Source: Nitrosopumilus sp.
GTDB lineage: Archaea; Thermoproteota; Nitrososphaeria; Nitrososphaerales; Nitrosopumilaceae
Direction of reading: 5' to 3'
Assembly: GCA_965207445.1 (NCBI GenBank)
Contig: CBDBLX010000002.1
Location: 96,001 to 160,000 of the forward strand
Length of the DNA stretch: 64,000 nucleotides
In this document: positions 1-64,000 of the stretch, piece by piece
How the letters are laid out: the number at the start of each line of letters is the position of its first letter
How positions within the stretch are numbered: position 1 is the stretch's first letter
Notes under the pieces: model-generated
Database searches by the model: none
The model's input: the letters and a program-made list of their open reading frames with translations, nothing else
Told to the model about the DNA's origin: nothing
Made by a program: the position numbers and the translations under genes

Positions 1-1886
1 GTTATGGTCTCATTTACATTTAGAAATTCTGTTCTAATTCGCTTGGCGGCCTCTGCTAGATCAAAGCCGTGTGGTTCGATAATCGCATATATCACACAAT
101 GAGATATGATGGGTTCTGGGGGCCCACATATCAATATATAATCATCATTATGTTTGATAATTCCAACTGCCAATCGCAACGTTTGAGCACGAATCAAGTT
201 GCGTTGCCCCTGTATAGTAAATGATCCTTTTGGAAGAAATTGGCCTGTTGGTGCAGATTTTTTTACTTGGTCAGGATGCACCCAAAATGCACTCATGCCA
301 TACATTCCCTCTTTCCATGCCCTGCTAAAGCATACAGTTGCATGTGCGACCTCATTCATGCTTACATCAGAAGGCGATACGGCATCTTTGAGTATGAAAA
401 ATGGTGAGCCATGAACCTCTGCATGAAACACACGGTCATCTTTTGACATCTGCTTTCTAATAACAGCCGAGTTTGATGCAGCATCACGTCCGCCTACTGC
501 AAGGGAGCCATCAGATGTCAAGAACCATCTATACCTTTCAAACCAGCTCTTTTTGCGTATCTCAGAGGCTAGTTCATCGGCTTTGCTACGATCAGATTCG
601 GCAGTGTTTTGTAGTTTGGCAAGTTTGCGTTGTGCCTCTTGCATCGATTTTTGTATGGCAGGTGCCGCTTTTGCCTGATGCTTTGCCTCATCAAACAGTT
701 TGGATGCTACTGATTGTAGTGAGGTTTCCATGTTTACGTTTATTTTTTTATTATCAGATATTAAGATTAGATGCGCACCCTTTTCTTGAATTATACGAGC
801 GTTGCACTGTTCTAATGCAGGGGTTATTTGCGCATCTGACATTGACAGTACACCTTGAGACGCAAGGCTCATCAGTGATCGCGCCAATGCACTGATAGAC
901 TCTGATCGGTCCATTACAAGACGTATGGCTTTTTCTTGCTCGATAATCTTTGTCTGTAGATCTTTTATTCTAGTTGCAGAGTGTGATGTTTTGACATCTC
1001 TTGCCTTTCCAATTAATGATTCTGTGAATATTTTATCTAGTCCTGCCATAAAGGTCGACACAGACATTATTTTTTTACTAGATTCAGAGTCAGATGTATC
1101 TGGGATTATATCTTTGATTGGAATGGCCTCTGATTTGTCACCATCATATATTATGGCAGGTCTATGATTGCCATTTATGATATCAGAGACTAGTCTTTGA
1201 ATAGTAGAAAATATTGTATTTACTTGTTCTGTGTTTAGTTGTTGTCCGATAGTTCCAGATTTGATATTTGATATGTACAGTATGCCTTCTGCATATTTTT
1301 TTGGCAAGCCTAGTGAGCGGCCAATCCATCTTGCAACTGCCATATCAGTGTCCTGTAATTTGTTAAAATGATGCGCAGAGAGATTTAAAATATCAATTGT
1401 ATTTTCTGCATCATTACCAGAGATGGCGGGAGGTGGCATATACACAGATCCAACATTTAATGTTCTGTGTCTGACGTTTACTGAACGCATCAGTGCAAGT
1501 ATCTTCATATTTTGCTCATCACATAAGATTACATTACCATCACCGAATAATTCTACTACCAAGACGTAATGATTATCGAACCCTTCAAACGTAAGATAGA
1601 CAATACGCTCAGCACCTATCTGTTTAATACCCTCTAGTCTCATGCGCAAAAGGTTGCTTCGCAGACGCCGCTGCATCTTGTTTTCTTCTATCTGGCTTAG
1701 TTTAGTTGATGTTAACCATATGCCAAACACAGAGATCATTAAAAACAAGTCGTCTTTGGTGGTGTGATGTAGCTTGAAGAGTATACTGTCGCGTGTGATG
1801 CCATAGATGTTATTGACATAATAGCCGTCTAGTTGATCAGAGATATGATCTACAATAAAACGAAGTTCTATTCCAGCAAGGGCCAT
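1..1886 (-). CDS. Rqc2/RqcH (NFACT, fibronectin-binding-like) ribosome quality-control protein, 3' end runs off the window
   Basis: Minus-strand ORF from ATG 1886 (MALAGIELRFIVDHISDQLDGYYVNNIYGI...). It has LVVELFGDGNVILCD and the NFACT-R motifs WFERYRWFLTSDGSLAVGGRDAASN, VFHAEVHGSPFFILK and KSAPTGQFLPKGSFTI. Absent from the ORF track because it is truncated. Confidence 0.88.
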   Translation of the reverse strand, partial: MALAGIELRFIVDHISDQLDGYYVNNIYGITRDSILFKLHHTTKDDLFLMISVFGIWLTSTKLSQIEENKMQRRLRSNLLRMRLEGIKQIGAERIVYLTFEGFDNHYVLVVELFGDGNVILCDEQNMKILALMRSVNVRHRTLNVGSVYMPPPAISGNDAENTIDILNLSAHHFNKLQDTDMAVARWIGRSLGLPKKYAEGILYISNIKSGTIGQQLNTEQVNTIFSTIQRLVSDIINGNHRPAIIYDGDKSEAIPIKDIIPDTSDSESSKKIMSVSTFMAGLDKIFTESLIGKARDVKTSHSATRIKDLQTKIIEQEKAIRLVMDRSESISALARSLMSLASQGVLSMSDAQITPALEQCNARIIQEKGAHLILISDNKKINVNMETSLQSVASKLFDEAKHQAKAAPAIQKSMQEAQRKLAKLQNTAESDRSKADELASEIRKKSWFERYRWFLTSDGSLAVGGRDAASNSAVIRKQMSKDDRVFHAEVHGSPFFILKDAVSPSDVSMNEVAHATVCFSRAWKEGMYGMSAFWVHPDQVKKSAPTGQFLPKGSFTIQGQRNLIRAQTLRLAVGIIKHNDDYILICGPPEPIISHCVIYAIIEPHGFDLAEAAKRIRTEFLNVNETI

Positions 1887-2196
1887 TATAATATTCGTAA
1901 TATACGTAAATTAAACTCCTTGCCAATTATGATTATCTGCTAGACTGTCAGTCCAGTCACTTGCAAACACGTCTCCAAACAAGCCTGATATTTGTTATAT
2001 TTGCATAATAAAATTAAAAGTTTGAAACGAGTTTGCAGAGATGACAAGTACTCAGTCTAATCCCAAAAACATGTCACAGCATATTTGGTCCAATTTTGGT
2101 ATCACATGTGATATTACGATCAGATGTAGATGATTAAAAATAGTTAAACAACACAAAAGGTATTAAACAAGGCATAGGGAATACACGCTAGATTAC

Positions 2197-2694
2197 TTGG
2201 CAAAATTCAAAAAGAGAAAATCAAATCCGACGGTAACAAAAGACGGCAAAACCACAAAACAAGACACGTCTGATATACCACCTACTGAACATGTAGATGA
2301 TGAACGTCCAACAGTAAGGCCACCACCAGGGCCTCCTCCACCACCCATTGATCCACCATTCTCAGAGGCAGAAAGGAGTGAAAAAGACCGCAAGCTCAAC
2401 CAACTGTTCTGGTTGCGCATAATAGTTTCAGTTTCAGCAGGAATAGCTGCCACATTTGTCTTTGAGGGTATTGAGGGAGAAGAACGGAGATGGGCATCTA
2501 TTGCATTTATGATTATACTGTTTATTGCCACGATCATAGTAGCAAAGAGCATGAAGATGCAGCTGCCATCATCTGATAGAAAAAAGATCGTCACACAAGC
2601 ACTTGGCAGCTACGTATTTTTGTATTTGTTCACTTGGATTGTATCATATACTCTAGTGAACCTGGAGAATGTACAAAATGGAATCAATCTCTAA
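2197..2694 (+). CDS. Conserved thaumarchaeal membrane protein (Pro-rich linker, 3 TM helices)
   Basis: 165-aa ORF with a TTG start, three hydrophobic segments, overlapping cbiT. Confidence 0.7.
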   Translation: MAKFKKRKSNPTVTKDGKTTKQDTSDIPPTEHVDDERPTVRPPPGPPPPPIDPPFSEAERSEKDRKLNQLFWLRIIVSVSAGIAATFVFEGIEGEERRWASIAFMIILFIATIIVAKSMKMQLPSSDRKKIVTQALGSYVFLYLFTWIVSYTLVNLENVQNGINL

Positions 2695-3355
2695 AAAGAT
2701 TCCAAAAGAGGCAATAGGGAATCACACTTACTGGGGTTCGATGTCACCTGGTATTCCTGATGAGTACTTTGAGAGGACAGAAAATGTTCCCATCACAAAA
2801 CAAGAGATACGTAGTATAATCATCAACAGAGCAAGACTCCATTCGGGTAATTGCATATTGGAGGTAGGAAGTGGTTCGGGTTCTGTCACAGTCGAGGTTG
2901 CAATTCAACTAGGCCAAAAAGGAATCGTCACAACAATTGATCATGATAAAAATGCAGTTAAACTTACAAAAAAGAACCTAGCAAGATTTGGATTTGATTA
3001 CATGACAAAAATAGTACATGGTGATGCAGTAGATGTAATAATAAAAAAAGAAGAAGAAGAAGAACCAGTAACAAAGTACCAAGCAGTAATTATTGGTGGG
3101 ACGGGAGGAGACACTGCAAATATCATAAAGGCGTGCTCTGATCAATTGATCAAAGGTGGTCGAATGGTAATCAGTACAATACAGATAGAGACACTAAGCG
3201 CAGTACTAGACACATTATACAACATGCAATTCAAAGAGATAGATGTGACACAAGCTACCATATCAAAGAGTCGTAAGACATCAAGTGGCACCATGATGCT
3301 TGCTCGAAATCCAGTCACAATAGTATCTGCGACTCAAAATTCAGATACTAGTTAA
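2678..3355 (+). CDS. cbiT: Cobalt-precorrin-6B C15-methyltransferase (decarboxylating)
   Basis: PGIPDEYF..TKQEIR, SAM motif EVGSGSGS, C-terminal MLARNPVTI. Confidence 0.9.
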   Translation: MESISKKIPKEAIGNHTYWGSMSPGIPDEYFERTENVPITKQEIRSIIINRARLHSGNCILEVGSGSGSVTVEVAIQLGQKGIVTTIDHDKNAVKLTKKNLARFGFDYMTKIVHGDAVDVIIKKEEEEEPVTKYQAVIIGGTGGDTANIIKACSDQLIKGGRMVISTIQIETLSAVLDTLYNMQFKEIDVTQATISKSRKTSSGTMMLARNPVTIVSATQNSDTS

Positions 3356-3477
3356 GATGAGATTAAGAATATCAGGTTCTGGTGCGATCATAGTGTTGCG
3401 ATCATAGTGTTGCCAATCAAATGTGCATTAACATTAGATTAATTTAGATTAAAAATAGGTTGCCACACACCAACATT

Positions 3478-4221
3478 ATGGCAGGTTTGATAGGAATAGG
3501 TGTAGGTCCTGGTGATGCAGAGTTATTGACCATCAAGGCAGTGCGCGCAATACACAATGCAGATATTATCATGTGTCCAGCATCTGCACCTGACAGAGAC
3601 AGTATAGCATATTCTATCGTCTCAGATGTGATAAATGACAATCCGACTCAAAAAAAAAATAAACAGCAAAAAGTTATAAAATTGATTTTCCCAATGACAA
3701 AAGATCGCAACATATTAGAAGAGACATGGCGTCGTAACGCAGAGATCATGGCTCAAACAGTAGCAACAGGTAAGAATATTGTATATTTGACAGTCGGCGA
3801 TCCGTATCTGTACAGTACATGGATATACATGCACAGGCACTTGCGCGCCAAGTATCCAGATATGAGCATATCAGTAATACCGGGTATCGTGTCAATGTTT
3901 TCGTTTGCATCAAAGGTAGGAGTCAGTGTCGCAGAAGGAGCAGAGAAAGTGGCAGTAATTCCTTCTTGTTATGATATGGCAGGCGTCAAAGAGATAGCTA
4001 GACATGCAGAATCAATGATATTTCTCAAAGATGGCAGATACTTTGATCAAGTGATACAAGTATTACGTGAGTCTGGATTTGGTCCAAAGTCGATATTTGC
4101 AATAGGTCAATCACTAGGAACAGAACAAGAGGTAATACAAAAGATGACATTAGATGAGGTAGACGATGCAGATTTAGGCTCAAGATACTTTTCGATATTG
4201 GTGGTCAAGCGTGTCAACTAA
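3478..4221 (+). CDS. cbiL: Precorrin-2 C20-methyltransferase
   Basis: GIGVGPGDAELLTIKA, LIFPMTKD, GDPYLYST, IPGIVS. Confidence 0.9.
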   Translation: MAGLIGIGVGPGDAELLTIKAVRAIHNADIIMCPASAPDRDSIAYSIVSDVINDNPTQKKNKQQKVIKLIFPMTKDRNILEETWRRNAEIMAQTVATGKNIVYLTVGDPYLYSTWIYMHRHLRAKYPDMSISVIPGIVSMFSFASKVGVSVAEGAEKVAVIPSCYDMAGVKEIARHAESMIFLKDGRYFDQVIQVLRESGFGPKSIFAIGQSLGTEQEVIQKMTLDEVDDADLGSRYFSILVVKRVN

Positions 4222-4990
4222 TAAAAAAGAGGTATATTTTGTTGGGTGCGGTCCAGGCGATCCTGAACTAGTCACGATAAAGGCGCAAAAACTGATCAAA
4301 AGTGCCGATGTTATAGTGTACTCTGGCTCATTGATTCCACCACAGATCATCGCAATGGCAAAAAAAACGGCAGAATTGCATGATGCAGCAAAGATGATAA
4401 GAGAAGAGATATTCGATACGTTATACCAAAGTGCAATTAAATGTAAGATTGTGTTGCGTCTGCACGACGGTGATCCTGCTATATATGGTGCCATCAAAGA
4501 ACAGATTGATGCATTACATAAAAAAGAGATACAAACCAAAATCATACCAGGCGTCACATCATTTTTAGCATCAGCGGCTGCTTTGGGTACACAACTCACA
4601 CTACCAGGTGTCACACAGACTATGATAATCACCAGAGCCGAATCACGCACCAAAGTACCAGATGCCGAATCCATATCAAAGTTAGCAGCGCACAAGGCAA
4701 CTATGATATTTTATCTTAGTGTACACTTATTAGATGAGATTGTATCAGAATCCATCAAGGGGGGTTACAAAAGTACTACGCCTGTTGCTGTGATATATCG
4801 TGCAAGTTGGGACGATCAAAAAGTGATTAAAAGTACATTAAATGACATTAAACAGAAAACAAAGGATGCGCACATTACGAAAACTGCAATTGTAATTATC
4901 GGTGACGTGATAAATCCAGAGTCGTACGAATATTCTAGACTGTATGACAAAGAGTTTAGCCACGGATATAGAAAGGCAATAAAAAATTAA
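4211..4990 (+). CDS. cbiF: Precorrin-4 C11-methyltransferase
   Basis: VYFVGCGPGDPEL, RLHDGDPAIYGA, C-terminal SRLYDKEFSHGYRK. Confidence 0.92.
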   Translation: MSTNKKEVYFVGCGPGDPELVTIKAQKLIKSADVIVYSGSLIPPQIIAMAKKTAELHDAAKMIREEIFDTLYQSAIKCKIVLRLHDGDPAIYGAIKEQIDALHKKEIQTKIIPGVTSFLASAAALGTQLTLPGVTQTMIITRAESRTKVPDAESISKLAAHKATMIFYLSVHLLDEIVSESIKGGYKSTTPVAVIYRASWDDQKVIKSTLNDIKQKTKDAHITKTAIVIIGDVINPESYEYSRLYDKEFSHGYRKAIKN

Positions 4991-5208
4991 ATCGTACACA
5001 AACCCTCACATGACACATGATTAATTTATTATTTTAAAAACAGTAACGATAGTCTAGTTATCATAAATAGAAACAATTTTTCCCACCTACAAATATTCAT
5101 TGTAAGTTAAAAATCTACATAAAAAATTATGATTCAATATAATCATAATCAGTATCATAATCATAATCAGTATCGTAATCATAATAATCAAAATTATAAC
5201 AATAATAA

Positions 5209-5994
5209 TCAAAATTTTTGCACAGTTTCAATAATTCCAAGTTTCCTCAAATTATCTTGCAGTATGTCATAATTACCAGTAGCATATATCTCTAAACTAC
5301 CCTTGTCTGATTTTTTATACGGATATTTTATGGATATTAATTCTGCCACATTGCGTGCAGGATTTAAAAATTTTACAAGAGGAAATTCTTTTTGCAATAG
5401 TGGTGACAAAAACGGTAAATGTGTACTAGACAGTGTCATGGTATCAATATCATACTTGGATATGACAGGTGTCAATGTCTGACGTATTAAAACACGGCAC
5501 GACTGCACACATTTCAAAAACAAGCCAGACTCTACTGCATCAACAAGTACAGATGCATCGATTCGATGAACTGTAATGTTGCGTATATCATGCAGTGTAT
5601 ATTTTTTGATCAGTTGATCTAATCCTGCACTCTTTATACTAGATGCTGTTGCAAGTATACCAATGTTGCAAGTCTGAGATAGTTTGATGGCACTCTCAAG
5701 TGGAGGCCTCACGCCCATCACATACACACCTTTGCAGTATCCATCATCAATACCCAAGACCATAGTAGGTGTATTTGAAGCAATTACAATCACGTCAGGA
5801 TCAAAACGTTCTTTGATATTTTGTATAGTGGTGTGTATGATCTGCTCTAGTTGCTCTTTTGATTTTATGCCATATGGAAAGTTCATTGTATCAGCAAGAT
5901 AGATGATCTCGCTTGTTTTGTTCATCTTTTGTAGCTCTCTTATCACCGATAATGAGCCTAAACCAGAGTCAAAAACCACAATTCTAGCCACCAC
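5209..5994 (-). CDS. Glutamate racemase (MurI)-family protein with both catalytic Cys replaced by Ser
   Basis: FDSGLGSLSV and DTMNFPYG are present. ASNT stands where ACNT is expected and LSSTH where LGCTH is expected. Confidence 0.8.
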   Translation of the reverse strand: MVARIVVFDSGLGSLSVIRELQKMNKTSEIIYLADTMNFPYGIKSKEQLEQIIHTTIQNIKERFDPDVIVIASNTPTMVLGIDDGYCKGVYVMGVRPPLESAIKLSQTCNIGILATASSIKSAGLDQLIKKYTLHDIRNITVHRIDASVLVDAVESGLFLKCVQSCRVLIRQTLTPVISKYDIDTMTLSSTHLPFLSPLLQKEFPLVKFLNPARNVAELISIKYPYKKSDKGSLEIYATGNYDILQDNLRKLGIIETVQKF

Positions 5995-6082
5995 AATTAG
6001 TGAATTTGGTTTGAATAATTTAGTTTTTTAGCCAAAAAAAACTGACTAGCGTCGTTAAGTACAAACTTTATGACAAGGTATT

Positions 6083-6742
6083 ATGGCAAGTAACTTCGAC
6101 AAAAACTGGGCTAGACCAGACACCCGAAGTGTAGCTGACAAGTTTCGTGATGCTACAAGGCCGCAGGGCCCGCTCAAGCCTCGAATCCAGACTGCAGTTA
6201 ATGGGTTGCAAGTTCAGATCACAAAGATGGACAGCATGCTCAAGAAACTTGGTGAAAAGGATCAAAAGCTATTTCAGCGGGTCGTCGCAGCCATGCAGCA
6301 GCATGACAGTGCAGCTAGTAGGGTTTACTCTAACGAGTTAGCAGAGGTACGTAAAGTTACAAAGATGCTAAGCAATATGAGGATGGCACTCGAGCAGAGC
6401 CAACTCAGACTGACCACCGTTCATGACTTGGGCGACGCCATGGTAGCACTCCAGCCGGCAATGTCCACTATGAAGGGACTAAAGTCATCGCTTGGAAAGT
6501 TCATGCCAGAGGCCGATTCAGAGCTCAATGCAATGACGCAGACGCTCAATGGTCTTATGATGGACTCACTTGCAGGCGACTCTTTTGGTATGGAATCAGA
6601 TGTATCCAACGAAGAGACAGAAGAGATATTGCGACAAGCATCGGCAGTTGCAGAGCAGCAGACCGCTCAGCAGTTCCCATCTGTACCTTCGACTACAGGA
6701 TCTTCGTCCCAGATGACAAGCACATCAAACTTTGTTCCGTAA
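6083..6742 (+). CDS. cdvB: ESCRT-III/Snf7-family cell division protein (CdvB paralogue)
   Basis: PLKPRI...ELAEVRKVTKML..MALEQ..LRLTTVHDLGD, acidic C-terminus ending FPSVP. Confidence 0.85.
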   Translation: MASNFDKNWARPDTRSVADKFRDATRPQGPLKPRIQTAVNGLQVQITKMDSMLKKLGEKDQKLFQRVVAAMQQHDSAASRVYSNELAEVRKVTKMLSNMRMALEQSQLRLTTVHDLGDAMVALQPAMSTMKGLKSSLGKFMPEADSELNAMTQTLNGLMMDSLAGDSFGMESDVSNEETEEILRQASAVAEQQTAQQFPSVPSTTGSSSQMTSTSNFVP

Positions 6743-6858
6743 TAGGAACAAGTATTTTTCTTTTTTATTATTTTTATGTTATGATCATAAATTGTAATTA
6801 TATGTATTAATATTAAATATACATTTATTATGATTCATAAATATATAATGACAAAAAA

Positions 6859-8031
6859 TTATTCCCAAACATTTTCACGAAATGTGAGTTTTTTGTTGAG
6901 TATAAAGTTACTAAATGCGCCTATAGTAATTGCAATGAATAGTGCAAATGGATATGACATACCATATGTGTCCACCAACCAGTACACAACGCCAAGTTGA
7001 ACAGCAGCACCTAGTGAGCTGAAGACTGCAAATCGGCCATACTGCGATAGTGTTCTTCGGAGTCCAAAGTCGGGATCCTCAAATGTCCATATTTTGTTGA
7101 GTATAAAGTTAGTTGAGAGTGACGTTATGATTCCAAGCACGTTTGCCTGAAGATACCAAAAGTCAGCAACGCCAGATGTGAATAGTGTCGACACCAAATA
7201 ATTGATTAAAAATCCTGATGCGCCTACCGTAAAGAATCGGGCAGCCTTTGAGAAGAACCTTACTGACTTTCGTTTTTCTGTAGGTTCATCTCGTAATTTT
7301 TTACTCTTGTATAGCTTCCATACAGCATGCATATATTCGACGCCCGTCTTGTATATGGATGCGTCTAGTTTACTCTCACCTAATTTACGATTCACAAATG
7401 TATACGGTATCTCTTTGACAGTAATGGTTTTGTCTGCCTTTACTAGTAACTCTAACAAAAATTTATACCCCAAGGCATCAAATGTCAGACCATTTATGAT
7501 ATTTCGCTTAAATACAAAGAATCCTGACATAGGGTCCTTTGTCTTTACACGCAATCCTAGTTTGGCAATCATAGCACCACACTTGCTTATGATCTTGCGC
7601 TTCATAGTCCAGCCATATGTATTGCCACCTTGCACATATCTTGAGGCAATAACTAAATCACATTGGTACTGTTTGATAGTCTCTAAGAGACGCGGTATGA
7701 CTTGAGGGGGGTGTGAGAAATCAGAGTCCATCACTACAATAATGTCTGCTTTTGCATTTTGAATGCCATTTAGTATCGCAGATGCAAGCCCACCCTGTTT
7801 TGCTTTACGATGTATTATATTGACAGTATCCTTTGCAAATTTTCTTACATTTTGGATATAATCATCTACCATACGACCCGTTCCATCAGGTGAATTGTCA
7901 TCTACGACAATGGTCTCTGCTAGAATGCCTTTTGGTATATTTTCACGTATTGACTTTAGTATTGATATGATGTTTTGTGACTCATTGTATGTTGGAAGTA
8001 TTATCGATACTTGTGGGGAGGAAGTGGTCAT
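6859..8031 (-). CDS. GT2 polyprenol-phosphate mannosyltransferase with C-terminal GtrA domain
   Basis: ILPTYNE, VDDNSPDGT, MDSDFSHPP, DPMSGFF, then a GtrA-like 4-TM region (RFFTVGASG...NFILNKIWTF). Confidence 0.88.
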   Translation of the reverse strand: MTTSSPQVSIILPTYNESQNIISILKSIRENIPKGILAETIVVDDNSPDGTGRMVDDYIQNVRKFAKDTVNIIHRKAKQGGLASAILNGIQNAKADIIVVMDSDFSHPPQVIPRLLETIKQYQCDLVIASRYVQGGNTYGWTMKRKIISKCGAMIAKLGLRVKTKDPMSGFFVFKRNIINGLTFDALGYKFLLELLVKADKTITVKEIPYTFVNRKLGESKLDASIYKTGVEYMHAVWKLYKSKKLRDEPTEKRKSVRFFSKAARFFTVGASGFLINYLVSTLFTSGVADFWYLQANVLGIITSLSTNFILNKIWTFEDPDFGLRRTLSQYGRFAVFSSLGAAVQLGVVYWLVDTYGMSYPFALFIAITIGAFSNFILNKKLTFRENVWE

Positions 8032-8093
8032 TGTATACTAGTTTACATGAATGAATATAAGGGTAATAGATGATCAAGTTAGACTCAATATGA

Positions 8094-8161
8094 CGTAAGC
8101 GTTCAGGTCTAATTATTGATGATCATAGGCAGGCACGCCTGCATGGGTCAATTAATGATAT
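8094..8161 (+). repeat. Inverted repeat A, left copy (IS66/ISBst12-like terminus GTAAGCGTTCAG)
   Basis: 68 bp with 4 mismatches to the reverse complement of 11435-11502. Confidence 0.85.
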
Positions 8162-8171
8162 TGCAGAGGAT

Positions 8172-8589
8172 AACTATGACAAACTGGTTAACTGCAAAAA
8201 AGTCATTATTGTTAATTTTTTTACTGTCAAACTCAGAGTCACACCTTTCTAGACCGTTCACCTGATTCCGTTTTGACAAAAACATCCACACCATCAACCA
8301 ACATTTTGTAAAATGACTCGTTGTCAACAATTGACTGATGTGACGAGTTTCAAAGCACCTACCTTATCGCATCCTCTATTGAAGTCTCTGGGATGTTTGG
8401 GTTGATTCGCTGCAGTGCCACCCGCAGCCTACCTGTCAAAACTACCGACTGGTAATCATCGCGCAGTGCAAAAGAAGGTCCACCAGTCGGGTATTCTTCA
8501 TTACTCCCACGTATTATTTCATAACCAAGTGTCTCTAGCACGGATAAAGCATGTTCCTCCACATCTGATTCTGAAATTTGATTTATCAT
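8172..8589 (-). pseudogene. hsdR: Type I restriction subunit HsdR, N-terminal remnant
   Basis: MINQISESDVEEHAL..LGY..VVLTGRLRVALQRINP..IEDAIR*VL*...NESFYKMLVDGV...FDSKKINNNDFFAVNQF. It has in-frame stops and is truncated at repeat A. Its ATG overlaps the hsdS stop (ATGA). Confidence 0.85.
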
Positions 8590-10214
8590 TTCTGGGCCAT
8601 CGTTTGGATTCTAATTTTTCCTGACAAGAGTTTTGGTAACAGCATGTCGCGTATGTTTGTTAATGATCTAGATGTGTATGTATTAGTCCTTATACATTTA
8701 TCGTATGCTGACAAATGTGTTTCAAATTGATGAATTAAATTGATAGGTGGTTCAACTGTCAATATATTTTCAAGTTGTTTTTTAGTAACAGCACCAAATA
8801 CAGTACCCATTGATTCGTATTGTTTTAGATCCTTTTGTAATGACCACATGTAATAATATGTAAATGATCTTGAATTTGTTTTATGTCTAATTGCTACAAT
8901 TCCTCTCCCTATACAACATGTTTCCCAAGCCATGTTTATTGCTCCAACAGGAGCTCTAACACTGATCAATGTATCATCTGTATGCACAATACAAGTGGGT
9001 TCTGTACAATATTTTCGATTTGTAGGGTATCTTAACCCAAAATCAGCACTACCTTGAAAGAATGGCAGTCCATTTTGTTCATCATTATATGTGTCGCTTG
9101 GTGGCGATTGGCCCATAACTAAATCAAAACAGTTTTCAAGCACATTTGTTTTCCACCCTTCTGGAATCATGCCTAGTTCTGAATCGACCAATGTATCTGG
9201 AAATAAATCATAGGCAGTTGATGGCAATCCTGGAAGTGATTGTCCTCGTTTCCAGCGCCCATCCATCTTGGCACGAACAGGCTCAAAATTTACAAACCAT
9301 GACTTGAACAACCTACGTGCAATTCTCTCCATGGTTTGGTTCATTTTGTTGTTTAATTCTATTTTAGAGTCAAGGTCAGAAAGAATTTTGGCAATTGCAT
9401 TTTGTTCTTGTATTAACGGTATGGTAATATTTATTTTTTTAAATATATCATTTTTAACTCTCTGTCTATCAGAAGTTCCAGTCATAGATTTTATAGCAAT
9501 ATCTCGCACCATAGTAGTTCTAGATAAATAATAAACAAAAATGGAATCAAGACGTTTATCTTTGGGCGCCAATATTATGAATTCCGTTGAACCCGCTCCA
9601 ATTTCATCTTTATCTAAAAAATCCACATAAGCGGTTTTTCCGTTTTCTAAACTTGGAGTAATTCGTGCAAAGAGAATATCACCATTTTGAAATTTTGATC
9701 CACTTGAGTAATTTTTTATTGTGTAATTTGAAATTTTTCGAGTAAAGGGTTTAAGATTTTCCATACTAACAAATTTCACAATGGTGTCTTTTTTTAAATT
9801 TCTTTTAGGGTCAATGTCAATCACATCACTAAATACTGCATGGATCCAGTTTTTTGGAGTAAATGTAGTTTCATTGGATTGTATTTTTGAGTTATTATTT
9901 TGGTTAGCAAACAGCAATGGTATTTTTTGTGCATTTATAATTTTTTTAAAGTTACTACTAATCGTTCTAAGATCAACAATATCTACAGTGTAAGGAAGAT
10001 TCGAATCATCAAACTCAATACTCATGTTTATCATAACATCATAGTCAATAGGTTGGGTACCCTCCACTGCAAGATCCAAATCGGATCCATCATGCGTGGT
10101 CCATTTTGCTCTGCTTCCAAACACCCAAACTCGTGTATTAGGTAGTAGGTACTTACGCAGTATGTCCAATATTATTTCCAATGAATCAGGACTAATATCA
10201 ATTGGATTTGGCAA
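8586..10214 (-). CDS. hsdS: Fusion of minimal nucleotidyltransferase (MNT antitoxin) and type I specificity subunit HsdS
   Basis: N-terminal ~100 aa contain FGSRAKWTTHDGSDLD (GS-X10-DXD) and LPYTVDIVDL. Two TRDs follow, with conserved helices PLIQEQNAIAKILSDLDSKIELN, IPEGW and RDMLLPKLLSGKIRI. Confidence 0.9.
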   Translation of the reverse strand: MPNPIDISPDSLEIILDILRKYLLPNTRVWVFGSRAKWTTHDGSDLDLAVEGTQPIDYDVMINMSIEFDDSNLPYTVDIVDLRTISSNFKKIINAQKIPLLFANQNNNSKIQSNETTFTPKNWIHAVFSDVIDIDPKRNLKKDTIVKFVSMENLKPFTRKISNYTIKNYSSGSKFQNGDILFARITPSLENGKTAYVDFLDKDEIGAGSTEFIILAPKDKRLDSIFVYYLSRTTMVRDIAIKSMTGTSDRQRVKNDIFKKINITIPLIQEQNAIAKILSDLDSKIELNNKMNQTMERIARRLFKSWFVNFEPVRAKMDGRWKRGQSLPGLPSTAYDLFPDTLVDSELGMIPEGWKTNVLENCFDLVMGQSPPSDTYNDEQNGLPFFQGSADFGLRYPTNRKYCTEPTCIVHTDDTLISVRAPVGAINMAWETCCIGRGIVAIRHKTNSRSFTYYYMWSLQKDLKQYESMGTVFGAVTKKQLENILTVEPPINLIHQFETHLSAYDKCIRTNTYTSRSLTNIRDMLLPKLLSGKIRIQTMAQK

Positions 10215-10223
10215 GTAAATTAT

Positions 10224-10802
10224 TCAACTCCTAGAAATTTTGCGTGTGTTTTTTGTAGTTGTATCAACTTTTGAATTTTTAGTTTTTTTGGAATCGGCAT
10301 CAATATCACGTAATTTAGATTGAAGTCTTTTGATCTCGAATTCAATATTCTTTCTCGCAGATTTCGGGGTTATTGGAGGTGAATCGGCTTGAGCATTTTG
10401 CAAACTAGACAGTGTGTATTGAGCTTCGAGTAAAAAATCAGATGCAGCTTCAAAAACACATTGTGCTTTTTCTTCATTGTATGTGTGACTAGTAATTCCA
10501 CGATTTTTTCGATACTGATCCCAATAATAAACATCAGATCGAATGAGATTTTTTTTGTACGCTTCACGAACAATGTCTTTGAAATTCATAGAGGCGACTT
10601 CTGCAGGGTTAAATAATGTCATTCCCAAATGTCGTTTGATCATTCTGAGGGTCATCTCATATGTAAATTCAAAAGCTTGTATGACTGCACCGCGCATGTA
10701 TATTTTGTATTTTGGTTTTTCTTGTATTAGTTCATAGTACGCATCTAGTGCATTTTCAAGTTGGTTAATTGCCTTTGCCAACGATGTAACATCAAGACTC
10801 AT
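10224..10802 (-). CDS. HEPN-domain RNase toxin (HI0074 / nucleotidyltransferase substrate-binding family) with basic C-terminal extension
   Basis: GAVIQAFEFTYE and RGITSHTY (R-X4-H-X-Y), directly upstream of the MNT domain. Confidence 0.85.
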   Translation of the reverse strand: MSLDVTSLAKAINQLENALDAYYELIQEKPKYKIYMRGAVIQAFEFTYEMTLRMIKRHLGMTLFNPAEVASMNFKDIVREAYKKNLIRSDVYYWDQYRKNRGITSHTYNEEKAQCVFEAASDFLLEAQYTLSSLQNAQADSPPITPKSARKNIEFEIKRLQSKLRDIDADSKKTKNSKVDTTTKNTRKISRS

Positions 10803-10965
10803 TGTTTACTCCGCTTTATATCAAATTCTAGATTTTTTATGTTTTATGTAATTGCAGCATCTAGATTTTTGGATTTTGTTTGGAGTTCGCCCCACTGCAA
10901 TGCTAATTGTTGCATTTTTTCCTCAAAAGATTCTTTTTCATCTGATTGGGATTCGACACCTACGT
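10799..10965 (-). pseudogene. hsdM: 3' remnant of a former hsdM
   Basis: Translates as VGVESQSDEKESFEEKMQQLALQWGELQTKSKNLDAAIT*NIKNLEFDIKRSKQ*, homologous to the HsdM C-terminal helix (compare [19 protein letters not shown]...). Its stop overlaps the HEPN ATG (ATGA) and it is cut at repeat B. Confidence 0.75.
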
Positions 10966-11055
10966 CAGTAGTTTGCAATGTGCCAATTTTTAATGATCTT
11001 ATTTCTAATTATGCAGCGCGGCAGATTTACTATGTCAAGTAACTACCGTGCTCCA
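10966..11055 (+). repeat. Inverted repeat B, left copy
   Basis: About 90 bp matching the reverse complement of 13207-13297, with a perfect core CAGATTTACTATGTCAAGTAACTACCGTGCTCCA. Confidence 0.85.
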
Positions 11056-11131
11056 ATTCCCACCGAAGCAGTCTTCTGATCAATCCGGCAATTGAATCCA
11101 TAAATAATCCATTGTAAATAATTTTTCATCT

Positions 11132-11434
11132 CAGTAGTTCAAAAAGTAAATCAGTGTTTGAGTCCGGATTCAGGTACATTGTCACCACATGTCGCGTGTC
11201 AGGTCAGTGACACGATTGCGAGGTAGAAAACACATGTATCGTACAGATGAACAGGCGGGTTTGCAAGCCCGATTCGGCACGCCACAACATGACGTGCGCA
11301 GGCGGAGGCCCGGTTTTTATCTTCCCGTGATTTGGCACGTCGTATTTTGTATTGTGCTTGCGGTATTTTTGAGGCAAGATATCACCTGATGTCTTCCAAA
11401 AACCTTCGTGACACCGTCACTTTTTGAACTACGG
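11132..11434. mobile_element. Putative ~300-bp non-autonomous element (MITE-like)
   Basis: GTAGTTCAAAAAGT (11134-11147) and ACTTTTTGAACTAC (11419-11432) form a 14-bp IR. No TSD seen. Confidence 0.45.
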
Positions 11435-11502
11435 ATATCATTAATTGACCCGTGCAGGCGTGCCTGCTTTTGATCACCAATAATTAGACCTGAACGCTTA
11501 CG
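11435..11502 (-). repeat. Inverted repeat A, right copy
   Basis: Reverse complement of 8094-8161. Confidence 0.85.
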
Positions 11503-11619
11503 GTTCGGATGCTATTGTAGTATGCAAGCACGTTTGTGTGGGATCCAAATTGAACATCTTGACCGGCTTGAATGTATACTTAATATGTTGATAAATAGAA
11601 CGTCGTCACGAATCATAGA

Positions 11620-13206
11620 ATGGCACAGACAAAATCCAAATCCACATCGGGAGGGGCAGACACAAATCGTTCTGCCGATACAGATCTACTCGGATTTGAA
11701 GAGAAGATGTGGAAGGCTGCAGACAAGCTCCGAAGCAACATGGACGCAGCAGAATACAAGCACATTGTACTGGGCCTGATATTTCTAAAGTACATCTCGG
11801 ATGCGTTTGTGTCTCTCCACGAGTCACTGAAGAAAGACCCCGATTCTGATCCAGAAGATCAAGACGAGTATATTGCTAAAAGAATCTTCTGGGTACCCAA
11901 AAAGGCACGGTGGGACTATCTTTCGGACAATGCAAAAAAGCCAGAGATAGGAGAGTTGATCGACAATGCAATGCAGTCTATCGAAAAAGAGAACTCATCC
12001 TTGCGCGGAGTCCTGCAAAAGGACTATGCACGGCCCAGCCTCAATAAACAGAGGCTTGGAGAACTAATAGACCTGATAGGCACCATAGGTCTAGGAGACA
12101 AGGAAAGTAGAAGTAAAGACATTCTTGGACGCGTATATGAGTACTTTTTAGGCCAGTTTGCAGACGCAGAAGGTAAAAAGGGTGGGCAGTTCTACACACC
12201 ACGAAGCATTGTCAAATTATTGGTAGCTGTTTTACAGCCATACAAGGGCAGGATTTTTGATCCATGTTGCGGATCAGGGGGAATGTTTGTCCAGAGTGAG
12301 AAATTTATCAAGGCTCATGGTGGAAAAATTGGAAACGTCTCAATCTACGGGCAGGAGAGCAATCCCACCACCTGGCGCTTGTGCAGAACAAATCTCGCCA
12401 TACGCGGAATAGAATCCAACATGATTAAATGGAATGGGCAAGGTAGTTTTGTACAGGATGAACACAAAGATTTACGAGCAGATTTCATACTTGCAAATCC
12501 GCCATTCAATGACAGTGACTGGAATGGACATCTGTTGCAAGATGATGTCAGATGGGCGTATGGCGTGCCACCTGTAACCAATGCAAACTATGCATGGATT
12601 CAACACTTCATAAACCATTTGTCACCTGCAGGAACGGCCGGATTTGTAATGTCAAACGGCTCAATGTCATCCAACATAAGCGGTGAGGGTGAAATTCGTC
12701 AAAAAATAGTAGAACAAGATCTGGTAGATTGTATGGTCGCACTGCCCTCACAATTATTCTACAACACAGTGATTCCGGCCTGTCTGTGGTTTGTAACTAA
12801 AAACAAGAAAAAAAATACCCAGTTTAAAAATCGTCAAAAACAGGTACTGTTCATTGATGCTCGCAATATGGGTATGATGATTGATAGACGACATCGGGAG
12901 CTAACAGATACAGACATCACTAGAATTGCAGATACCTACCATGCTTGGCGCAATAAAAAATTTAACTCTAAATACAAAGATGTTGCAGGATTTTGCAAAT
13001 CTGTACCGGTATCAGACATAGAAAAACAAGATTGGGTGTTGACGCCGGGTCGATATGTTGGGATTAAAGAGGAAATTGAAAATGAAGAAGAATTCGAAAC
13101 AGAAATGTTCAAACTTACAACAGAATTGTCTGTACAATTTCAACAGAGTAAAAAACTTGAAAGTGAAATAAAAGGTAATTTAAAAAAAATTGGATTTGAA
13201 ATCTAA
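11620..13206 (+). CDS. hsdM: Type I R-M methyltransferase subunit
   Basis: [26 protein letters not shown] (motif I), ANPPFN (motif IV), LTPGRYVG. Confidence 0.95.
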
Positions 13207-13297
13207 TGGAGCACGGTAGTTACTTGACATAGTAAATCTGTCGCACCGTATAATCAAAAATAAGATCATTAAAAATTGAGCACATTGCGAACTACTG
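13207..13297 (-). repeat. Inverted repeat B, right copy, starting immediately after the hsdM stop
   Basis: Reverse complement of 10966-11055. Confidence 0.85.
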
Positions 13298-13592
13298 GTC
13301 ACCGGTATGAGCATAAGATTGGCCGGGACGATACTGATGTCATCGTTATGAGTCAGAGGCTTCGAATACTTCAACAATGACAAAAAGCGAACGGGACGCT
13401 TACAATCCTGTCACTCATTTTTTACATTAATTCATCGGTTCTGTTACAATTCATGATCTAGTCTAAAACTACAGATAGGTCATAAATTGGAAGCAGATCT
13501 AATTTGCTTCACTACGCATAATGTCTTTGTAAATCTGCTGGAGGCATTTTCTACTGTCGGTATCCTACTGTCTTGTCAATGGTCCGTTAAAA

Positions 13593-15166
13593 TTAGGCCA
13601 AAAGCAGAAAGAGTGACGCCGGAACCATCACATATTCTGAAGAAACGTCGAGTCGATCTTTGGATATTACTAGACCCTTGCCACGCGTCTTGTTCAGAAC
13701 CCTACACATGCCGGCTAGGTCACGTCCCGGCCTGTTTCGATATTTTACTTCTATTGGCACCACCATCTTGCCACCGTCATCATATACAAAGTCAACCTCA
13801 CGACCCTTCTCCATGTGATAAAAGATTCTATAGTGGTGGTCAAAATTTTGTTTGCTGGGACTGGCATTAAAGGCCAATCTTGTCAGATGGTTGGCGACAA
13901 TACCCTCTATCAACACACTTTTGTTTTCGCTTGCATCAAGGTATTCTGATGATGCGTCAAAGTAGCCCCTAGATGCAGTCCATCCATTGAACATGTGAAA
14001 GAAAAACGGATCAACAAAGTAGATTTTTTTGTTACGGTGAAACATAGGGCTCCTGCTATCCATATTGTATCCATATATTGTAAGCAAAACGAAGAGGTTT
14101 GAGAGTGTCTGCACAGAGTCCTGTACCGTCTTGGGGGATCCGACATCTGCATTCTTGGCCATGTTGTTCCATGATGCATGGCTTCCTTGTGACTTTACAA
14201 CCTCCCTGCCAACGCGTTTTAACAGATTATTGTCTCTGCCAAGCCTTGACCACTCCCCCATGATGCTATCCATGTATGTACTGTACACGTTTTCGCGAAT
14301 AGGCAAAGTCGATGCTTGGGCATTTACGACAAAAGGAATTCCTCCGCTGTACATGTATTTGGACAAAAGATCGTCTAACAAGTGTTGATGCATGTGAGTG
14401 AGATCCATTGCACGATCTACTTCACCATTTGCCAGTTTGCCAAATGTTGTAAGCCGATCCTTGGATCTGAGAAAATACGAATCCACAATCGTTCTTATCT
14501 CCGAATCCATCGCACTGGCATACTCTGCAAACTTTAACGGAAAAAGAACTTTGTCGTGAGGTTCTGTTGTGCTTCCCCTTCGCCCGGGCAGCCGTTCAAT
14601 TGATCTCTGCAGGTCTATTGCATCAGAACCCGTCGCCATGACGGTACTGTTTGCAATACTGTTTCTATCCTTCAATCGTTTTATACCCTTTTGCCAGTTT
14701 GGGATGGTCGATACCTCATCTAGGAAGATGTAACGCCTCCCTTTATCCCACATACGACGTGTTAGTCTATTGTAAGACTCTACTACGTCGACCAGCTCAC
14801 TCGGTGTCTTGCACAGATCAAATGAATAGTAGAGTATGTTCCAAGGAGATGTTCCTTTCTTCAAGAATTCGCGTATCTGTAGTTTTAACAGGGTGGTCTT
14901 TCCAATCTGGCGTGTTCCCCTTAATGTATACACTACAGGATTGTCGGGCTCAAAATCATAGGTTATCTTGTGCATTATTCTCGGTACAATTTGCAACTTT
15001 GATCTCATCCACATTGTTATCTCCGGATCATCGTCAACCCAGTCAGAACCTCTCCACCATGGATTGTCCCTTATGATCTCACGTTCTACATCGAGATTAT
15101 CAAACTTTACTTGTCAGAACCTCTCCACCATGGATTGTCCCTTATGATGTCGCCATCTGCAATCAT
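13593..15166 (-). pseudogene. AAA_14 ATPase with DUF4143 (PD-(D/E)xK-like) C-terminus; 5' end disrupted by a 71-bp insertion
   Basis: GTRQIGKTT, FLDEV, ATGS, YSGGIP, KKIYFVDP, EVDFV..PIEVKY. The native start MIADGDIIRDNPWW at 15166 is frameshifted, and removing 71 bp restores a 500-aa ORF. The ORF track gives 13593-15014. Confidence 0.8.
15042..15148. repeat. 36-bp direct duplication flanking a 35-bp unique insert
   Basis: GTCAGAACCTCTCCACCATGGATTGTCCCTTATGAT at 15042-15077 and 15113-15148. Confidence 0.92.
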
Positions 15167-15203
15167 GCACTGTACTACTAAGTAATTTATATAAGAATTG
15201 TCA

Positions 15204-15275
15204 TCACACTACTAACTTAGTTATATACTAACTATCCTCACACTACTAACTTAGTTATATACTAACTATTCTCAC
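15204..15275. repeat. 34-bp tandem duplication upstream of the AAA ATPase
   Basis: TCACACTACTAACTTAGTTATATACTAACTAT(C/T)C twice. Confidence 0.85.
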
Positions 15276-15501
15276 GAGGCTGTCAAGTTACAGGAACAAG
15301 AATCCGCCGGTTAAACGCGTGACATGGAACAAGATCAGACTACTTTCAGCGGTAAGATCGCCTGAGTCCATTTCCAATCGTCAGTCTTACAGTAGGATCT
15401 AGGTTGTCAAGACTCAGTAGCGCCGCATCCGCATAAATTGATTTTCATATGGTATGTGGGTGTAGAGCAGTCATGCCCAGCCACGTAAACCCCTTCAGAC
15501 C

Positions 15502-18146
15502 GTAACTATTTTGCTTTTTGAAGCGCACACACATAAAGTAAAAGATCATGCGTGTTGTTCTGATCATGATGATCTCGGCATCGTATATTCATGTATGATC
15601 AATTGGCAACAATAACGCATAGTTGATTATAATATGCAGATGGATACACAAATGATTCTGTAGTTTTAGCCAGGGTTATATGATTTGCACAGCATATCAA
15701 AAAAAAACTCTCACCTCTGATCTTACCTGTTGCAAGCAGTGTGAATAATATTGAGTTGGCCTCCATACCACGAGACGTTCTGTTTCCATCATCACCACCA
15801 TCATTTTTTATGGATACAAATACTCGATTAGTTCGTTCAACATCATTGTTGTCTGGCGGCACATCCTTTATGTGTAAAAAGGTTCTCATGTTGTAGAGGT
15901 TGGTGCGTAATTGACATTTGGCCTGCCTGTGACCCTTCTGTGAGCTTGGTTTATTGTACATTCAATCTACAAAAGACTGAAATCTATCTATAGTGTGTTT
16001 TGTTTTTGAATATACATGTGTGTTTTAGCAGACAGATTATAGAACATGAAACGTGCAAGTGTGATGGCAGTCACTATCATTCGTATGATGGAATTTTTTG
16101 CCCTTTTTCATGAGCGCAGATAAATCTGTTCAGGACGTTGATATTCCATGCAATCGATAGTATTTTACCAAACCGCTTTTGGTTTTTGGCCAGGCGCATA
16201 CGACAGTGTAGCCTGTGATTCTTTGTTTCTTCTGCTCCAAATATTGCCTCGATAAGTGCGCGTTGTTTGTATGCATCTTGGTCAAAGATCTCCGCTGCTT
16301 TTTTTCTGCTTGGTTTGCCACGGTTTGTATGACCTGCGCCATCTGTGTGATTGCGCTGCTTTATGTTCGGTTTCATGTTTGCATTGAATATTGTCTCGCA
16401 ATTTTGATCCGAGTCGTATCCCTTGTCTCCGTTGAATAAGCGTTCTTCAATCTGTGTATAGTTTTTTACAAGAAAGTTGACCATATGTGGAAGCATTGAC
16501 GTGTCACTCACATTGCTTGGTGTTGTGTATGATGCAAGTATGATCTGGTGTCCGGTTATCGCAGTAATGTGATATTTTAGGTACATCTTGATGCGTGTCG
16601 GCTCAAAGTCTTGTAGTAAATGATTAGGTCTTTCTTGTTTTTCGTACCTGTCAGTCTCTACCCCACTACTGTCTACCCCAATCGGAGCGGTAGGTCCTTT
16701 TTTTACGTCTTGTTTACCGCTCTCAAAATCCTCGGATCCGTGCGTAAGTATGGTCTCTTTACCTTTTATCGGTACCGGATCTGTCCCAGATTTTTCAAGT
16801 TCAGTTAGACACATGTTGGCAGTATATGCCAAAATAGAATCAAGCCAGTCGAGATCAATTGTTTGCATATGTTTGGTTACCCAACTATAATCAGGCTTCG
16901 TCTCGTCAACCCATTCATCATGCATATGTCCAAGCTCATTTACCACATCACGAAAAGGAATATTTTTTGCAACTTTTAAAAGACACAAAAAATCCATCTT
17001 GTCACGAGAGTGTACCGGCTTGCATCCTCTATTTGTCTTCTTTTCCTTGCACGGATGTGGGTTTTTTCGTATCGCTGACAACAAGGTCTTGCGCATAAAA
17101 TCCGGCTCAGATTTGCGTGCCTGTTCGTAATACAGCCAATAACCTTCGCGTCGCTTGTGCTGCTCTGTCACTATACGGTCTGCCTCCATAATTTGTTCTT
17201 ATTTGAAACCCACACACTAAATTTACACAAACAACAAGCAGACATCACATTCATCACAAACCATGCATTGTAATGGGTGTCATTCTGTGTAGTATAGCAT
17301 GTTGTGGCAACCCACCATATGTCGTCGTTCCACCGCACTTCACAAACGATACGTTGATAACATTGGCTAGTCAACGTTGTTTAGCATCCCCTTTGGTCAT
17401 ATTCCAATTATTCAATTGGGGTGCCCCTATAAGTAACTTTTGGTATGCGCGCATATACTTTTATATATGAGCTTATTAAATATATGTACATAAAACTCTG
17501 GCGATATTTGCAGATGGCTTTGCAAGTACGATGCAGATGGCGATTTGATGAATTACGCACCAACCACCATGTTGTATCCTTTGCGCCTCAATCTCTTTTT
17601 TTTGAATCGGTTTATTATGCCCTCTTTGTCACCGTCCCAGTCTTTTTCCTTTGTCCAATCATTGTTCATTAGTTGGCGCAGTTGGCTGTCCAAACAATGA
17701 GGCCACTTGTCGTGTGCGAAGATCGCCTATTTCATCTGCTTTATAGAATTGTTTGAATATTCGAACTAACGTGGTGAGAAATCAGTGCTACACCTTTTGG
17801 ATTCACATATTTGATGTCTTTTTTTGGCAGTCGAGTCTGATGTGCCAAACACATCTGATGGATTATTCCAATGTGACTCTATGATGGATTAGAGTCGTGT
17901 CGTACTAGTCCCTTGTATTTTGGCAGGAATTTTTTGAGGGCGGATATTGTTTTGTCATCAATTATCTCTATTAGACAGCAGTCGTCTCCGAGCGCAATCA
18001 AACCACACACATGTTTTTTGTTTGCTCCAGGCCAGTCAAACTCATCACAGCCTAACTCGTTTTTACTCAAAATTTTTTAAACCAAAATTATCATAGTATA
18101 TAATCATAAGAATTTAAGTGTTCACTTCAAAAAGCAAAATAGTTAC
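15502..18146 (-). mobile_element. Degenerate IS66-family (ISBst12-like) element with a nested IS5-type transposase
   Basis: TIRs GTAACTATTTTGCTTTTTGAAG (15502) and CTTCAAAAAGCAAAATAGTTAC (ending 18146). Transposase fragments: LGCDEFDW..YKGLVRHD..HQMCLAHQTR (~17800-18070) and PPDNNDVERTNR (15599-15961). No TSD seen. Confidence 0.75.
16077..17189 (-). CDS. IS5/IS4-like DDE transposase (DDE_Tnp_1), apparently intact
   Basis: VDSSG, KYHITA, GDKGYDS, YKQRALIEAIFG. Confidence 0.85.
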   Translation of the reverse strand: MEADRIVTEQHKRREGYWLYYEQARKSEPDFMRKTLLSAIRKNPHPCKEKKTNRGCKPVHSRDKMDFLCLLKVAKNIPFRDVVNELGHMHDEWVDETKPDYSWVTKHMQTIDLDWLDSILAYTANMCLTELEKSGTDPVPIKGKETILTHGSEDFESGKQDVKKGPTAPIGVDSSGVETDRYEKQERPNHLLQDFEPTRIKMYLKYHITAITGHQIILASYTTPSNVSDTSMLPHMVNFLVKNYTQIEERLFNGDKGYDSDQNCETIFNANMKPNIKQRNHTDGAGHTNRGKPSRKKAAEIFDQDAYKQRALIEAIFGAEETKNHRLHCRMRLAKNQKRFGKILSIAWNINVLNRFICAHEKGQKIPSYE

Positions 18147-18276
18147 ACATTTTGGGTATTTTCTTACATATCGTGTTTATCATTCAGATTTACATAAATT
18201 CGATCACAACAACGATCGATATTGCTGTATATGTATGCATACTTACAGAATAGTGGTTTAACTGTTACGTGTCCCT

Positions 18277-18555
18277 TTACCCGCGTTTCGGGTACTTTGG
18301 GCGTCCGGCCCTCAAGCTTGCGTTCTGGTCGGAAAGGTCCCTCAACCTTGCAATCAGGTGAACCACATAGTCCGCCATCCTTTCGACGCCCTCCCGGTCC
18401 ATGCCGGTCATCATACGGACGAGCTGCTCGCGTATTATCTCAGGCTGGACCACTGGCCCCTCGCCGGGCATGACCTCAGTCGCCTTGAAGTACTCGTACG
18501 GAACCGGCGTCTTTGACGTTTTTTTCGTCGATTTCGCGGCTTTTTTCTTATTCAT
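18277..18555 (-). CDS. Hypothetical protein in GC-rich island
   Basis: 92-aa ORF, basic N-terminus, downstream of 18580-19236 on the same strand. Confidence 0.45.
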   Translation of the reverse strand: MNKKKAAKSTKKTSKTPVPYEYFKATEVMPGEGPVVQPEIIREQLVRMMTGMDREGVERMADYVVHLIARLRDLSDQNASLRAGRPKYPKRG

Positions 18556-18579
18556 GGTAGTTCAAAAAAGTGAAAGGGG

Positions 18580-19236
18580 CTATGCCCAGAACCAGCTCCA
18601 ACTGCCTGTCTGCCTGCCGTCATAGTCCACCGTGACGTGGACTATGTAAAGGCCCCCAAGCGTGGCGCATTCCAGCGGGTACTTGTCTACCGGGGGCACC
18701 TCCAAGTTGGCGTGGCACCCGGATCCGTCCCAGACGTTCCTGATGTCAAGGTACACATTGGTTTCCCAGCCGTGTTCCTCGCAGTTCGGGGAATCTCCGG
18801 ACGTCAGTATGCTCGGGAACCACTGGTCGACACGGAGGTTGATGTTGCCGTCATAGTCAACCTTGTAGTGCCACGTCTCGTTGGCATCGTCACATCCCTT
18901 GTTGACCCCGTACATGTTGAACAGGTCCCTCCACTGGGTGCTCTGCTGCTGGGTGTCGCTTCTCGTGGCCTGTGTCGTCTGGACGTCGGAGACGTCATCG
19001 TGCAGCCTCTGGAGCACGTCCTGCTGTTCGGACTTTAGGCTCTCCCTAATCTGCACGTCTTCGGCCTGCTGTATCTGCGCTTCCAGGGACTGCACTTGCC
19101 GTATCAGTTCCTTTTTTTCGCTGCCTGACAAGCCTGTCGCTTCCTCGGCCACGGCACGATCCATTGCGCCAAGCGGCAGGATCATTGCGGTGATTATGGG
19201 CGCGGACAGTGCAGTCTTTACGTTTTGCAAAGTCAT
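18580..19236 (-). CDS. Exported hypothetical protein (signal peptide, coiled coil, 4 Cys), GC-rich
   Basis: Thaumarchaeal-type signal MTLQNVKTALSAPIITAMILPLGAMDRAVA, Q/E-rich helix, W-rich beta-type C-terminus. Confidence 0.65.
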   Translation of the reverse strand: MTLQNVKTALSAPIITAMILPLGAMDRAVAEEATGLSGSEKKELIRQVQSLEAQIQQAEDVQIRESLKSEQQDVLQRLHDDVSDVQTTQATRSDTQQQSTQWRDLFNMYGVNKGCDDANETWHYKVDYDGNINLRVDQWFPSILTSGDSPNCEEHGWETNVYLDIRNVWDGSGCHANLEVPPVDKYPLECATLGGLYIVHVTVDYDGRQTGSWSWFWA

Positions 19237-19391
19237 TGAACGGGTATGATGGTATCGTCTACTTAAGGCTTCATGTAAATCTGAATATTCATACCTGTAT
19301 TTTCGTGTGAGTTAACTTATTGTGGCATAATCATAAGATCATATATCTTTAAGATTTATCATCAAGTGATAGACCAATAATTTTACACAAT

Positions 19392-19754
19392 TCATCCCAG
19401 ACATTGTACACGCAGATTCCACGTCTCAACACAACTAAATATTACACAGAGATTTTCTGCCCCCTTGTCACTCTTCAACTGCAGACGACTGTTCCTCTGA
19501 CTTGTTACAGGTTTCATTGATTGCTCTCCAAGATTTGTGGTAGAGTAGACAAATGGATACAAAACAAATGTAAAAAGTTCGGGCGCTGCGTTTTCTAGTG
19601 TGGCGCCAAACTCTTTCATTATCTCATATCTGCTTTTTTTGTATCTAGATATTATACCACACAACCATTTTTGAAGTTTTGTAACATATGAACTCTTTGT
19701 GTGACCCAAACTCTTTGGATGCAATAACGAAATCACATATTTGTATTTGGTCAT
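19392..19754 (-). pseudogene. IS66-family transposase C-terminal remnant
   Basis: LFTFVLYPFVYSTTNLGEQSMKPVTSQR..SRLQLKSDKGA..SCVETW. Confidence 0.7.
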
Positions 19755-19882
19755 ATTTCTATCTGTATATTGAGATAGTGCATGCGATGCATTTGAGTAG
19801 GCGTTATTTTTGAATGATCATATTAGTCATGGATCTTGGTTCACACATAAAATTTATAGACATTGCCCGTATCAATACATAC

Positions 19883-20038
19883 ATGAGCAAAGGTGGAGAA
19901 GTGGCACGTCGTTTAAAAGACAAACTACCACAACATGCAGATGATCTGGAATACATTGCGCTCAGTTTTGATCGCACAGAACAGCTTTTGAAGGAAGCCG
20001 ATGAACGATGGGACAGCCTAAATGCAGGTACAGCATAG
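19883..20038 (+). CDS. Small hypothetical protein
   Basis: MSKGGEVARRLKDKLPQHADDLEYIALSFDRTEQLLKEADERW..., plausible helical composition. Confidence 0.4.
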   Translation: MSKGGEVARRLKDKLPQHADDLEYIALSFDRTEQLLKEADERWDSLNAGTA

Positions 20039-20264
20039 TTAAATCGGGAGGTTTTTTAAAAGAATTTTAAAAAGCAAATCACATTTGTTTCACAAGTGTG
20101 CAAGACCCAATACAGAGCTAAATTACAATTTTTTGAAGAAAAACGTCGCAAAACTAAAGGTGAACGTTGGATTTTATTAGAAAAGTGATTATATTTCAAG
20201 GGTAAATATTGCCATGATTATCCAGATTAAAAAAAGTATTAAAATGATCTAATATTGAGATTTA

Positions 20265-20926
20265 CTAATTAGAATTTTTGCCACCATTTTCTCGGTAAAA
20301 TTTACAATCATCACGTATCTGGCATACCCCACACATAGCGAGACGGGCTTGCAAATATTCTGCCCATACATTACAAACGTGTCGTTTATGCGCAACCAAT
20401 ATCGTTTGGGTATCAAATCCATTAGCGCTTGTTCGGTATCTTCGGGTGTCTTTGTATTTACAAGTCCTAACCTATTTGATATTCGATGTACATGTATGTC
20501 AACTGGTATGGCAGGCCGCTCAAATGCATACACTAAAACACAGTTGGCAGTCTTGCGCCCTACACCGGGTAATGATACAAGTTTGTCAATATCATCTGGT
20601 ACGACACCACCATATTGTTTCTCTATAATCTTGGCAACATCGATAATTCTACGCGCCTTTACATGATAAAATCCAATAGGCATTACAATACGCTCAACGT
20701 CTTTTATTCGAGCAGTTGCAAGTTCTTTGGAATTTGTATATCTGGCAAAGAGTTTCTTGACTACCTTTGTAGTGTTCTCATCTTTTGTACGCGCAGATAA
20801 AATTGTCCCAATCAGGATACTAAATGGACCTCCAGTCTCTGCATCATGTAGCTCTCTGAGCGCAGTCATTCTAGGAGGTTTGACGGCGTTCATAGTCTTT
20901 GTCATGCCATCAAGTATCTTTTTCAT
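20265..20926 (-). CDS. nth: Endonuclease III with a 1-nt frameshift near 20339 in the 4Fe-4S motif
   Basis: ILSARTKD, HhH LPGVGRKTA, VDIHVHRI. After CKPVS the motif continues in another frame as MCGVCQIRDDCKFY. Confidence 0.88.
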
Positions 20927-20976
20927 GCATATAGTATTCATGCAAGTGTTATATCTGTAACATTTAGAGTACACGT

Positions 20977-22149
20977 GTGGAGTTAACAGAATCAGAAGAA
21001 AGAGCACTTGCAGGTGAGAGTGGCGAGGTTATGCAGATGGCTTATCGCATACTAGTTGCAACTGGCAAGGCAACTGATGCAGACAGACTAGTACCCGTGC
21101 AATGGGCACACCTATCAGGTGTCAACTATAATACCATAGGAGATGCAGGTGAGGAATTTCTAAAGAGTTTAAGCCACAAGGGTGCCAGGGTGCGCGTAAA
21201 GACAACATTAAATCCTATGGGATTTGATGCTGACAGTGTATCTAGATATGGATTAGATGATGAGTTTATTGCAAAACAAGAGTCAATAGCAAAATCATAC
21301 ACGATAATGGGCGTGACACCGTCATTCTCATGCATACCATATGAGATATTCAAGATGCCTATCAAAAATTCACAAATAGCATTTGCAGAGAGTAATGCTG
21401 CAATATATGCAAATTCATTTGATCATTTAAAAACGAATAAAGAAAGTGCATTTAGCGCACTTGCAAGCGCCATAACTGGAAAGAGTCCATACTCTGATCT
21501 ACGACGTGATGAAGAGTCAGATGAAATACCAGTTGTGCGTATGAGGATAAAAGAACCAGATGAGCTAGCATATGGGATGCTCGGATACTTTGCAGGCAAA
21601 GCCACTGATACGTCAGTAGTTGATATATCAGGCGTCTTGTCATCTGCAATGGATAGACGGCAATGCAAAGCTATGTGCGGGGGCATGGGAACATCAGGTA
21701 CCTGTGCAAAGTTTCGGTTTGTGAGTAATAATGATAAAAAAAATGTAGAAAAGATAGATTTTGATCATGATGCAATGCAACAAGTCAAAGACGAGTTAAA
21801 CACAGCAGAGAATGGAGATGTAGTCATACTTGGCAGCCCACAGCTTGGATTATGGGAGATATTAGATTTAATCAAACGACTGAAGGGCCGCTCATTTCAA
21901 AAGAGATGTATGATATTTTGTCCTAGAATAGTAAAAGAGCAAGCACAAGAACAGATTCAAGTGTTAGAAAAGGCAGGATGTGAGGTCATGGCAGATTGTT
22001 GCGCGTGCCTCTCGCCACTAGTTGAGACAGATGATATAGATACCGTGACTACAAATAGTATCAAGGGTGCGTTTTATCTTAACAATGCAAGTGGTGTTGG
22101 AGTAGAGTTGAAATCATTATCTGAAATCCTAGAGGACGAGACTGTATAA
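20977..22149 (+). CDS. Aconitase X large subunit (phosphomevalonate dehydratase large subunit)
   Basis: AHLSGVNYNTIGDAG, TTLNP, SCIPY, AESNA, GSPQ, TNSIKGAFY. Confidence 0.85.
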   Translation: MELTESEERALAGESGEVMQMAYRILVATGKATDADRLVPVQWAHLSGVNYNTIGDAGEEFLKSLSHKGARVRVKTTLNPMGFDADSVSRYGLDDEFIAKQESIAKSYTIMGVTPSFSCIPYEIFKMPIKNSQIAFAESNAAIYANSFDHLKTNKESAFSALASAITGKSPYSDLRRDEESDEIPVVRMRIKEPDELAYGMLGYFAGKATDTSVVDISGVLSSAMDRRQCKAMCGGMGTSGTCAKFRFVSNNDKKNVEKIDFDHDAMQQVKDELNTAENGDVVILGSPQLGLWEILDLIKRLKGRSFQKRCMIFCPRIVKEQAQEQIQVLEKAGCEVMADCCACLSPLVETDDIDTVTTNSIKGAFYLNNASGVGVELKSLSEILEDETV

Positions 22150-22579
22150 TGAATCATACAATTATTCAAAAACCCCAAAAATGCAAAATTCTAGTAAGTG
22201 GTAAGACTGATGGCATCATACTACAATCACACACACCGATAAACTTTCTAGGCGCAGTGAATAAAAAGACTGGTTTGATCACTGATAAAAAACACGAATT
22301 ATATAAAAAAAGCATTAAAAATGTCATACTAGTATTCCATCGGGGGCAGGGAGTAGTGTGGGAGCATATACCATATACTCTATCAAAGCAAACAAAGTAG
22401 CCCCACATGCTATGATATGCCAAAGAGCTGACTTGACAATTGCAACAGGGTGCGCCGTTGCAGATATTCCACTTTTAGTCATTGATGATGATAATATATT
22501 GAATATGCTCAATACAGGATCACACGTCACACTAGATACAGAGTCAGATAATTTTATTACATTAACAAATGATGATTAA
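22149..22579 (+). CDS. Aconitase X small (swiveling) subunit with a 1-nt frameshift near 22338
   Basis: PINFLGAVNKKTG..HELY..ILVF joins (P)SGAGSSVGAYTIY..AP.AMIC in the adjacent frame. Confidence 0.82.
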
Positions 22580-22736
22580 GTATAATAATAATGATCATTA
22601 AAATAATCAGTATTAGAGTAATATTTAGTATCAATTAAGACAGATGCAGTCTTTGTTAAAGTCCATTTACAAAACAGTCAATCTCAATAAAATGATCAAA
22701 AATTACTATACAAAGTAAAAAAAAGACGTCACAAGA

Positions 22737-23459
22737 TTATCTCTTTTTTGTCAAGTATAGCGCACCCACAATAATTCCTATCCCTGCTGCCACATAAAAT
22801 GGAAATAATGCAAATACATTTTGAGAAGGATCACCTGATAGAAATTCGACTAGAACGGTACCAGATGCCACGGCAGGCGGGTCAGTTGATCCCTCCATTC
22901 CATGTGTAGAAAAAGATACAGGTGCAAACAACCCAATATCCAAATTAGATACTACAATTCTTGCGCCATTGTTTACAGTCATACCAGCACGCTCCGTATA
23001 TGACACGATGACTTTAGCCTGCGGATACCACCCACGCTCCAAATCTTTGTGAATTATTATATATCCTTCATCAGGCGTCTGTACTGCTACCCAAAACCTA
23101 TAATCTGGATTTGCACCCATTCCAATTTCTACAAACTCGTCTTGTGTCTCTTTGTCATATAATCTAATTACGGCGTTTCCATTAGGATGCGCATATATCA
23201 AATCATTATCTATTGTAGCTTGCCAGCTTATGATATGGGATTTTTCCAGATCTTGAATCGGGGCAACGCGCAACACACGGTTGAACTCGGATGCATCAAT
23301 AGTAATCTCCTCTATGGTAAGAGACGGATTCTTGATATCTGTGTCAGTGTCTAGTTGTGTGTTATGCTCAGTAGCAACAGAATCAGGTATGGCAGATAAA
23401 GCTACAAGTGTGAGGGCGATAATACTAGTAGTAATGTAAGATGATACCAAACGTGACAA
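22737..23459 (-). CDS. Conserved thaumarchaeal exported, membrane-anchored protein
   Basis: N-terminal signal peptide and C-terminal TM helix followed by KKR. Confidence 0.7.
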   Translation of the reverse strand: MSRLVSSYITTSIIALTLVALSAIPDSVATEHNTQLDTDTDIKNPSLTIEEITIDASEFNRVLRVAPIQDLEKSHIISWQATIDNDLIYAHPNGNAVIRLYDKETQDEFVEIGMGANPDYRFWVAVQTPDEGYIIIHKDLERGWYPQAKVIVSYTERAGMTVNNGARIVVSNLDIGLFAPVSFSTHGMEGSTDPPAVASGTVLVEFLSGDPSQNVFALFPFYVAAGIGIIVGALYLTKKR

Positions 23460-24262
23460 TTATCTCACATGAAGTTTCTTTCTCAATTAATTAAATTGTA
23501 CTTTGCGTTGTTCGGGAATTGTATATTTTAGTTAACTGTGTGAGACCCTAAAACCAACCCCTACTATGAATCAGAGTACCCGGCAAGCATTTTAGGGAAG
23601 GTATAACTCGGACTGAATTGTTCAAGATATTCCCTGATAATCAGTTTGCAATGCAGTGGTTTGAGAGGCGCATATGAAATGACGGTAGAGGATGCCCAAC
23701 TTGCGAGAATCCATACACCACAGTATCCACACAAAAGACGACGCCTTACTATTGTTACAAGTGCCGGCACTTTTTCTCAGTCAAAAAAGGTACTGTAATG
23801 AAGCAGCCACACATATCATATCAGAATGGGCTATTGGAACCTATCTTGTTGTAACTAACCTGAGGTGTCTCAAGTATGAAAATTCATAGAGATTTAGGAA
23901 TGACCCAAAAGTCTGCATGATTCATGCTTACAAGGCTCCTCGAATCTTGGAAGCAGTTGGCAGGCGTTGATAAGATGGATGGGACTAGAGACTGATGAGG
24001 CGTTCGTTGGTGGCTCAGATAAGAAGAATCGTCATGCAGACAAGAAAGTCACCAAACCAAAGACTGCTGTAGGTGGTGTCAAAGACCGTACATCAAACAA
24101 GGTTACTGTAAAGCCAGTGCCAGAAATTACAAAGACATGCTTGGAAGATTTCATTGAAAAGAATGTGACCGAGGATGCCAAAAAATACACTGATGAAAAT
24201 AGGATATATTCTGACTTGAGGAATCACGAGTCCGTAAACCACTTTGTAGGAGAGTATGTAAG

Positions 24263-24370
24263 GGGACAGGCGCATACAAACGGCACGGAGTTATTCTAGC
24301 TGAGAGACTAGAAGCTAAAAGAATAGAAAGAGAAAGGGACAGGCGCATACAAACGGCACGGAGTTATTCT
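24263..24370. repeat. 35-bp direct duplication flanking a 38-bp unique insert
   Basis: GGGACAGGCGCATACAAACGGCACGGAGTTATTCT at 24263-24297 and 24336-24370. Confidence 0.92.
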
Positions 24371-24383
24371 GGTCCATGATGAA

Positions 24384-24489
24384 GTGCGGTTATGATGGAT
24401 GTACCATCACATATCCGACTGCTCTTCTAGTATGATCACGGTCAGTTGTATAACGTGCGGTTATGACGGATGTACCATCACATATCCGA
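24384..24489. repeat. 35-bp direct duplication (1 mismatch) flanking a 36-bp unique insert
   Basis: GTGCGGTTATGA(T/C)GGATGTACCATCACATATCCGA at 24384-24418 and 24455-24489. Confidence 0.92.
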
Positions 24490-24567
24490 GGATCATTTGT
24501 ACCGATACGTTAATGAATCCACCGGACGACACAACATTAGGAACATGGATAGTGTAGAGATGATGGG

Positions 24568-26237
24568 TAGTAGTTTCATTAAAGATCCGATAGTTTTTAG
24601 ACATTCTTATAATCATATATTTGGAAATCAAGCAGGCCCCATGTTGTAATCCATACATGCTCCATGATTTTTCCGTGCCATGTCCATGCCAGCCGTGTAT
24701 TCAGGCGTGGCAAAAAGTATGTGCGCAGCCGTCCTGATCATAGTGCGATCTGTGCGTCGCACAGCCTCACCCGGACCCACCTAGTTCGCGTAATATGCAG
24801 TTCATGCAGCCCGGAGTTCTGGTATTGGCGCGTTGTTCTTTGCGTCCTGTATGGCATTGCGCATGTACTCTAGCAGCCTGACTGTACCCACCTCGCCTTT
24901 TTCCATCATGTGTAGTATGGACTTTTGAATCTCTGGAAAACCACCTTTGTAGTATCTGCCTGCTAGTGCGCGCTTTATCTCGCGCCATTGGATCTCTATG
25001 GGATTGTGCTGAGGCGTATATGGCGGCAAGTACCATAGTGCAACTTGTCCTCTTGTCTGTTCCAGATACTGCTTGATGCCTTTGGACTTGTGCGCAGATG
25101 CATTGTCACATATGACAAATACCTTGCCGTACTTTTCTCGGAGCACCTCCAACAACTTTATGACGTTTACAGTATTCGCACTGTCGCAAAAGTGCAGGTG
25201 GCATGTACCGGCCCCGAGTGCACCCAGCATTTTCATACTTGTTTTTGAAAAGTTGACCTTTACAGTCTCAGAGCCTCCCCGGGTATATAGTCCGCGCGCG
25301 ACATACGGCGAGTTTGTGATTGCAGAGGCGTCCATGCAGAACACCTCATAGCCGGCGCGGGCGTGCGCCATGATGGCGCGTATTGTGTCGTGTACATAAT
25401 GTAGTTCTTCTAATGGACTGGCAGACTTGTGGTGAATTGGTCTGGGTATTCTTATTGAAAAGCCCATCCTGTGAGCTAGCGCCAGGGCCCCGGTCCACGT
25501 GTACTGGACGTCAAAAATGTTTGCCAGATGCAATGCAAACAAGGCGGCAGTCCATGTCCCACGCTCAAAGCCGCACTGCATCGGCTCTCTACTCAGATCG
25601 GTCTTTGCCTGTTCTTGTTGTTCTTTTGTGAGTCTGCACGGCCTGCCAGGGCTCTTGCGGTCGTACCTGCCCTCCAAGCCCTCTGACTGCAGTCTATTGA
25701 GCCACTCAGATATGACACCCTGACTACGTCCGAGCTGGGCGGCTATTACAGACTCACTCTTGCCCTTTTTTCGTCCAACTGCCGCCTGCAGTCTGTCCCG
25801 GGACTTACCCGGAGGCTCGTTGCGGTAGGCGGTTTTTAGATCTTCCAGGGACACGTCGGGCATGAACCCGTCCCCTTTTCCTACATAGGCCGTCTTCAAA
25901 AAATACGCACCTCGTCGATGCCGCAAGACGATCTGCCTGCAGAGTCGTTAAATATGGTATCGGCGAGTACTACTCGATGTACCATTTTTTCGTTTGACAA
26001 CAAACACTAATGGCCACATCGCCTTTTGACACTCGAGGTCAAATTAGTTAAACCAAATGATCAAAAGTTACTCTAAATACCTGCCACGGGATATACACCC
26101 TAATTCCTCGTCTCTCTTCTGGCTACCACACGGTATCTGCTACACATAGTGCCAATTACGTCTATTTTTCCACTCAGTACACAACTGCCTAGCCGAAATC
26201 GCCTGCAAAAACCATCGGATCTTTAATGAAACTACTA
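24568..26237. mobile_element. TIR-bounded 1.67-kb element containing an IS630-type transposase, nested in the IS1595 transposase
   Basis: 24-bp perfect TIR TAGTAGTTTCATTAAAGATCCGAT and 4-bp TSD TGGG on both sides. Confidence 0.85.
24802..25863 (-). CDS. IS630-family transposase
   Basis: HTH region, GRPCRL, WT motif, MDAS, ICDNASAH, LPPYTPQHNPIE. Likely start ATG 25863 (ORF track extends to 25926). Confidence 0.9.
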   Translation of the reverse strand: MPDVSLEDLKTAYRNEPPGKSRDRLQAAVGRKKGKSESVIAAQLGRSQGVISEWLNRLQSEGLEGRYDRKSPGRPCRLTKEQQEQAKTDLSREPMQCGFERGTWTAALFALHLANIFDVQYTWTGALALAHRMGFSIRIPRPIHHKSASPLEELHYVHDTIRAIMAHARAGYEVFCMDASAITNSPYVARGLYTRGGSETVKVNFSKTSMKMLGALGAGTCHLHFCDSANTVNVIKLLEVLREKYGKVFVICDNASAHKSKGIKQYLEQTRGQVALWYLPPYTPQHNPIEIQWREIKRALAGRYYKGGFPEIQKSILHMMEKGEVGTVRLLEYMRNAIQDAKNNAPIPELRAA

Positions 26238-26332
26238 TGGGTACGATGGCCGAGAACATGGCGGGAAGCAAGCTTACATACAATACGCTCATAGAACCAG
26301 GCAGGCTTGATGGAGATGTAGTCTGAATGTTA

Positions 26333-26453
26333 TTACAGAGAAGTTACAGAGAAGTTACAGAGAAGTTACAGAGAAGTTACAGAGAAGTTACAGAGAAGTT
26401 ACAGAGAAGTTACAGAGAAGTTACAGAGAAGTTACAGAGAAGTTACAGAGAAG
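26333..26453. repeat. Tandem repeat (TTACAGAGAAG) x11
   Basis: Perfect 11-bp units between the IS1595 transposase end and the R-M gene. Confidence 0.95.
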
Positions 26454-26687
26454 TACCCTCGACACGGGGGGTTTATTTTTTGGGCATCTAAATTTTGCAC
26501 ATGCTACATTACAGATGAGGTAACTCCCATTGCTGTCAATGCGGCAGCAGATCCAAGTCTAGGAGGGGCATGACTACTGCATAAGAAAACAGAACGTTCC
26601 CGTTCAGATAAGGATCACTATAATCGAGCCGTAAGCAGACTGGTATCGGTCAGTGCCAAGAGTGAAAAGACGCGCCAAAATGCAATC

Positions 26688-29504
26688 ATGGGCTGGATTG
26701 ATGTCACGTTTCCCAACACAGCGCCCGAACTTGAATATGTGACTGATGCAGGAGGCCAGATTGACATCTATCTGCCAACTCATCGTGCCATAATAGAAGT
26801 AAAGACGCCTAGCTCCCTTGGGAATGACCCGCGAGTCGGACTGGGATCGTATAAAGAATCCGCATATAAGCAACTTGCAAGATATGTTGAGGATGAGCGT
26901 AAGATTACACAAACATACATTGTAGATGAAGAGAATCCACGGAAGGACACCACATGGATTGGATGCGTCACGGATGCACGCAGGTGGTGGGTGTGGGAAT
27001 GGGAACATACCAGACACGCCGATGGCCGCGAGATTGGCGGGTGGCAGGGAACGCTACTGTCAAGCAACAACATCAGGAATCTTGAGCGGTTGTTTGACCG
27101 CCGTGTGGGCAAGCCATGGGCGCCAGCAGACCCGTCAGAACTATTCGCAGAATCACTGCAGAGACTACGCAACCTGTATGAGCGTGAACGATATGTGCCT
27201 GCCACCATAACACAGCGCAATCTGTGGTTGCAACAACTCAGAGCAAGTGGGAATGCACCCGTTGAAAGTATTGATGAGTTGTTTGTGCGACACACACTAC
27301 TCATACTCATAACGCGGCTCATCATCAAGACCATACGGCGCGACGACAACGATACCACGGCAGGCTTTGTCCAATGGGTGTCCGAAGACGGTGAGTTTAT
27401 CAGGGATTTGGCAGGAGTCATAGACCAATACAACTGGAGACATCGTAAGATCGACATACTCAGAGGACTGTACGGGAATTTTGTGGATGCCAAACACCGC
27501 AAGGCGTTTGGCGAATATTATACACCGGATTGGCTGGCCGAGCGCATATGCCACAAGACAATCGATGACGCGTACATAGAGGAGCAGATTACAAATTTCA
27601 GAAAGGGAGCCACCATAATGGGAGTGTTGGATCCGTTCTGTGGCTCTGGAACATTTCTTGTACATGCAGTGCGGCGCATTCTCAGTTCAGAGGCGCTTGC
27701 AAAAGCCACTCTTACGGATCACCAGAAAAATGACTTTGTGTCACAGATGGTTCATGGAATGGATATACATCCGGTGGCAGTTGAGATGTCACGCGGCAAC
27801 ATGCAACGCCTGCTGCCTACTGTGCCACCCACGGCAATACATGTGTACCAAGGGGATTCAATGCTCGTCGCTAGGTCTGAGAGTTCTGTATTGAGTAGTG
27901 GGGGCGAGTCAATGTTCCTTGAATCTCCCAAGGGGCACAAACTTGTCATTCCAAAAAATTTTCTTCGATCCAATGATGACATACGCGCATTCGTACTGTC
28001 GGCGCAGGTTGGAGATCGTCTTCCCGTGGGAATTACAGAAGGATTATCTCAGAACGAACAGAATGAGGTTGAGGAAGCCCACAAGATAATGTCAAAAATC
28101 ATCAAAGAGGAGCAAAATGGTGTTTGGTATTGGTATATAGTAAACCAAGCAGCCCCAATCCTACTGAGCGAGGGCAAGGTGGGCAGGATCGTCTCAAACC
28201 CACCATGGGTCGCACTACAGGAAATACAACACAAGCCCAGAAAGGAAGAGATTGAGCGGTTTGCCAAAGCCGAAAATCTGTTTGTGGGTGGTAAAGTCGC
28301 AGGCAGATTCGATGTTGCCATGCTTGCGGTACGCCGTTCAATTAATCTGTACATGAGTAAAGGTAAAAGAAAGATGGGGTTCTTGCTGCCACAGGGCGCC
28401 ATGCTGGGGGCTGAAAATTGGTCAAAGCTCGCAGATTCATACGGGCAGATAACTACAGACGAGTGGGATATGGGCCGCCTGCCGTTTCACAACACACCGT
28501 CATGTGTGATCTTGATGGATGATAAGCAGTCCGGACGCGGCGGGGCGTCCAGAAAGGCATATCGCATGCGGCGGGGCATTTTGCGCGTCAAGCCACATGA
28601 AACGTGGAGTGCGGTTGAAAGAAAGGTATGCGATGTTGGAATCTCCGAGTTTGTAAGTGCACCATCTGAATACATTGGCAGGCATGGCGCCTCACTTCAA
28701 CCTATGACTCTTGTGCGCATAAAGGACAGTGAGGTTCATGGAAAAAATATCAAGTTCACCACTTTTGCATCATTTAAGACGCCATGGAAGGCATTGGGAA
28801 GTCGGACAGGTGAGGTTCCCTCGCGGTTTGCCAAAGATACTCTGATTAGTGCAGGCATGTTTCCTTTCTACGCCAAGATTGGCAGTAATATAATCCCGAT
28901 GCGCGATGACGGGTCATGGGATCCGTCTAGAAACACCAATGCATACTGGCAGTCAGCCCAGAGTATGTATGATAACCACAAGGGTCTTGGAAAGAACACG
29001 CCAAAGACACTGGAAGCAAGTCTGGATCACATGCAAAAACTGACTAAGCAGATGGGTTCCAAGAATCACCGCGTTGTGTATAATTCGGTAGGAGACTATC
29101 TGTATGCGGCCATCATACAGCCCCATGTAATATGCGGTGTGGGCACGGTATATGTCAACACAACAGGAAAGAAGGAAGCGCAGTTTTTGTCAGCACTCTT
29201 AAACGCAGACTGCCTACATAATGCATTTGTATCTGCACAGAAAACAGATAGAAATTTTCACATGCACATACTAAACGATGTACCCCTTCCGAGATTTTGT
29301 CAATCGAGTACAACACATAACAAGATTGTGGACATATCTATTGAATGTGCGAAACTGGCACAACAAACATACAAGACACATTATACTGACATTGGAGACT
29401 TTAAGATGCGCACTACGATCCGAGTCGCATTGCAAGAGTCAGGTCTACAGGAGGAACTGTCCAAAAACATCAAGAAGATACTGCATGGGTATATGGATAT
29501 TTGA
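26688..29504 (+). CDS. Type IIG/IIL-like fused restriction endonuclease and N6-adenine methyltransferase
   Basis: N-terminal IDIYL...IIEVK (PD-(D/E)xK), GEYYTPDWLA, LDPFCGSGTFL, VSNPPW, C-terminal TRD-like region (RVVYNSVG..FLSALLN). Confidence 0.85.
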   Translation: MGWIDVTFPNTAPELEYVTDAGGQIDIYLPTHRAIIEVKTPSSLGNDPRVGLGSYKESAYKQLARYVEDERKITQTYIVDEENPRKDTTWIGCVTDARRWWVWEWEHTRHADGREIGGWQGTLLSSNNIRNLERLFDRRVGKPWAPADPSELFAESLQRLRNLYERERYVPATITQRNLWLQQLRASGNAPVESIDELFVRHTLLILITRLIIKTIRRDDNDTTAGFVQWVSEDGEFIRDLAGVIDQYNWRHRKIDILRGLYGNFVDAKHRKAFGEYYTPDWLAERICHKTIDDAYIEEQITNFRKGATIMGVLDPFCGSGTFLVHAVRRILSSEALAKATLTDHQKNDFVSQMVHGMDIHPVAVEMSRGNMQRLLPTVPPTAIHVYQGDSMLVARSESSVLSSGGESMFLESPKGHKLVIPKNFLRSNDDIRAFVLSAQVGDRLPVGITEGLSQNEQNEVEEAHKIMSKIIKEEQNGVWYWYIVNQAAPILLSEGKVGRIVSNPPWVALQEIQHKPRKEEIERFAKAENLFVGGKVAGRFDVAMLAVRRSINLYMSKGKRKMGFLLPQGAMLGAENWSKLADSYGQITTDEWDMGRLPFHNTPSCVILMDDKQSGRGGASRKAYRMRRGILRVKPHETWSAVERKVCDVGISEFVSAPSEYIGRHGASLQPMTLVRIKDSEVHGKNIKFTTFASFKTPWKALGSRTGEVPSRFAKDTLISAGMFPFYAKIGSNIIPMRDDGSWDPSRNTNAYWQSAQSMYDNHKGLGKNTPKTLEASLDHMQKLTKQMGSKNHRVVYNSVGDYLYAAIIQPHVICGVGTVYVNTTGKKEAQFLSALLNADCLHNAFVSAQKTDRNFHMHILNDVPLPRFCQSSTTHNKIVDISIECAKLAQQTYKTHYTDIGDFKMRTTIRVALQESGLQEELSKNIKKILHGYMDI

Positions 29505-29669
29505 AGAATCTCTGATTCCCAAACAACACATGCGCCTCATGAAACTATACCAAAAGCCACCAGGAGTGTTCATGTGTCGAGTCAACTAAAATATATAATT
29601 CCCCGTTGTTCTTGAGGTTCTCCTGCAAACGCGGTTGGTGGCAATTAATACAGATTTGAACCGTTGTAG

Positions 29670-29843
29670 TCAATCCGGACACGTAACTAGTATTTTGTCG
29701 CCACGTATGATAAACTTCAAACCCTCTGGGTTACCAAGTTTGGCAAGGACCGGCTTTGGAATGTATGAGTAACTGGTACCTCTTTTCACGTTGTGGGTTA
29801 TGGATACTTGGAATTCAGTGGCATTGGCAGCCCATTTAGTCAT
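29670..29843 (-). CDS. Small AbrB/SpoVT-like protein carried inside the IS6 element
   Basis: MTKWAANATEFQVSITHNVKRGTSYSYIPKPVLAKLGNPEGLKFIIRGDKILVTCPD (57 aa), divergent from the transposase. Not in the ORF track. Confidence 0.6.
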   Translation of the reverse strand: MTKWAANATEFQVSITHNVKRGTSYSYIPKPVLAKLGNPEGLKFIIRGDKILVTCPD

Positions 29844-29930
29844 GTTTGTTGTTCTCAGTACAACGTTATAACGTCACTGACATCGGATTGCGCACGAATG
29901 CTTATATATCCAATTGGTGATATATGTATA

Positions 29931-31208
29931 ATGAAACAAAAAACAGTTCAGGAAGAAAAGGTGGTAGACGAAACAACTCAATCAAGATCAAAAACATTGG
30001 AAAATGACAACCCAAAGCCTGGCAAACAGAGGCGCTCCAAGGCTCAGATTGATGCTATTAGGAAAGCAGGCATTCAGATTGCATGTATTGCAGGTGCCAT
30101 AACTACACTAAGCTCGATTAAATGGACAGTCGCATCGCAAACTATGCAAGGTCTATTGTATGTGGTGTCGCTTAGTTCACTTGGAATGAGATGTCAGTGT
30201 GAGGCCAATCAAAATGGAAAAAAGATATGCAAGCATGTGGTGGGGGTATACAAGCTCTTAGACAAAGAGTGGTGGTGCGGGCGTAGAAAAAGGATACAGA
30301 TTAGGCGCAAAAAATTGAGATGTCAGTATCCAAAATGCAGATCCAAAGATGTGGTAGGATGGGGAGAGCGCAAGTGTAAGAGAAAAAGATCTGTGAGGCG
30401 ATACATGTGCAAAAAATGTGGCCGTACATTTTCTGGAATGGAAGGGTTCAAGGGGCGGCATTTTGATGCATCCGTAATAGCAAAAGCGTTGTCCATGATG
30501 GCAACTAAAATGTCTCCAGAAGAAGTATGTGTGCAGCTTGCAATGGATGAGATCATCATAAACCCATCTACAATACATAGGTGGACTGATGAGTATTCGC
30601 GAATCATGCTACGGTTCTCAAGTTTGTTGTGTCTTGATGCATGGTTTCAGTGGCATGTCGACGAGTTAGAATTTAAAATACGTAAACAGACCAGATATTT
30701 GTTTGGTGTGATTGATGGCGCAAGTCGATTTGTTTTATCCCACGAGATCCTCAAGAAGAAAAAGGGATCTGATCCCACTAACCTGTTTCAAATGGCTGCT
30801 GCTCGTACGCGTAGGCTACCACGCATACTTGTAAGTGATGGACTGCAGGAGTTCATAAAGCCCGCCAGAAAAGTATTCTTTAGACGGGCTGGATCGGTGT
30901 TTGTACACATACGTGAGATACACATACAGAATCTTTTTAATCAAAATAACGTCTACGAACGACTCAATGGAGAATTTGAGGATAGACTCAAGTGTGTACG
31001 TGGACTAAAATCAGAGGACCCCGGACTCTTACGTCTGATCATAGTATATCATAACTTTTTTAGAAAACACACAAGCCTCAAAAACAACATGACGCCTGCC
31101 AAGGCAATTGGAATTGACATTATACCAGTAAAAGACTCTGATCTTGCAGATAGTTGTGATATGTGGATAACACTCATCCAAAACGCATCCATACGTGCCT
31201 CTGCCTGA
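29931..31208 (+). CDS. IS6-like DDE transposase with N-terminal SWIM finger and Zn ribbon
   Basis: CQC..CKH (SWIM), CQYPKC..CKKC, WHVDE, VSDG, NNVYERLN. ORF track start 29793; ATG 29931 is more likely. Confidence 0.88.
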   Translation: MKQKTVQEEKVVDETTQSRSKTLENDNPKPGKQRRSKAQIDAIRKAGIQIACIAGAITTLSSIKWTVASQTMQGLLYVVSLSSLGMRCQCEANQNGKKICKHVVGVYKLLDKEWWCGRRKRIQIRRKKLRCQYPKCRSKDVVGWGERKCKRKRSVRRYMCKKCGRTFSGMEGFKGRHFDASVIAKALSMMATKMSPEEVCVQLAMDEIIINPSTIHRWTDEYSRIMLRFSSLLCLDAWFQWHVDELEFKIRKQTRYLFGVIDGASRFVLSHEILKKKKGSDPTNLFQMAAARTRRLPRILVSDGLQEFIKPARKVFFRRAGSVFVHIREIHIQNLFNQNNVYERLNGEFEDRLKCVRGLKSEDPGLLRLIIVYHNFFRKHTSLKNNMTPAKAIGIDIIPVKDSDLADSCDMWITLIQNASIRASA

Positions 31209-31530
31209 ATTGTCAAATTCTACACATTACACATCATATATACAAACACTCTACATCTGTTTGTGTTTTGATGCCAAATCAAACTATCATTTTTGGTGTA
31301 CAATCTAATTTCTTCAAGATGAACCACCCTCGTTTGTCTTTTTGATACTGACTCTAACTATCCTTATTCCAAACTATCATCATAGTCATACAAAAAAGTA
31401 CTAAAAACTTACACTTTTTTAACCTCAAATACCAAATTCAGATAAAAAGTTCATATAAACACCGATCAACCGCGTTTGCAAGAGAACCGTTCTTGACAAA
31501 AATTAAATAATCAAATCCAAGAGAAAGATC

Positions 31531-31785
31531 ATGGGATTACCGCCATATACACATGTTCCAAAAGAGGCTTGGCCTAGCTGGACATGGTATGCAATTGAAT
31601 TTGGAATTGTACTTGCAGCATCCATGCTAGTATCACGCGAGATTACAGACTCTTTTGAGGAACTAGCACCTGATGTGCAAAACTATGTATTCATGGGAAT
31701 CGTTGGATTGATATTTTTGGCATGGTATATTGGTCTGCGACACTTGCTGTTTAGAAAAAAAATCTTGAGAAACACATACGAATAA
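31531..31785 (+). CDS. Small conserved thaumarchaeal membrane protein
   Basis: 84 aa, 2 TM segments. Confidence 0.65.
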   Translation: MGLPPYTHVPKEAWPSWTWYAIEFGIVLAASMLVSREITDSFEELAPDVQNYVFMGIVGLIFLAWYIGLRHLLFRKKILRNTYE

Positions 31786-31805
31786 TCGAATGAATGAATG
31801 AATAA

Positions 31806-32579
31806 TTAATTCATATATTTAGTCTTGTCAACAATACCCGCACCTACAAATGAGCGCTTTCTATTCATACATGATTCACACACACCACATTGTAACTTTT
31901 GATTCTCGTAACAACTCCATGTCTCATATATGGTGTCACCCAACACATCTAGTCCATATTTGATTAAATCATTTTTTGTGAGTCCAGCAATATACGGAGA
32001 CCATATCTCTATTTTTTTGCGCAAGCCAGACTTTATGCCATCGGACTCACCAGCATTCAGCGCAGATTCTAGTTTTCTGGTAAATGGTGGTCTACAATCT
32101 GGATAATGTGTATCACCTGTATGTGCACCATACGCTACACAAGACGCATCGATTGAAAATGCCCATGCAGTAGCAATTGATAAGAATATTGCATTTCGAA
32201 TAGGAACAACAATAGAGTACTCGAACTTGCCAGGCATCTTTTTGTGTGCAACGCCAGTCAAGACGTTTGAGTTGCCATACAACTGTTTCATAAAACTAAT
32301 ATCTACAATTCGGTGTTGTTTTAAATTGAGTTTTTTTGCCAATGTCTTGGCACAGCGTACCTCACGATTTGCTTTTTGACCATACACAAACGTAACACCA
32401 TACACATCATCGTATCGTTGATTTAGCATAGACGCCACACAAACAGAGTCTATACCGCCACTAAACACAACTACTGCTGCGGTGTGGGTAGTTGTGGGGG
32501 TAGTTGTGGTGCCAACAGACGATCTCACATCATCATCATCATCACTCTTTATACGAGCAGACAACTTGTCACCGCCCAT
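31806..32579 (-). CDS. queC: 7-cyano-7-deazaguanine synthase
   Basis: FSGGIDS, VPIRNAIFLS, YPDCRP, TWSCY..CGVCESC. Confidence 0.93.
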   Translation of the reverse strand: MGGDKLSARIKSDDDDDVRSSVGTTTTPTTTHTAAVVVFSGGIDSVCVASMLNQRYDDVYGVTFVYGQKANREVRCAKTLAKKLNLKQHRIVDISFMKQLYGNSNVLTGVAHKKMPGKFEYSIVVPIRNAIFLSIATAWAFSIDASCVAYGAHTGDTHYPDCRPPFTRKLESALNAGESDGIKSGLRKKIEIWSPYIAGLTKNDLIKYGLDVLGDTIYETWSCYENQKLQCGVCESCMNRKRSFVGAGIVDKTKYMN

Positions 32580-33594
32580 TTTTACTTGAAACTATCTTTG
32601 CATTTCTTGCTATCTTGCAAATTTTGGTCTGGGATTCCACATTTGCAGACTTGAATCCTTTATACATCGCATCTGCTATCTTGCGCTTTGTCTTTGAATC
32701 TGCATCAACCATTATCGCAATAACAGATGGTCCAGCACCACTAATCATTACCTCTTTTGCGCCAGCATCAAGTGCATATTTTTTAACAGTATCAAAGCCA
32801 GGTATCATGTGCTTTCGTGCAGGCTCTGCGATTACATCAGTAGTTATACCACATCCAAACATTGTATTATTTTTAGTTGCAAGACAGCTGGCAAGTAAAG
32901 ATGCATTTGCCATATTTTGTATCGTATTTTTGAGTGTAATTTTTTTAGGTAAGACACCTCTTGAGACCTTTGTCTTTTTATCGGGTACATCAATTACAGG
33001 TATAGCAACACAGAATCTCAAGTTATCAGCAGGCTCAAATCCAATCACAGATATCCTTTGATCAGATGGCCTCACTATAACAAAGCCACCTACAACAGAG
33101 GCAGCTACATTGTCATAGTGTATAGTACCTGCACTTGCCTTTTCGCCTTGACCTGCTGACATTACCAATTGTGTTTGTGTTTGCTTGAGACCAAACAGCG
33201 CGTCGCACGCAACAGCAGCAGCGGCAGCAGATGCAGCACTGCTTCCTAATCCCAAGCCGGTGGGAACACCCTTTTTAATTGAAATCTCAACGTCGTCGTT
33301 GATGTTGTGTTTGTTTAACATGGACTTTACGACCAGTCCTGCTGTGTTAGAGTTCGGATCAGTTGGTAGGGTTGTGGTGGTAGCACCCTCATATTTGATA
33401 GTGATATTGGAAGGGTTGTTTCTATTGTTGTTGCTACTACTATTGTTTTGTTTATCTATTTTTGTAACGGTTATTTCGTCATAAAATGCATCAAGTGCAA
33501 GTCCGAATATATCAAAGCCAGGCCCCAAATTAGCAGAGCTAGAATACGCCCTTGCCGTTTTTTTATTTACAGACTTCACTAGCCTCTTTTTCAT
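32569..33594 (-). CDS. thrB: Homoserine kinase
   Basis: SSANLGPGFD, GLGLGSSAAS, HYDNVA, ISGAGPS. Confidence 0.93.
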   Translation of the reverse strand: MKKRLVKSVNKKTARAYSSSANLGPGFDIFGLALDAFYDEITVTKIDKQNNSSSNNNRNNPSNITIKYEGATTTTLPTDPNSNTAGLVVKSMLNKHNINDDVEISIKKGVPTGLGLGSSAASAAAAAVACDALFGLKQTQTQLVMSAGQGEKASAGTIHYDNVAASVVGGFVIVRPSDQRISVIGFEPADNLRFCVAIPVIDVPDKKTKVSRGVLPKKITLKNTIQNMANASLLASCLATKNNTMFGCGITTDVIAEPARKHMIPGFDTVKKYALDAGAKEVMISGAGPSVIAIMVDADSKTKRKIADAMYKGFKSANVESQTKICKIARNAKIVSSKNGR

Positions 33595-33709
33595 ACATGT
33601 ACACCTTTTTTGTTTTCATATTTATTAAATACATGTACATTATCACAAGTATACATTGTATGTGTGGAGCACGCTACTGTATGTTGGCACATTGCACTTT
33701 GACACATAA

Positions 33710-34468
33710 TCAATCCTCCACCTCTTCTCCTCTGTTAAGTATACGGCTCAGTGCTCCTTCTAGAGTCACAAACCCATCACCTGATACATTTGAGATGGGA
33801 ACAAGTCCCTGCGCAAACCCGCCCAAATTCAGTCCTCGCAATATATTGGTAGTCAACGTATACGTCTCACCGTCTGATTCAGCAGCTATCGCATCCTCAA
33901 GTGAATCTAAATTTGTGGACCATTGTAGTATCTTTTTTATCTCCTTTGTAATTAAATCCACTTTTGTGAGTACATTGACAGTCGGCAAGCCAAGTCGAAG
34001 TCTTATTGATGTAGCAAGTAGTGCAATGGATACAAAATTCACCGGCGATGTGATCAATCCTCCATCAAAGAGAAATATAGACATTTTTTCATCTGATGAC
34101 AAGTTGTGCACAACATAACTACCACTTGAACGATATGCAAACAACTCTACTTGTCCTGGAGTATCGACTAAAAGATAGTCAGGGTTTACGTTATTTACTT
34201 GATCTTGTACAACATCTAGTTTTGTGGCCAACAAATCACTTGCCATCATCAATGAACCGTTTGGACCCAGATCATACTGTCGCATTATAGACACAAGATC
34301 AATATGATCTCTGACATCCACATCGCACGTATATGGCATACTCTCAACACCTGCATCAAGATTAAGTATAGCAGCAAAGGCTCCGTTTCGGGTATAATAC
34401 TCGTATAGTTTAGAGGTAAGAAGAGATTTGCCACTACCGGCAGTTCCAGAGATAAATATTGTTTTCAA
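33710..34468 (-). CDS. GPN-loop GTPase
   Basis: GTAGSGKS, LGPNG, DTPGQVE, TKVD. Confidence 0.9.
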   Translation of the reverse strand: MKTIFISGTAGSGKSLLTSKLYEYYTRNGAFAAILNLDAGVESMPYTCDVDVRDHIDLVSIMRQYDLGPNGSLMMASDLLATKLDVVQDQVNNVNPDYLLVDTPGQVELFAYRSSGSYVVHNLSSDEKMSIFLFDGGLITSPVNFVSIALLATSIRLRLGLPTVNVLTKVDLITKEIKKILQWSTNLDSLEDAIAAESDGETYTLTTNILRGLNLGGFAQGLVPISNVSGDGFVTLEGALSRILNRGEEVED

Positions 34469-34658
34469 CTATTGTATAGCTGCACACCCATTATTCAAAG
34501 CTTGCATATACTCAGGCATACATTAAAATTCAAATACAATAACAACAACATACATTTTATATTAATTGAACACACATTATTGACTTGTTTTGTAATTTAC
34601 TGTATCACAAAAGGATTACAATCCATAATTCATATTTACAGAACTCTAATTTTTTACA

Positions 34659-35714
34659 ATGAATTGGAGACTCGCAATAGTACCAGTAACACTCATACCG
34701 ATTATAATAATTGCCATTCAATTTGACATAAAGCCAGAAGACGTATTTGCAATAGGCATAGTGCCGTTTATTGGAGCAGTAGCTGCAATAATGATGAAAC
34801 TGGTACTCCAAGGTGTAAAATTTGCATACATAACAAGAAAGTATCTTGCAGGATTCGACACCATACGTAAGCTTGTCGGTGTTAGAGTTGGAAGTGAATT
34901 TATTAAATTTACAACCCCAATGTTTATCGGCGCCGAATTTATAGTCATATATTATCTGCATAAAAAAGGCGTCAAACCCTCAAAGTCAACGTGGATTGCA
35001 ATAATGGATATCGTAACAGAAGTGTTAGCAGGAGGCATACTGTCAATCATGGCAGGACTCATTGCGTTGTTTAGTGGATTGTACTTGGTAGCAATAGTGG
35101 TGCTTTCAACTAGTATAACTGTGACTGTATTGTGGATGGTATTGTTTTTGCTATCCTCAAAGCGTACGTTTCAGGTACCTAGAGTATTGGCATCAGTCTC
35201 CATTAGATTGGGCAAGAAAAGAGCGGCCAAATACGTAAAGGAAACTAACATGTGGATGGAAGAAGTATGTAATATGAGCAGAAAACATCTTAAAACATCA
35301 GAGGCTAAAAGAATATTTTTGGTATCGTTTTTGATCTCACTTGCATCATGGTTATTTTATGGAATATCATTTATGATAATAGCAATTGGGCCAGGATATA
35401 TCATCACTGCATTTGATTCAATCATGGCAGTAATGGCAGCAAACGCAATAGGAAATCTACCCATAACAGTAGGTGGTTCGGGTCTTGCCGAATTTGGTAT
35501 TGTGGCGTATCTTCATGACTTGAATCCGTTTAGTTTTACAGATGATATGACAGGCGAAGATGGACTAGTGTGGGATGCAGTTATTGGATGGAGAATTGCC
35601 ACATATTATGTTCCAATTGTGATTACGTGGTTGCTACTAGTAAAGTTGGCACTTAGCAGAGTATCAAATAATCAACAGCCAACTACTACTTCCACAACTA
35701 TCAAGCCACAATGA
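34659..35714 (+). CDS. UPF0104 / lysylphosphatidylglycerol synthase TM-family flippase-like protein
   Basis: Multi-TM, FTTPMFIGAE, PITVGGSGLAE, WRIATYY. Confidence 0.8.
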   Translation: MNWRLAIVPVTLIPIIIIAIQFDIKPEDVFAIGIVPFIGAVAAIMMKLVLQGVKFAYITRKYLAGFDTIRKLVGVRVGSEFIKFTTPMFIGAEFIVIYYLHKKGVKPSKSTWIAIMDIVTEVLAGGILSIMAGLIALFSGLYLVAIVVLSTSITVTVLWMVLFLLSSKRTFQVPRVLASVSIRLGKKRAAKYVKETNMWMEEVCNMSRKHLKTSEAKRIFLVSFLISLASWLFYGISFMIIAIGPGYIITAFDSIMAVMAANAIGNLPITVGGSGLAEFGIVAYLHDLNPFSFTDDMTGEDGLVWDAVIGWRIATYYVPIVITWLLLVKLALSRVSNNQQPTTTSTTIKPQ

Positions 35715-35846
35715 CAAGTAATTGATAGTGCTCAACCAATGCGTCTGCCCCTTGCCCACTCATTGCTCCCATTGTGCCAAGAAGATATAATGACAAGTAA
35801 TTGGCAATTAACAAGAATTTAATTTAAAACTACATCAACAACATAC

Positions 35847-36521
35847 ATGTCAAATAACAATAGCGACAATAATGGCGACAATAATGTACTTGAAGATCAC
35901 AAAAAAGAGATCTTAAAACTATTAAAAAAGACAGGTGCTGCAAAATTTTCTTTAAAAAAAGAGTTCAAACTAGCATCAGGTGTGATGTCTGATCACTATT
36001 TTGATCTAAGGGTTTTGTGCGGTGAACCCGATGGTATAAGAGCAGTTGCATCTGCGCTATACCACATGACAAGACACCTATATGATGATGATCATGACGA
36101 TGACCAACACACAATGATGCCAAAATCAGTTGGTGGATTAGAATCCGGCTCTATCTCAATTGCAACTGCAATATCATACAAGAGTGCTCAGATGCAACAA
36201 CACGACTCACAATCCAAGAACATGCCTAGTTTATCATCATTTTTTGTACGAAAGAACCGCAAAGAACACGGAACGCAAAAGATGATCGAGGGTGTGATAA
36301 ATGGTCCAGTAGTGGTGATAGTAGATGATGTAATTACAAGTGGTGACTCTGCACTAAAGGCAGTAAATGCCGTACGAAAAGCAGGTTTTAAGTGTGATTA
36401 TTTATTGTGTATAGTGTATAGGGGAACTGATGAGCAAAAAAGGGAGATTGAAAAAGTTGCAAGTATTAGATACCTCTTGACATCAAATGAGATAATCAAA
36501 TATCTTAAAGATACAAAATAA
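35847..36521 (+). CDS. pyrE: Orotate phosphoribosyltransferase
   Basis: FKLASG..S.HYFDLR, RKNRKEHGT, IVDDVITSGDS. Confidence 0.9.
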   Translation: MSNNNSDNNGDNNVLEDHKKEILKLLKKTGAAKFSLKKEFKLASGVMSDHYFDLRVLCGEPDGIRAVASALYHMTRHLYDDDHDDDQHTMMPKSVGGLESGSISIATAISYKSAQMQQHDSQSKNMPSLSSFFVRKNRKEHGTQKMIEGVINGPVVVIVDDVITSGDSALKAVNAVRKAGFKCDYLLCIVYRGTDEQKREIEKVASIRYLLTSNEIIKYLKDTK

Positions 36522-36587
36522 CAGTAATTGTAAATTTATCTGTTGTTTAGTATATTATTTGTAAAAAGAGGGCGCGGTGGTTTGAGA

Positions 36588-37154
36588 TTAGTACTGTCTA
36601 TGTGGAATACTTCGTCTGATGTGTGCAACTATTGCCTCTCGTTCATCTTTTGCAGTGTATGTTCCACGAAATGCCGATGACAGTACGGTAGCGTCATTTT
36701 TAACACCACGCATCTTCATACAAAGGTGCTCAGCATCTGTCATAACAGCAACGCCACGAACTCCTTGTGAATACAACTCATCTGCAATGTTCTTTGTGAG
36801 TCGTTCTTGAATTTGAAGACGCTTTGAGTATTTTTCAACTAATCTCACAAGTTTTGATATACCAAACACCATCCCATTTGGAGAGTAGGCTATGTGGATC
36901 TTTCCATAAAAAGGCAACATATGATGCTCACACATAGAGTAAAACTGTATATCACAAGCAACCACGGTATCAGAATCCTCTGAGAACTGCACAGAGAGTT
37001 CAGCATCAGAATCGTAGCCACTGAATATCTCCTTGTACATGTTAGTAATACGTTTAGGTGTCTCTCGTAGCCCTTCTCTGGTAGGATCTTCACCTAATTC
37101 TATGAGTATTTCTCTTACTAGGTTCTGCATTCGCTCATCATTCATCTTAATCAC
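36588..37154 (-). CDS. folE: GTP cyclohydrolase I
   Basis: GEDPTREGLRETPKR, CEHHMLPF, RLQIQERLT, HLCMKMRG. Confidence 0.95.
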   Translation of the reverse strand: MIKMNDERMQNLVREILIELGEDPTREGLRETPKRITNMYKEIFSGYDSDAELSVQFSEDSDTVVACDIQFYSMCEHHMLPFYGKIHIAYSPNGMVFGISKLVRLVEKYSKRLQIQERLTKNIADELYSQGVRGVAVMTDAEHLCMKMRGVKNDATVLSSAFRGTYTAKDEREAIVAHIRRSIPHRQY

Positions 37155-37213
37155 TCTACATCAAGTACAGGTGTATATGAAGTTAATTTAGTCTAAAAGG
37201 GGAGAATCAATAT

Positions 37214-37990
37214 TTAAGGCGCACCAATTAATTTGTGAAGTTGTGGAACAACCCTGACATCTGTATAGATAGGTCTTATGGCATCATACATCTCAAGCAA
37301 CAAGTCAAGATCAGGTGCATCTTTTCCATAAACAGGTTGTATAACAAAACCAGATATGGCATTAGTACACCCAGATACAACATCAAGTATTTTTGATGCC
37401 AAGTCTTGTATCTCAGAGACAGCAGTCTTTGAGCTTGCAACGATCTTGATGTATGTTGTGGTTGCAGTTGTGGTTGCAGTTGCTTTATTCCCCCCTTTAA
37501 CATGATTATTATCGGATGTAGCATGTTTAAGACACAAAAGTGCTTGTTCTGTCATCTTTTGGTATTGTTGTTCTGTATTTGTAAATTCAGAGTCACGTGT
37601 CTTGAACTCGATCTTTGCAATGTCAATGTGTGGCAACACAAAGGCAAAACGTTTTGAATCAAAACAAGATGATTCTAAATATGTCAGTATATTTTTATTT
37701 TTTGAATGTACATGTTGTGCCATTTTGGCAACTGCTCTGTGTTGTAAAAGTGGGTCACCTCCAGTAAAGTTCACCTTGTAAGTATGCTCTTGAAGTGACT
37801 CGTCGATCAGTTTTGTTGCATCTCTTATCGTATATTCAACACCAGAATCAAGTGCAAGTGCATCTGTTGTATCGCAATAAAAGCAGGTAAATGGACACCC
37901 TGCTAATCTCACAAAGAGTGTCTTTGTTCCATACAGTATTCCTTCACCCTCTACAGACGTGAATATCTCATACAATCTTACTTTTGACAA
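37214..37990 (-). CDS. queE: 7-carboxy-7-deazaguanine synthase (radical SAM)
   Basis: EIFTSVEGEG, CPFTCFYCDT, TGGDP, VPQLHK. Likely TTG start at 37990. Confidence 0.9.
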   Translation of the reverse strand: MSKVRLYEIFTSVEGEGILYGTKTLFVRLAGCPFTCFYCDTTDALALDSGVEYTIRDATKLIDESLQEHTYKVNFTGGDPLLQHRAVAKMAQHVHSKNKNILTYLESSCFDSKRFAFVLPHIDIAKIEFKTRDSEFTNTEQQYQKMTEQALLCLKHATSDNNHVKGGNKATATTTATTTYIKIVASSKTAVSEIQDLASKILDVVSGCTNAISGFVIQPVYGKDAPDLDLLLEMYDAIRPIYTDVRVVPQLHKLIGAP

Positions 37991-38535
37991 GATATCTCTC
38001 CTTTGTAAAATGTAGATGGATTTATTTGGCAATAAATTATACAATATATTATATGATACATTACACGACACATTACACGACATGGCTCAAAACAAGTGAA
38101 TATTTTGTAACTGGTATTTTTTTCAAACGACCCAAATAAAACAAAATTGATATTAGATATTTGATAAATGCACATATAATGATGACATGATTGCATCGTA
38201 ATTTTTGAAATAACACAATAGTCACTTGACATATTAGAAATTTTATTGCAAGGCATTTTAGGATTTGCAAACATCTAGCATCAATACACAAAAGTCTATC
38301 AGTTTTGATAGTAAAACCAAATGATCTACACAACCATATAATGAAAATCACATATGCAATGAAAGAATGAACAGTAGTATCAAGCAAATACTCTATAAAT
38401 TTTAATGAGAAATAGTCACAATAATGATTATATTTTTACAGTCAATTTATCTAGTAAAAAATATATGATTAAATATCAAGATACTAAAATCACAAGTTCT
38501 AAAAAGCCGTGACCGACCAAAAGCAAATAATACAG

Positions 38536-38736
38536 TTATTGGACAATAGGCTCTTTTGCATAAAATAGTCCTGCTATGAAGAATATAATGCCAAGTATGC
38601 CAATAGTGCTACCCACAAGCTCAACCTGGGGTGCATAATTTTCCGCGTCGACAGTAGGTGCCCATAAAAATGCCATTAGTGCTCCTACCACAATCATCGG
38701 AATGCCAACGCCGACAGTTATAGCCCTTGATGCCAT
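38536..38736 (-). CDS. Small 2-TM conserved thaumarchaeal protein
   Basis: MASRAITVGVGIPMI...GLFYAKEP. Confidence 0.65.
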   Translation of the reverse strand: MASRAITVGVGIPMIVVGALMAFLWAPTVDAENYAPQVELVGSTIGILGIIFFIAGLFYAKEPIVQ

Positions 38737-38850
38737 GATTTACGCCCATCTAAAACGTATATGATGTTTGCGAATAATGGCGATTAAATACTAGATTATC
38801 TGCCTCTCAAATTTTTATCCGTAGCTATGAAAAACAAACAGCCACGCAAC

Positions 38851-39445
38851 GTAACTATTTTGCTTTTTGAAGTGCACACATAAGCTAAAAGATCATGCCA
38901 TTTTTCTGACCATAATAATCTCGGCATTGTATATTCATATATAATCAATTGGCAATGATAACGCGTAGTTGATTACAATACACAGATTGGCACACAGATG
39001 ATTCTGTAGTTTTTAGCCGGGTTTGCATGCCTTGCACAACATATCAAAAAAGCTCTCGCCGCTGATCTTACTTGTTGCAAGCAGTGTGACAATATTGAGT
39101 TGGCCTCCATACCACGAGACGTTCTGTTTCCACTACCACCATCATGTTTTATGGATACAAATACTCGATTAGTTCGTTCAACGTCATAATTGTCTGACTG
39201 CACAGGTTCTCCTACAAACGCGGTTGGTGACAATTAATACAGATTTGAACGTAACCGTTCAGCCCATAATAGTTTCATTAAAGATCCGATAGTTTTCTAA
39301 TATTTTGTATTCATAATATGTGCTCAACTTTGAGATGAATATCAATCAAAATATCGGATCTTTAATCATATCAGTACCCATTCCAAAATTTAGGCACAAA
39401 TTCACCGCCTAACGTCTGGTGCAGGTACGGGGGTTGAACGGTTAC
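38851..39445. mobile_element. Cluster of nested IS remnants: IS66 end, IS6 end, IS66-type mini-element and MITE
   Basis: 38851-~39197 matches 15502-~15857. 39205-39250 matches the IS6 left end (29616). GTAACCGTTCAGCCC (39251) and GGGTTGAACGGTTAC (ending 39445) form an IR. Confidence 0.8.
39267..39376. mobile_element. 110-bp MITE
   Basis: TIR core ATTAAAGATCCGATA, 4-bp TSD CCCA, near-identical to 57719-57828 in inverted orientation. Confidence 0.88.
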
Positions 39446-39584
39446 TAGTATTTTCAGATGGTATGCAGATTATATCAAAGCACTCGACTAAAACATTGGA
39501 GCACTCTGCAAACAAAATATTTAAAAAATACATAGTTATATATTATATATGAATGAAAGAGATCACAAATCATAACTTTCAGGG

Positions 39585-39815
39585 GTGGTTTCCGATATGA
39601 AGAATGTTTTGAATAATAGTAATGATAGCGCCGAACGAAAATTTGGACAACTGCAAGGATACACGAATGAATTAGAACGAATTGCAGATAGTCTATCTGA
39701 CAGTCAATTAAAAGCTGCTGTAAGACATGCCTGTACAATGCTTGCAGGTGGTTTTATAGGATATGGAATTGATGTTATAATTGAGGCGATAAACAATATC
39801 GGGGTGTTGTTATGA
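39585..39815 (+). CDS. Small hypothetical protein (coiled coil with C-terminal hydrophobic helix)
   Basis: 76 aa, ATGA-coupled to the next ORF. Confidence 0.5.
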   Translation: MVSDMKNVLNNSNDSAERKFGQLQGYTNELERIADSLSDSQLKAAVRHACTMLAGGFIGYGIDVIIEAINNIGVLL

Positions 39816-40231
39816 AACTGTTATTTTTGGCTGTACTTGTGCCATCCATATATTTTGCAGTAGTGTCATTGCCTGATGTATCTCTAACAAACCCAATTTT
39901 AGATATATTGTCAAATAATAATAATAATCATAATAATTATACACCAAACCTCATACCTGATACGTGGGGGGCAGTTGTTATGATTGCTATAGTATCATTT
40001 TTTGCTCTATCGTATAATACATGGATTGCACCAGATGCCGCATATTCAATGATATGTTTGTGTTTAATGGGGCTTGCAGGTGGTGTGTTATGTGGTCTAT
40101 ATCTCGTGCTGGGCATCTTTGATGGGTTTATCGTGTATGCTCTAACACTAGTATTATATGGGATCACACTTTTTAAAATTATACCAATGGGATTGCATAA
40201 CTTGCGTTTGGTATTTACGCAAACAAAATAA
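39812..40231 (+). CDS. Hypothetical 4-TM membrane protein
   Basis: 139 aa, mostly hydrophobic. Confidence 0.55.
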   Translation: MKLLFLAVLVPSIYFAVVSLPDVSLTNPILDILSNNNNNHNNYTPNLIPDTWGAVVMIAIVSFFALSYNTWIAPDAAYSMICLCLMGLAGGVLCGLYLVLGIFDGFIVYALTLVLYGITLFKIIPMGLHNLRLVFTQTK

Positions 40232-40828
40232 TAGAATAATTTAGCAGCATCTCACCCACGCAAAAGCCCAGATGTCATTTTCTCTATTAAGACAGGGCAG
40301 GTGTACAATTATGTATACACACTTGATATTTATGAATTCGGTGATGTGTCAGGTCCACTGTGGAATGCATCACATGTTATTGTAATTTATGCTCTGTATT
40401 TGCATCGACGCAGTATTTGATGAGTGTCTACAAAATTAAGAGGTGTGGTTGTTTGATTGTTGTGTAATTTGCCAATGTCTAACAGAATACAGTTTACAGT
40501 AGAGATCAGGTACGATTACACGAATGTGTGTTTTGATGCTCAAAAATAAAGTACAAGCATCAGCATCAATTATACTCTTGTGTTAGTTAAAGGATACGAA
40601 GAGATCATTTTTGTCAAAGTAGTAATGAAGAGTCACATGTAATTGATTACAATGTGATATTGTATATGTTAAATGAGGTAAATGCAATCACAAGAGAGTG
40701 ACAGTTCACAGAGAAATGAAAGGGTTATTGATTAGTGGTTGTGGTAAGAAGGTATGTTAGAGTGGAGGAGACTACTTTGTAATATGTACGATATATCGCA
40801 TAAATACAACATACCACATAAGTGCAAC

Positions 40829-42166
40829 ATGTATATGATAACAATAATACTGGCAACTAGCATATTGTTGATTACAGTAGACTACACGACGGCAAATGCT
40901 TTAACAAACCAATACAATGTTTTTAGTGACTATCATACTGTTGAAAATAATCAAAACACTAACAACATGTTTCCAAATAGTGTAATAACCCCATTCCAAT
41001 TCAACGTTTTAGATAGTAATGGGGAAGATAATGCTGACTCTATTTTGTTTGGAAAAAAAGTGTATAGTTGGACTGATAAAGTACACATAACTATTTTCGC
41101 ACCAGATCACAACTTTAACTCTAATGCAATCGACACTATTGGCAACACTGAACATGATTCAGTAAAAATATCTACCAGAGAAGCGACGCTGAAAGACTAC
41201 AAACTAATAGAGACAGGTGTGAACACTGGTATATTCCAAGGTGAGGTCACACTGATCGGTTTTAATCACAATGCAGACGGAGACACAAAGACAGGCTCCA
41301 TGTCAGCAGGATACGACAATCCACAGAGAAGTACGGGTGGGAATGGCCCAAGGGGTGGTTATATTGCAGCTGACAGAGACGATGGAATCACAGTCGCCTT
41401 TGATTACTCAGATGAAATTACAATATCAAACTCGGCAATAATTACATGGAATATTGGAAAAGTGGAATGGCTCAAATCATCATACACAATATCAGATACA
41501 GGCATAATCAGGGTAATTGATCCAGACATGAATTGGAACCCAGATGCTCTTGACAGATTTGAGATAAATGTGAGGTCCGAATCTGAACCTGTTGGAATCA
41601 CACTTGTTGTAACTGAGAGTGGGGAATCCTCTGGAATATTTGAAGGAGCCGTAACGTTTACATCAACTGGTAGATCTTCAGGGGAACAACTCAGAGTTGT
41701 ACAGGGCGATGTCATAACTGCATCATACAAAGACAATACATTACCAAGGCCATACTCTACAGCCGACAGCCAAGAGATAACATCCCAAACCAAAGTTGGT
41801 ACAGTCGTCCCTCCACTTGAGAGAATCAAGGTGTCAGAACCCAAGGTTACAACAGGTTTTGGCACAGATGTCGGTAATACAATATCGGCAGGCCAACAAG
41901 TACAGATAACATCATTGCTTACAAACGAGCAAGACAAAAGACAAAAGTTTGTCTATATTGTAATGATAAATGAACAAGATACCAATACCACAATATCACT
42001 GTCATGGATTATAGGAAGTCTACAAGCAAAACAATCACTTAATGCTGCTGCATCATGGCTACCAAAAACGGCAGGCGAATATACGATAAACGTGTTTGTA
42101 TGGGAGTCCATACCAAATCCAAATGCATTGTCGCCACCATCAAAGATCACAGTTGTAGTAAACTAA
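40829..42166 (+). CDS. Thaumarchaeal S-layer-like exported protein
   Basis: Repeated ETG.NTGIF.G and VIDPDMN motifs. C-terminal Ig-like domain GQQVQI..SLSWIIGSL..W.P..AGEYTINVFVWES..NP.ALSPP. Confidence 0.75.
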   Translation: MYMITIILATSILLITVDYTTANALTNQYNVFSDYHTVENNQNTNNMFPNSVITPFQFNVLDSNGEDNADSILFGKKVYSWTDKVHITIFAPDHNFNSNAIDTIGNTEHDSVKISTREATLKDYKLIETGVNTGIFQGEVTLIGFNHNADGDTKTGSMSAGYDNPQRSTGGNGPRGGYIAADRDDGITVAFDYSDEITISNSAIITWNIGKVEWLKSSYTISDTGIIRVIDPDMNWNPDALDRFEINVRSESEPVGITLVVTESGESSGIFEGAVTFTSTGRSSGEQLRVVQGDVITASYKDNTLPRPYSTADSQEITSQTKVGTVVPPLERIKVSEPKVTTGFGTDVGNTISAGQQVQITSLLTNEQDKRQKFVYIVMINEQDTNTTISLSWIIGSLQAKQSLNAAASWLPKTAGEYTINVFVWESIPNPNALSPPSKITVVVN

Positions 42167-42351
42167 GTTTTATTCAGTAGTTAAAAGCCAACTGCTATTT
42201 AATAGTACATATATTATACAATGTGTGATACGTGATGCGTGATGTGCGATGTATGTTGAATAATAGTATTGAACATCATATAGTTTTGTATCCACATGAT
42301 GCAAATTCCAAGTACAACGCTGTTTTTAAATTGGGACCATACATAACGCAA

Positions 42352-43695
42352 ATGTTGGAAAACTCAAAGAATAAGAATGCCTACAATAGTGTGTTTGCCA
42401 GTCTTAAAGAGCATCATAAACTATTCTCAGAATCAATTCCACTCATTGCAAGTGAAAACATTCCAAGTCCAGCAGTGAGAGAGGCAGTCGCAACTGACTT
42501 TGGCAATAGATACGCAGAGGGCTGGCCAGGTGAGCGCGTCTATGCAGGTTGCGCCATGATTGATAAAGTTGAGGTTAAATGTATGAAACTAGCTCAAAGG
42601 CTATTCAAAGCAAAGTTTGCAGATGTGAGGCCCATCTCAGGAGTAGTTGCAAACTTGGCAGTATATTCAGCATTCTCCGAACCAGGAAACGTAATGCTAG
42701 CACCATCCATACCAGCAGGTGGGCACATCTCACACGGTAAAAAAGAACATGCAGGTACAGCAGGTCTAGTACACGGATTAGACATTGAATTTTATGCATT
42801 TGATGCGCATGATATGACCATAGATGTAGATGAGACGAAAAAACGTGTTAAAAAACTAGCAGAAAAAGGAAAAAAATACATTCCACAAATAGCAATGTTT
42901 GGAGGCTCGTTGTTTCTGTTTCCTCACCCAGTCAAAGAACTTGCAGAGTTTCTAAAAGGGTATGATAACATGCACATTAATTACGATGCAGCACATGTAG
43001 CAGGTCTGATTGCAGGCTCAAAGTTTCAAGACCCATTCAAAGAGGGGGCAGATACCATGACCATGAGTACGCACAAGACCTTGTTTGGTCCACAAGGTGG
43101 GCTAATACTTGGCTCAAATCAAGAGCACGAGGAGTCGATCAAAAAAGCAGTCTTTCCTGGAATGACTAGTAGTCATCATATAAACAACATGGCAGGTAAG
43201 GCAATTGCATTTGCAGAAGCACTCGAGTTTGGCAAAAAATACGCCACACAAGTAATCAAGAACGCAAAGTCGCTAGCACAAGCACTCAGCAATGAAGGTT
43301 TCAAGGTACTAGGTGAATCAAAAGGTTTTACAGAATCACACCAGATTGCAATTAATGTACTAGAGTACTCTGATGGCGGCAAGGTCGAGGCGGACTTGGA
43401 GAAGGCCAACATTATAGTAAATAGACAACTCATACCAGGCGATATCAAAGCAAAGAGAAATTATTTTCATCCAGGTGGCATTAGAATTGGAGTATCTGAG
43501 ATCACGCGACTAGGTATGAAACGTGCAGAGATGATAGAGATTGCCTCTCTGATACGACAGGTGGTAATTGACAAAAAAGACACCAAGAAAATACTCTCAA
43601 AAGTCAGATCAATGAGAAAAGAGTACCAAAAGGTGCGGTTCTGCTTTCCAGATGGCTCTCGACGTGGTGCTTATGAATACATCAAATTACGATAA
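42352..43695 (+). CDS. glyA: Serine hydroxymethyltransferase
   Basis: LIASEN, YAEG, GGHISH, YDAAH, STHKT..GPQGG. Confidence 0.95.
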   Translation: MLENSKNKNAYNSVFASLKEHHKLFSESIPLIASENIPSPAVREAVATDFGNRYAEGWPGERVYAGCAMIDKVEVKCMKLAQRLFKAKFADVRPISGVVANLAVYSAFSEPGNVMLAPSIPAGGHISHGKKEHAGTAGLVHGLDIEFYAFDAHDMTIDVDETKKRVKKLAEKGKKYIPQIAMFGGSLFLFPHPVKELAEFLKGYDNMHINYDAAHVAGLIAGSKFQDPFKEGADTMTMSTHKTLFGPQGGLILGSNQEHEESIKKAVFPGMTSSHHINNMAGKAIAFAEALEFGKKYATQVIKNAKSLAQALSNEGFKVLGESKGFTESHQIAINVLEYSDGGKVEADLEKANIIVNRQLIPGDIKAKRNYFHPGGIRIGVSEITRLGMKRAEMIEIASLIRQVVIDKKDTKKILSKVRSMRKEYQKVRFCFPDGSRRGAYEYIKLR

Positions 43696-43741
43696 TTTTT
43701 TTTATGAAACTGTTCAGTAAAATAAATAGTGGTCATATGTA

Positions 43742-46700
43742 TCATGTATAGTCACTGATCATTGATTGATCTCCCTGACTCTTGCCAAACAGATAGGAGA
43801 GTTCATCTGCAAGTACTGCAATTCGTCCCCGATGATACGCACCAATATCATATTTTTTTGCAAGATTCTTTGTTAGTGACAAGTATTTTTCTATAGTAGG
43901 GCGTGTGACATTCAGTGATAGTTTTTGACCACAGTTAGTACATTTGCATGAGAGTGGCATACGCCTGTACTTTTTATTGCATCCAGTACAACGAAACGTC
44001 TGAGTTGCATACGCCCTCAAGTTTCCTGCCAAATCAGGCACAAGATGTGTAGTTAAAATATTCAAGACAGTCTCATTTGGATCAACTGCTCTTATCATAG
44101 CAGCATTTTTGAGTTGAAAGTCTAACTTGTTTGGCATAGAGCCTAACGTAGAGTATGCACTTCTAGACCGCGATGTTGTTAGAGTAGATGTCCCATGAGT
44201 AAAGTGATAATCATAAAACAGTCTCTCTGTTCCAAGCCTAGACTCGATAATCTCAACTGATTTTACATTACCAGCTTTTTCACCACGCATTGTAGCATTA
44301 AAGAACTCTAGTGGAAGTGTCTTTGTGACCTCTAGATTGTGTGCTTGTGGCTGTGACTCGTGCGGAAGGACAAGAGGTTGAATCAAGAGTGGAACATCCA
44401 TCAAGCCACCTATCCGCCCAGACAAAAATTTCTTTGAAAAATTCAATAATGCATCCATCAAAAGCATGATCGAGTCTGCATCCCCATCAGCATCCCTTCG
44501 TTTTGCAGAGTGCCAATTTGGAGTGGCAAAACAGACATGAGTCTCTGCAAACCCTATGATTCTACCCACTATACCTACTGATGTGTGAGGTGCAAGTCCA
44601 ATCACTAGATGCCCTATCATGTCTTGGATAGTCTTGGCATTATAGTATGATTCTGCATTGTGAAATTTAGAGAGAAGCATATCAACATATTTGGCAGTTG
44701 CAAGCAAGTATTTGCCACTTGTGTATGGTATGATGATATCTTGCATGCGAAGCTCGACTATCTGATCCTCACTAACAAGGGTATTGCCATGGATGTCATG
44801 TGTATAACCCAACTCACATAAACGACTGACTGTTGTCCCAATCCAAGATGGTTTAAATTGTGTTAGTGGAGAGTTTGTGGCATCAAAACGAACAGTACCA
44901 TCTTTGAATACACTAAGACCATACTTTTGGCGAATCAATCCTTTCTCTATAGGTTCAGCATGTTTGTCCTCACCTAAGAGTCCCTTTACACCCTTTAGAG
45001 GCTCTTGTGCACGCAGCTCTAGGCGTTCTTGTGCACGGAGTAGTTGAGATTTTAATGGAAACCACAATGATGAATAAAGTACAGTTCTACTCTTGCATCG
45101 CTCACAATATTCATGTTCGATCTCTTCTCTGCAACGTAAACATCGACGCGTAAGTGTTGACTCTATACCGCACTCACGGCAGACTAGTCCCAAAACAGGT
45201 ACATGACATGATTGACAGTGTCTATTACACATGTCAATCTGTATTAAATCGCCTGTCTTTGATGCCTTTATCAAATCTCTAGTGGCGCCACCCTTGTCAC
45301 CTACAGGAAACAGTAAATGTGTTGGGGGATTCATCTCACGAGCAGCAGACTTTTCAGGTCTACCATTACGTACACCAATAAAAGCAGAAGATTTTACTCT
45401 GATCCGAATACCACTAGTTGATAGAATCTCAGGGATGGTATCAGGTGATGTATCACCTTTACTTTTATTGTGATGTATGGATGGTTTTACCCTAAAGAGG
45501 ATATTGTACATAATCTTTGCTTGTGCACCTTTAATGATGATGTTGCCACGTAAAGGAATTTTTTGTTTGAGTATGTCATTTGGTGCGATTATGTGATCGT
45601 CATTATTCTCAATATCATCAGGGTCGTGTTGCGTATCACCACCATCACTGTGGCTATCACTGTGGCTATCACTGTGGCTATCACTGTGGCTATCACTGTG
45701 GTTATCATTATCCCCAACATCACAAGGCACAAAGACGTGCTGCACGCCTATCTTTTCAAGTGACCTTTTTGTCATATCATCACGATTATAACCATCATAT
45801 CTAATCTCAGATTCAGATACAGCATCTGGACTTAAAAGTGACTCTAGTTCTGTAATGTTTAACTCATCCCAAAAATACAGATACTTGGGGTAAAGGGATA
45901 TGCCAAACTCAAGGGATGCAGATATTGCCTCATCTACTGTAGGCACTCTACTCAAATAACTCTCAAGGTGTTGCCACGCATGGCCCTCAGAGGCATCATT
46001 ACTAGACTTTTGTAATAAGAACTCTTGTAGTTCTGCCAACCAATACTCTTCTACATAACCAGATGGTCGCAGTTGTGTATTATTTTCTATAAAATCACCT
46101 ATAGATATCAAGACATCACCCATATGCAAAATCTCAACTATTCTTGCCTTTATCTCAGATACATACTCTATACTCTCCACCTTAACTACGCTACCATCAT
46201 CAAGCAGCACAGTAGGTGTATCAATAGAGTCTACAAAGGCAACAGATGCACCCTTGCCAGGTATGTCTGTCTTGATTTGTGTACCCACTGCGATTGTGTG
46301 ATCAAGCATCTCTGCAATGACGGGATGAAACCCTACTGCAGCAAAGCCCGTATTACATGAGCGACCATACCGGAGACGAAAGCCACCATGTTTGCCAGGC
46401 ATCGAGAGCACGGAGCGTCCTGTGATAACCTCGCGCATCCTTTTTGCTCCTGCATTCTCTTTGTCATCTGCTGAGTCTCCACCTACCTGAACGGCACCCT
46501 TTAACTCTGCAAGCCAGTCCCAGCCATCAAGACCATAATTCTCTATTCTCTTGAGAAGTTTCTTTGACCTACCAATCAATCCGTCATTTAGCACACGCAG
46601 AGCGCCACCACGTACTTTGTCAGTCTTGATTCGTTTCATGTTGCGATGATTTACAACCTCAAAGTTATCAGTCTCAACCCCATCAAGCTCTACTGGGAGG

Positions 46701-47410
46701 TTTTGAATCACGTGCTCTATATCCTCATCACTCACGTGATACTGAAAGTTGTGAGCATCACGCTCATAGACACGAAGTTCTTCTACAAATCTGCCTGGTT
46801 CATCATCATATGAGGTAGATTGGTACTTGTCAAGTCCGACTGCCTTGCGGACATGATCTGCTATAAGCATCGTGACTGCTGATTCGGTACCTCCTGCAGA
46901 ACGCATAGGGCCAGCAATTGATATTGAGAGGTATTTGGTACCATCTTGGTTCTGTTTTACCAAAACATCACTGATCCCCTCAAGAGGAGCCATAGTCACG
47001 CCCTCTGTCACAATGGCAAGCCCCACTCTAACTGCCAAGTCTAATCGTTCCTCAACTGGAGTCTCCTCTTTGTGGTGCTTGCCTAGTGCGATATCTTTTG
47101 ATAGTAATAATGCAGAAAATTCTTTGCTGTTTTTAGCCAGCAACTCTCTCAACTCGCCGGCGATATCAATATCATGCATCTTTGATACACGATCTGCCAA
47201 ATCATAGGCAATCTTAGGCTCTACAATAACAGTAGAATCTGCTTGACTCTTTGACTTTGCAGTAGATGCCTTTTCAAATATGTAAGCGGCCTTTTCTGAG
47301 AGTTCTTTGTAGTAAACACGATACTCATCAGGCATCTTTGTATGTTCGAGTCGATTATCTACGTCTTTGTGACTTGTAGCGTTAACTGCATGGGTACTTG
47401 TGTTAGACAA
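43742..47410 (-). CDS. polC: DNA polymerase D large subunit DP2
   Basis: GPMRSAGGT, GGFRLRYGR, GRPEKS, HSAKRRDADGDAD, C-terminal Zn finger FRCTGC..C.NC. Confidence 0.96.
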   Translation of the reverse strand: MSNTSTHAVNATSHKDVDNRLEHTKMPDEYRVYYKELSEKAAYIFEKASTAKSKSQADSTVIVEPKIAYDLADRVSKMHDIDIAGELRELLAKNSKEFSALLLSKDIALGKHHKEETPVEERLDLAVRVGLAIVTEGVTMAPLEGISDVLVKQNQDGTKYLSISIAGPMRSAGGTESAVTMLIADHVRKAVGLDKYQSTSYDDEPGRFVEELRVYERDAHNFQYHVSDEDIEHVIQNLPVELDGVETDNFEVVNHRNMKRIKTDKVRGGALRVLNDGLIGRSKKLLKRIENYGLDGWDWLAELKGAVQVGGDSADDKENAGAKRMREVITGRSVLSMPGKHGGFRLRYGRSCNTGFAAVGFHPVIAEMLDHTIAVGTQIKTDIPGKGASVAFVDSIDTPTVLLDDGSVVKVESIEYVSEIKARIVEILHMGDVLISIGDFIENNTQLRPSGYVEEYWLAELQEFLLQKSSNDASEGHAWQHLESYLSRVPTVDEAISASLEFGISLYPKYLYFWDELNITELESLLSPDAVSESEIRYDGYNRDDMTKRSLEKIGVQHVFVPCDVGDNDNHSDSHSDSHSDSHSDSHSDGGDTQHDPDDIENNDDHIIAPNDILKQKIPLRGNIIIKGAQAKIMYNILFRVKPSIHHNKSKGDTSPDTIPEILSTSGIRIRVKSSAFIGVRNGRPEKSAAREMNPPTHLLFPVGDKGGATRDLIKASKTGDLIQIDMCNRHCQSCHVPVLGLVCRECGIESTLTRRCLRCREEIEHEYCERCKSRTVLYSSLWFPLKSQLLRAQERLELRAQEPLKGVKGLLGEDKHAEPIEKGLIRQKYGLSVFKDGTVRFDATNSPLTQFKPSWIGTTVSRLCELGYTHDIHGNTLVSEDQIVELRMQDIIIPYTSGKYLLATAKYVDMLLSKFHNAESYYNAKTIQDMIGHLVIGLAPHTSVGIVGRIIGFAETHVCFATPNWHSAKRRDADGDADSIMLLMDALLNFSKKFLSGRIGGLMDVPLLIQPLVLPHESQPQAHNLEVTKTLPLEFFNATMRGEKAGNVKSVEIIESRLGTERLFYDYHFTHGTSTLTTSRSRSAYSTLGSMPNKLDFQLKNAAMIRAVDPNETVLNILTTHLVPDLAGNLRAYATQTFRCTGCNKKYRRMPLSCKCTNCGQKLSLNVTRPTIEKYLSLTKNLAKKYDIGAYHRGRIAVLADELSYLFGKSQGDQSMISDYT
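45642..45705. repeat. 12-bp tandem repeat encoding (HSDS)n inside DP2
   Basis: ATCACTGTGGCT about 5 times. Confidence 0.9.
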
Positions 47411-47421
47411 CTTTTCACTCC

Positions 47422-48189
47422 TCAGTGTTTTGTCTTGTCGATCCTATCTATAATCTCATAGAGTCTGTTGTCCTTGTTTGCTGTCTTGCCGTCTTCAAAC
47501 AGAGTTCCGATCACAAGTGCATCAGCACCTGCCTCAGCAAGTGATGATGCCACATCAGCATCCCTTATACCGCCACCGACGATAAGAAAACCATCAAAGA
47601 CACTTCGGACTGTCTTGACCATCTTTGGTGTGACATTTGTCTTTGCGCCAGAACCTGCTTCAAGGTATACAAACCGCATACCCATAAACTGAGCTGCCAG
47701 TGAGTATGCTGCTGCTATCTTTGGTTTTTCATGTGGAATACCACGTGCTGATCCTACAAACCATGCAGTAGTCCCCTCACCTATAACTAAATATGCAGTA
47801 GGTAGTGGTTCAAGACCAAACTTTGCAACGGCAGGGGCACCGAGTGCTTGTGCTTGTGATATGAAATATGGATTCTCTGAGTTTAAAAGAGAACTAAATA
47901 ATATGGCATCAGCATCAGGTACAACCCCGGTCACGTTTCCAGGAAACAGTATAACTGGGATCTGTTCTGTACTCTGTTTGATCTCTTTGACTACATTTGA
48001 CATCTCCATCTGGTCAATTGCAGAAGATCCTCCAACCAATATTGCACAAGCACCAGCCTGCTCTACTGTGCGTACTAGTCTTGATGACTCTTCTATATCA
48101 GATACCTCAGAGTCAATCAATACAAATAATAATGTACCACGTCGCTCTCGTTCCGTATTCAAGTACCGCTCTACTCGTCCTTTCTCCAT
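47422..48189 (-). CDS. Geranylgeranylglyceryl phosphate synthase
   Basis: LVGGS, ILFPG, FSSLLNS, YLEAGSGA, VGGGIR. Confidence 0.9.
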   Translation of the reverse strand: MEKGRVERYLNTERERRGTLLFVLIDSEVSDIEESSRLVRTVEQAGACAILVGGSSAIDQMEMSNVVKEIKQSTEQIPVILFPGNVTGVVPDADAILFSSLLNSENPYFISQAQALGAPAVAKFGLEPLPTAYLVIGEGTTAWFVGSARGIPHEKPKIAAAYSLAAQFMGMRFVYLEAGSGAKTNVTPKMVKTVRSVFDGFLIVGGGIRDADVASSLAEAGADALVIGTLFEDGKTANKDNRLYEIIDRIDKTKH

Positions 48190-48260
48190 ACCCGCTCATA
48201 GATGGTCTCATAGTCGGTATTTTAAAGTTTAATTTACGGTGTATACAAATTTGTATAGCT

Positions 48261-48623
48261 ATGAGCGACTCTGGTAAACCAACTTTTAATGCCGTTATAC
48301 GTAAAATGATAGAAAAATCACTATTTACTGAACGACAAATTGAAATTATTTTAAATCAGCGGGACTTGCTAGAAACAGAGTTCCCCATAACAAGAGGTGC
48401 ATACTATAGGCAAGTAGGGCAGACAAAGGAGAAAATGGTCGCACTCTTCTATACAATAGTTGTTTTGAGGGGTTTAGGTGTGATCTTACCTGATGATATT
48501 GATGTGATGTTAGATCTTTCAGAGAAGATTGATGTGATAAATGATAGTGATGTACCACCAGAGAACGTTGATGATGTGATAAATGTGATTGAAAAGTACA
48601 TTCGACAGGCATGTAACATGTGA
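48261..48623 (+). CDS. Conserved thaumarchaeal hypothetical protein
   Basis: KSLFTERQIEII...ITRGAYYRQVGQ. Confidence 0.7.
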   Translation: MSDSGKPTFNAVIRKMIEKSLFTERQIEIILNQRDLLETEFPITRGAYYRQVGQTKEKMVALFYTIVVLRGLGVILPDDIDVMLDLSEKIDVINDSDVPPENVDDVINVIEKYIRQACNM

Positions 48624-48746
48624 TATATAATGTTGCATCACTAATACAGAAGATTAACTGATGTAGCATACTAGTGATTTTTTGTTGTGTTGTGTGAGAA
48701 AATATCAACCGAAGATGATATATCACAGTATGTTGTGACACATGTG

Positions 48747-49445
48747 ATGGCAGAGGAATCTCTTGATCCATGGTTTATGGCTAGTCTAGGTATTGCATTT
48801 TTGATAGGGTTGTTGTCACTTTTTGTGTTTTTTTGGTTTCGAACAACATACAAAGAGTCTGCACTTGAGAGTAAAAGTGGTGAGATGACAGGTTCAGAAC
48901 GGTTAGAATACTATGAGAGACAACTCATAGACATGAAGATACGACTAGATGCACTAGAGATAATACAAGGCACAAAACGTGACGAATCACAAGACAATAC
49001 TCAACCTATGACTGCACTACTGGCTGGATTGACCGAGTTGTTAACCAAAGTGCCCAGTGATGATAAAGAAAGTGATATATCACAAGACAACATATCACAA
49101 GACAACAAAGTAGAACAAAATGATGTGATGTCTACATCAACAAGTGATGTGAAAAAAGCAAAGAGTATAGATACTATACCTAAAATTGAGTTTAAAACAT
49201 ACCCAAACCCAATTGATTATGTGTTGCATTTAATCACAAATAACATCACAACATCACGTGATATTCAAATCACAATGAAGAAGAGTAGAGAACACACATC
49301 ACGCCTATTAAAAAAGATGTATGAGGATGGGTACCTGGAGAGAAGTAAAGACAAAAGACCATACACATACAGTACAACACAAAAAGGAATAGAGAGGTTG
49401 GAGAGTTTGAATAAGACGCAGCATACACTCAATTCATCATCATAA
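48747..49445 (+). CDS. Membrane-anchored protein with C-terminal winged-helix (MarR-like) domain
   Basis: N-terminal TM and TSRDIQ..SREHTSRLLKKMYEDGYL.R..RPYTY..T.KG. Confidence 0.75.
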   Translation: MAEESLDPWFMASLGIAFLIGLLSLFVFFWFRTTYKESALESKSGEMTGSERLEYYERQLIDMKIRLDALEIIQGTKRDESQDNTQPMTALLAGLTELLTKVPSDDKESDISQDNISQDNKVEQNDVMSTSTSDVKKAKSIDTIPKIEFKTYPNPIDYVLHLITNNITTSRDIQITMKKSREHTSRLLKKMYEDGYLERSKDKRPYTYSTTQKGIERLESLNKTQHTLNSSS

Positions 49446-49644
49446 TAATTATTTTTGCTACTAGTGTGCCAAGTCAATATTTGAGAGTTGCAGTCATTTA
49501 TCAACCAATAGTGATTTTATTATAAATAATTAAAATATAAATTTAATAAATTAATGTAAAATTAAAATATAAATTTAATTTTAAATATTATTAATAAATT
49601 ATAATTTCAATAAATTATATATTGAAACAATATCCATACCAAAC

Positions 49645-49800
49645 ATGCAAGAAAACGAGACGCTCGTTAAAATTACATCTGCAGGAACTATATCCATACC
49701 AAAACAGTTCCGAAAGTTCATGGATGTATCAAAGGGTGATTATGTCAAAATGATATTCAAAAATGACGAATTGGTAATCCGTAAGGTTGTAATATCCTAG
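49645..49800 (+). CDS. AbrB/MazE/SpoVT-family DNA-binding protein
   Basis: MQENETLVKITSAGTISIPKQFRKFMDVSKGDYVKM..LVIRK (51 aa). Below the ORF track cutoff. Confidence 0.8.
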   Translation: MQENETLVKITSAGTISIPKQFRKFMDVSKGDYVKMIFKNDELVIRKVVIS

Positions 49801-49885
49801 ATAGATATTTTGGGAATTACAAGACTCTGACCCTTTAATTTATTTTAGTTTGAGAATTTAATTTTGATTAGGATTGGTGGTCTAG

Positions 49886-50287
49886 TTAGTGTTTTTGAGT
49901 AATTTTTATAGTCTGATATGTCCATTCTCTACCTGTTTTTATCCTATCTAATTTGTTTTTTGTAGAGAATCTAGATAAATAAGTAGATATAATACTCAAT
50001 TTAATAGGTTCGTTAAACTCATCTTCATATTTCTCAAGCACAGAAGTAGATGTAAACTTACTGAGTGGGAAATATTTGTCTACTATATGCCAGATTTTTG
50101 AGCCAGTAGAGTCAATGTTAATATTATTAGATGATTTACTGTTTTCATCATCATTCTCAATATCCATTATCTGCATCATCTCATAGATCTTTAACATTTT
50201 ATCACGTGTAATATTCCCTTCTATTTTAAAATCATATTTGATATCATCATCATCTACAAGATCTATACGTATCCTCTGTTTTGTCAT
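49886..50287 (-). CDS. Conserved hypothetical protein with C-terminal winged helix
   Basis: FTSTSVLEKYEDEFNEPIKLSIISTYLSR..R.KTGREWTY. Confidence 0.7.
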   Translation of the reverse strand: MTKQRIRIDLVDDDDIKYDFKIEGNITRDKMLKIYEMMQIMDIENDDENSKSSNNINIDSTGSKIWHIVDKYFPLSKFTSTSVLEKYEDEFNEPIKLSIISTYLSRFSTKNKLDRIKTGREWTYQTIKITQKH

Positions 50288-50427
50288 ATATTATATTAAC
50301 AATAACAGTATTTAACACACCGTAATTGTTAACAAAATTTACTGTTAAGTTTACATGCCTAGCGTGTGCCTAGCATAAAATTCGATTATAACATGTTTGA
50401 TATAAAATTATTATTTTTCTCATAAAT

Positions 50428-50825
50428 TTCACGACTGGAGTGGAAATGAAGGGGTCAAATCACATATGTTGACAGTGTTAACATCAATCTTCACGACTGG
50501 AGTGGAAATGAAGGGGTCAAAATCAAGGACTTTGAGTTTAATTTTAACAAAAAATTAACTATTGTTAACTAGTGACCCCCACACCTTCATTTCCACTCCA
50601 CGCTTTCTATTTTTTTTTTTTTGAAAATAGATATTATATTTAATTATTAATAATAATAATTAATAATTAATAATTATAATAAAAGAAATAATAAAAGAAA
50701 AACCAAAGTAATATTAAAGTAAATTATTCTGGAGTGGAAATGAAGGTGTGTCTGTTGTATTTTTGTAATCTAGAGTACCTACAGTTCTGAGTGGTAGCGT
50801 CTGTGGAAATGAAGGTGTGTCTGTT
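50428..50825. other. Replication origin oriC: five ORB-like boxes around an AT-rich DUE
   Basis: (CTG)GAGTGGAAATGAAGG(GG/TG) at ~50435, ~50497, 50581-50600 (inverted), ~50729 and ~50803. Very AT-rich 50610-50725. Directly upstream of cdc6. Confidence 0.88.
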
Positions 50826-50926
50826 ATACTTTTGTAATATGTAGTGTGATGTGTGATAATGAATGATTCTGAATAATAGTTATGATGTATATAGTGAATG
50901 TTATTACACAATTCAGTAATACTAGT

Positions 50927-52128
50927 ATGATGGGTGATCCGATTGATAATCTACTTGATGCAGCAGAGGCAGGAAGATCTTTAATAATTAATAGAACTGT
51001 AATGCATTTTACACATATACCAGACACTATCCTTCATAGAGATGAAGAACAAAAGGCAGTTGCTCAAATTCTACTTCCTATCTTAAAAGGTGCAAGGCCA
51101 TCAAACTTACTTGTATATGGCAAACCTGGAACTGGTAAGACATTAGTTGTACGCAAGGTCATATCAAAGATACAACAACGAGTTGAAAATTCTGAGTTTC
51201 CAATACGACTTGTATATACAAATGCCAAAGATGAAACAACATTGGGTGGTTTACTCACGAGTCTTGGAAAGGAACTTGGTATGGATAAAAAACGTCTACC
51301 TGTGACTGGCCTTGCAATAAGTGAGATCTTCAAACGCATATTAGATGAGATTGCTAATAACCATCTCAACGTGGTGTTTGTTATTGATGAGATTGATCAT
51401 TTGGCACGATTGGTTGGACGTACTGGGAAAGATATTTTATATCAATTAACTGGCGCTAATGAACGTCTAGTATCTGGTTCAACTACCTTGGTTGGTATAT
51501 CAAATGATTTATCATTTAAGGATAATTTAGATGGTCGTGTGATAAGTAGATTGGCAGATGAGGAAGTGGTGTTTACAAATTACACAACAGAGCAGATTCA
51601 AAAAATTCTAAAAGAGAGAACAATAATAGCATTTACACCAAACTCTGTTGAAGATGCTGCTTTGAGTCTATGCGCGGCTCTAGCAGGAAAAGAACATGGT
51701 GATGCTAGGAGAGCAATTGACTTGTTACGTGTTGCAGGGGAGATTGCAGAGCGTAAATGTGATAGTACTGTCTCTGCTGAGCATGTGCGAGAGGCATCTA
51801 AAAAAATGGAGGAAGATAAAGAGATGACGGCTCTAAAATCATATCCTCTACATGAAAAGATCATCATACTTGCAATCATACAGACAGAAAATAACTCTAC
51901 GGGAGGAATATACGCGCATTACAAATTATTATGTAAGAATGTTACAGTAGAACACCTCACACAACGACGTGTAACTCAGATGTTAAATGAGATAGAGTTA
52001 TCTGGAATTATTACAGGTAAGATTGCAAGTCAAGGAGTACATGGTCGCACAAAAAAACATCAATTGACAGTATCACATAATACAGTTAAAAAAGCATTTG
52101 AAAGTGATCTTACACTACAAGAAGTACT

Positions 52129-52132
<4 letters not shown>
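50927..52132 (+). CDS. cdc6: Orc1/Cdc6 replication initiator
   Basis: YGKPGTGKT, IDEID, GDARRAIDLLR, winged helix with GVHGRT. Confidence 0.95.
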
Positions 52133-53592
<1,460 letters not shown>

Positions 53593-53858
53593 TTACAGAT
53601 AACTTTCTTGTTAATTAAATCGATTCTTAGTTAGATTTAGTTATAGGTTGTCTGTTAATGATCTTTCGTTTTAGGGTAAAACAGTTCAACAAAAAAGAGT
53701 GGTGATAATGTGTCAAGACCATATAAAAGATCTATACCTCTAATCTCAAAAATCACCATTTTGTTTATGAACAACTAACACACTGATCTAAAAACAATAG
53801 ATACGATTCCCCACATAGACACGGTTACCCACAAATAGACAGTAATACTTGTCACATT

Positions 53859-54386
53859 GTGGAGTACACTCGGCTGGTATGGTTTTTTGCAGTCATGGGA
53901 GCATTTGCAACCATCTACCAACTCGGCTCCATGTCTGAGATATCAGAGCCAGAAGCAGAACTCGTTATGGCTCAATTTGAAGAGTTGATCGATGGGATAG
54001 ATGCGTTTGGAATATTCTTACACAATACAACTATTGCACTATTAATGTTCATACCTGGGTTTGGTATGATATGGGGACTTTTTTCTGCTTGGTCAACTGG
54101 ATTTGTGTTTGCTGCGATCACTTTCAGTATGCCTGACGTTGAGGGAGTAATACCTACAATGCCACTTGCTTTGTTGTTCCTCACACCATTTGGCTTGTTG
54201 GAAATCTGTGCATACTCACTTGGCATGTCAAGAAGTTTGATCCTACTTTTCTCAATAATAAAGAGACAGCCGCTCTTAGTGCATTTGAAAAGTACAATAA
54301 TTGAAGTAGGTATAGTCATAATACTCTTACTGATAGGTGGTTATGTAGAGTTCTTTATGATAGAAGAGTTTCTAGAGCACAGTTGA
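53859..54386 (+). CDS. SpoIIM-like membrane protein
   Basis: IFLHNT.IAL..FIPG.G, PFGLLEI.AYS, GGYVE. Confidence 0.75.
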   Translation: MEYTRLVWFFAVMGAFATIYQLGSMSEISEPEAELVMAQFEELIDGIDAFGIFLHNTTIALLMFIPGFGMIWGLFSAWSTGFVFAAITFSMPDVEGVIPTMPLALLFLTPFGLLEICAYSLGMSRSLILLFSIIKRQPLLVHLKSTIIEVGIVIILLLIGGYVEFFMIEEFLEHS

Positions 54387-54390
54387 TTGA

Positions 54391-55137
54391 TTATTGGCTG
54401 TCTTTTGTGGATTCGCTTTCCTCTTTACTACTATCCCACTGCCACTTGTAATTCATGTAAGAGTCTATTTTTGCTTGATTGAACACCATTACACACAAAT
54501 CAGAAAATTCTCTTCCTTCTAGATCGCTTGTCATTCCATCAAATCTTGTCTGTTCTTCTGTTGTGAGTGCTTCAAAGACACTCACACGCATACTTTTCGT
54601 ATCAAAACCATACTCTCTGAGATATATGGCCACCTCTGATGGCATAAAATGCTTGTCTGGTCTCTTTGGCCATGGTCTTGGAATCAAAATTACACTCAAT
54701 CCTACTTTGAGTGCCTCACACATTTCTTGCTTTTTACCCTCGATGGATGATGTGACATGCATTGTTATTATTCTAGATTTGTCAAGCGGCACACCTGTCA
54801 TAGCTGCTGCTACTTGAACTGAACTAATACCAGGAATTATCTCTACTTTATCTCTACCAAATATTTCAAATAATCTGTCTATCACCTCTGACTCTGAAAA
54901 ATTCGCGTCACCTGTAAATGGCACTACCAATGTCTCATCTCTAGTCATACTTGTTGCAACACTTTGCAAAACATCTTCCTGACTTGACATTGTAACTTTG
55001 TGTATGGTAGTTTTTTCTGATGTAATATGTCGTATTGTGTTGAGTGTATACTGGTATCCTACAATAATATCACATTTTTGTATGATCTCTTCTCCTATAC
55101 GAGTTACATATTTTGGAGAACCAGGCCCTACACCCAC
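54391..55137 (-). CDS. cbiE: Cobalt-precorrin-7 C5-methyltransferase (true start probably slightly upstream)
   Basis: VYAVGVGPGS, FTGDANFS, IPGISSVQVAAA, EALT..E. Confidence 0.85.
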   Translation of the reverse strand: MGVGPGSPKYVTRIGEEIIQKCDIIVGYQYTLNTIRHITSEKTTIHKVTMSSQEDVLQSVATSMTRDETLVVPFTGDANFSESEVIDRLFEIFGRDKVEIIPGISSVQVAAAMTGVPLDKSRIITMHVTSSIEGKKQEMCEALKVGLSVILIPRPWPKRPDKHFMPSEVAIYLREYGFDTKSMRVSVFEALTTEEQTRFDGMTSDLEGREFSDLCVMVFNQAKIDSYMNYKWQWDSSKEESESTKDSQ

Positions 55138-55229
55138 TGCATAGACGCGCGTAGATGATTCTAGTTTTGTCGTTTTATGTCCCTCCTCTATATTATCATT
55201 ATACTCATCATATACTCATCATATACTCA

Positions 55230-55730
55230 TCACTGTTGCTGTAAGTGCCGTCGCCTATCTTTCACAAATTCAACGAATGGACCCCAATCAACTTTCATGT
55301 ATTTGGTGGGCTCCTTTGCAGGATACTTTACCCAGTCTTGTGCTATTGTATAACTATGCTTTTCTTTCTTACCTTTATCTTTTTGATATTCGATCTCCAA
55401 CACACTGCCCCATGCTTTTTCCTCATATGTGATATCCATTATACACTCGTATGGTATCTCGATATTTCTATCATCTAACAAATCATCTACCAAATTCTCC
55501 TCTGTGTATCCATCGTGTCGAATCATGGTATTTTTTGATCTGATAAACTTTACTACCTGTCTTCGCATTATTGCATCCCACCATTTATAGTTCGATTCTG
55601 TCTTGTGCACAAACGCTACGTGTCTATCTGTAAGAAAGAGCATTCCTTCTCTACCTCCAATTGAAAAGAATCCGATGGATTCTCTCCACACTGAGACTAT
55701 ATGTGCATGAATTTTTTCATCAGAGTGCAT
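55230..55730 (-). CDS. Conserved thaumarchaeal hypothetical protein (PH-like)
   Basis: GMLFLTDRHVAFV...DWVKYPAKEP. Confidence 0.65.
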   Translation of the reverse strand: MHSDEKIHAHIVSVWRESIGFFSIGGREGMLFLTDRHVAFVHKTESNYKWWDAIMRRQVVKFIRSKNTMIRHDGYTEENLVDDLLDDRNIEIPYECIMDITYEEKAWGSVLEIEYQKDKGKKEKHSYTIAQDWVKYPAKEPTKYMKVDWGPFVEFVKDRRRHLQQQ

Positions 55731-55843
55731 ATGCCTAACAAGTATGCCACCTTTTTTAAAGTAAGGTGCAACAAGATGGGCTTTTAAGTAAGTTGAATGA
55801 CACACCTATATTGAAAAACAGCACTAGGACTCTGAGTTTTAGT

Positions 55844-57625
55844 ATGACTATTATGACAATATCACTTTTAGTAACTGCATGTGCCGTATTGGCGTCATCA
55901 TCTACAATCACACAGGTGATGGTATATGCGCAATTGCAAGATAACGATGACAAGGTGGCAGTACTAGAGACAGAATTGGGTACGATCGTAATAGAGTTTT
56001 TTGATGATGATGCGCCCAACCATGTGTCTAATTTCATAAACTTGTCAGAGTCTGGATTTTATGATGGGGTTTTATTTCATAGAATCATATCTGATTTTAT
56101 GATTCAGGGTGGTGATCCCAATACAATTAATGGTGAACAAAATACATGGGGCATAGGTGGCCCAGGACATGCAATAGATGCAGAGTTCAATGACATAAAA
56201 CATAACCGCGGTATCGTGTCTGCGGCAAGATCTCAAGACCCCAATAGTGCTGGTTCTCAGTTTTTTATAGTTCATCAAAATTCTAACTTTCTTGACGGAC
56301 AGTATACGGTGTTTGGTAGGATCATTACAGATGGTAGTTTTGAGACATTAGATGCAATAGCCAGCGTCCAGACTGAAGCGCAAGACAGACCTGTTGATAT
56401 TGAACAGGTTCGAATAAACAGCATCCGTATCATAGAACGCTCTGAGATAACCGATGCACTTACACTCTCACCTCCTGAGCGTAGCACTGAATCTATACAA
56501 ACACCACCCCCTCCAACTGAGCAGGCATACATTAGCGATGAGCTTGGAATATCATTTATGGTTCCTCCAGGTTGGTTCATACAAGAACCAGGACGCCAAA
56601 ACCCCGAAGCCCCTAACGTTGTTGCTATAGGGCCACAGAACCCGGCAGATGGTTCTATGCCTCAATTCTATGTCTATGTTGTTGATGCTAACAATATGAC
56701 GATCGAGGAGCTTGTAGATAAACGAGTAGCAGAGATTCAGAGTATAGTAAGCGTAGAGGACTTTGATACATTAATACAAGAACCTACTGTTGTATCTGGA
56801 CTTGATGCTCATAAATTTGAGATTATCGAAAACATTGCTTTTGATAATACCACCATTCCAGTTAAACTTGTAGAGATATTGGTTTATGGTGACGAGTACT
56901 ATTACAGATTAGCTTATGCACATGTACAAACGCATTTTGAGACTGCTGTACCTGATTTTCTCAAATTATTAGAGACGTTTGAGGTGACTGGGCCACCAAC
57001 AATCGACTCTGACTCTCCATCCATGGACTCTGATGACTCTCCATCCATGGATACTAGTGAGACTATGTTAAATGATGATGATTCCCCATCCATGGACACT
57101 AGTGAGACTATGTTAAATGATGATGATGATGGTAATGGCAATGATGTAATGACTGGTGACACCACAACTGATACACAATTAGAAAACGAACTAACAGGTG
57201 CCATGTCCTCTGATACTGGTGGTGACAATGGTGGATGTTTGATTGCAACTGCTGCATTTGGCTCCGAGTTGGCACCTCAAGTTCAAAGCTTGCGTGAGAT
57301 AAGAGACAACACGGTTTTGTCCACACAATCTGGTGTTGCTTTTATGTCAGGATTTAACACTGTATACTATTCATTCTCGCCACATGTAGCAGATGCGCAA
57401 CGTGAGTACCCGATATTTAGGGAAGCAGTCAAGCTATTCATTACTCCCATGATATCATCACTTGCTATAATGAATGCTGCTGATACTAATTCTGAGGGTG
57501 ATGTTGTTGTGTTTGGCTCTGCGATAATAGTATTGAATATTGGATTGTATATCGTCGCGCCTCTAGTTGGATTCTTTACATACAAAAAGATTACAAACAA
57601 AAGGGCCCTTTACAGCATTAAATAA
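55844..57625 (+). CDS. Exported cyclophilin-type PPIase with PsbP-like domain and CFI-box-CTERM anchor
   Basis: FYDGVLFHRIISDFMIQGGDP, SAGSQFFI, LDGQYTVFG, acidic repeats, GGCLIATAAFGSELAPQVQ.LRE.RD. Start uncertain (TTG 55811 possible). Confidence 0.88.
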   Translation: MTIMTISLLVTACAVLASSSTITQVMVYAQLQDNDDKVAVLETELGTIVIEFFDDDAPNHVSNFINLSESGFYDGVLFHRIISDFMIQGGDPNTINGEQNTWGIGGPGHAIDAEFNDIKHNRGIVSAARSQDPNSAGSQFFIVHQNSNFLDGQYTVFGRIITDGSFETLDAIASVQTEAQDRPVDIEQVRINSIRIIERSEITDALTLSPPERSTESIQTPPPPTEQAYISDELGISFMVPPGWFIQEPGRQNPEAPNVVAIGPQNPADGSMPQFYVYVVDANNMTIEELVDKRVAEIQSIVSVEDFDTLIQEPTVVSGLDAHKFEIIENIAFDNTTIPVKLVEILVYGDEYYYRLAYAHVQTHFETAVPDFLKLLETFEVTGPPTIDSDSPSMDSDDSPSMDTSETMLNDDDSPSMDTSETMLNDDDDGNGNDVMTGDTTTDTQLENELTGAMSSDTGGDNGGCLIATAAFGSELAPQVQSLREIRDNTVLSTQSGVAFMSGFNTVYYSFSPHVADAQREYPIFREAVKLFITPMISSLAIMNAADTNSEGDVVVFGSAIIVLNIGLYIVAPLVGFFTYKKITNKRALYSIK

Positions 57626-57679
57626 GAATTCTTGGTAATTTAATAATACACGTTATAAACAAAGTTTTGTAAGACGTTG

Positions 57680-58130
57680 TGTGGCAAAAAAGATGTTGTA
57701 AATTTCAGACTTGATGCATACTGATATGATTAAAGATCCGATATTTTGATTGATATTCATCTTGAAGTTGAGTACATATTATGAATACAAAATATTAGAA
57801 AACTATCGGATCTTTAATGAAACTATTATGCAGATGTAATAGACGATCTCAAAACACGTGCCAAACGTGCAGACATGACTTTAACAGACGTACTAGTAGA
57901 TGCTCTCAAGGATACAGACTGACTAACAAAGATAAAGTATGAACAAGAGTTGACAAAATCCAGACTTGATAGAGTTGAAAAAATGTATTACAATGTAACA
58001 CACAAACCAATTCCAAAGACACGCTCAATTACAATACGTGTTACAGATGCAGAATATACCTTGATCGTTAATATTGCAAAAAGGAAGGAATCAAAAAGAT
58101 TGATTTTGTTAGACATGCGGTTTTAGATCA
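57680..58130 (+). pseudogene. Double ribbon-helix-helix (CopG-like) protein interrupted by a MITE and stops
   Basis: DVVNFRLDA|DVIDDLKTRAKRADMTLTDVLVDAL, then KTRSITIRVTDAEY. The frame is restored by removing the MITE and one TGCA. Confidence 0.6.
57719..57828. mobile_element. 110-bp MITE
   Basis: Inverted copy of 39267-39376, 4-bp TSD TGCA. Confidence 0.88.
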
Positions 58131-58224
58131 TACAATACCTGCAATTTCAGATACAGAAAAGCCTGTACTGGAAGTGACACAATAATTATAATCTCTTATA
58201 TAACGAAAATAAGATAGATGTAAT

Positions 58225-58449
58225 ATGGTAAGTGAAAAAGATGATAGACCAGTTATGCATAGTGAATGGAAAGAAGATCGAGACTATATGAGAAATGCAT
58301 TAAAAAATGTGAATGGTAGACTGGATAAGGTAGACGCAGCAATAAAAGATGTAAACACAACATTACAAACACACAAAGAATGTCTCAATAGTATACTAAA
58401 GGCAGTGAACGGTAAAAAGAGCAAGAAAGACAAAAAGAGTAAAAAATAA
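58225..58449 (+). CDS. Small coiled-coil hypothetical protein with basic tail
   Basis: 74-aa ORF. Confidence 0.5.
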   Translation: MVSEKDDRPVMHSEWKEDRDYMRNALKNVNGRLDKVDAAIKDVNTTLQTHKECLNSILKAVNGKKSKKDKKSKK

Positions 58450-58519
58450 TACGTAAATCAAAGTCATAAAGTATCAAATTTGTCCCTTATGTAATAAAGG
58501 ATAAACAAACAATAACAAT

Positions 58520-58680
58520 TTTTGCAAGTATTATGATAATTATACGTCTGTCAACTACAGGAATTGCATATGCAGAGATACCAGACTGGATTAGAGAAGC
58601 AGCAAGTTTTTAGGCAGAAGGTGGTATAGATGATCAAACTTATCTAAATACAATATCTTGGCTTATATACAATAGATCAT
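58520..58680 (+). pseudogene. Remnant of a thaumarchaeal exported IPxWI-motif protein
   Basis: GIAYAEIPDWIREAASF*AEGGIDDQTYLNTISWLI. Confidence 0.5.
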
Positions 58681-59214
58681 ATGCATAATCAATATTTTAT
58701 TAGTACATATTATTTTTTTATATTTAAAAGATTATATTAAGTATTTTTGATTAGTTAGTTTTATAATCATTTATGAAAATTTATCCAAACATTTAATATG
58801 TGGTCAGATTTAGGTCACACGCTTGACAGCACAACAAGAGCAAATTATAAGAGATTCAAGAGAAGAACTTTAAAAAACAAAAATACAGTTACAAGTAAAA
58901 GACGACACAATTCAGAAAAAAGACAAGACAATAGAAAAATTTACCAAAAAGGTAAATGAACTTGAATCTATGTGAAATTTCAATGTTCTCAAACGTGGTG
59001 GGAACTTACAATTCATGCATGCTCAAAACAACATCGAGACTACGATAAATAGTGGGCGTCCAATTAAGACGTACCGTCTCAATGTCAAAAGAAAGATTCA
59101 ATGACGTGTGTGTTAAAGTTGTCAACATATCTTGTAAAGATGACATTGTACTATAAAGATGGCAGTCCTCGACCTGACAACAGATGCAAACTGTCATGAA
59201 ATCAGACTATATAC

Positions 59215-59688
59215 ATGTCAATTTTATCGAAAAAGTCTGCCACAAGACAGGTAGACTTTGAGATGTGGCTTGGCATAAGCCAAAGTACCATCTCAAGGGC
59301 AATCGAACACATCGATTGTATACTTGTCAAAGTATTACCTACTGCCAATGTTATCCAGCAAAAGATCAAAGACGCAGATGCAACTACACTTGATCAATTT
59401 GTGCCTGATAATAAACACATGATTGATGGCACCGAGTTTACAATGAAACGCCCACACGACAATGACGTACAAAAAGAATACCATTCTGGAAAGAAAGAAA
59501 AAACTACATACTGTAAAATCGACGATCGTTATAAACAAACAGGATTGATAATCTATGCAGGATCTGTTTACAATGACAAGAAACATGACATGGCAATGCT
59601 TCGTTTAGATGATCCTGATTTGGGTGTTATAACTGAGCGTATGAAATCAACACAGACTGCAGATGAAGACAAACCCACAAGTTGGTAG
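59215..59688 (+). pseudogene. IS5/ISL2-like (DDE_Tnp_4) transposase remnant
   Basis: GISQSTISR (HTH), IDGTEFTMKRP..QKEYHSGKK, KKHD. Truncated before the later catalytic residues. Confidence 0.75.
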
Positions 59689-60035
59689 AGCGTGCAATAG
59701 GAAAGCTAAAACATTTTTCAATGCTGCGAATATATACATCAGATCTGATGATTCTCTTGACTGTGACTTGCAGATTATATCAGGATTAGTTAACCACCGT
59801 CTACTTTGGGATTCTAAAGAGAAAAAATTAAAGTTTGATCTCTGACCAGTAATTAAGGATTCATTTTGCCCGGGCATGCTTTCATTTATTTTCCATCTAT
59901 AATAGATCATATAGAAATATGATTTTTTATTGAAATTTGTTTTAATTTTTATTTGTTCTTATAATATATTGATTGTGTAAAAGGTCTAATAATAATAATA
60001 ATACTACACAACATTAAAGATGGCTGACATTTGAC

Positions 60036-61433
60036 TTACCATAAATCGTCTACTTCATCAAGAACCTTGAACTCTTTTTCGGCCTTGCGCTCTGTAAGCT
60101 TGAGTCTAGATATGTCTCTCTTAAAGAACAAGTCAATAACCCAGTCAAGAAATATTCTAGTCTTTTTCTCCCCTGATGGAATCTTTGCAATATAGATAAT
60201 CCTCCATACAACCCACGCCCAAAACCCGGAAATATTTATACCAAAAATAGATGCAATGCCTGTCCTCTTACCTATGATGGCCATTTGGCCTTTATCTTTA
60301 AAGACAAATTTTTCTTTTTTATGATCCTTGATTATAGCAATTAAATTTTTGGCGGCAATCTTACCTTGTGCCTTTGCAATCTGAGCCGTGGGTGGTACGC
60401 CTCGCTCTGTGCATGGATCCACAAAATGTACACAATCCCCTATCGCAAAGATCTCAGGTGATCCTGGTACCTCCAAGTATTCATCTACTAGAATCTTACC
60501 CCTTTCAGTCTTTAACATGGATCTTTTGATTGTATTGACTGGTGTGACGCCTGCTGTCCACACAAGTGTCTTTGTCATTATTGTTTCCTCTTGTTCTACA
60601 TGATTTGAATCTCTTAGACTTTTCAAGGTGACCGTGGTACCATCAAACCCCTTGACAGCAGTTTGCAGTTTAAACTCTATTCCATGCGCTTCCATCTTTT
60701 CTTTTGCAAATTTCGCCAAGCTTTGATTAAATGCAGGCAGTACGTTTGGAAGCGCGTCTAACACTATGACCTTTATGTCATCTTTTTTTATAGAGTGATA
60801 GTACTCTACGCGCGCATCATGCAAGAGGTCTACAAGTTCACCTGCTGTCTCTATTCCTGCAAATCCTGCACCTGCAATCACAAAACAGAGCATACTCTTT
60901 CGTAAAATCGGATCAGTCTCATTTTCTGCCTGCTCCAACATGTCAATAATTCTATTTTTAAGTATGGCCGCATCACCAAGTGTTTTGAGTGTATATGCAT
61001 TATTCTCAACATCTGACATTCCAAAAAAGTTTGTCTCGCTTCCAAGCGCAATGACTAAAAAGTCGTAATGTATGTACAATCCTCTCTTGTCTGATGTGCC
61101 CCATAAAGTTACGGTTTTAGCATGCGGTTCTATTCCCTTTACCCTCCCTTCATAAAATGTGGTCTTTTTACAAATTGCGCGTATTGGTGTGACTATATGT
61201 CTAGTCTCTATCATACCTGATATTACCTGAGGCAACATTGGTGTAAATAGCATAAAATTATCTTCATTGATTAGTATGATCTCTATGTCTGGATCACTTT
61301 TTAATTCTTTTTCTAGATTCTGTGCACACTCAACTCCAGCAAACCCACCACCCAATATGAGTATCCTCTTCTCTCTTCTTTTACTAGTGCTCAATTGACA
61401 ATTTATCTTTAATTTGTTTATATATGCTATCAC
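60036..61433 (-). CDS. Type II NADH dehydrogenase-like FAD oxidoreductase
   Basis: ILGGGFAG, FTPML, AGAGFAGIETAGEL, WTAG, FAIGDC, PPTAQ. Confidence 0.88.
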   Translation of the reverse strand: MIAYINKLKINCQLSTSKRREKRILILGGGFAGVECAQNLEKELKSDPDIEIILINEDNFMLFTPMLPQVISGMIETRHIVTPIRAICKKTTFYEGRVKGIEPHAKTVTLWGTSDKRGLYIHYDFLVIALGSETNFFGMSDVENNAYTLKTLGDAAILKNRIIDMLEQAENETDPILRKSMLCFVIAGAGFAGIETAGELVDLLHDARVEYYHSIKKDDIKVIVLDALPNVLPAFNQSLAKFAKEKMEAHGIEFKLQTAVKGFDGTTVTLKSLRDSNHVEQEETIMTKTLVWTAGVTPVNTIKRSMLKTERGKILVDEYLEVPGSPEIFAIGDCVHFVDPCTERGVPPTAQIAKAQGKIAAKNLIAIIKDHKKEKFVFKDKGQMAIIGKRTGIASIFGINISGFWAWVVWRIIYIAKIPSGEKKTRIFLDWVIDLFFKRDISRLKLTERKAEKEFKVLDEVDDLW

Positions 61434-62113
61434 GCGCGTCTTATACCGTCACGCAATACACCATATGCTCGTACAGCATCTTTTTCCCTTACTATTATTA
61501 TAATGTCATCTTGACCAAAGTATGCATTTACAAGATCTATTCCTGCTGTGTGTAAAATGTCTGCTACATGCGACAACGCATCAGATGGACTGCCATTATT
61601 AGGCGTATCCACTACAACTCTGATCTTTGCGAGGCCTGTACTAAACATATTATCATTTGTTTTTCCTTCTTGCATACTACGGAAGATCTCTTTGACAACC
61701 TCCATATCTTCTGCCAAAAATCTAAAAGAGTCCGAGAACCTAAAGAACTCATAATCTCTACCTGCCTTGGCAAATCTTCTCAACACCTCTGGTGCTCCCC
61801 CCTGCTGGTCAAACTCATTGGTAGAGAACCTAACATCCATCATTCCATCAGTTAGTGTCACTCTTGCATTCTTTAGTATTGGTTCTTCTTTTGGTATCTC
61901 TTCTTCTGCCAACCTATCTGCGTATCTTTTAATAGCTACTACTATTGTATTGAGATTGACTTTGTTGCCTAGTATACTCTCAACGTCTGGTTGTATCTTT
62001 ACTGCTAGTGCAGTATAGTTGATCAAGTCCATCATCATACAGTCATATATGGATCTATTTCTTGATATGATCTCCCTCACTGCCTCTGGAACTGATGTAC
62101 CGATGGTTCGCAT
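61430..62113 (-). CDS. Archaeal ACT-domain regulatory protein
   Basis: LINYTALAVKI...TIVVAIKRY and a C-terminal ACT-like region. Confidence 0.75.
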   Translation of the reverse strand: MRTIGTSVPEAVREIISRNRSIYDCMMMDLINYTALAVKIQPDVESILGNKVNLNTIVVAIKRYADRLAEEEIPKEEPILKNARVTLTDGMMDVRFSTNEFDQQGGAPEVLRRFAKAGRDYEFFRFSDSFRFLAEDMEVVKEIFRSMQEGKTNDNMFSTGLAKIRVVVDTPNNGSPSDALSHVADILHTAGIDLVNAYFGQDDIIIIVREKDAVRAYGVLRDGIRRA

Positions 62114-62220
62114 ATAGTATTACAGTTTGTAAGCTATAATAGTTTTTTGTAATACATTAGCACACATACAAGTAATCTTTATATAATGTAATATGTATTA
62201 CATAAGTAGGTGAATATGAC

Positions 62221-62793
62221 ATGTTCTTCGGAAACGACACAGACAGACTCCTAAAGAGATTCTTCTCTGATCCGTTTGGATTTGAGTTGGATACTTGCGA
62301 TGGAAGTTCTGGCTGTGGTATAAACCAAGACAAGAGTGATGTTTCACTTCGTAGCAACCCTAGTGTAAGATACTATGGTTTTGTGGCAACTATGGGACCA
62401 GATGGCCGTCCTATTGTACGTGAGTACGGCAACATGGGTTCTGTGGGGCACAAGCTATCAGAGCAAGAGGGATACTTGCAAGATGCTACACAATCTCGTG
62501 ATGCGAGAGAGCCCTTGATGGACACTATCGTTGATGAGAAAGAAAAAGTTCTCAAACTGATAGCAGAGATGCCTGGTGTCGAGAAGAGTGACATAAAGAT
62601 CACCGTCAACAAGAGCCACGTATCAGTATCCACTGATACTCATAATGACGGCAAAAAATACCAGATGCAGATCCCACTTGAGCACAAGGTTGATGCAAAC
62701 TCCGCCAAAGCTACGTATCGAAACGGAATTCTTCAGATTACCTTTGACTTGGTCAAAGGTCCACAAGATGGGAAGACGATCAAAGTAGATTAG
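62221..62793 (+). CDS. Archaeal small heat-shock protein Hsp20
   Basis: YYGF..GPDGRP.VREYGN, AEMPGVEK, AKATYRNGIL. Confidence 0.9.
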   Translation: MFFGNDTDRLLKRFFSDPFGFELDTCDGSSGCGINQDKSDVSLRSNPSVRYYGFVATMGPDGRPIVREYGNMGSVGHKLSEQEGYLQDATQSRDAREPLMDTIVDEKEKVLKLIAEMPGVEKSDIKITVNKSHVSVSTDTHNDGKKYQMQIPLEHKVDANSAKATYRNGILQITFDLVKGPQDGKTIKVD

Positions 62794-62926
62794 TGTGATC
62801 GTCTTTTCCAATCTTATTTTTCTTTACTCTTTTCTATTTCTTACAAGTTGGTATTATTTAAAATGAATACATCGGGAAATTATATTTCTCCATAAAAAGG
62901 CATAAGGATGTATTATTATGCATAAC

Positions 62927-63118
62927 TTATTTTTTAATCGAATTTATGGTGTGGCCCCGATTCGTCACCATCTGTATTATGGTCTCTATGGAATAGTCAA
63001 TACCATGCTCTTCCTCAAAATGCTGTCTTAGTTCTTCAATCGTTGTATTTGTTGTCTCTGCACTAATAATATATCCACATTCAAATCCATAGTCTGCACA
63101 TCTTAAATTAAGAGCCAT
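62927..63118 (-). CDS. DUF1059-like small metal-binding protein
   Basis: LRCADYGFEC...HFEEEHG. Confidence 0.7.
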   Translation of the reverse strand: MALNLRCADYGFECGYIISAETTNTTIEELRQHFEEEHGIDYSIETIIQMVTNRGHTINSIKK

Positions 63119-63196
63119 TACCGAGTGCAAAATTTTAGTCTATAAAACTGTAATTATATACTAACTGTAATTATACATTTTTTACACTGACTAAAA

Positions 63197-63670
63197 GTAA
63201 CCATTCAACTACTTTCCAAATTTTATGCGTGGAATCACCGTCTACCTGAGTAGGCACTATCAAAATAGATTTAATTCAAATAAATTAGTGTATATTATTA
63301 ATGCATATTATTAATGCATGTTATTAATAGTACATTTTATAGATCCTTTATTACTTATCAAAACATATAGCGACGAGCATAAGTTTCCGTACAGTGAATT
63401 TTTGTGATTTCATGCCTGAAATAATTACATGTGCCAAAGTCCAATTGTGAAAACGTTACAGTAAATAACAATATGACTATTTTTATGTTCAAGATTATGG
63501 CAGTATGTTGCAATGTGCACGATATACGCCAAAGAATGGAATAAAATTCAAGCTTACACCCCTAGCGTAAGATATCAACGATTCTGCATATCAGTAGGCA
63601 TGAAATGAAAGTGCAACGACAGAATTACCTTATCAACGCCCCCAGGGGATTAACATAGGTGAACGGTTAC
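63197..63670. mobile_element. Putative IS66-type non-autonomous element
   Basis: GTAACCATTCAACTA and TAGGTGAACGGTTAC form an imperfect IR, same end type as 39251/39445. No TSD seen. Confidence 0.5.
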
Positions 63671-63785
63671 TTTTTTCATGATAAACTTTGGGTGTTCTTG
63701 TAGTATTAAAAACAGCACCAATTTGTGTATTGTTTTCTAATTTGTAAATGGGTTGATTCATTTTATACTTCTGTAATGTAGGTAT

Positions 63786-64000
63786 ATGCTTGATCTTCAC
63801 AAAAGAGTGTTTGGTCATATTACATTAAAAGAGATTATAGGCTCACAACCACCTGCAATTCCCGATACTAGAGACCTACTTGCATCAGAGTTAGATGTGC
63901 TGTTACAAGAACTCAAAGACAAAACTAGTAATGAAATATCACATCTATTACAAGAACAACACAAAATACAAGATATGGTCAATAGTAGACCAGGTGCCAT
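63786..64000 (+). CDS. Hypothetical protein, 3' end runs off the window
   Basis: Open frame MLDLHKRVFGHITLKEIIG...VNSRPGA. Confidence 0.6.
   Translation, partial: MLDLHKRVFGHITLKEIIGSQPPAIPDTRDLLASELDVLLQELKDKTSNEISHLLQEQHKIQDMVNSRPGA

What the first reader, a model, noticed from the sequence alone, without database searches (positions are those of the whole stretch)
15042..24489. Three CRISPR-spacer-like insertions in ordinary genes: 35-36 bp target duplication plus 35-38 bp unique insert
Seen: three unrelated sites share one geometry. (1) 15042-15148: 36-bp duplication around a 35-bp insert. (2) 24263-24370: 35-bp duplication around a 38-bp insert. (3) 24384-24489: 35-bp duplication (1 mismatch) around a 36-bp insert. 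The duplicated sequences differ from each other and are native coding sequence (the AAA_14 NPWW motif; IS1595 QAHTNG and GYDG..YHHIS). The inserts have no TIRs and I saw no match for them in the window. Deleting the insert plus one copy restores the local coding sequence. All three duplications begin with G on the plus strand. Established: Cas1-Cas2 integrates a fixed-length spacer and duplicates a repeat-length target, and off-target integration has been shown experimentally; IS TSDs and slippage do not give this size pattern. Inference: these are fixed ectopic spacer acquisitions, or products of an unknown short-fragment integrase. All three hit mobile or accessory genes, so either an integrase is silencing MGEs or only such hits survive selection.
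Basis: partly seen in the sequence, partly recalled or inferred. Interest (0 to 1): 0.9.

Follow-up and report, generated by a model that had tools for sequence, protein, structure and literature searches.

The report
Off-target CRISPR spacer insertion scars
Three short insertions in ordinary genes are scars left when this archaeon's CRISPR memory-writing enzyme pasted spacer-sized DNA at the wrong place, and the genome and its relatives carry dozens more.

Summary
All three sites are real. Each is a 35-36 bp target duplication around a unique 35-38 bp insert (period 71, 73, 71). Homologues without the insert show clean 71- and 73-base gaps.

They belong to about 40 such events in this 2.6 Mb archaeal genome. 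Isolated two-copy repeats peak sharply at spacing 71-74 (42 pairs, against 0-2 at other spacings). The genome's own type I-G CRISPR array, 16 kb upstream of the window, has the same geometry: 36-bp repeat, 35-39 bp spacers, period 71-75. The only Cas1 is a Cas4g/Cas1g fusion beside the leader.

Three inserts are copies of other chromosomal loci. In 400-kb samples, three relatives with the orthologous integrase have 8-15 such sites, including 3- and 5-repeat neo-arrays. Three Cas1-less relatives have 0, 1 and 0.

Best reading: fixed off-target Cas4/1-Cas2 spacer integrations (confidence 0.9). MGE silencing is not supported. Sites are not enriched in multicopy DNA, and nine 72-bp sites lie in long frames that stay open; for the four with Pfam domains, the insertion lies outside them.

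The mechanism is known from E. coli (Nivala 2018); this natural scale is not, as far as my searches show. An earlier scan note on other DNA of this genome reached the same reading.

The parts
15042..15077 (.). Site 1, first copy of the 36-bp target duplication. It lies in the 5' end of an AAA_14/DUF4143 ATPase gene on the minus strand.
   Evidence: The C1 paralogue has a single copy.
15078..15112 (.). Site 1, 35-bp unique insert (spacer-like).
   Evidence: No other match in the genome. No exact match in viral contigs.
15113..15148 (.). Site 1, second copy of the duplication.
13593..15014 (-). AAA_14 + DUF4143 ATPase ORF (473 aa), as left after the 71-bp insertion cut off its native N-terminus.
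   Evidence: Pfam AAA_14 E 5e-23 and DUF4143 E 2.7e-14. The open frame grows from 506 to 514 codons when the block is removed in silico.
24263..24297 (.). Site 2, first copy of the 35-bp duplication, inside an IS1595-type transposase pseudogene.
   Evidence: Pfam DDE_Tnp_IS1595 E 6.3e-14 for 23967-24296.
24298..24335 (.). Site 2, 38-bp unique insert.
   Evidence: No other match in the genome. No exact match in viral contigs.
24336..24370 (.). Site 2, second copy of the duplication.
   Evidence: In G108, subject ranges 25910-26306 and 26272-26355 overlap by 35 bp.
24384..24418 (.). Site 3, first copy of the 35-bp duplication, 13 bp after site 2.
24419..24454 (.). Site 3, 36-bp unique insert.
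   Evidence: No other match in the genome. No exact match in viral contigs.
24455..24489 (.). Site 3, second copy of the duplication (1 mismatch to the first).
   Evidence: Logan contigs 24341-24597 in runs X2 and X3 span the whole of site 3 with 0 differences.
23967..24560 (+). IS1595-family transposase pseudogene fragment that hosts sites 2 and 3. It also carries a 1-base frameshift that is present in both copies of the site 3 duplication, so the frameshift is older than the insertion.

Best explanation
The three structures are fixed off-target (ectopic) spacer integrations made by the genome's own type I-G adaptation module, a Cas4g/Cas1g fusion plus Cas2.

Inferred mechanism, from established Cas1-Cas2 chemistry: the integrase, loaded with a processed prespacer of about 33-38 bp, makes two staggered strand-transfer attacks about 36 bp apart on opposite strands of a non-CRISPR target. 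Gap repair then copies the 36-bp interval, giving duplication - insert - duplication with the same period as a repeat-spacer unit of the real array.

Target choice is nearly sequence-independent. Selection then removes the harmful hits. What remains is scars in pseudogenes, IS copies and intergenic DNA, plus in-frame 72-bp (24 aa) insertions; in the four genes with Pfam domains these lie outside the domains.

Shown here: the geometry, the empty alleles, the presence of the integrase, the self-derived inserts, and co-occurrence with the integrase across relatives. Inferred: that this enzyme did it, and the chemistry.
For: 1. Geometry equals the native array. The array at C2:68641-79634 has 122 repeats of 36 bp and spacers of 35-39 bp, with period counts 71:10, 72:36, 73:52, 74:19, 75:3. 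Ectopic pairs have period counts 71:10, 72:20, 73:8, 74:4, and duplication length peaks at 36-37.
2. The only Cas1 in the genome is a Cas4g/Cas1g fusion (NCBIfam 731.5 bits, cut-off 560). It lies next to Cas2 and the leader end of the array. Csb1, Csb2, Cas3g and the Cas3-extension protein lie at the other end.
3. Empty alleles give precise insertion. Site 1 is shown and sites 2 and 3. Five further sites show split hits whose subject ranges overlap by 35-39 bp (1099770, 1278431, 1708312, 1668421, 1593464).
4. Three of 49 inserts are copies (32/33, 35/36, 33/35 identical) of other chromosomal loci with unrelated flanks. None of 120 array spacers has such a match. This is as expected if self-targeting spacers are purged from the array but tolerated at silent ectopic sites (hypergeometric p about 0.02, my arithmetic).
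5. Comparative control, same scan on 400 kb each. Relatives with the orthologous fusion: G047 has 9 sites, G009 has 15 entries (about 12 after dropping one double count and two collagen-like repeats), G022 has 8. Relatives with no PF01867 match: G068 0, G002 1, G010 0.
6. Relatives hold neo-arrays of 3, 3 and 5 copies of non-CRISPR sequence with unique 32-37 bp spacers.
7. Insert 5' ends are T/C-rich and G-poor (T .40, C .34, G .11), like the plus-strand 5' end of array spacers (T .38, C .33, G .09).
8. G. sulfurreducens Cas4/1-Cas2 gives predominantly 36-bp spacers (PMC6547450, passages read).
Against: - No enzyme activity was tested.
- The ectopic period is on average about 0.6 bp shorter than the array's.
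- In the three cases bounded by a protospacer, the duplication looks like 36-39 bp and the insert 33-37 bp, so the ruler is looser than at the array.
- The three self protospacers share no PAM. At most one has the TTN reported for I-G, and only under one reading of an ambiguous boundary.
- The pooled insert-end composition does not match both ends of array spacers.
- One Cas1-less relative (G002) has one scar-like site.
- Most inserts (46 of 49) have no identified source.
- Read support is from Logan contigs that may come from the same sample as the assembly. They break inside the perfect duplications of sites 1 and 2.
Confidence: 0.9

Rival explanations
1. An unknown short-fragment integrase or transposase unrelated to Cas1 inserts about 36-bp fragments with a 36-bp target duplication.
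For: Target sequences show no likeness to the CRISPR repeat: 13.62 against 13.66 matches of 35 in controls. The three self protospacers share no PAM.
Against: Both lengths match the resident array. Scars are present in 3 of 3 sampled relatives with the Cas4/1 orthologue and nearly absent (0, 1, 0) in 3 without any Cas1. No known IS gives 36-bp duplications with inserts that all differ.
Confidence: 0.04
2. Replication slippage, tandem duplication or templated repair made the duplications, and the middle part diverged or was copied in by a polymerase.
For: Three inserts are templated from elsewhere in the chromosome.
Against: A tandem duplication would repeat the flanking 36 bp as well, but the inserts are unrelated to the flanks. 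The size peak is only 4 bp wide and equals the CRISPR period. Cas1-less relatives lack it.
Confidence: 0.03
3. The units are working mini-CRISPR arrays (domesticated or MGE-borne) that give crRNAs.
For: Relatives have 3- and 5-repeat neo-arrays. The site 3 target can form a 6-bp stem.
Against: Every site has a different 'repeat', made of native coding sequence. As a set these have no excess hairpin potential (stem 3.8 against 4.0, p=0.94; energy p=0.38) and no likeness to the repeat that the type I-G Csb2 protein (NCBIfam model cas5_6_GSU0054) would be expected to recognise. Expression was not assessed.
Confidence: 0.02
4. Assembly artefact.
For: Perfect 35-36 bp repeats break short-read graphs. 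Logan contigs stop inside the duplications of sites 1 and 2.
Against: Site 3 is spanned whole by contigs in two runs. The same structures occur in four separately assembled genomes. Several sit in reading frames that stay open.
Confidence: 0.01

Closest known systems
Off-target ('non-canonical') spacer integration giving neo-CRISPR loci, E. coli type I-E (Nivala, Shipman & Church 2018, Nat Microbiol 3:310). The paper is not held. I know it from passages in 10.1101/148544, PMC6698737, PMC7054753 and PMC9456107.
   Same: A spacer-sized insert flanked by a duplication of repeat length at non-CRISPR sites. Repeated use of a site can grow a new array, as seen here in relatives.
   Different: There, Cas1-Cas2 was over-produced, the events were rare, and integration was favoured near IHF-like motifs (passage). 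Natural evidence was called circumstantial and limited to two other species (passage). Here the events are natural and fixed, about 40 per genome, found in at least four species of one archaeal genus, made by a type I-G Cas4/1 fusion, at targets unlike the repeat.
In-vitro off-target integration by Pyrococcus furiosus Cas1-Cas2 (PMC6698737, passages read)
   Same: An archaeal integrase inserts spacers at non-CRISPR DNA with a set spacing.
   Different: The off-target sites there shared sequence features with the CRISPR repeat. Here no likeness to the repeat is found, only a weak symmetric bias: A at the 6th base in 35 of 64 ends, T-poor at -2.
Geobacter sulfurreducens type I-U/I-G Cas4/1-Cas2 adaptation (PMC6547450, passages read)
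   Same: The same fusion family (NCBIfam cas4g_cas1g) and a 36-bp predominant spacer.
   Different: That work scored array expansion only, and 'off-target' does not occur in its text (0 occurrences). It reports TTN PAM selection, which the three self-derived ectopic inserts do not show.
Ectopic spacer acquisition within arrays (Streptococcus thermophilus, PMC7999890; search listing and abstract start only)
   Same: Integration away from the leader-proximal repeat.
   Different: Those events are still at true CRISPR repeats inside the array, not in ordinary genes.

Membership tests
Off-target Cas1-Cas2 spacer integration (neo-CRISPR) | Target duplication of the same length as the resident CRISPR repeat | tested here: met
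   Repeat is 36 bp. Duplication length peaks at 36-37 in 75 sites from four genomes. Empty-allele overlaps are 35-39 bp.
Off-target Cas1-Cas2 spacer integration (neo-CRISPR) | Insert length within the resident spacer length range | tested here: met
   Array spacers are 35-39 bp. Ectopic period minus 36 gives 35-38 for 42 sites. The three window inserts are 35, 38 and 36.
Off-target Cas1-Cas2 spacer integration (neo-CRISPR) | An apparently intact Cas1-Cas2 integrase in the genome | tested here: met
   Cas4g/Cas1g, 565 aa with no stops, and Cas2 beside the leader.
Off-target Cas1-Cas2 spacer integration (neo-CRISPR) | Precise insertion shown by an empty allele | tested here: met
Off-target Cas1-Cas2 spacer integration (neo-CRISPR) | Insert derived from a protospacer elsewhere | tested here: inconclusive
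   3 of 49 inserts have a self protospacer. The three window inserts have none in the genome, and no exact match in viral contigs.
Off-target Cas1-Cas2 spacer integration (neo-CRISPR) | Dependence on the integrase | tested here: inconclusive
   Correlation only. Relatives with the fusion have 9, about 12 and 8 sites per 400 kb; Cas1-less relatives have 0, 1 and 0. These genomes are kin, and no genetics or biochemistry was possible.
Type I-G CRISPR-Cas | Cas4-Cas1 fusion, Csb1/Cas7g, Csb2 and Cas3g | tested here: met
   NCBIfam: cas4g_cas1g 731.5 bits (cut-off 560), cas7_GSU0053 75.9 (38), cas5_6_GSU0054 275.3 (45), cas3_GSU0051 735.1 (400), adjac_Cas3_IG 131.5 (65).
Type I-G CRISPR-Cas | Large subunit Cas8g/Csx17 | not tested
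   I did not look for it.
IS or MITE insertion with target-site duplication | A conserved element sequence with terminal inverted repeats | tested here: not met
   All inserts differ from one another and have no second copy, except within copied host elements.
Tandem duplication or slippage | The inserted part is homologous to adjacent sequence | tested here: not met
   Best match to flanks is 0.51 against 0.53 in controls. The only outlier is C2:55916, which I dropped as MITE-like.
Bona fide CRISPR array | Three or more copies of one conserved repeat with a leader | tested here: not met
   Each window site has two copies of its own native sequence. Relatives have 3- and 5-copy neo-arrays.

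The most novel reading that the evidence does not exclude
The type I-G Cas4/1-Cas2 integrase of this archaeal genus is inherently promiscuous in nature. It acts as a lineage-wide endogenous insertional mutagen with three consequences:
- it seeds new CRISPR-like arrays from ordinary sequence (up to 5 repeats seen);
- it adds 24-residue in-frame segments to proteins;
- it leaves, at silent sites, a record of the unselected prespacer pool, including self DNA.

This would give a natural system in which the birth of CRISPR arrays and the fitness cost of adaptation can be measured directly.
Probability: 0.6. Interest if true: 0.75.

Novelty: new member of a known kind. Interest (0 to 1): 0.66.

Why it matters
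Off-target integration by Cas1-Cas2 has been shown mainly with over-produced E. coli proteins and in vitro. How often it happens in nature, and what it costs, is largely unknown.

Here one genus provides dozens of dated, sequence-resolved natural events per genome, with built-in controls: empty paralogues and Cas1-less relatives. This makes several things measurable:
- the intrinsic target preference and ruler of a type I-G integrase;
- the spectrum of prespacers before interference selection;
- how purifying selection filters insertions, keeping in-frame 72-bp hits outside Pfam domains in the four genes where domains were found;
- the first steps of new array formation.

It is also a practical warning. 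Two-copy 'CRISPR' calls and 24-residue insertions in proteins of such genomes may be integrase scars.

Tried and rejected
- Likeness of targets to the CRISPR repeat: none, 13.62 against 13.66 matches of 35.
Best stem 3.8 against 4.0, p=0.94; folding energy p=0.38. Site 3 itself does have a 6-bp stem.
- Enrichment in multicopy or mobile DNA: 15 of 44 against 25%, p=0.22.
- Excess of the in-frame period 72 relative to the array: 20 of 45 against 36 of 120, p=0.097, suggestive only. It is not repeated in G022, where 1 of 8 sites has period 72.
- My first idea that the variable base next to the 35 invariant repeat bases comes from the spacer or PAM: wrong. It is a block polymorphism of a 36-bp repeat.
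- A common PAM at the three self protospacers: none seen.
- Exact matches of the three window inserts in viral contigs: 0, 0, 0.
- Naming the organism through Cas4/1 relatives in genome contigs: the only hit was a Dehalococcoidia MAG at 57% identity.
- Sequencing runs: no RNA holder listed. Only Logan contigs could be laid; they stop inside the perfect duplications of sites 1 and 2, so those junctions are neither confirmed nor denied.
- Run X5, from another study, shows one contig (depth 2) joining 24297 to 24455. This is what a doubly empty allele would give, but the letters between are not known.
- C2:55916 was dropped as a MITE-like repeat.
- Four pairs at period 69, one of them at window 50734, were left undecided.
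- The Nivala 2018 paper could not be read.
Full report
**Observation.**
- Site 1: 15042-15077, then a 35-bp insert, then 15113-15148. Period 71, copies identical.
- Site 2: 24263-24297, then a 38-bp insert, then 24336-24370. Period 73, copies identical.
- Site 3: 24384-24418, then a 36-bp insert, then 24455-24489. Period 71, one mismatch.

Site 1 lies at the 5' end of an AAA_14/DUF4143 ATPase gene on the minus strand. Sites 2 and 3 lie 13 bp apart in an IS1595-type transposase pseudogene (Pfam; translations).

**Empty alleles.** A 99%-identical paralogue of the ATPase locus on the second contig (C1) aligns with one clean 71-column gap that removes the insert and one copy. For sites 2 and 3, two diverged homologues align with two gaps, of 73 and 71 columns. 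One is a paralogue in the same genome (C2:1141454-1141970, 68-72% identical). The other is in relative G108. In G108 the two hits overlap by exactly 35 bp on the subject. A 1-base frameshift of the transposase gene is present in both copies of the site 3 duplication, so the gene was already broken when the insertion happened.

**Genome-wide picture.** The window is C2:96001-160000 of a 2.61 Mb, two-contig genome with 39.6% G+C. It is an archaeon by its eIF2 and primase genes. I scanned the whole genome for direct repeats 60-89 bp apart and dropped short-period sequence. That left 10, 20, 8 and 4 pairs at spacings 71, 72, 73 and 74. Spacing 69 has 4 pairs and every other spacing has 0-2. A first, stricter scan gave 9, 17, 6 and 5. 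One pair (C2:55916) is a MITE-like repeat and was dropped. Two pairs are copies of the same event carried on duplicated DNA. About 40 independent events remain. Copies differ by 0 (17 sites), 1 (17), 2 (8) or 3 (2) bases, so the process has run over a long time and older scars must have faded below detection.

**The matching machinery.**
- Sixteen kb upstream of the window lies one large CRISPR array (C2:68641-79634, 122 repeats). An IS insertion splits it.
- The repeat is 36 bp: 35 invariant bases plus one base that is G in the old half and C in the leader half. This is a block pattern that only duplication from the leader end would give.
- Spacers are 35-39 bp, with period counts 71:10, 72:36, 73:52, 74:19, 75:3.
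- At the AT-rich leader end sit cas2 and a cas4-cas1 fusion. At the other end sit csb1, csb2, cas3 and a Cas3-extension gene. All pass the NCBIfam type I-G cut-offs.
- This is the only Cas1-family match in the genome.
- The I-G/I-U Cas4/1-Cas2 of G. sulfurreducens inserts mostly 36-bp spacers (PMC6547450, passages).

**Where the inserts come from.**
- They are not diverged copies of nearby sequence.
- Of 49 inserts searched against the genome, three have a second copy elsewhere with unrelated flanks:
  - 293255-293287 matches 542544-542576 (32 of 33);
  - 2374130-2374165 matches 1108489-1108524 (35 of 36);
  - 1629843 onward matches 1891738-1891772 on the other strand (33 of 35).
- None of 120 array spacers has such a match. 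This fits purging of self-targeting spacers from the expressed array and their tolerance at silent sites.
- The three self protospacers share no PAM.
- The three window inserts have no match in the genome and no exact match in viral contigs.

**Targets.**
- The duplicated segments do not resemble the CRISPR repeat.
- They are not enriched for hairpins, although the site 3 target has a 6-bp stem.
- They are not enriched in multicopy DNA: 15 of 44 sites, in a genome where 25% of random windows are multicopy.
- I pooled 32 well-bounded unique sites from four genomes and read both strands from the boundary. This shows a weak two-fold symmetric bias. A is the sixth base of the duplication in 35 of 64 ends (expected 30.5%, p=3e-4). 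T is rare two bases outside (4 of 64, p=2e-4). The A bias is seen separately in this genome (19 of 32) and in the relatives (16 of 32). I treat it as tentative.

**Selection.**
- Nine 72-bp events lie in long reading frames that stay open, of 245 to 983 codons. They add 24 residues: 12 duplicated and 12 new.
- Six of these were scanned against Pfam, and in the four with domains above the curated cut-off the insertion falls outside the domains:
  - after GSDH (domain 46-365, insertion 445-481);
  - between 2_5_RNA_ligase2 and a Metallophos_2 match just under Pfam's cut-off;
  - before CAP;
  - before the copper-binding domain.
- Orthologues of the GSDH protein in G036 and G002 lack exactly these 24 residues.
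- Events with periods 71, 73 or 74 sit in pseudogenes, IS copies or between genes.
- The excess of period 72 over the array's share is only suggestive (p=0.097).
Silencing of mobile elements does not.

**Relatives.** Four of 60 sampled congeners carry an orthologous Cas4/1 fusion at 61-71% identity. I ran the same scan on 400 kb from each of six genomes. All three Cas1-less genomes gave no PF01867 match.

| Genome | Cas1 | Sites in 400 kb |
|---|---|---|
| G047 | Cas4/1 fusion | 9, at periods 72-73 |
| G009 | Cas4/1 fusion | 15 entries at 71-75 (about 12 after dropping one double count and two collagen-like repeats) |
| G022 | Cas4/1 fusion | 8, at 72-74 |
| G068 | none | 0 |
| G002 | none | 1 |
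| G010 | none | 0 |

The first 400 kb of this genome, with the array cut out, gave 9. The arrays of the three positive relatives have the same 36-bp repeat family and periods of 71-76.

G047 has two three-copy arrays and G009 one five-copy array. Each is built from ordinary sequence with unique 32-37 bp spacers. The G009 array is followed by a further integration offset into its last copy. That repeated use of one spot parallels sites 2 and 3 of the window, which are 13 bp apart. These genomes are kin and the sample is small, so this is correlation, not proof.

**Reads.** Only Logan contigs were available, and the main holders may be the sample the assembly came from. Contigs in two runs span site 3 whole without a difference. 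Contigs end inside the perfect duplications of sites 1 and 2, as de Bruijn graphs do. One low-depth contig from a different study joins 24297 to 24455, which is the pattern a doubly empty allele would give.

**What is known.** Off-target integration that can seed new arrays was shown in E. coli by Nivala et al. 2018. I could not read that paper and rely on passages in citing papers. One of them says natural evidence was circumstantial and limited to two other species. My searches of the held library found no report of dozens of fixed natural events, of in-frame protein insertions made this way, or of off-target integration by a type I-G module. Papers outside the library cannot be excluded.

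I reached my counts independently.

**Verdict.** The mechanism is of a known kind, in a new system and at a scale not reported before.

Noticed in passing
window 15174-15275: Three tandem copies of a 34-bp unit lie just upstream of the ATPase gene. The C1 paralogue has more copies (period 34 over about 134 bp at C1:112954).
   Followed up: partly
window 50734-50838 (C2:146734): A fourth scar-like pair in the window, with period 69: a 36-bp duplication with 2 mismatches and a 33-bp insert. It is one of four pairs at period 69 that I left undecided.
   Followed up: no
outside the window, C2:74600-76830: The CRISPR array is split by an IS-like element of about 2.2 kb with inverted ends, inserted into a repeat.
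   Followed up: no
outside the window, C2:68641-79634: The 36th base of the repeat is G (with a few T or A) in the leader-distal 53 repeats and C in the remaining 69, with a single T among them. This is a repeat variant that arose once and was propagated by leader-end duplication.
   Followed up: yes
whole genome: About 25% of random 236-bp windows are multicopy. An IS630-like DDE_3 element (window 24802-25926) has 12 or more copies. The 60 sampled congeners are 0.7-2.4 Mb against 2.6 Mb here.
   Followed up: partly
C2:479466, 1094704, about 1511840 and about 2232665, compared with C2:1891800-1892405: One scar is present in four copies of a repeated element, while a fifth, more diverged copy is empty (subject overlap 35 bp). 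The scar therefore spread with the element after integration.
   Followed up: partly
G009 C1:238778-239170 (L084-L085): A five-copy neo-array of a 36-37 bp non-CRISPR sequence with 35-37 bp spacers. It is followed by a period-74 duplication that starts inside the last copy.
   Followed up: partly
G002 C1:106316: A single scar-like pair (38 + 34, period 72) in a relative with no Cas1-family match. It may be a relic of a lost CRISPR-Cas system, or chance.
   Followed up: no
C2:542544-542576 and C2:543089: The self protospacer of the insert at 293255 lies only about 500 bp from another ectopic site. This may be coincidence or a locally break-prone region.
   Followed up: no
L133 (OZ253670.1): The nearest Cas4/1 relative found in genome contigs is in a Dehalococcoidia MAG (57% identity). 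This hints at transfer of the adaptation module between domains.
   Followed up: no
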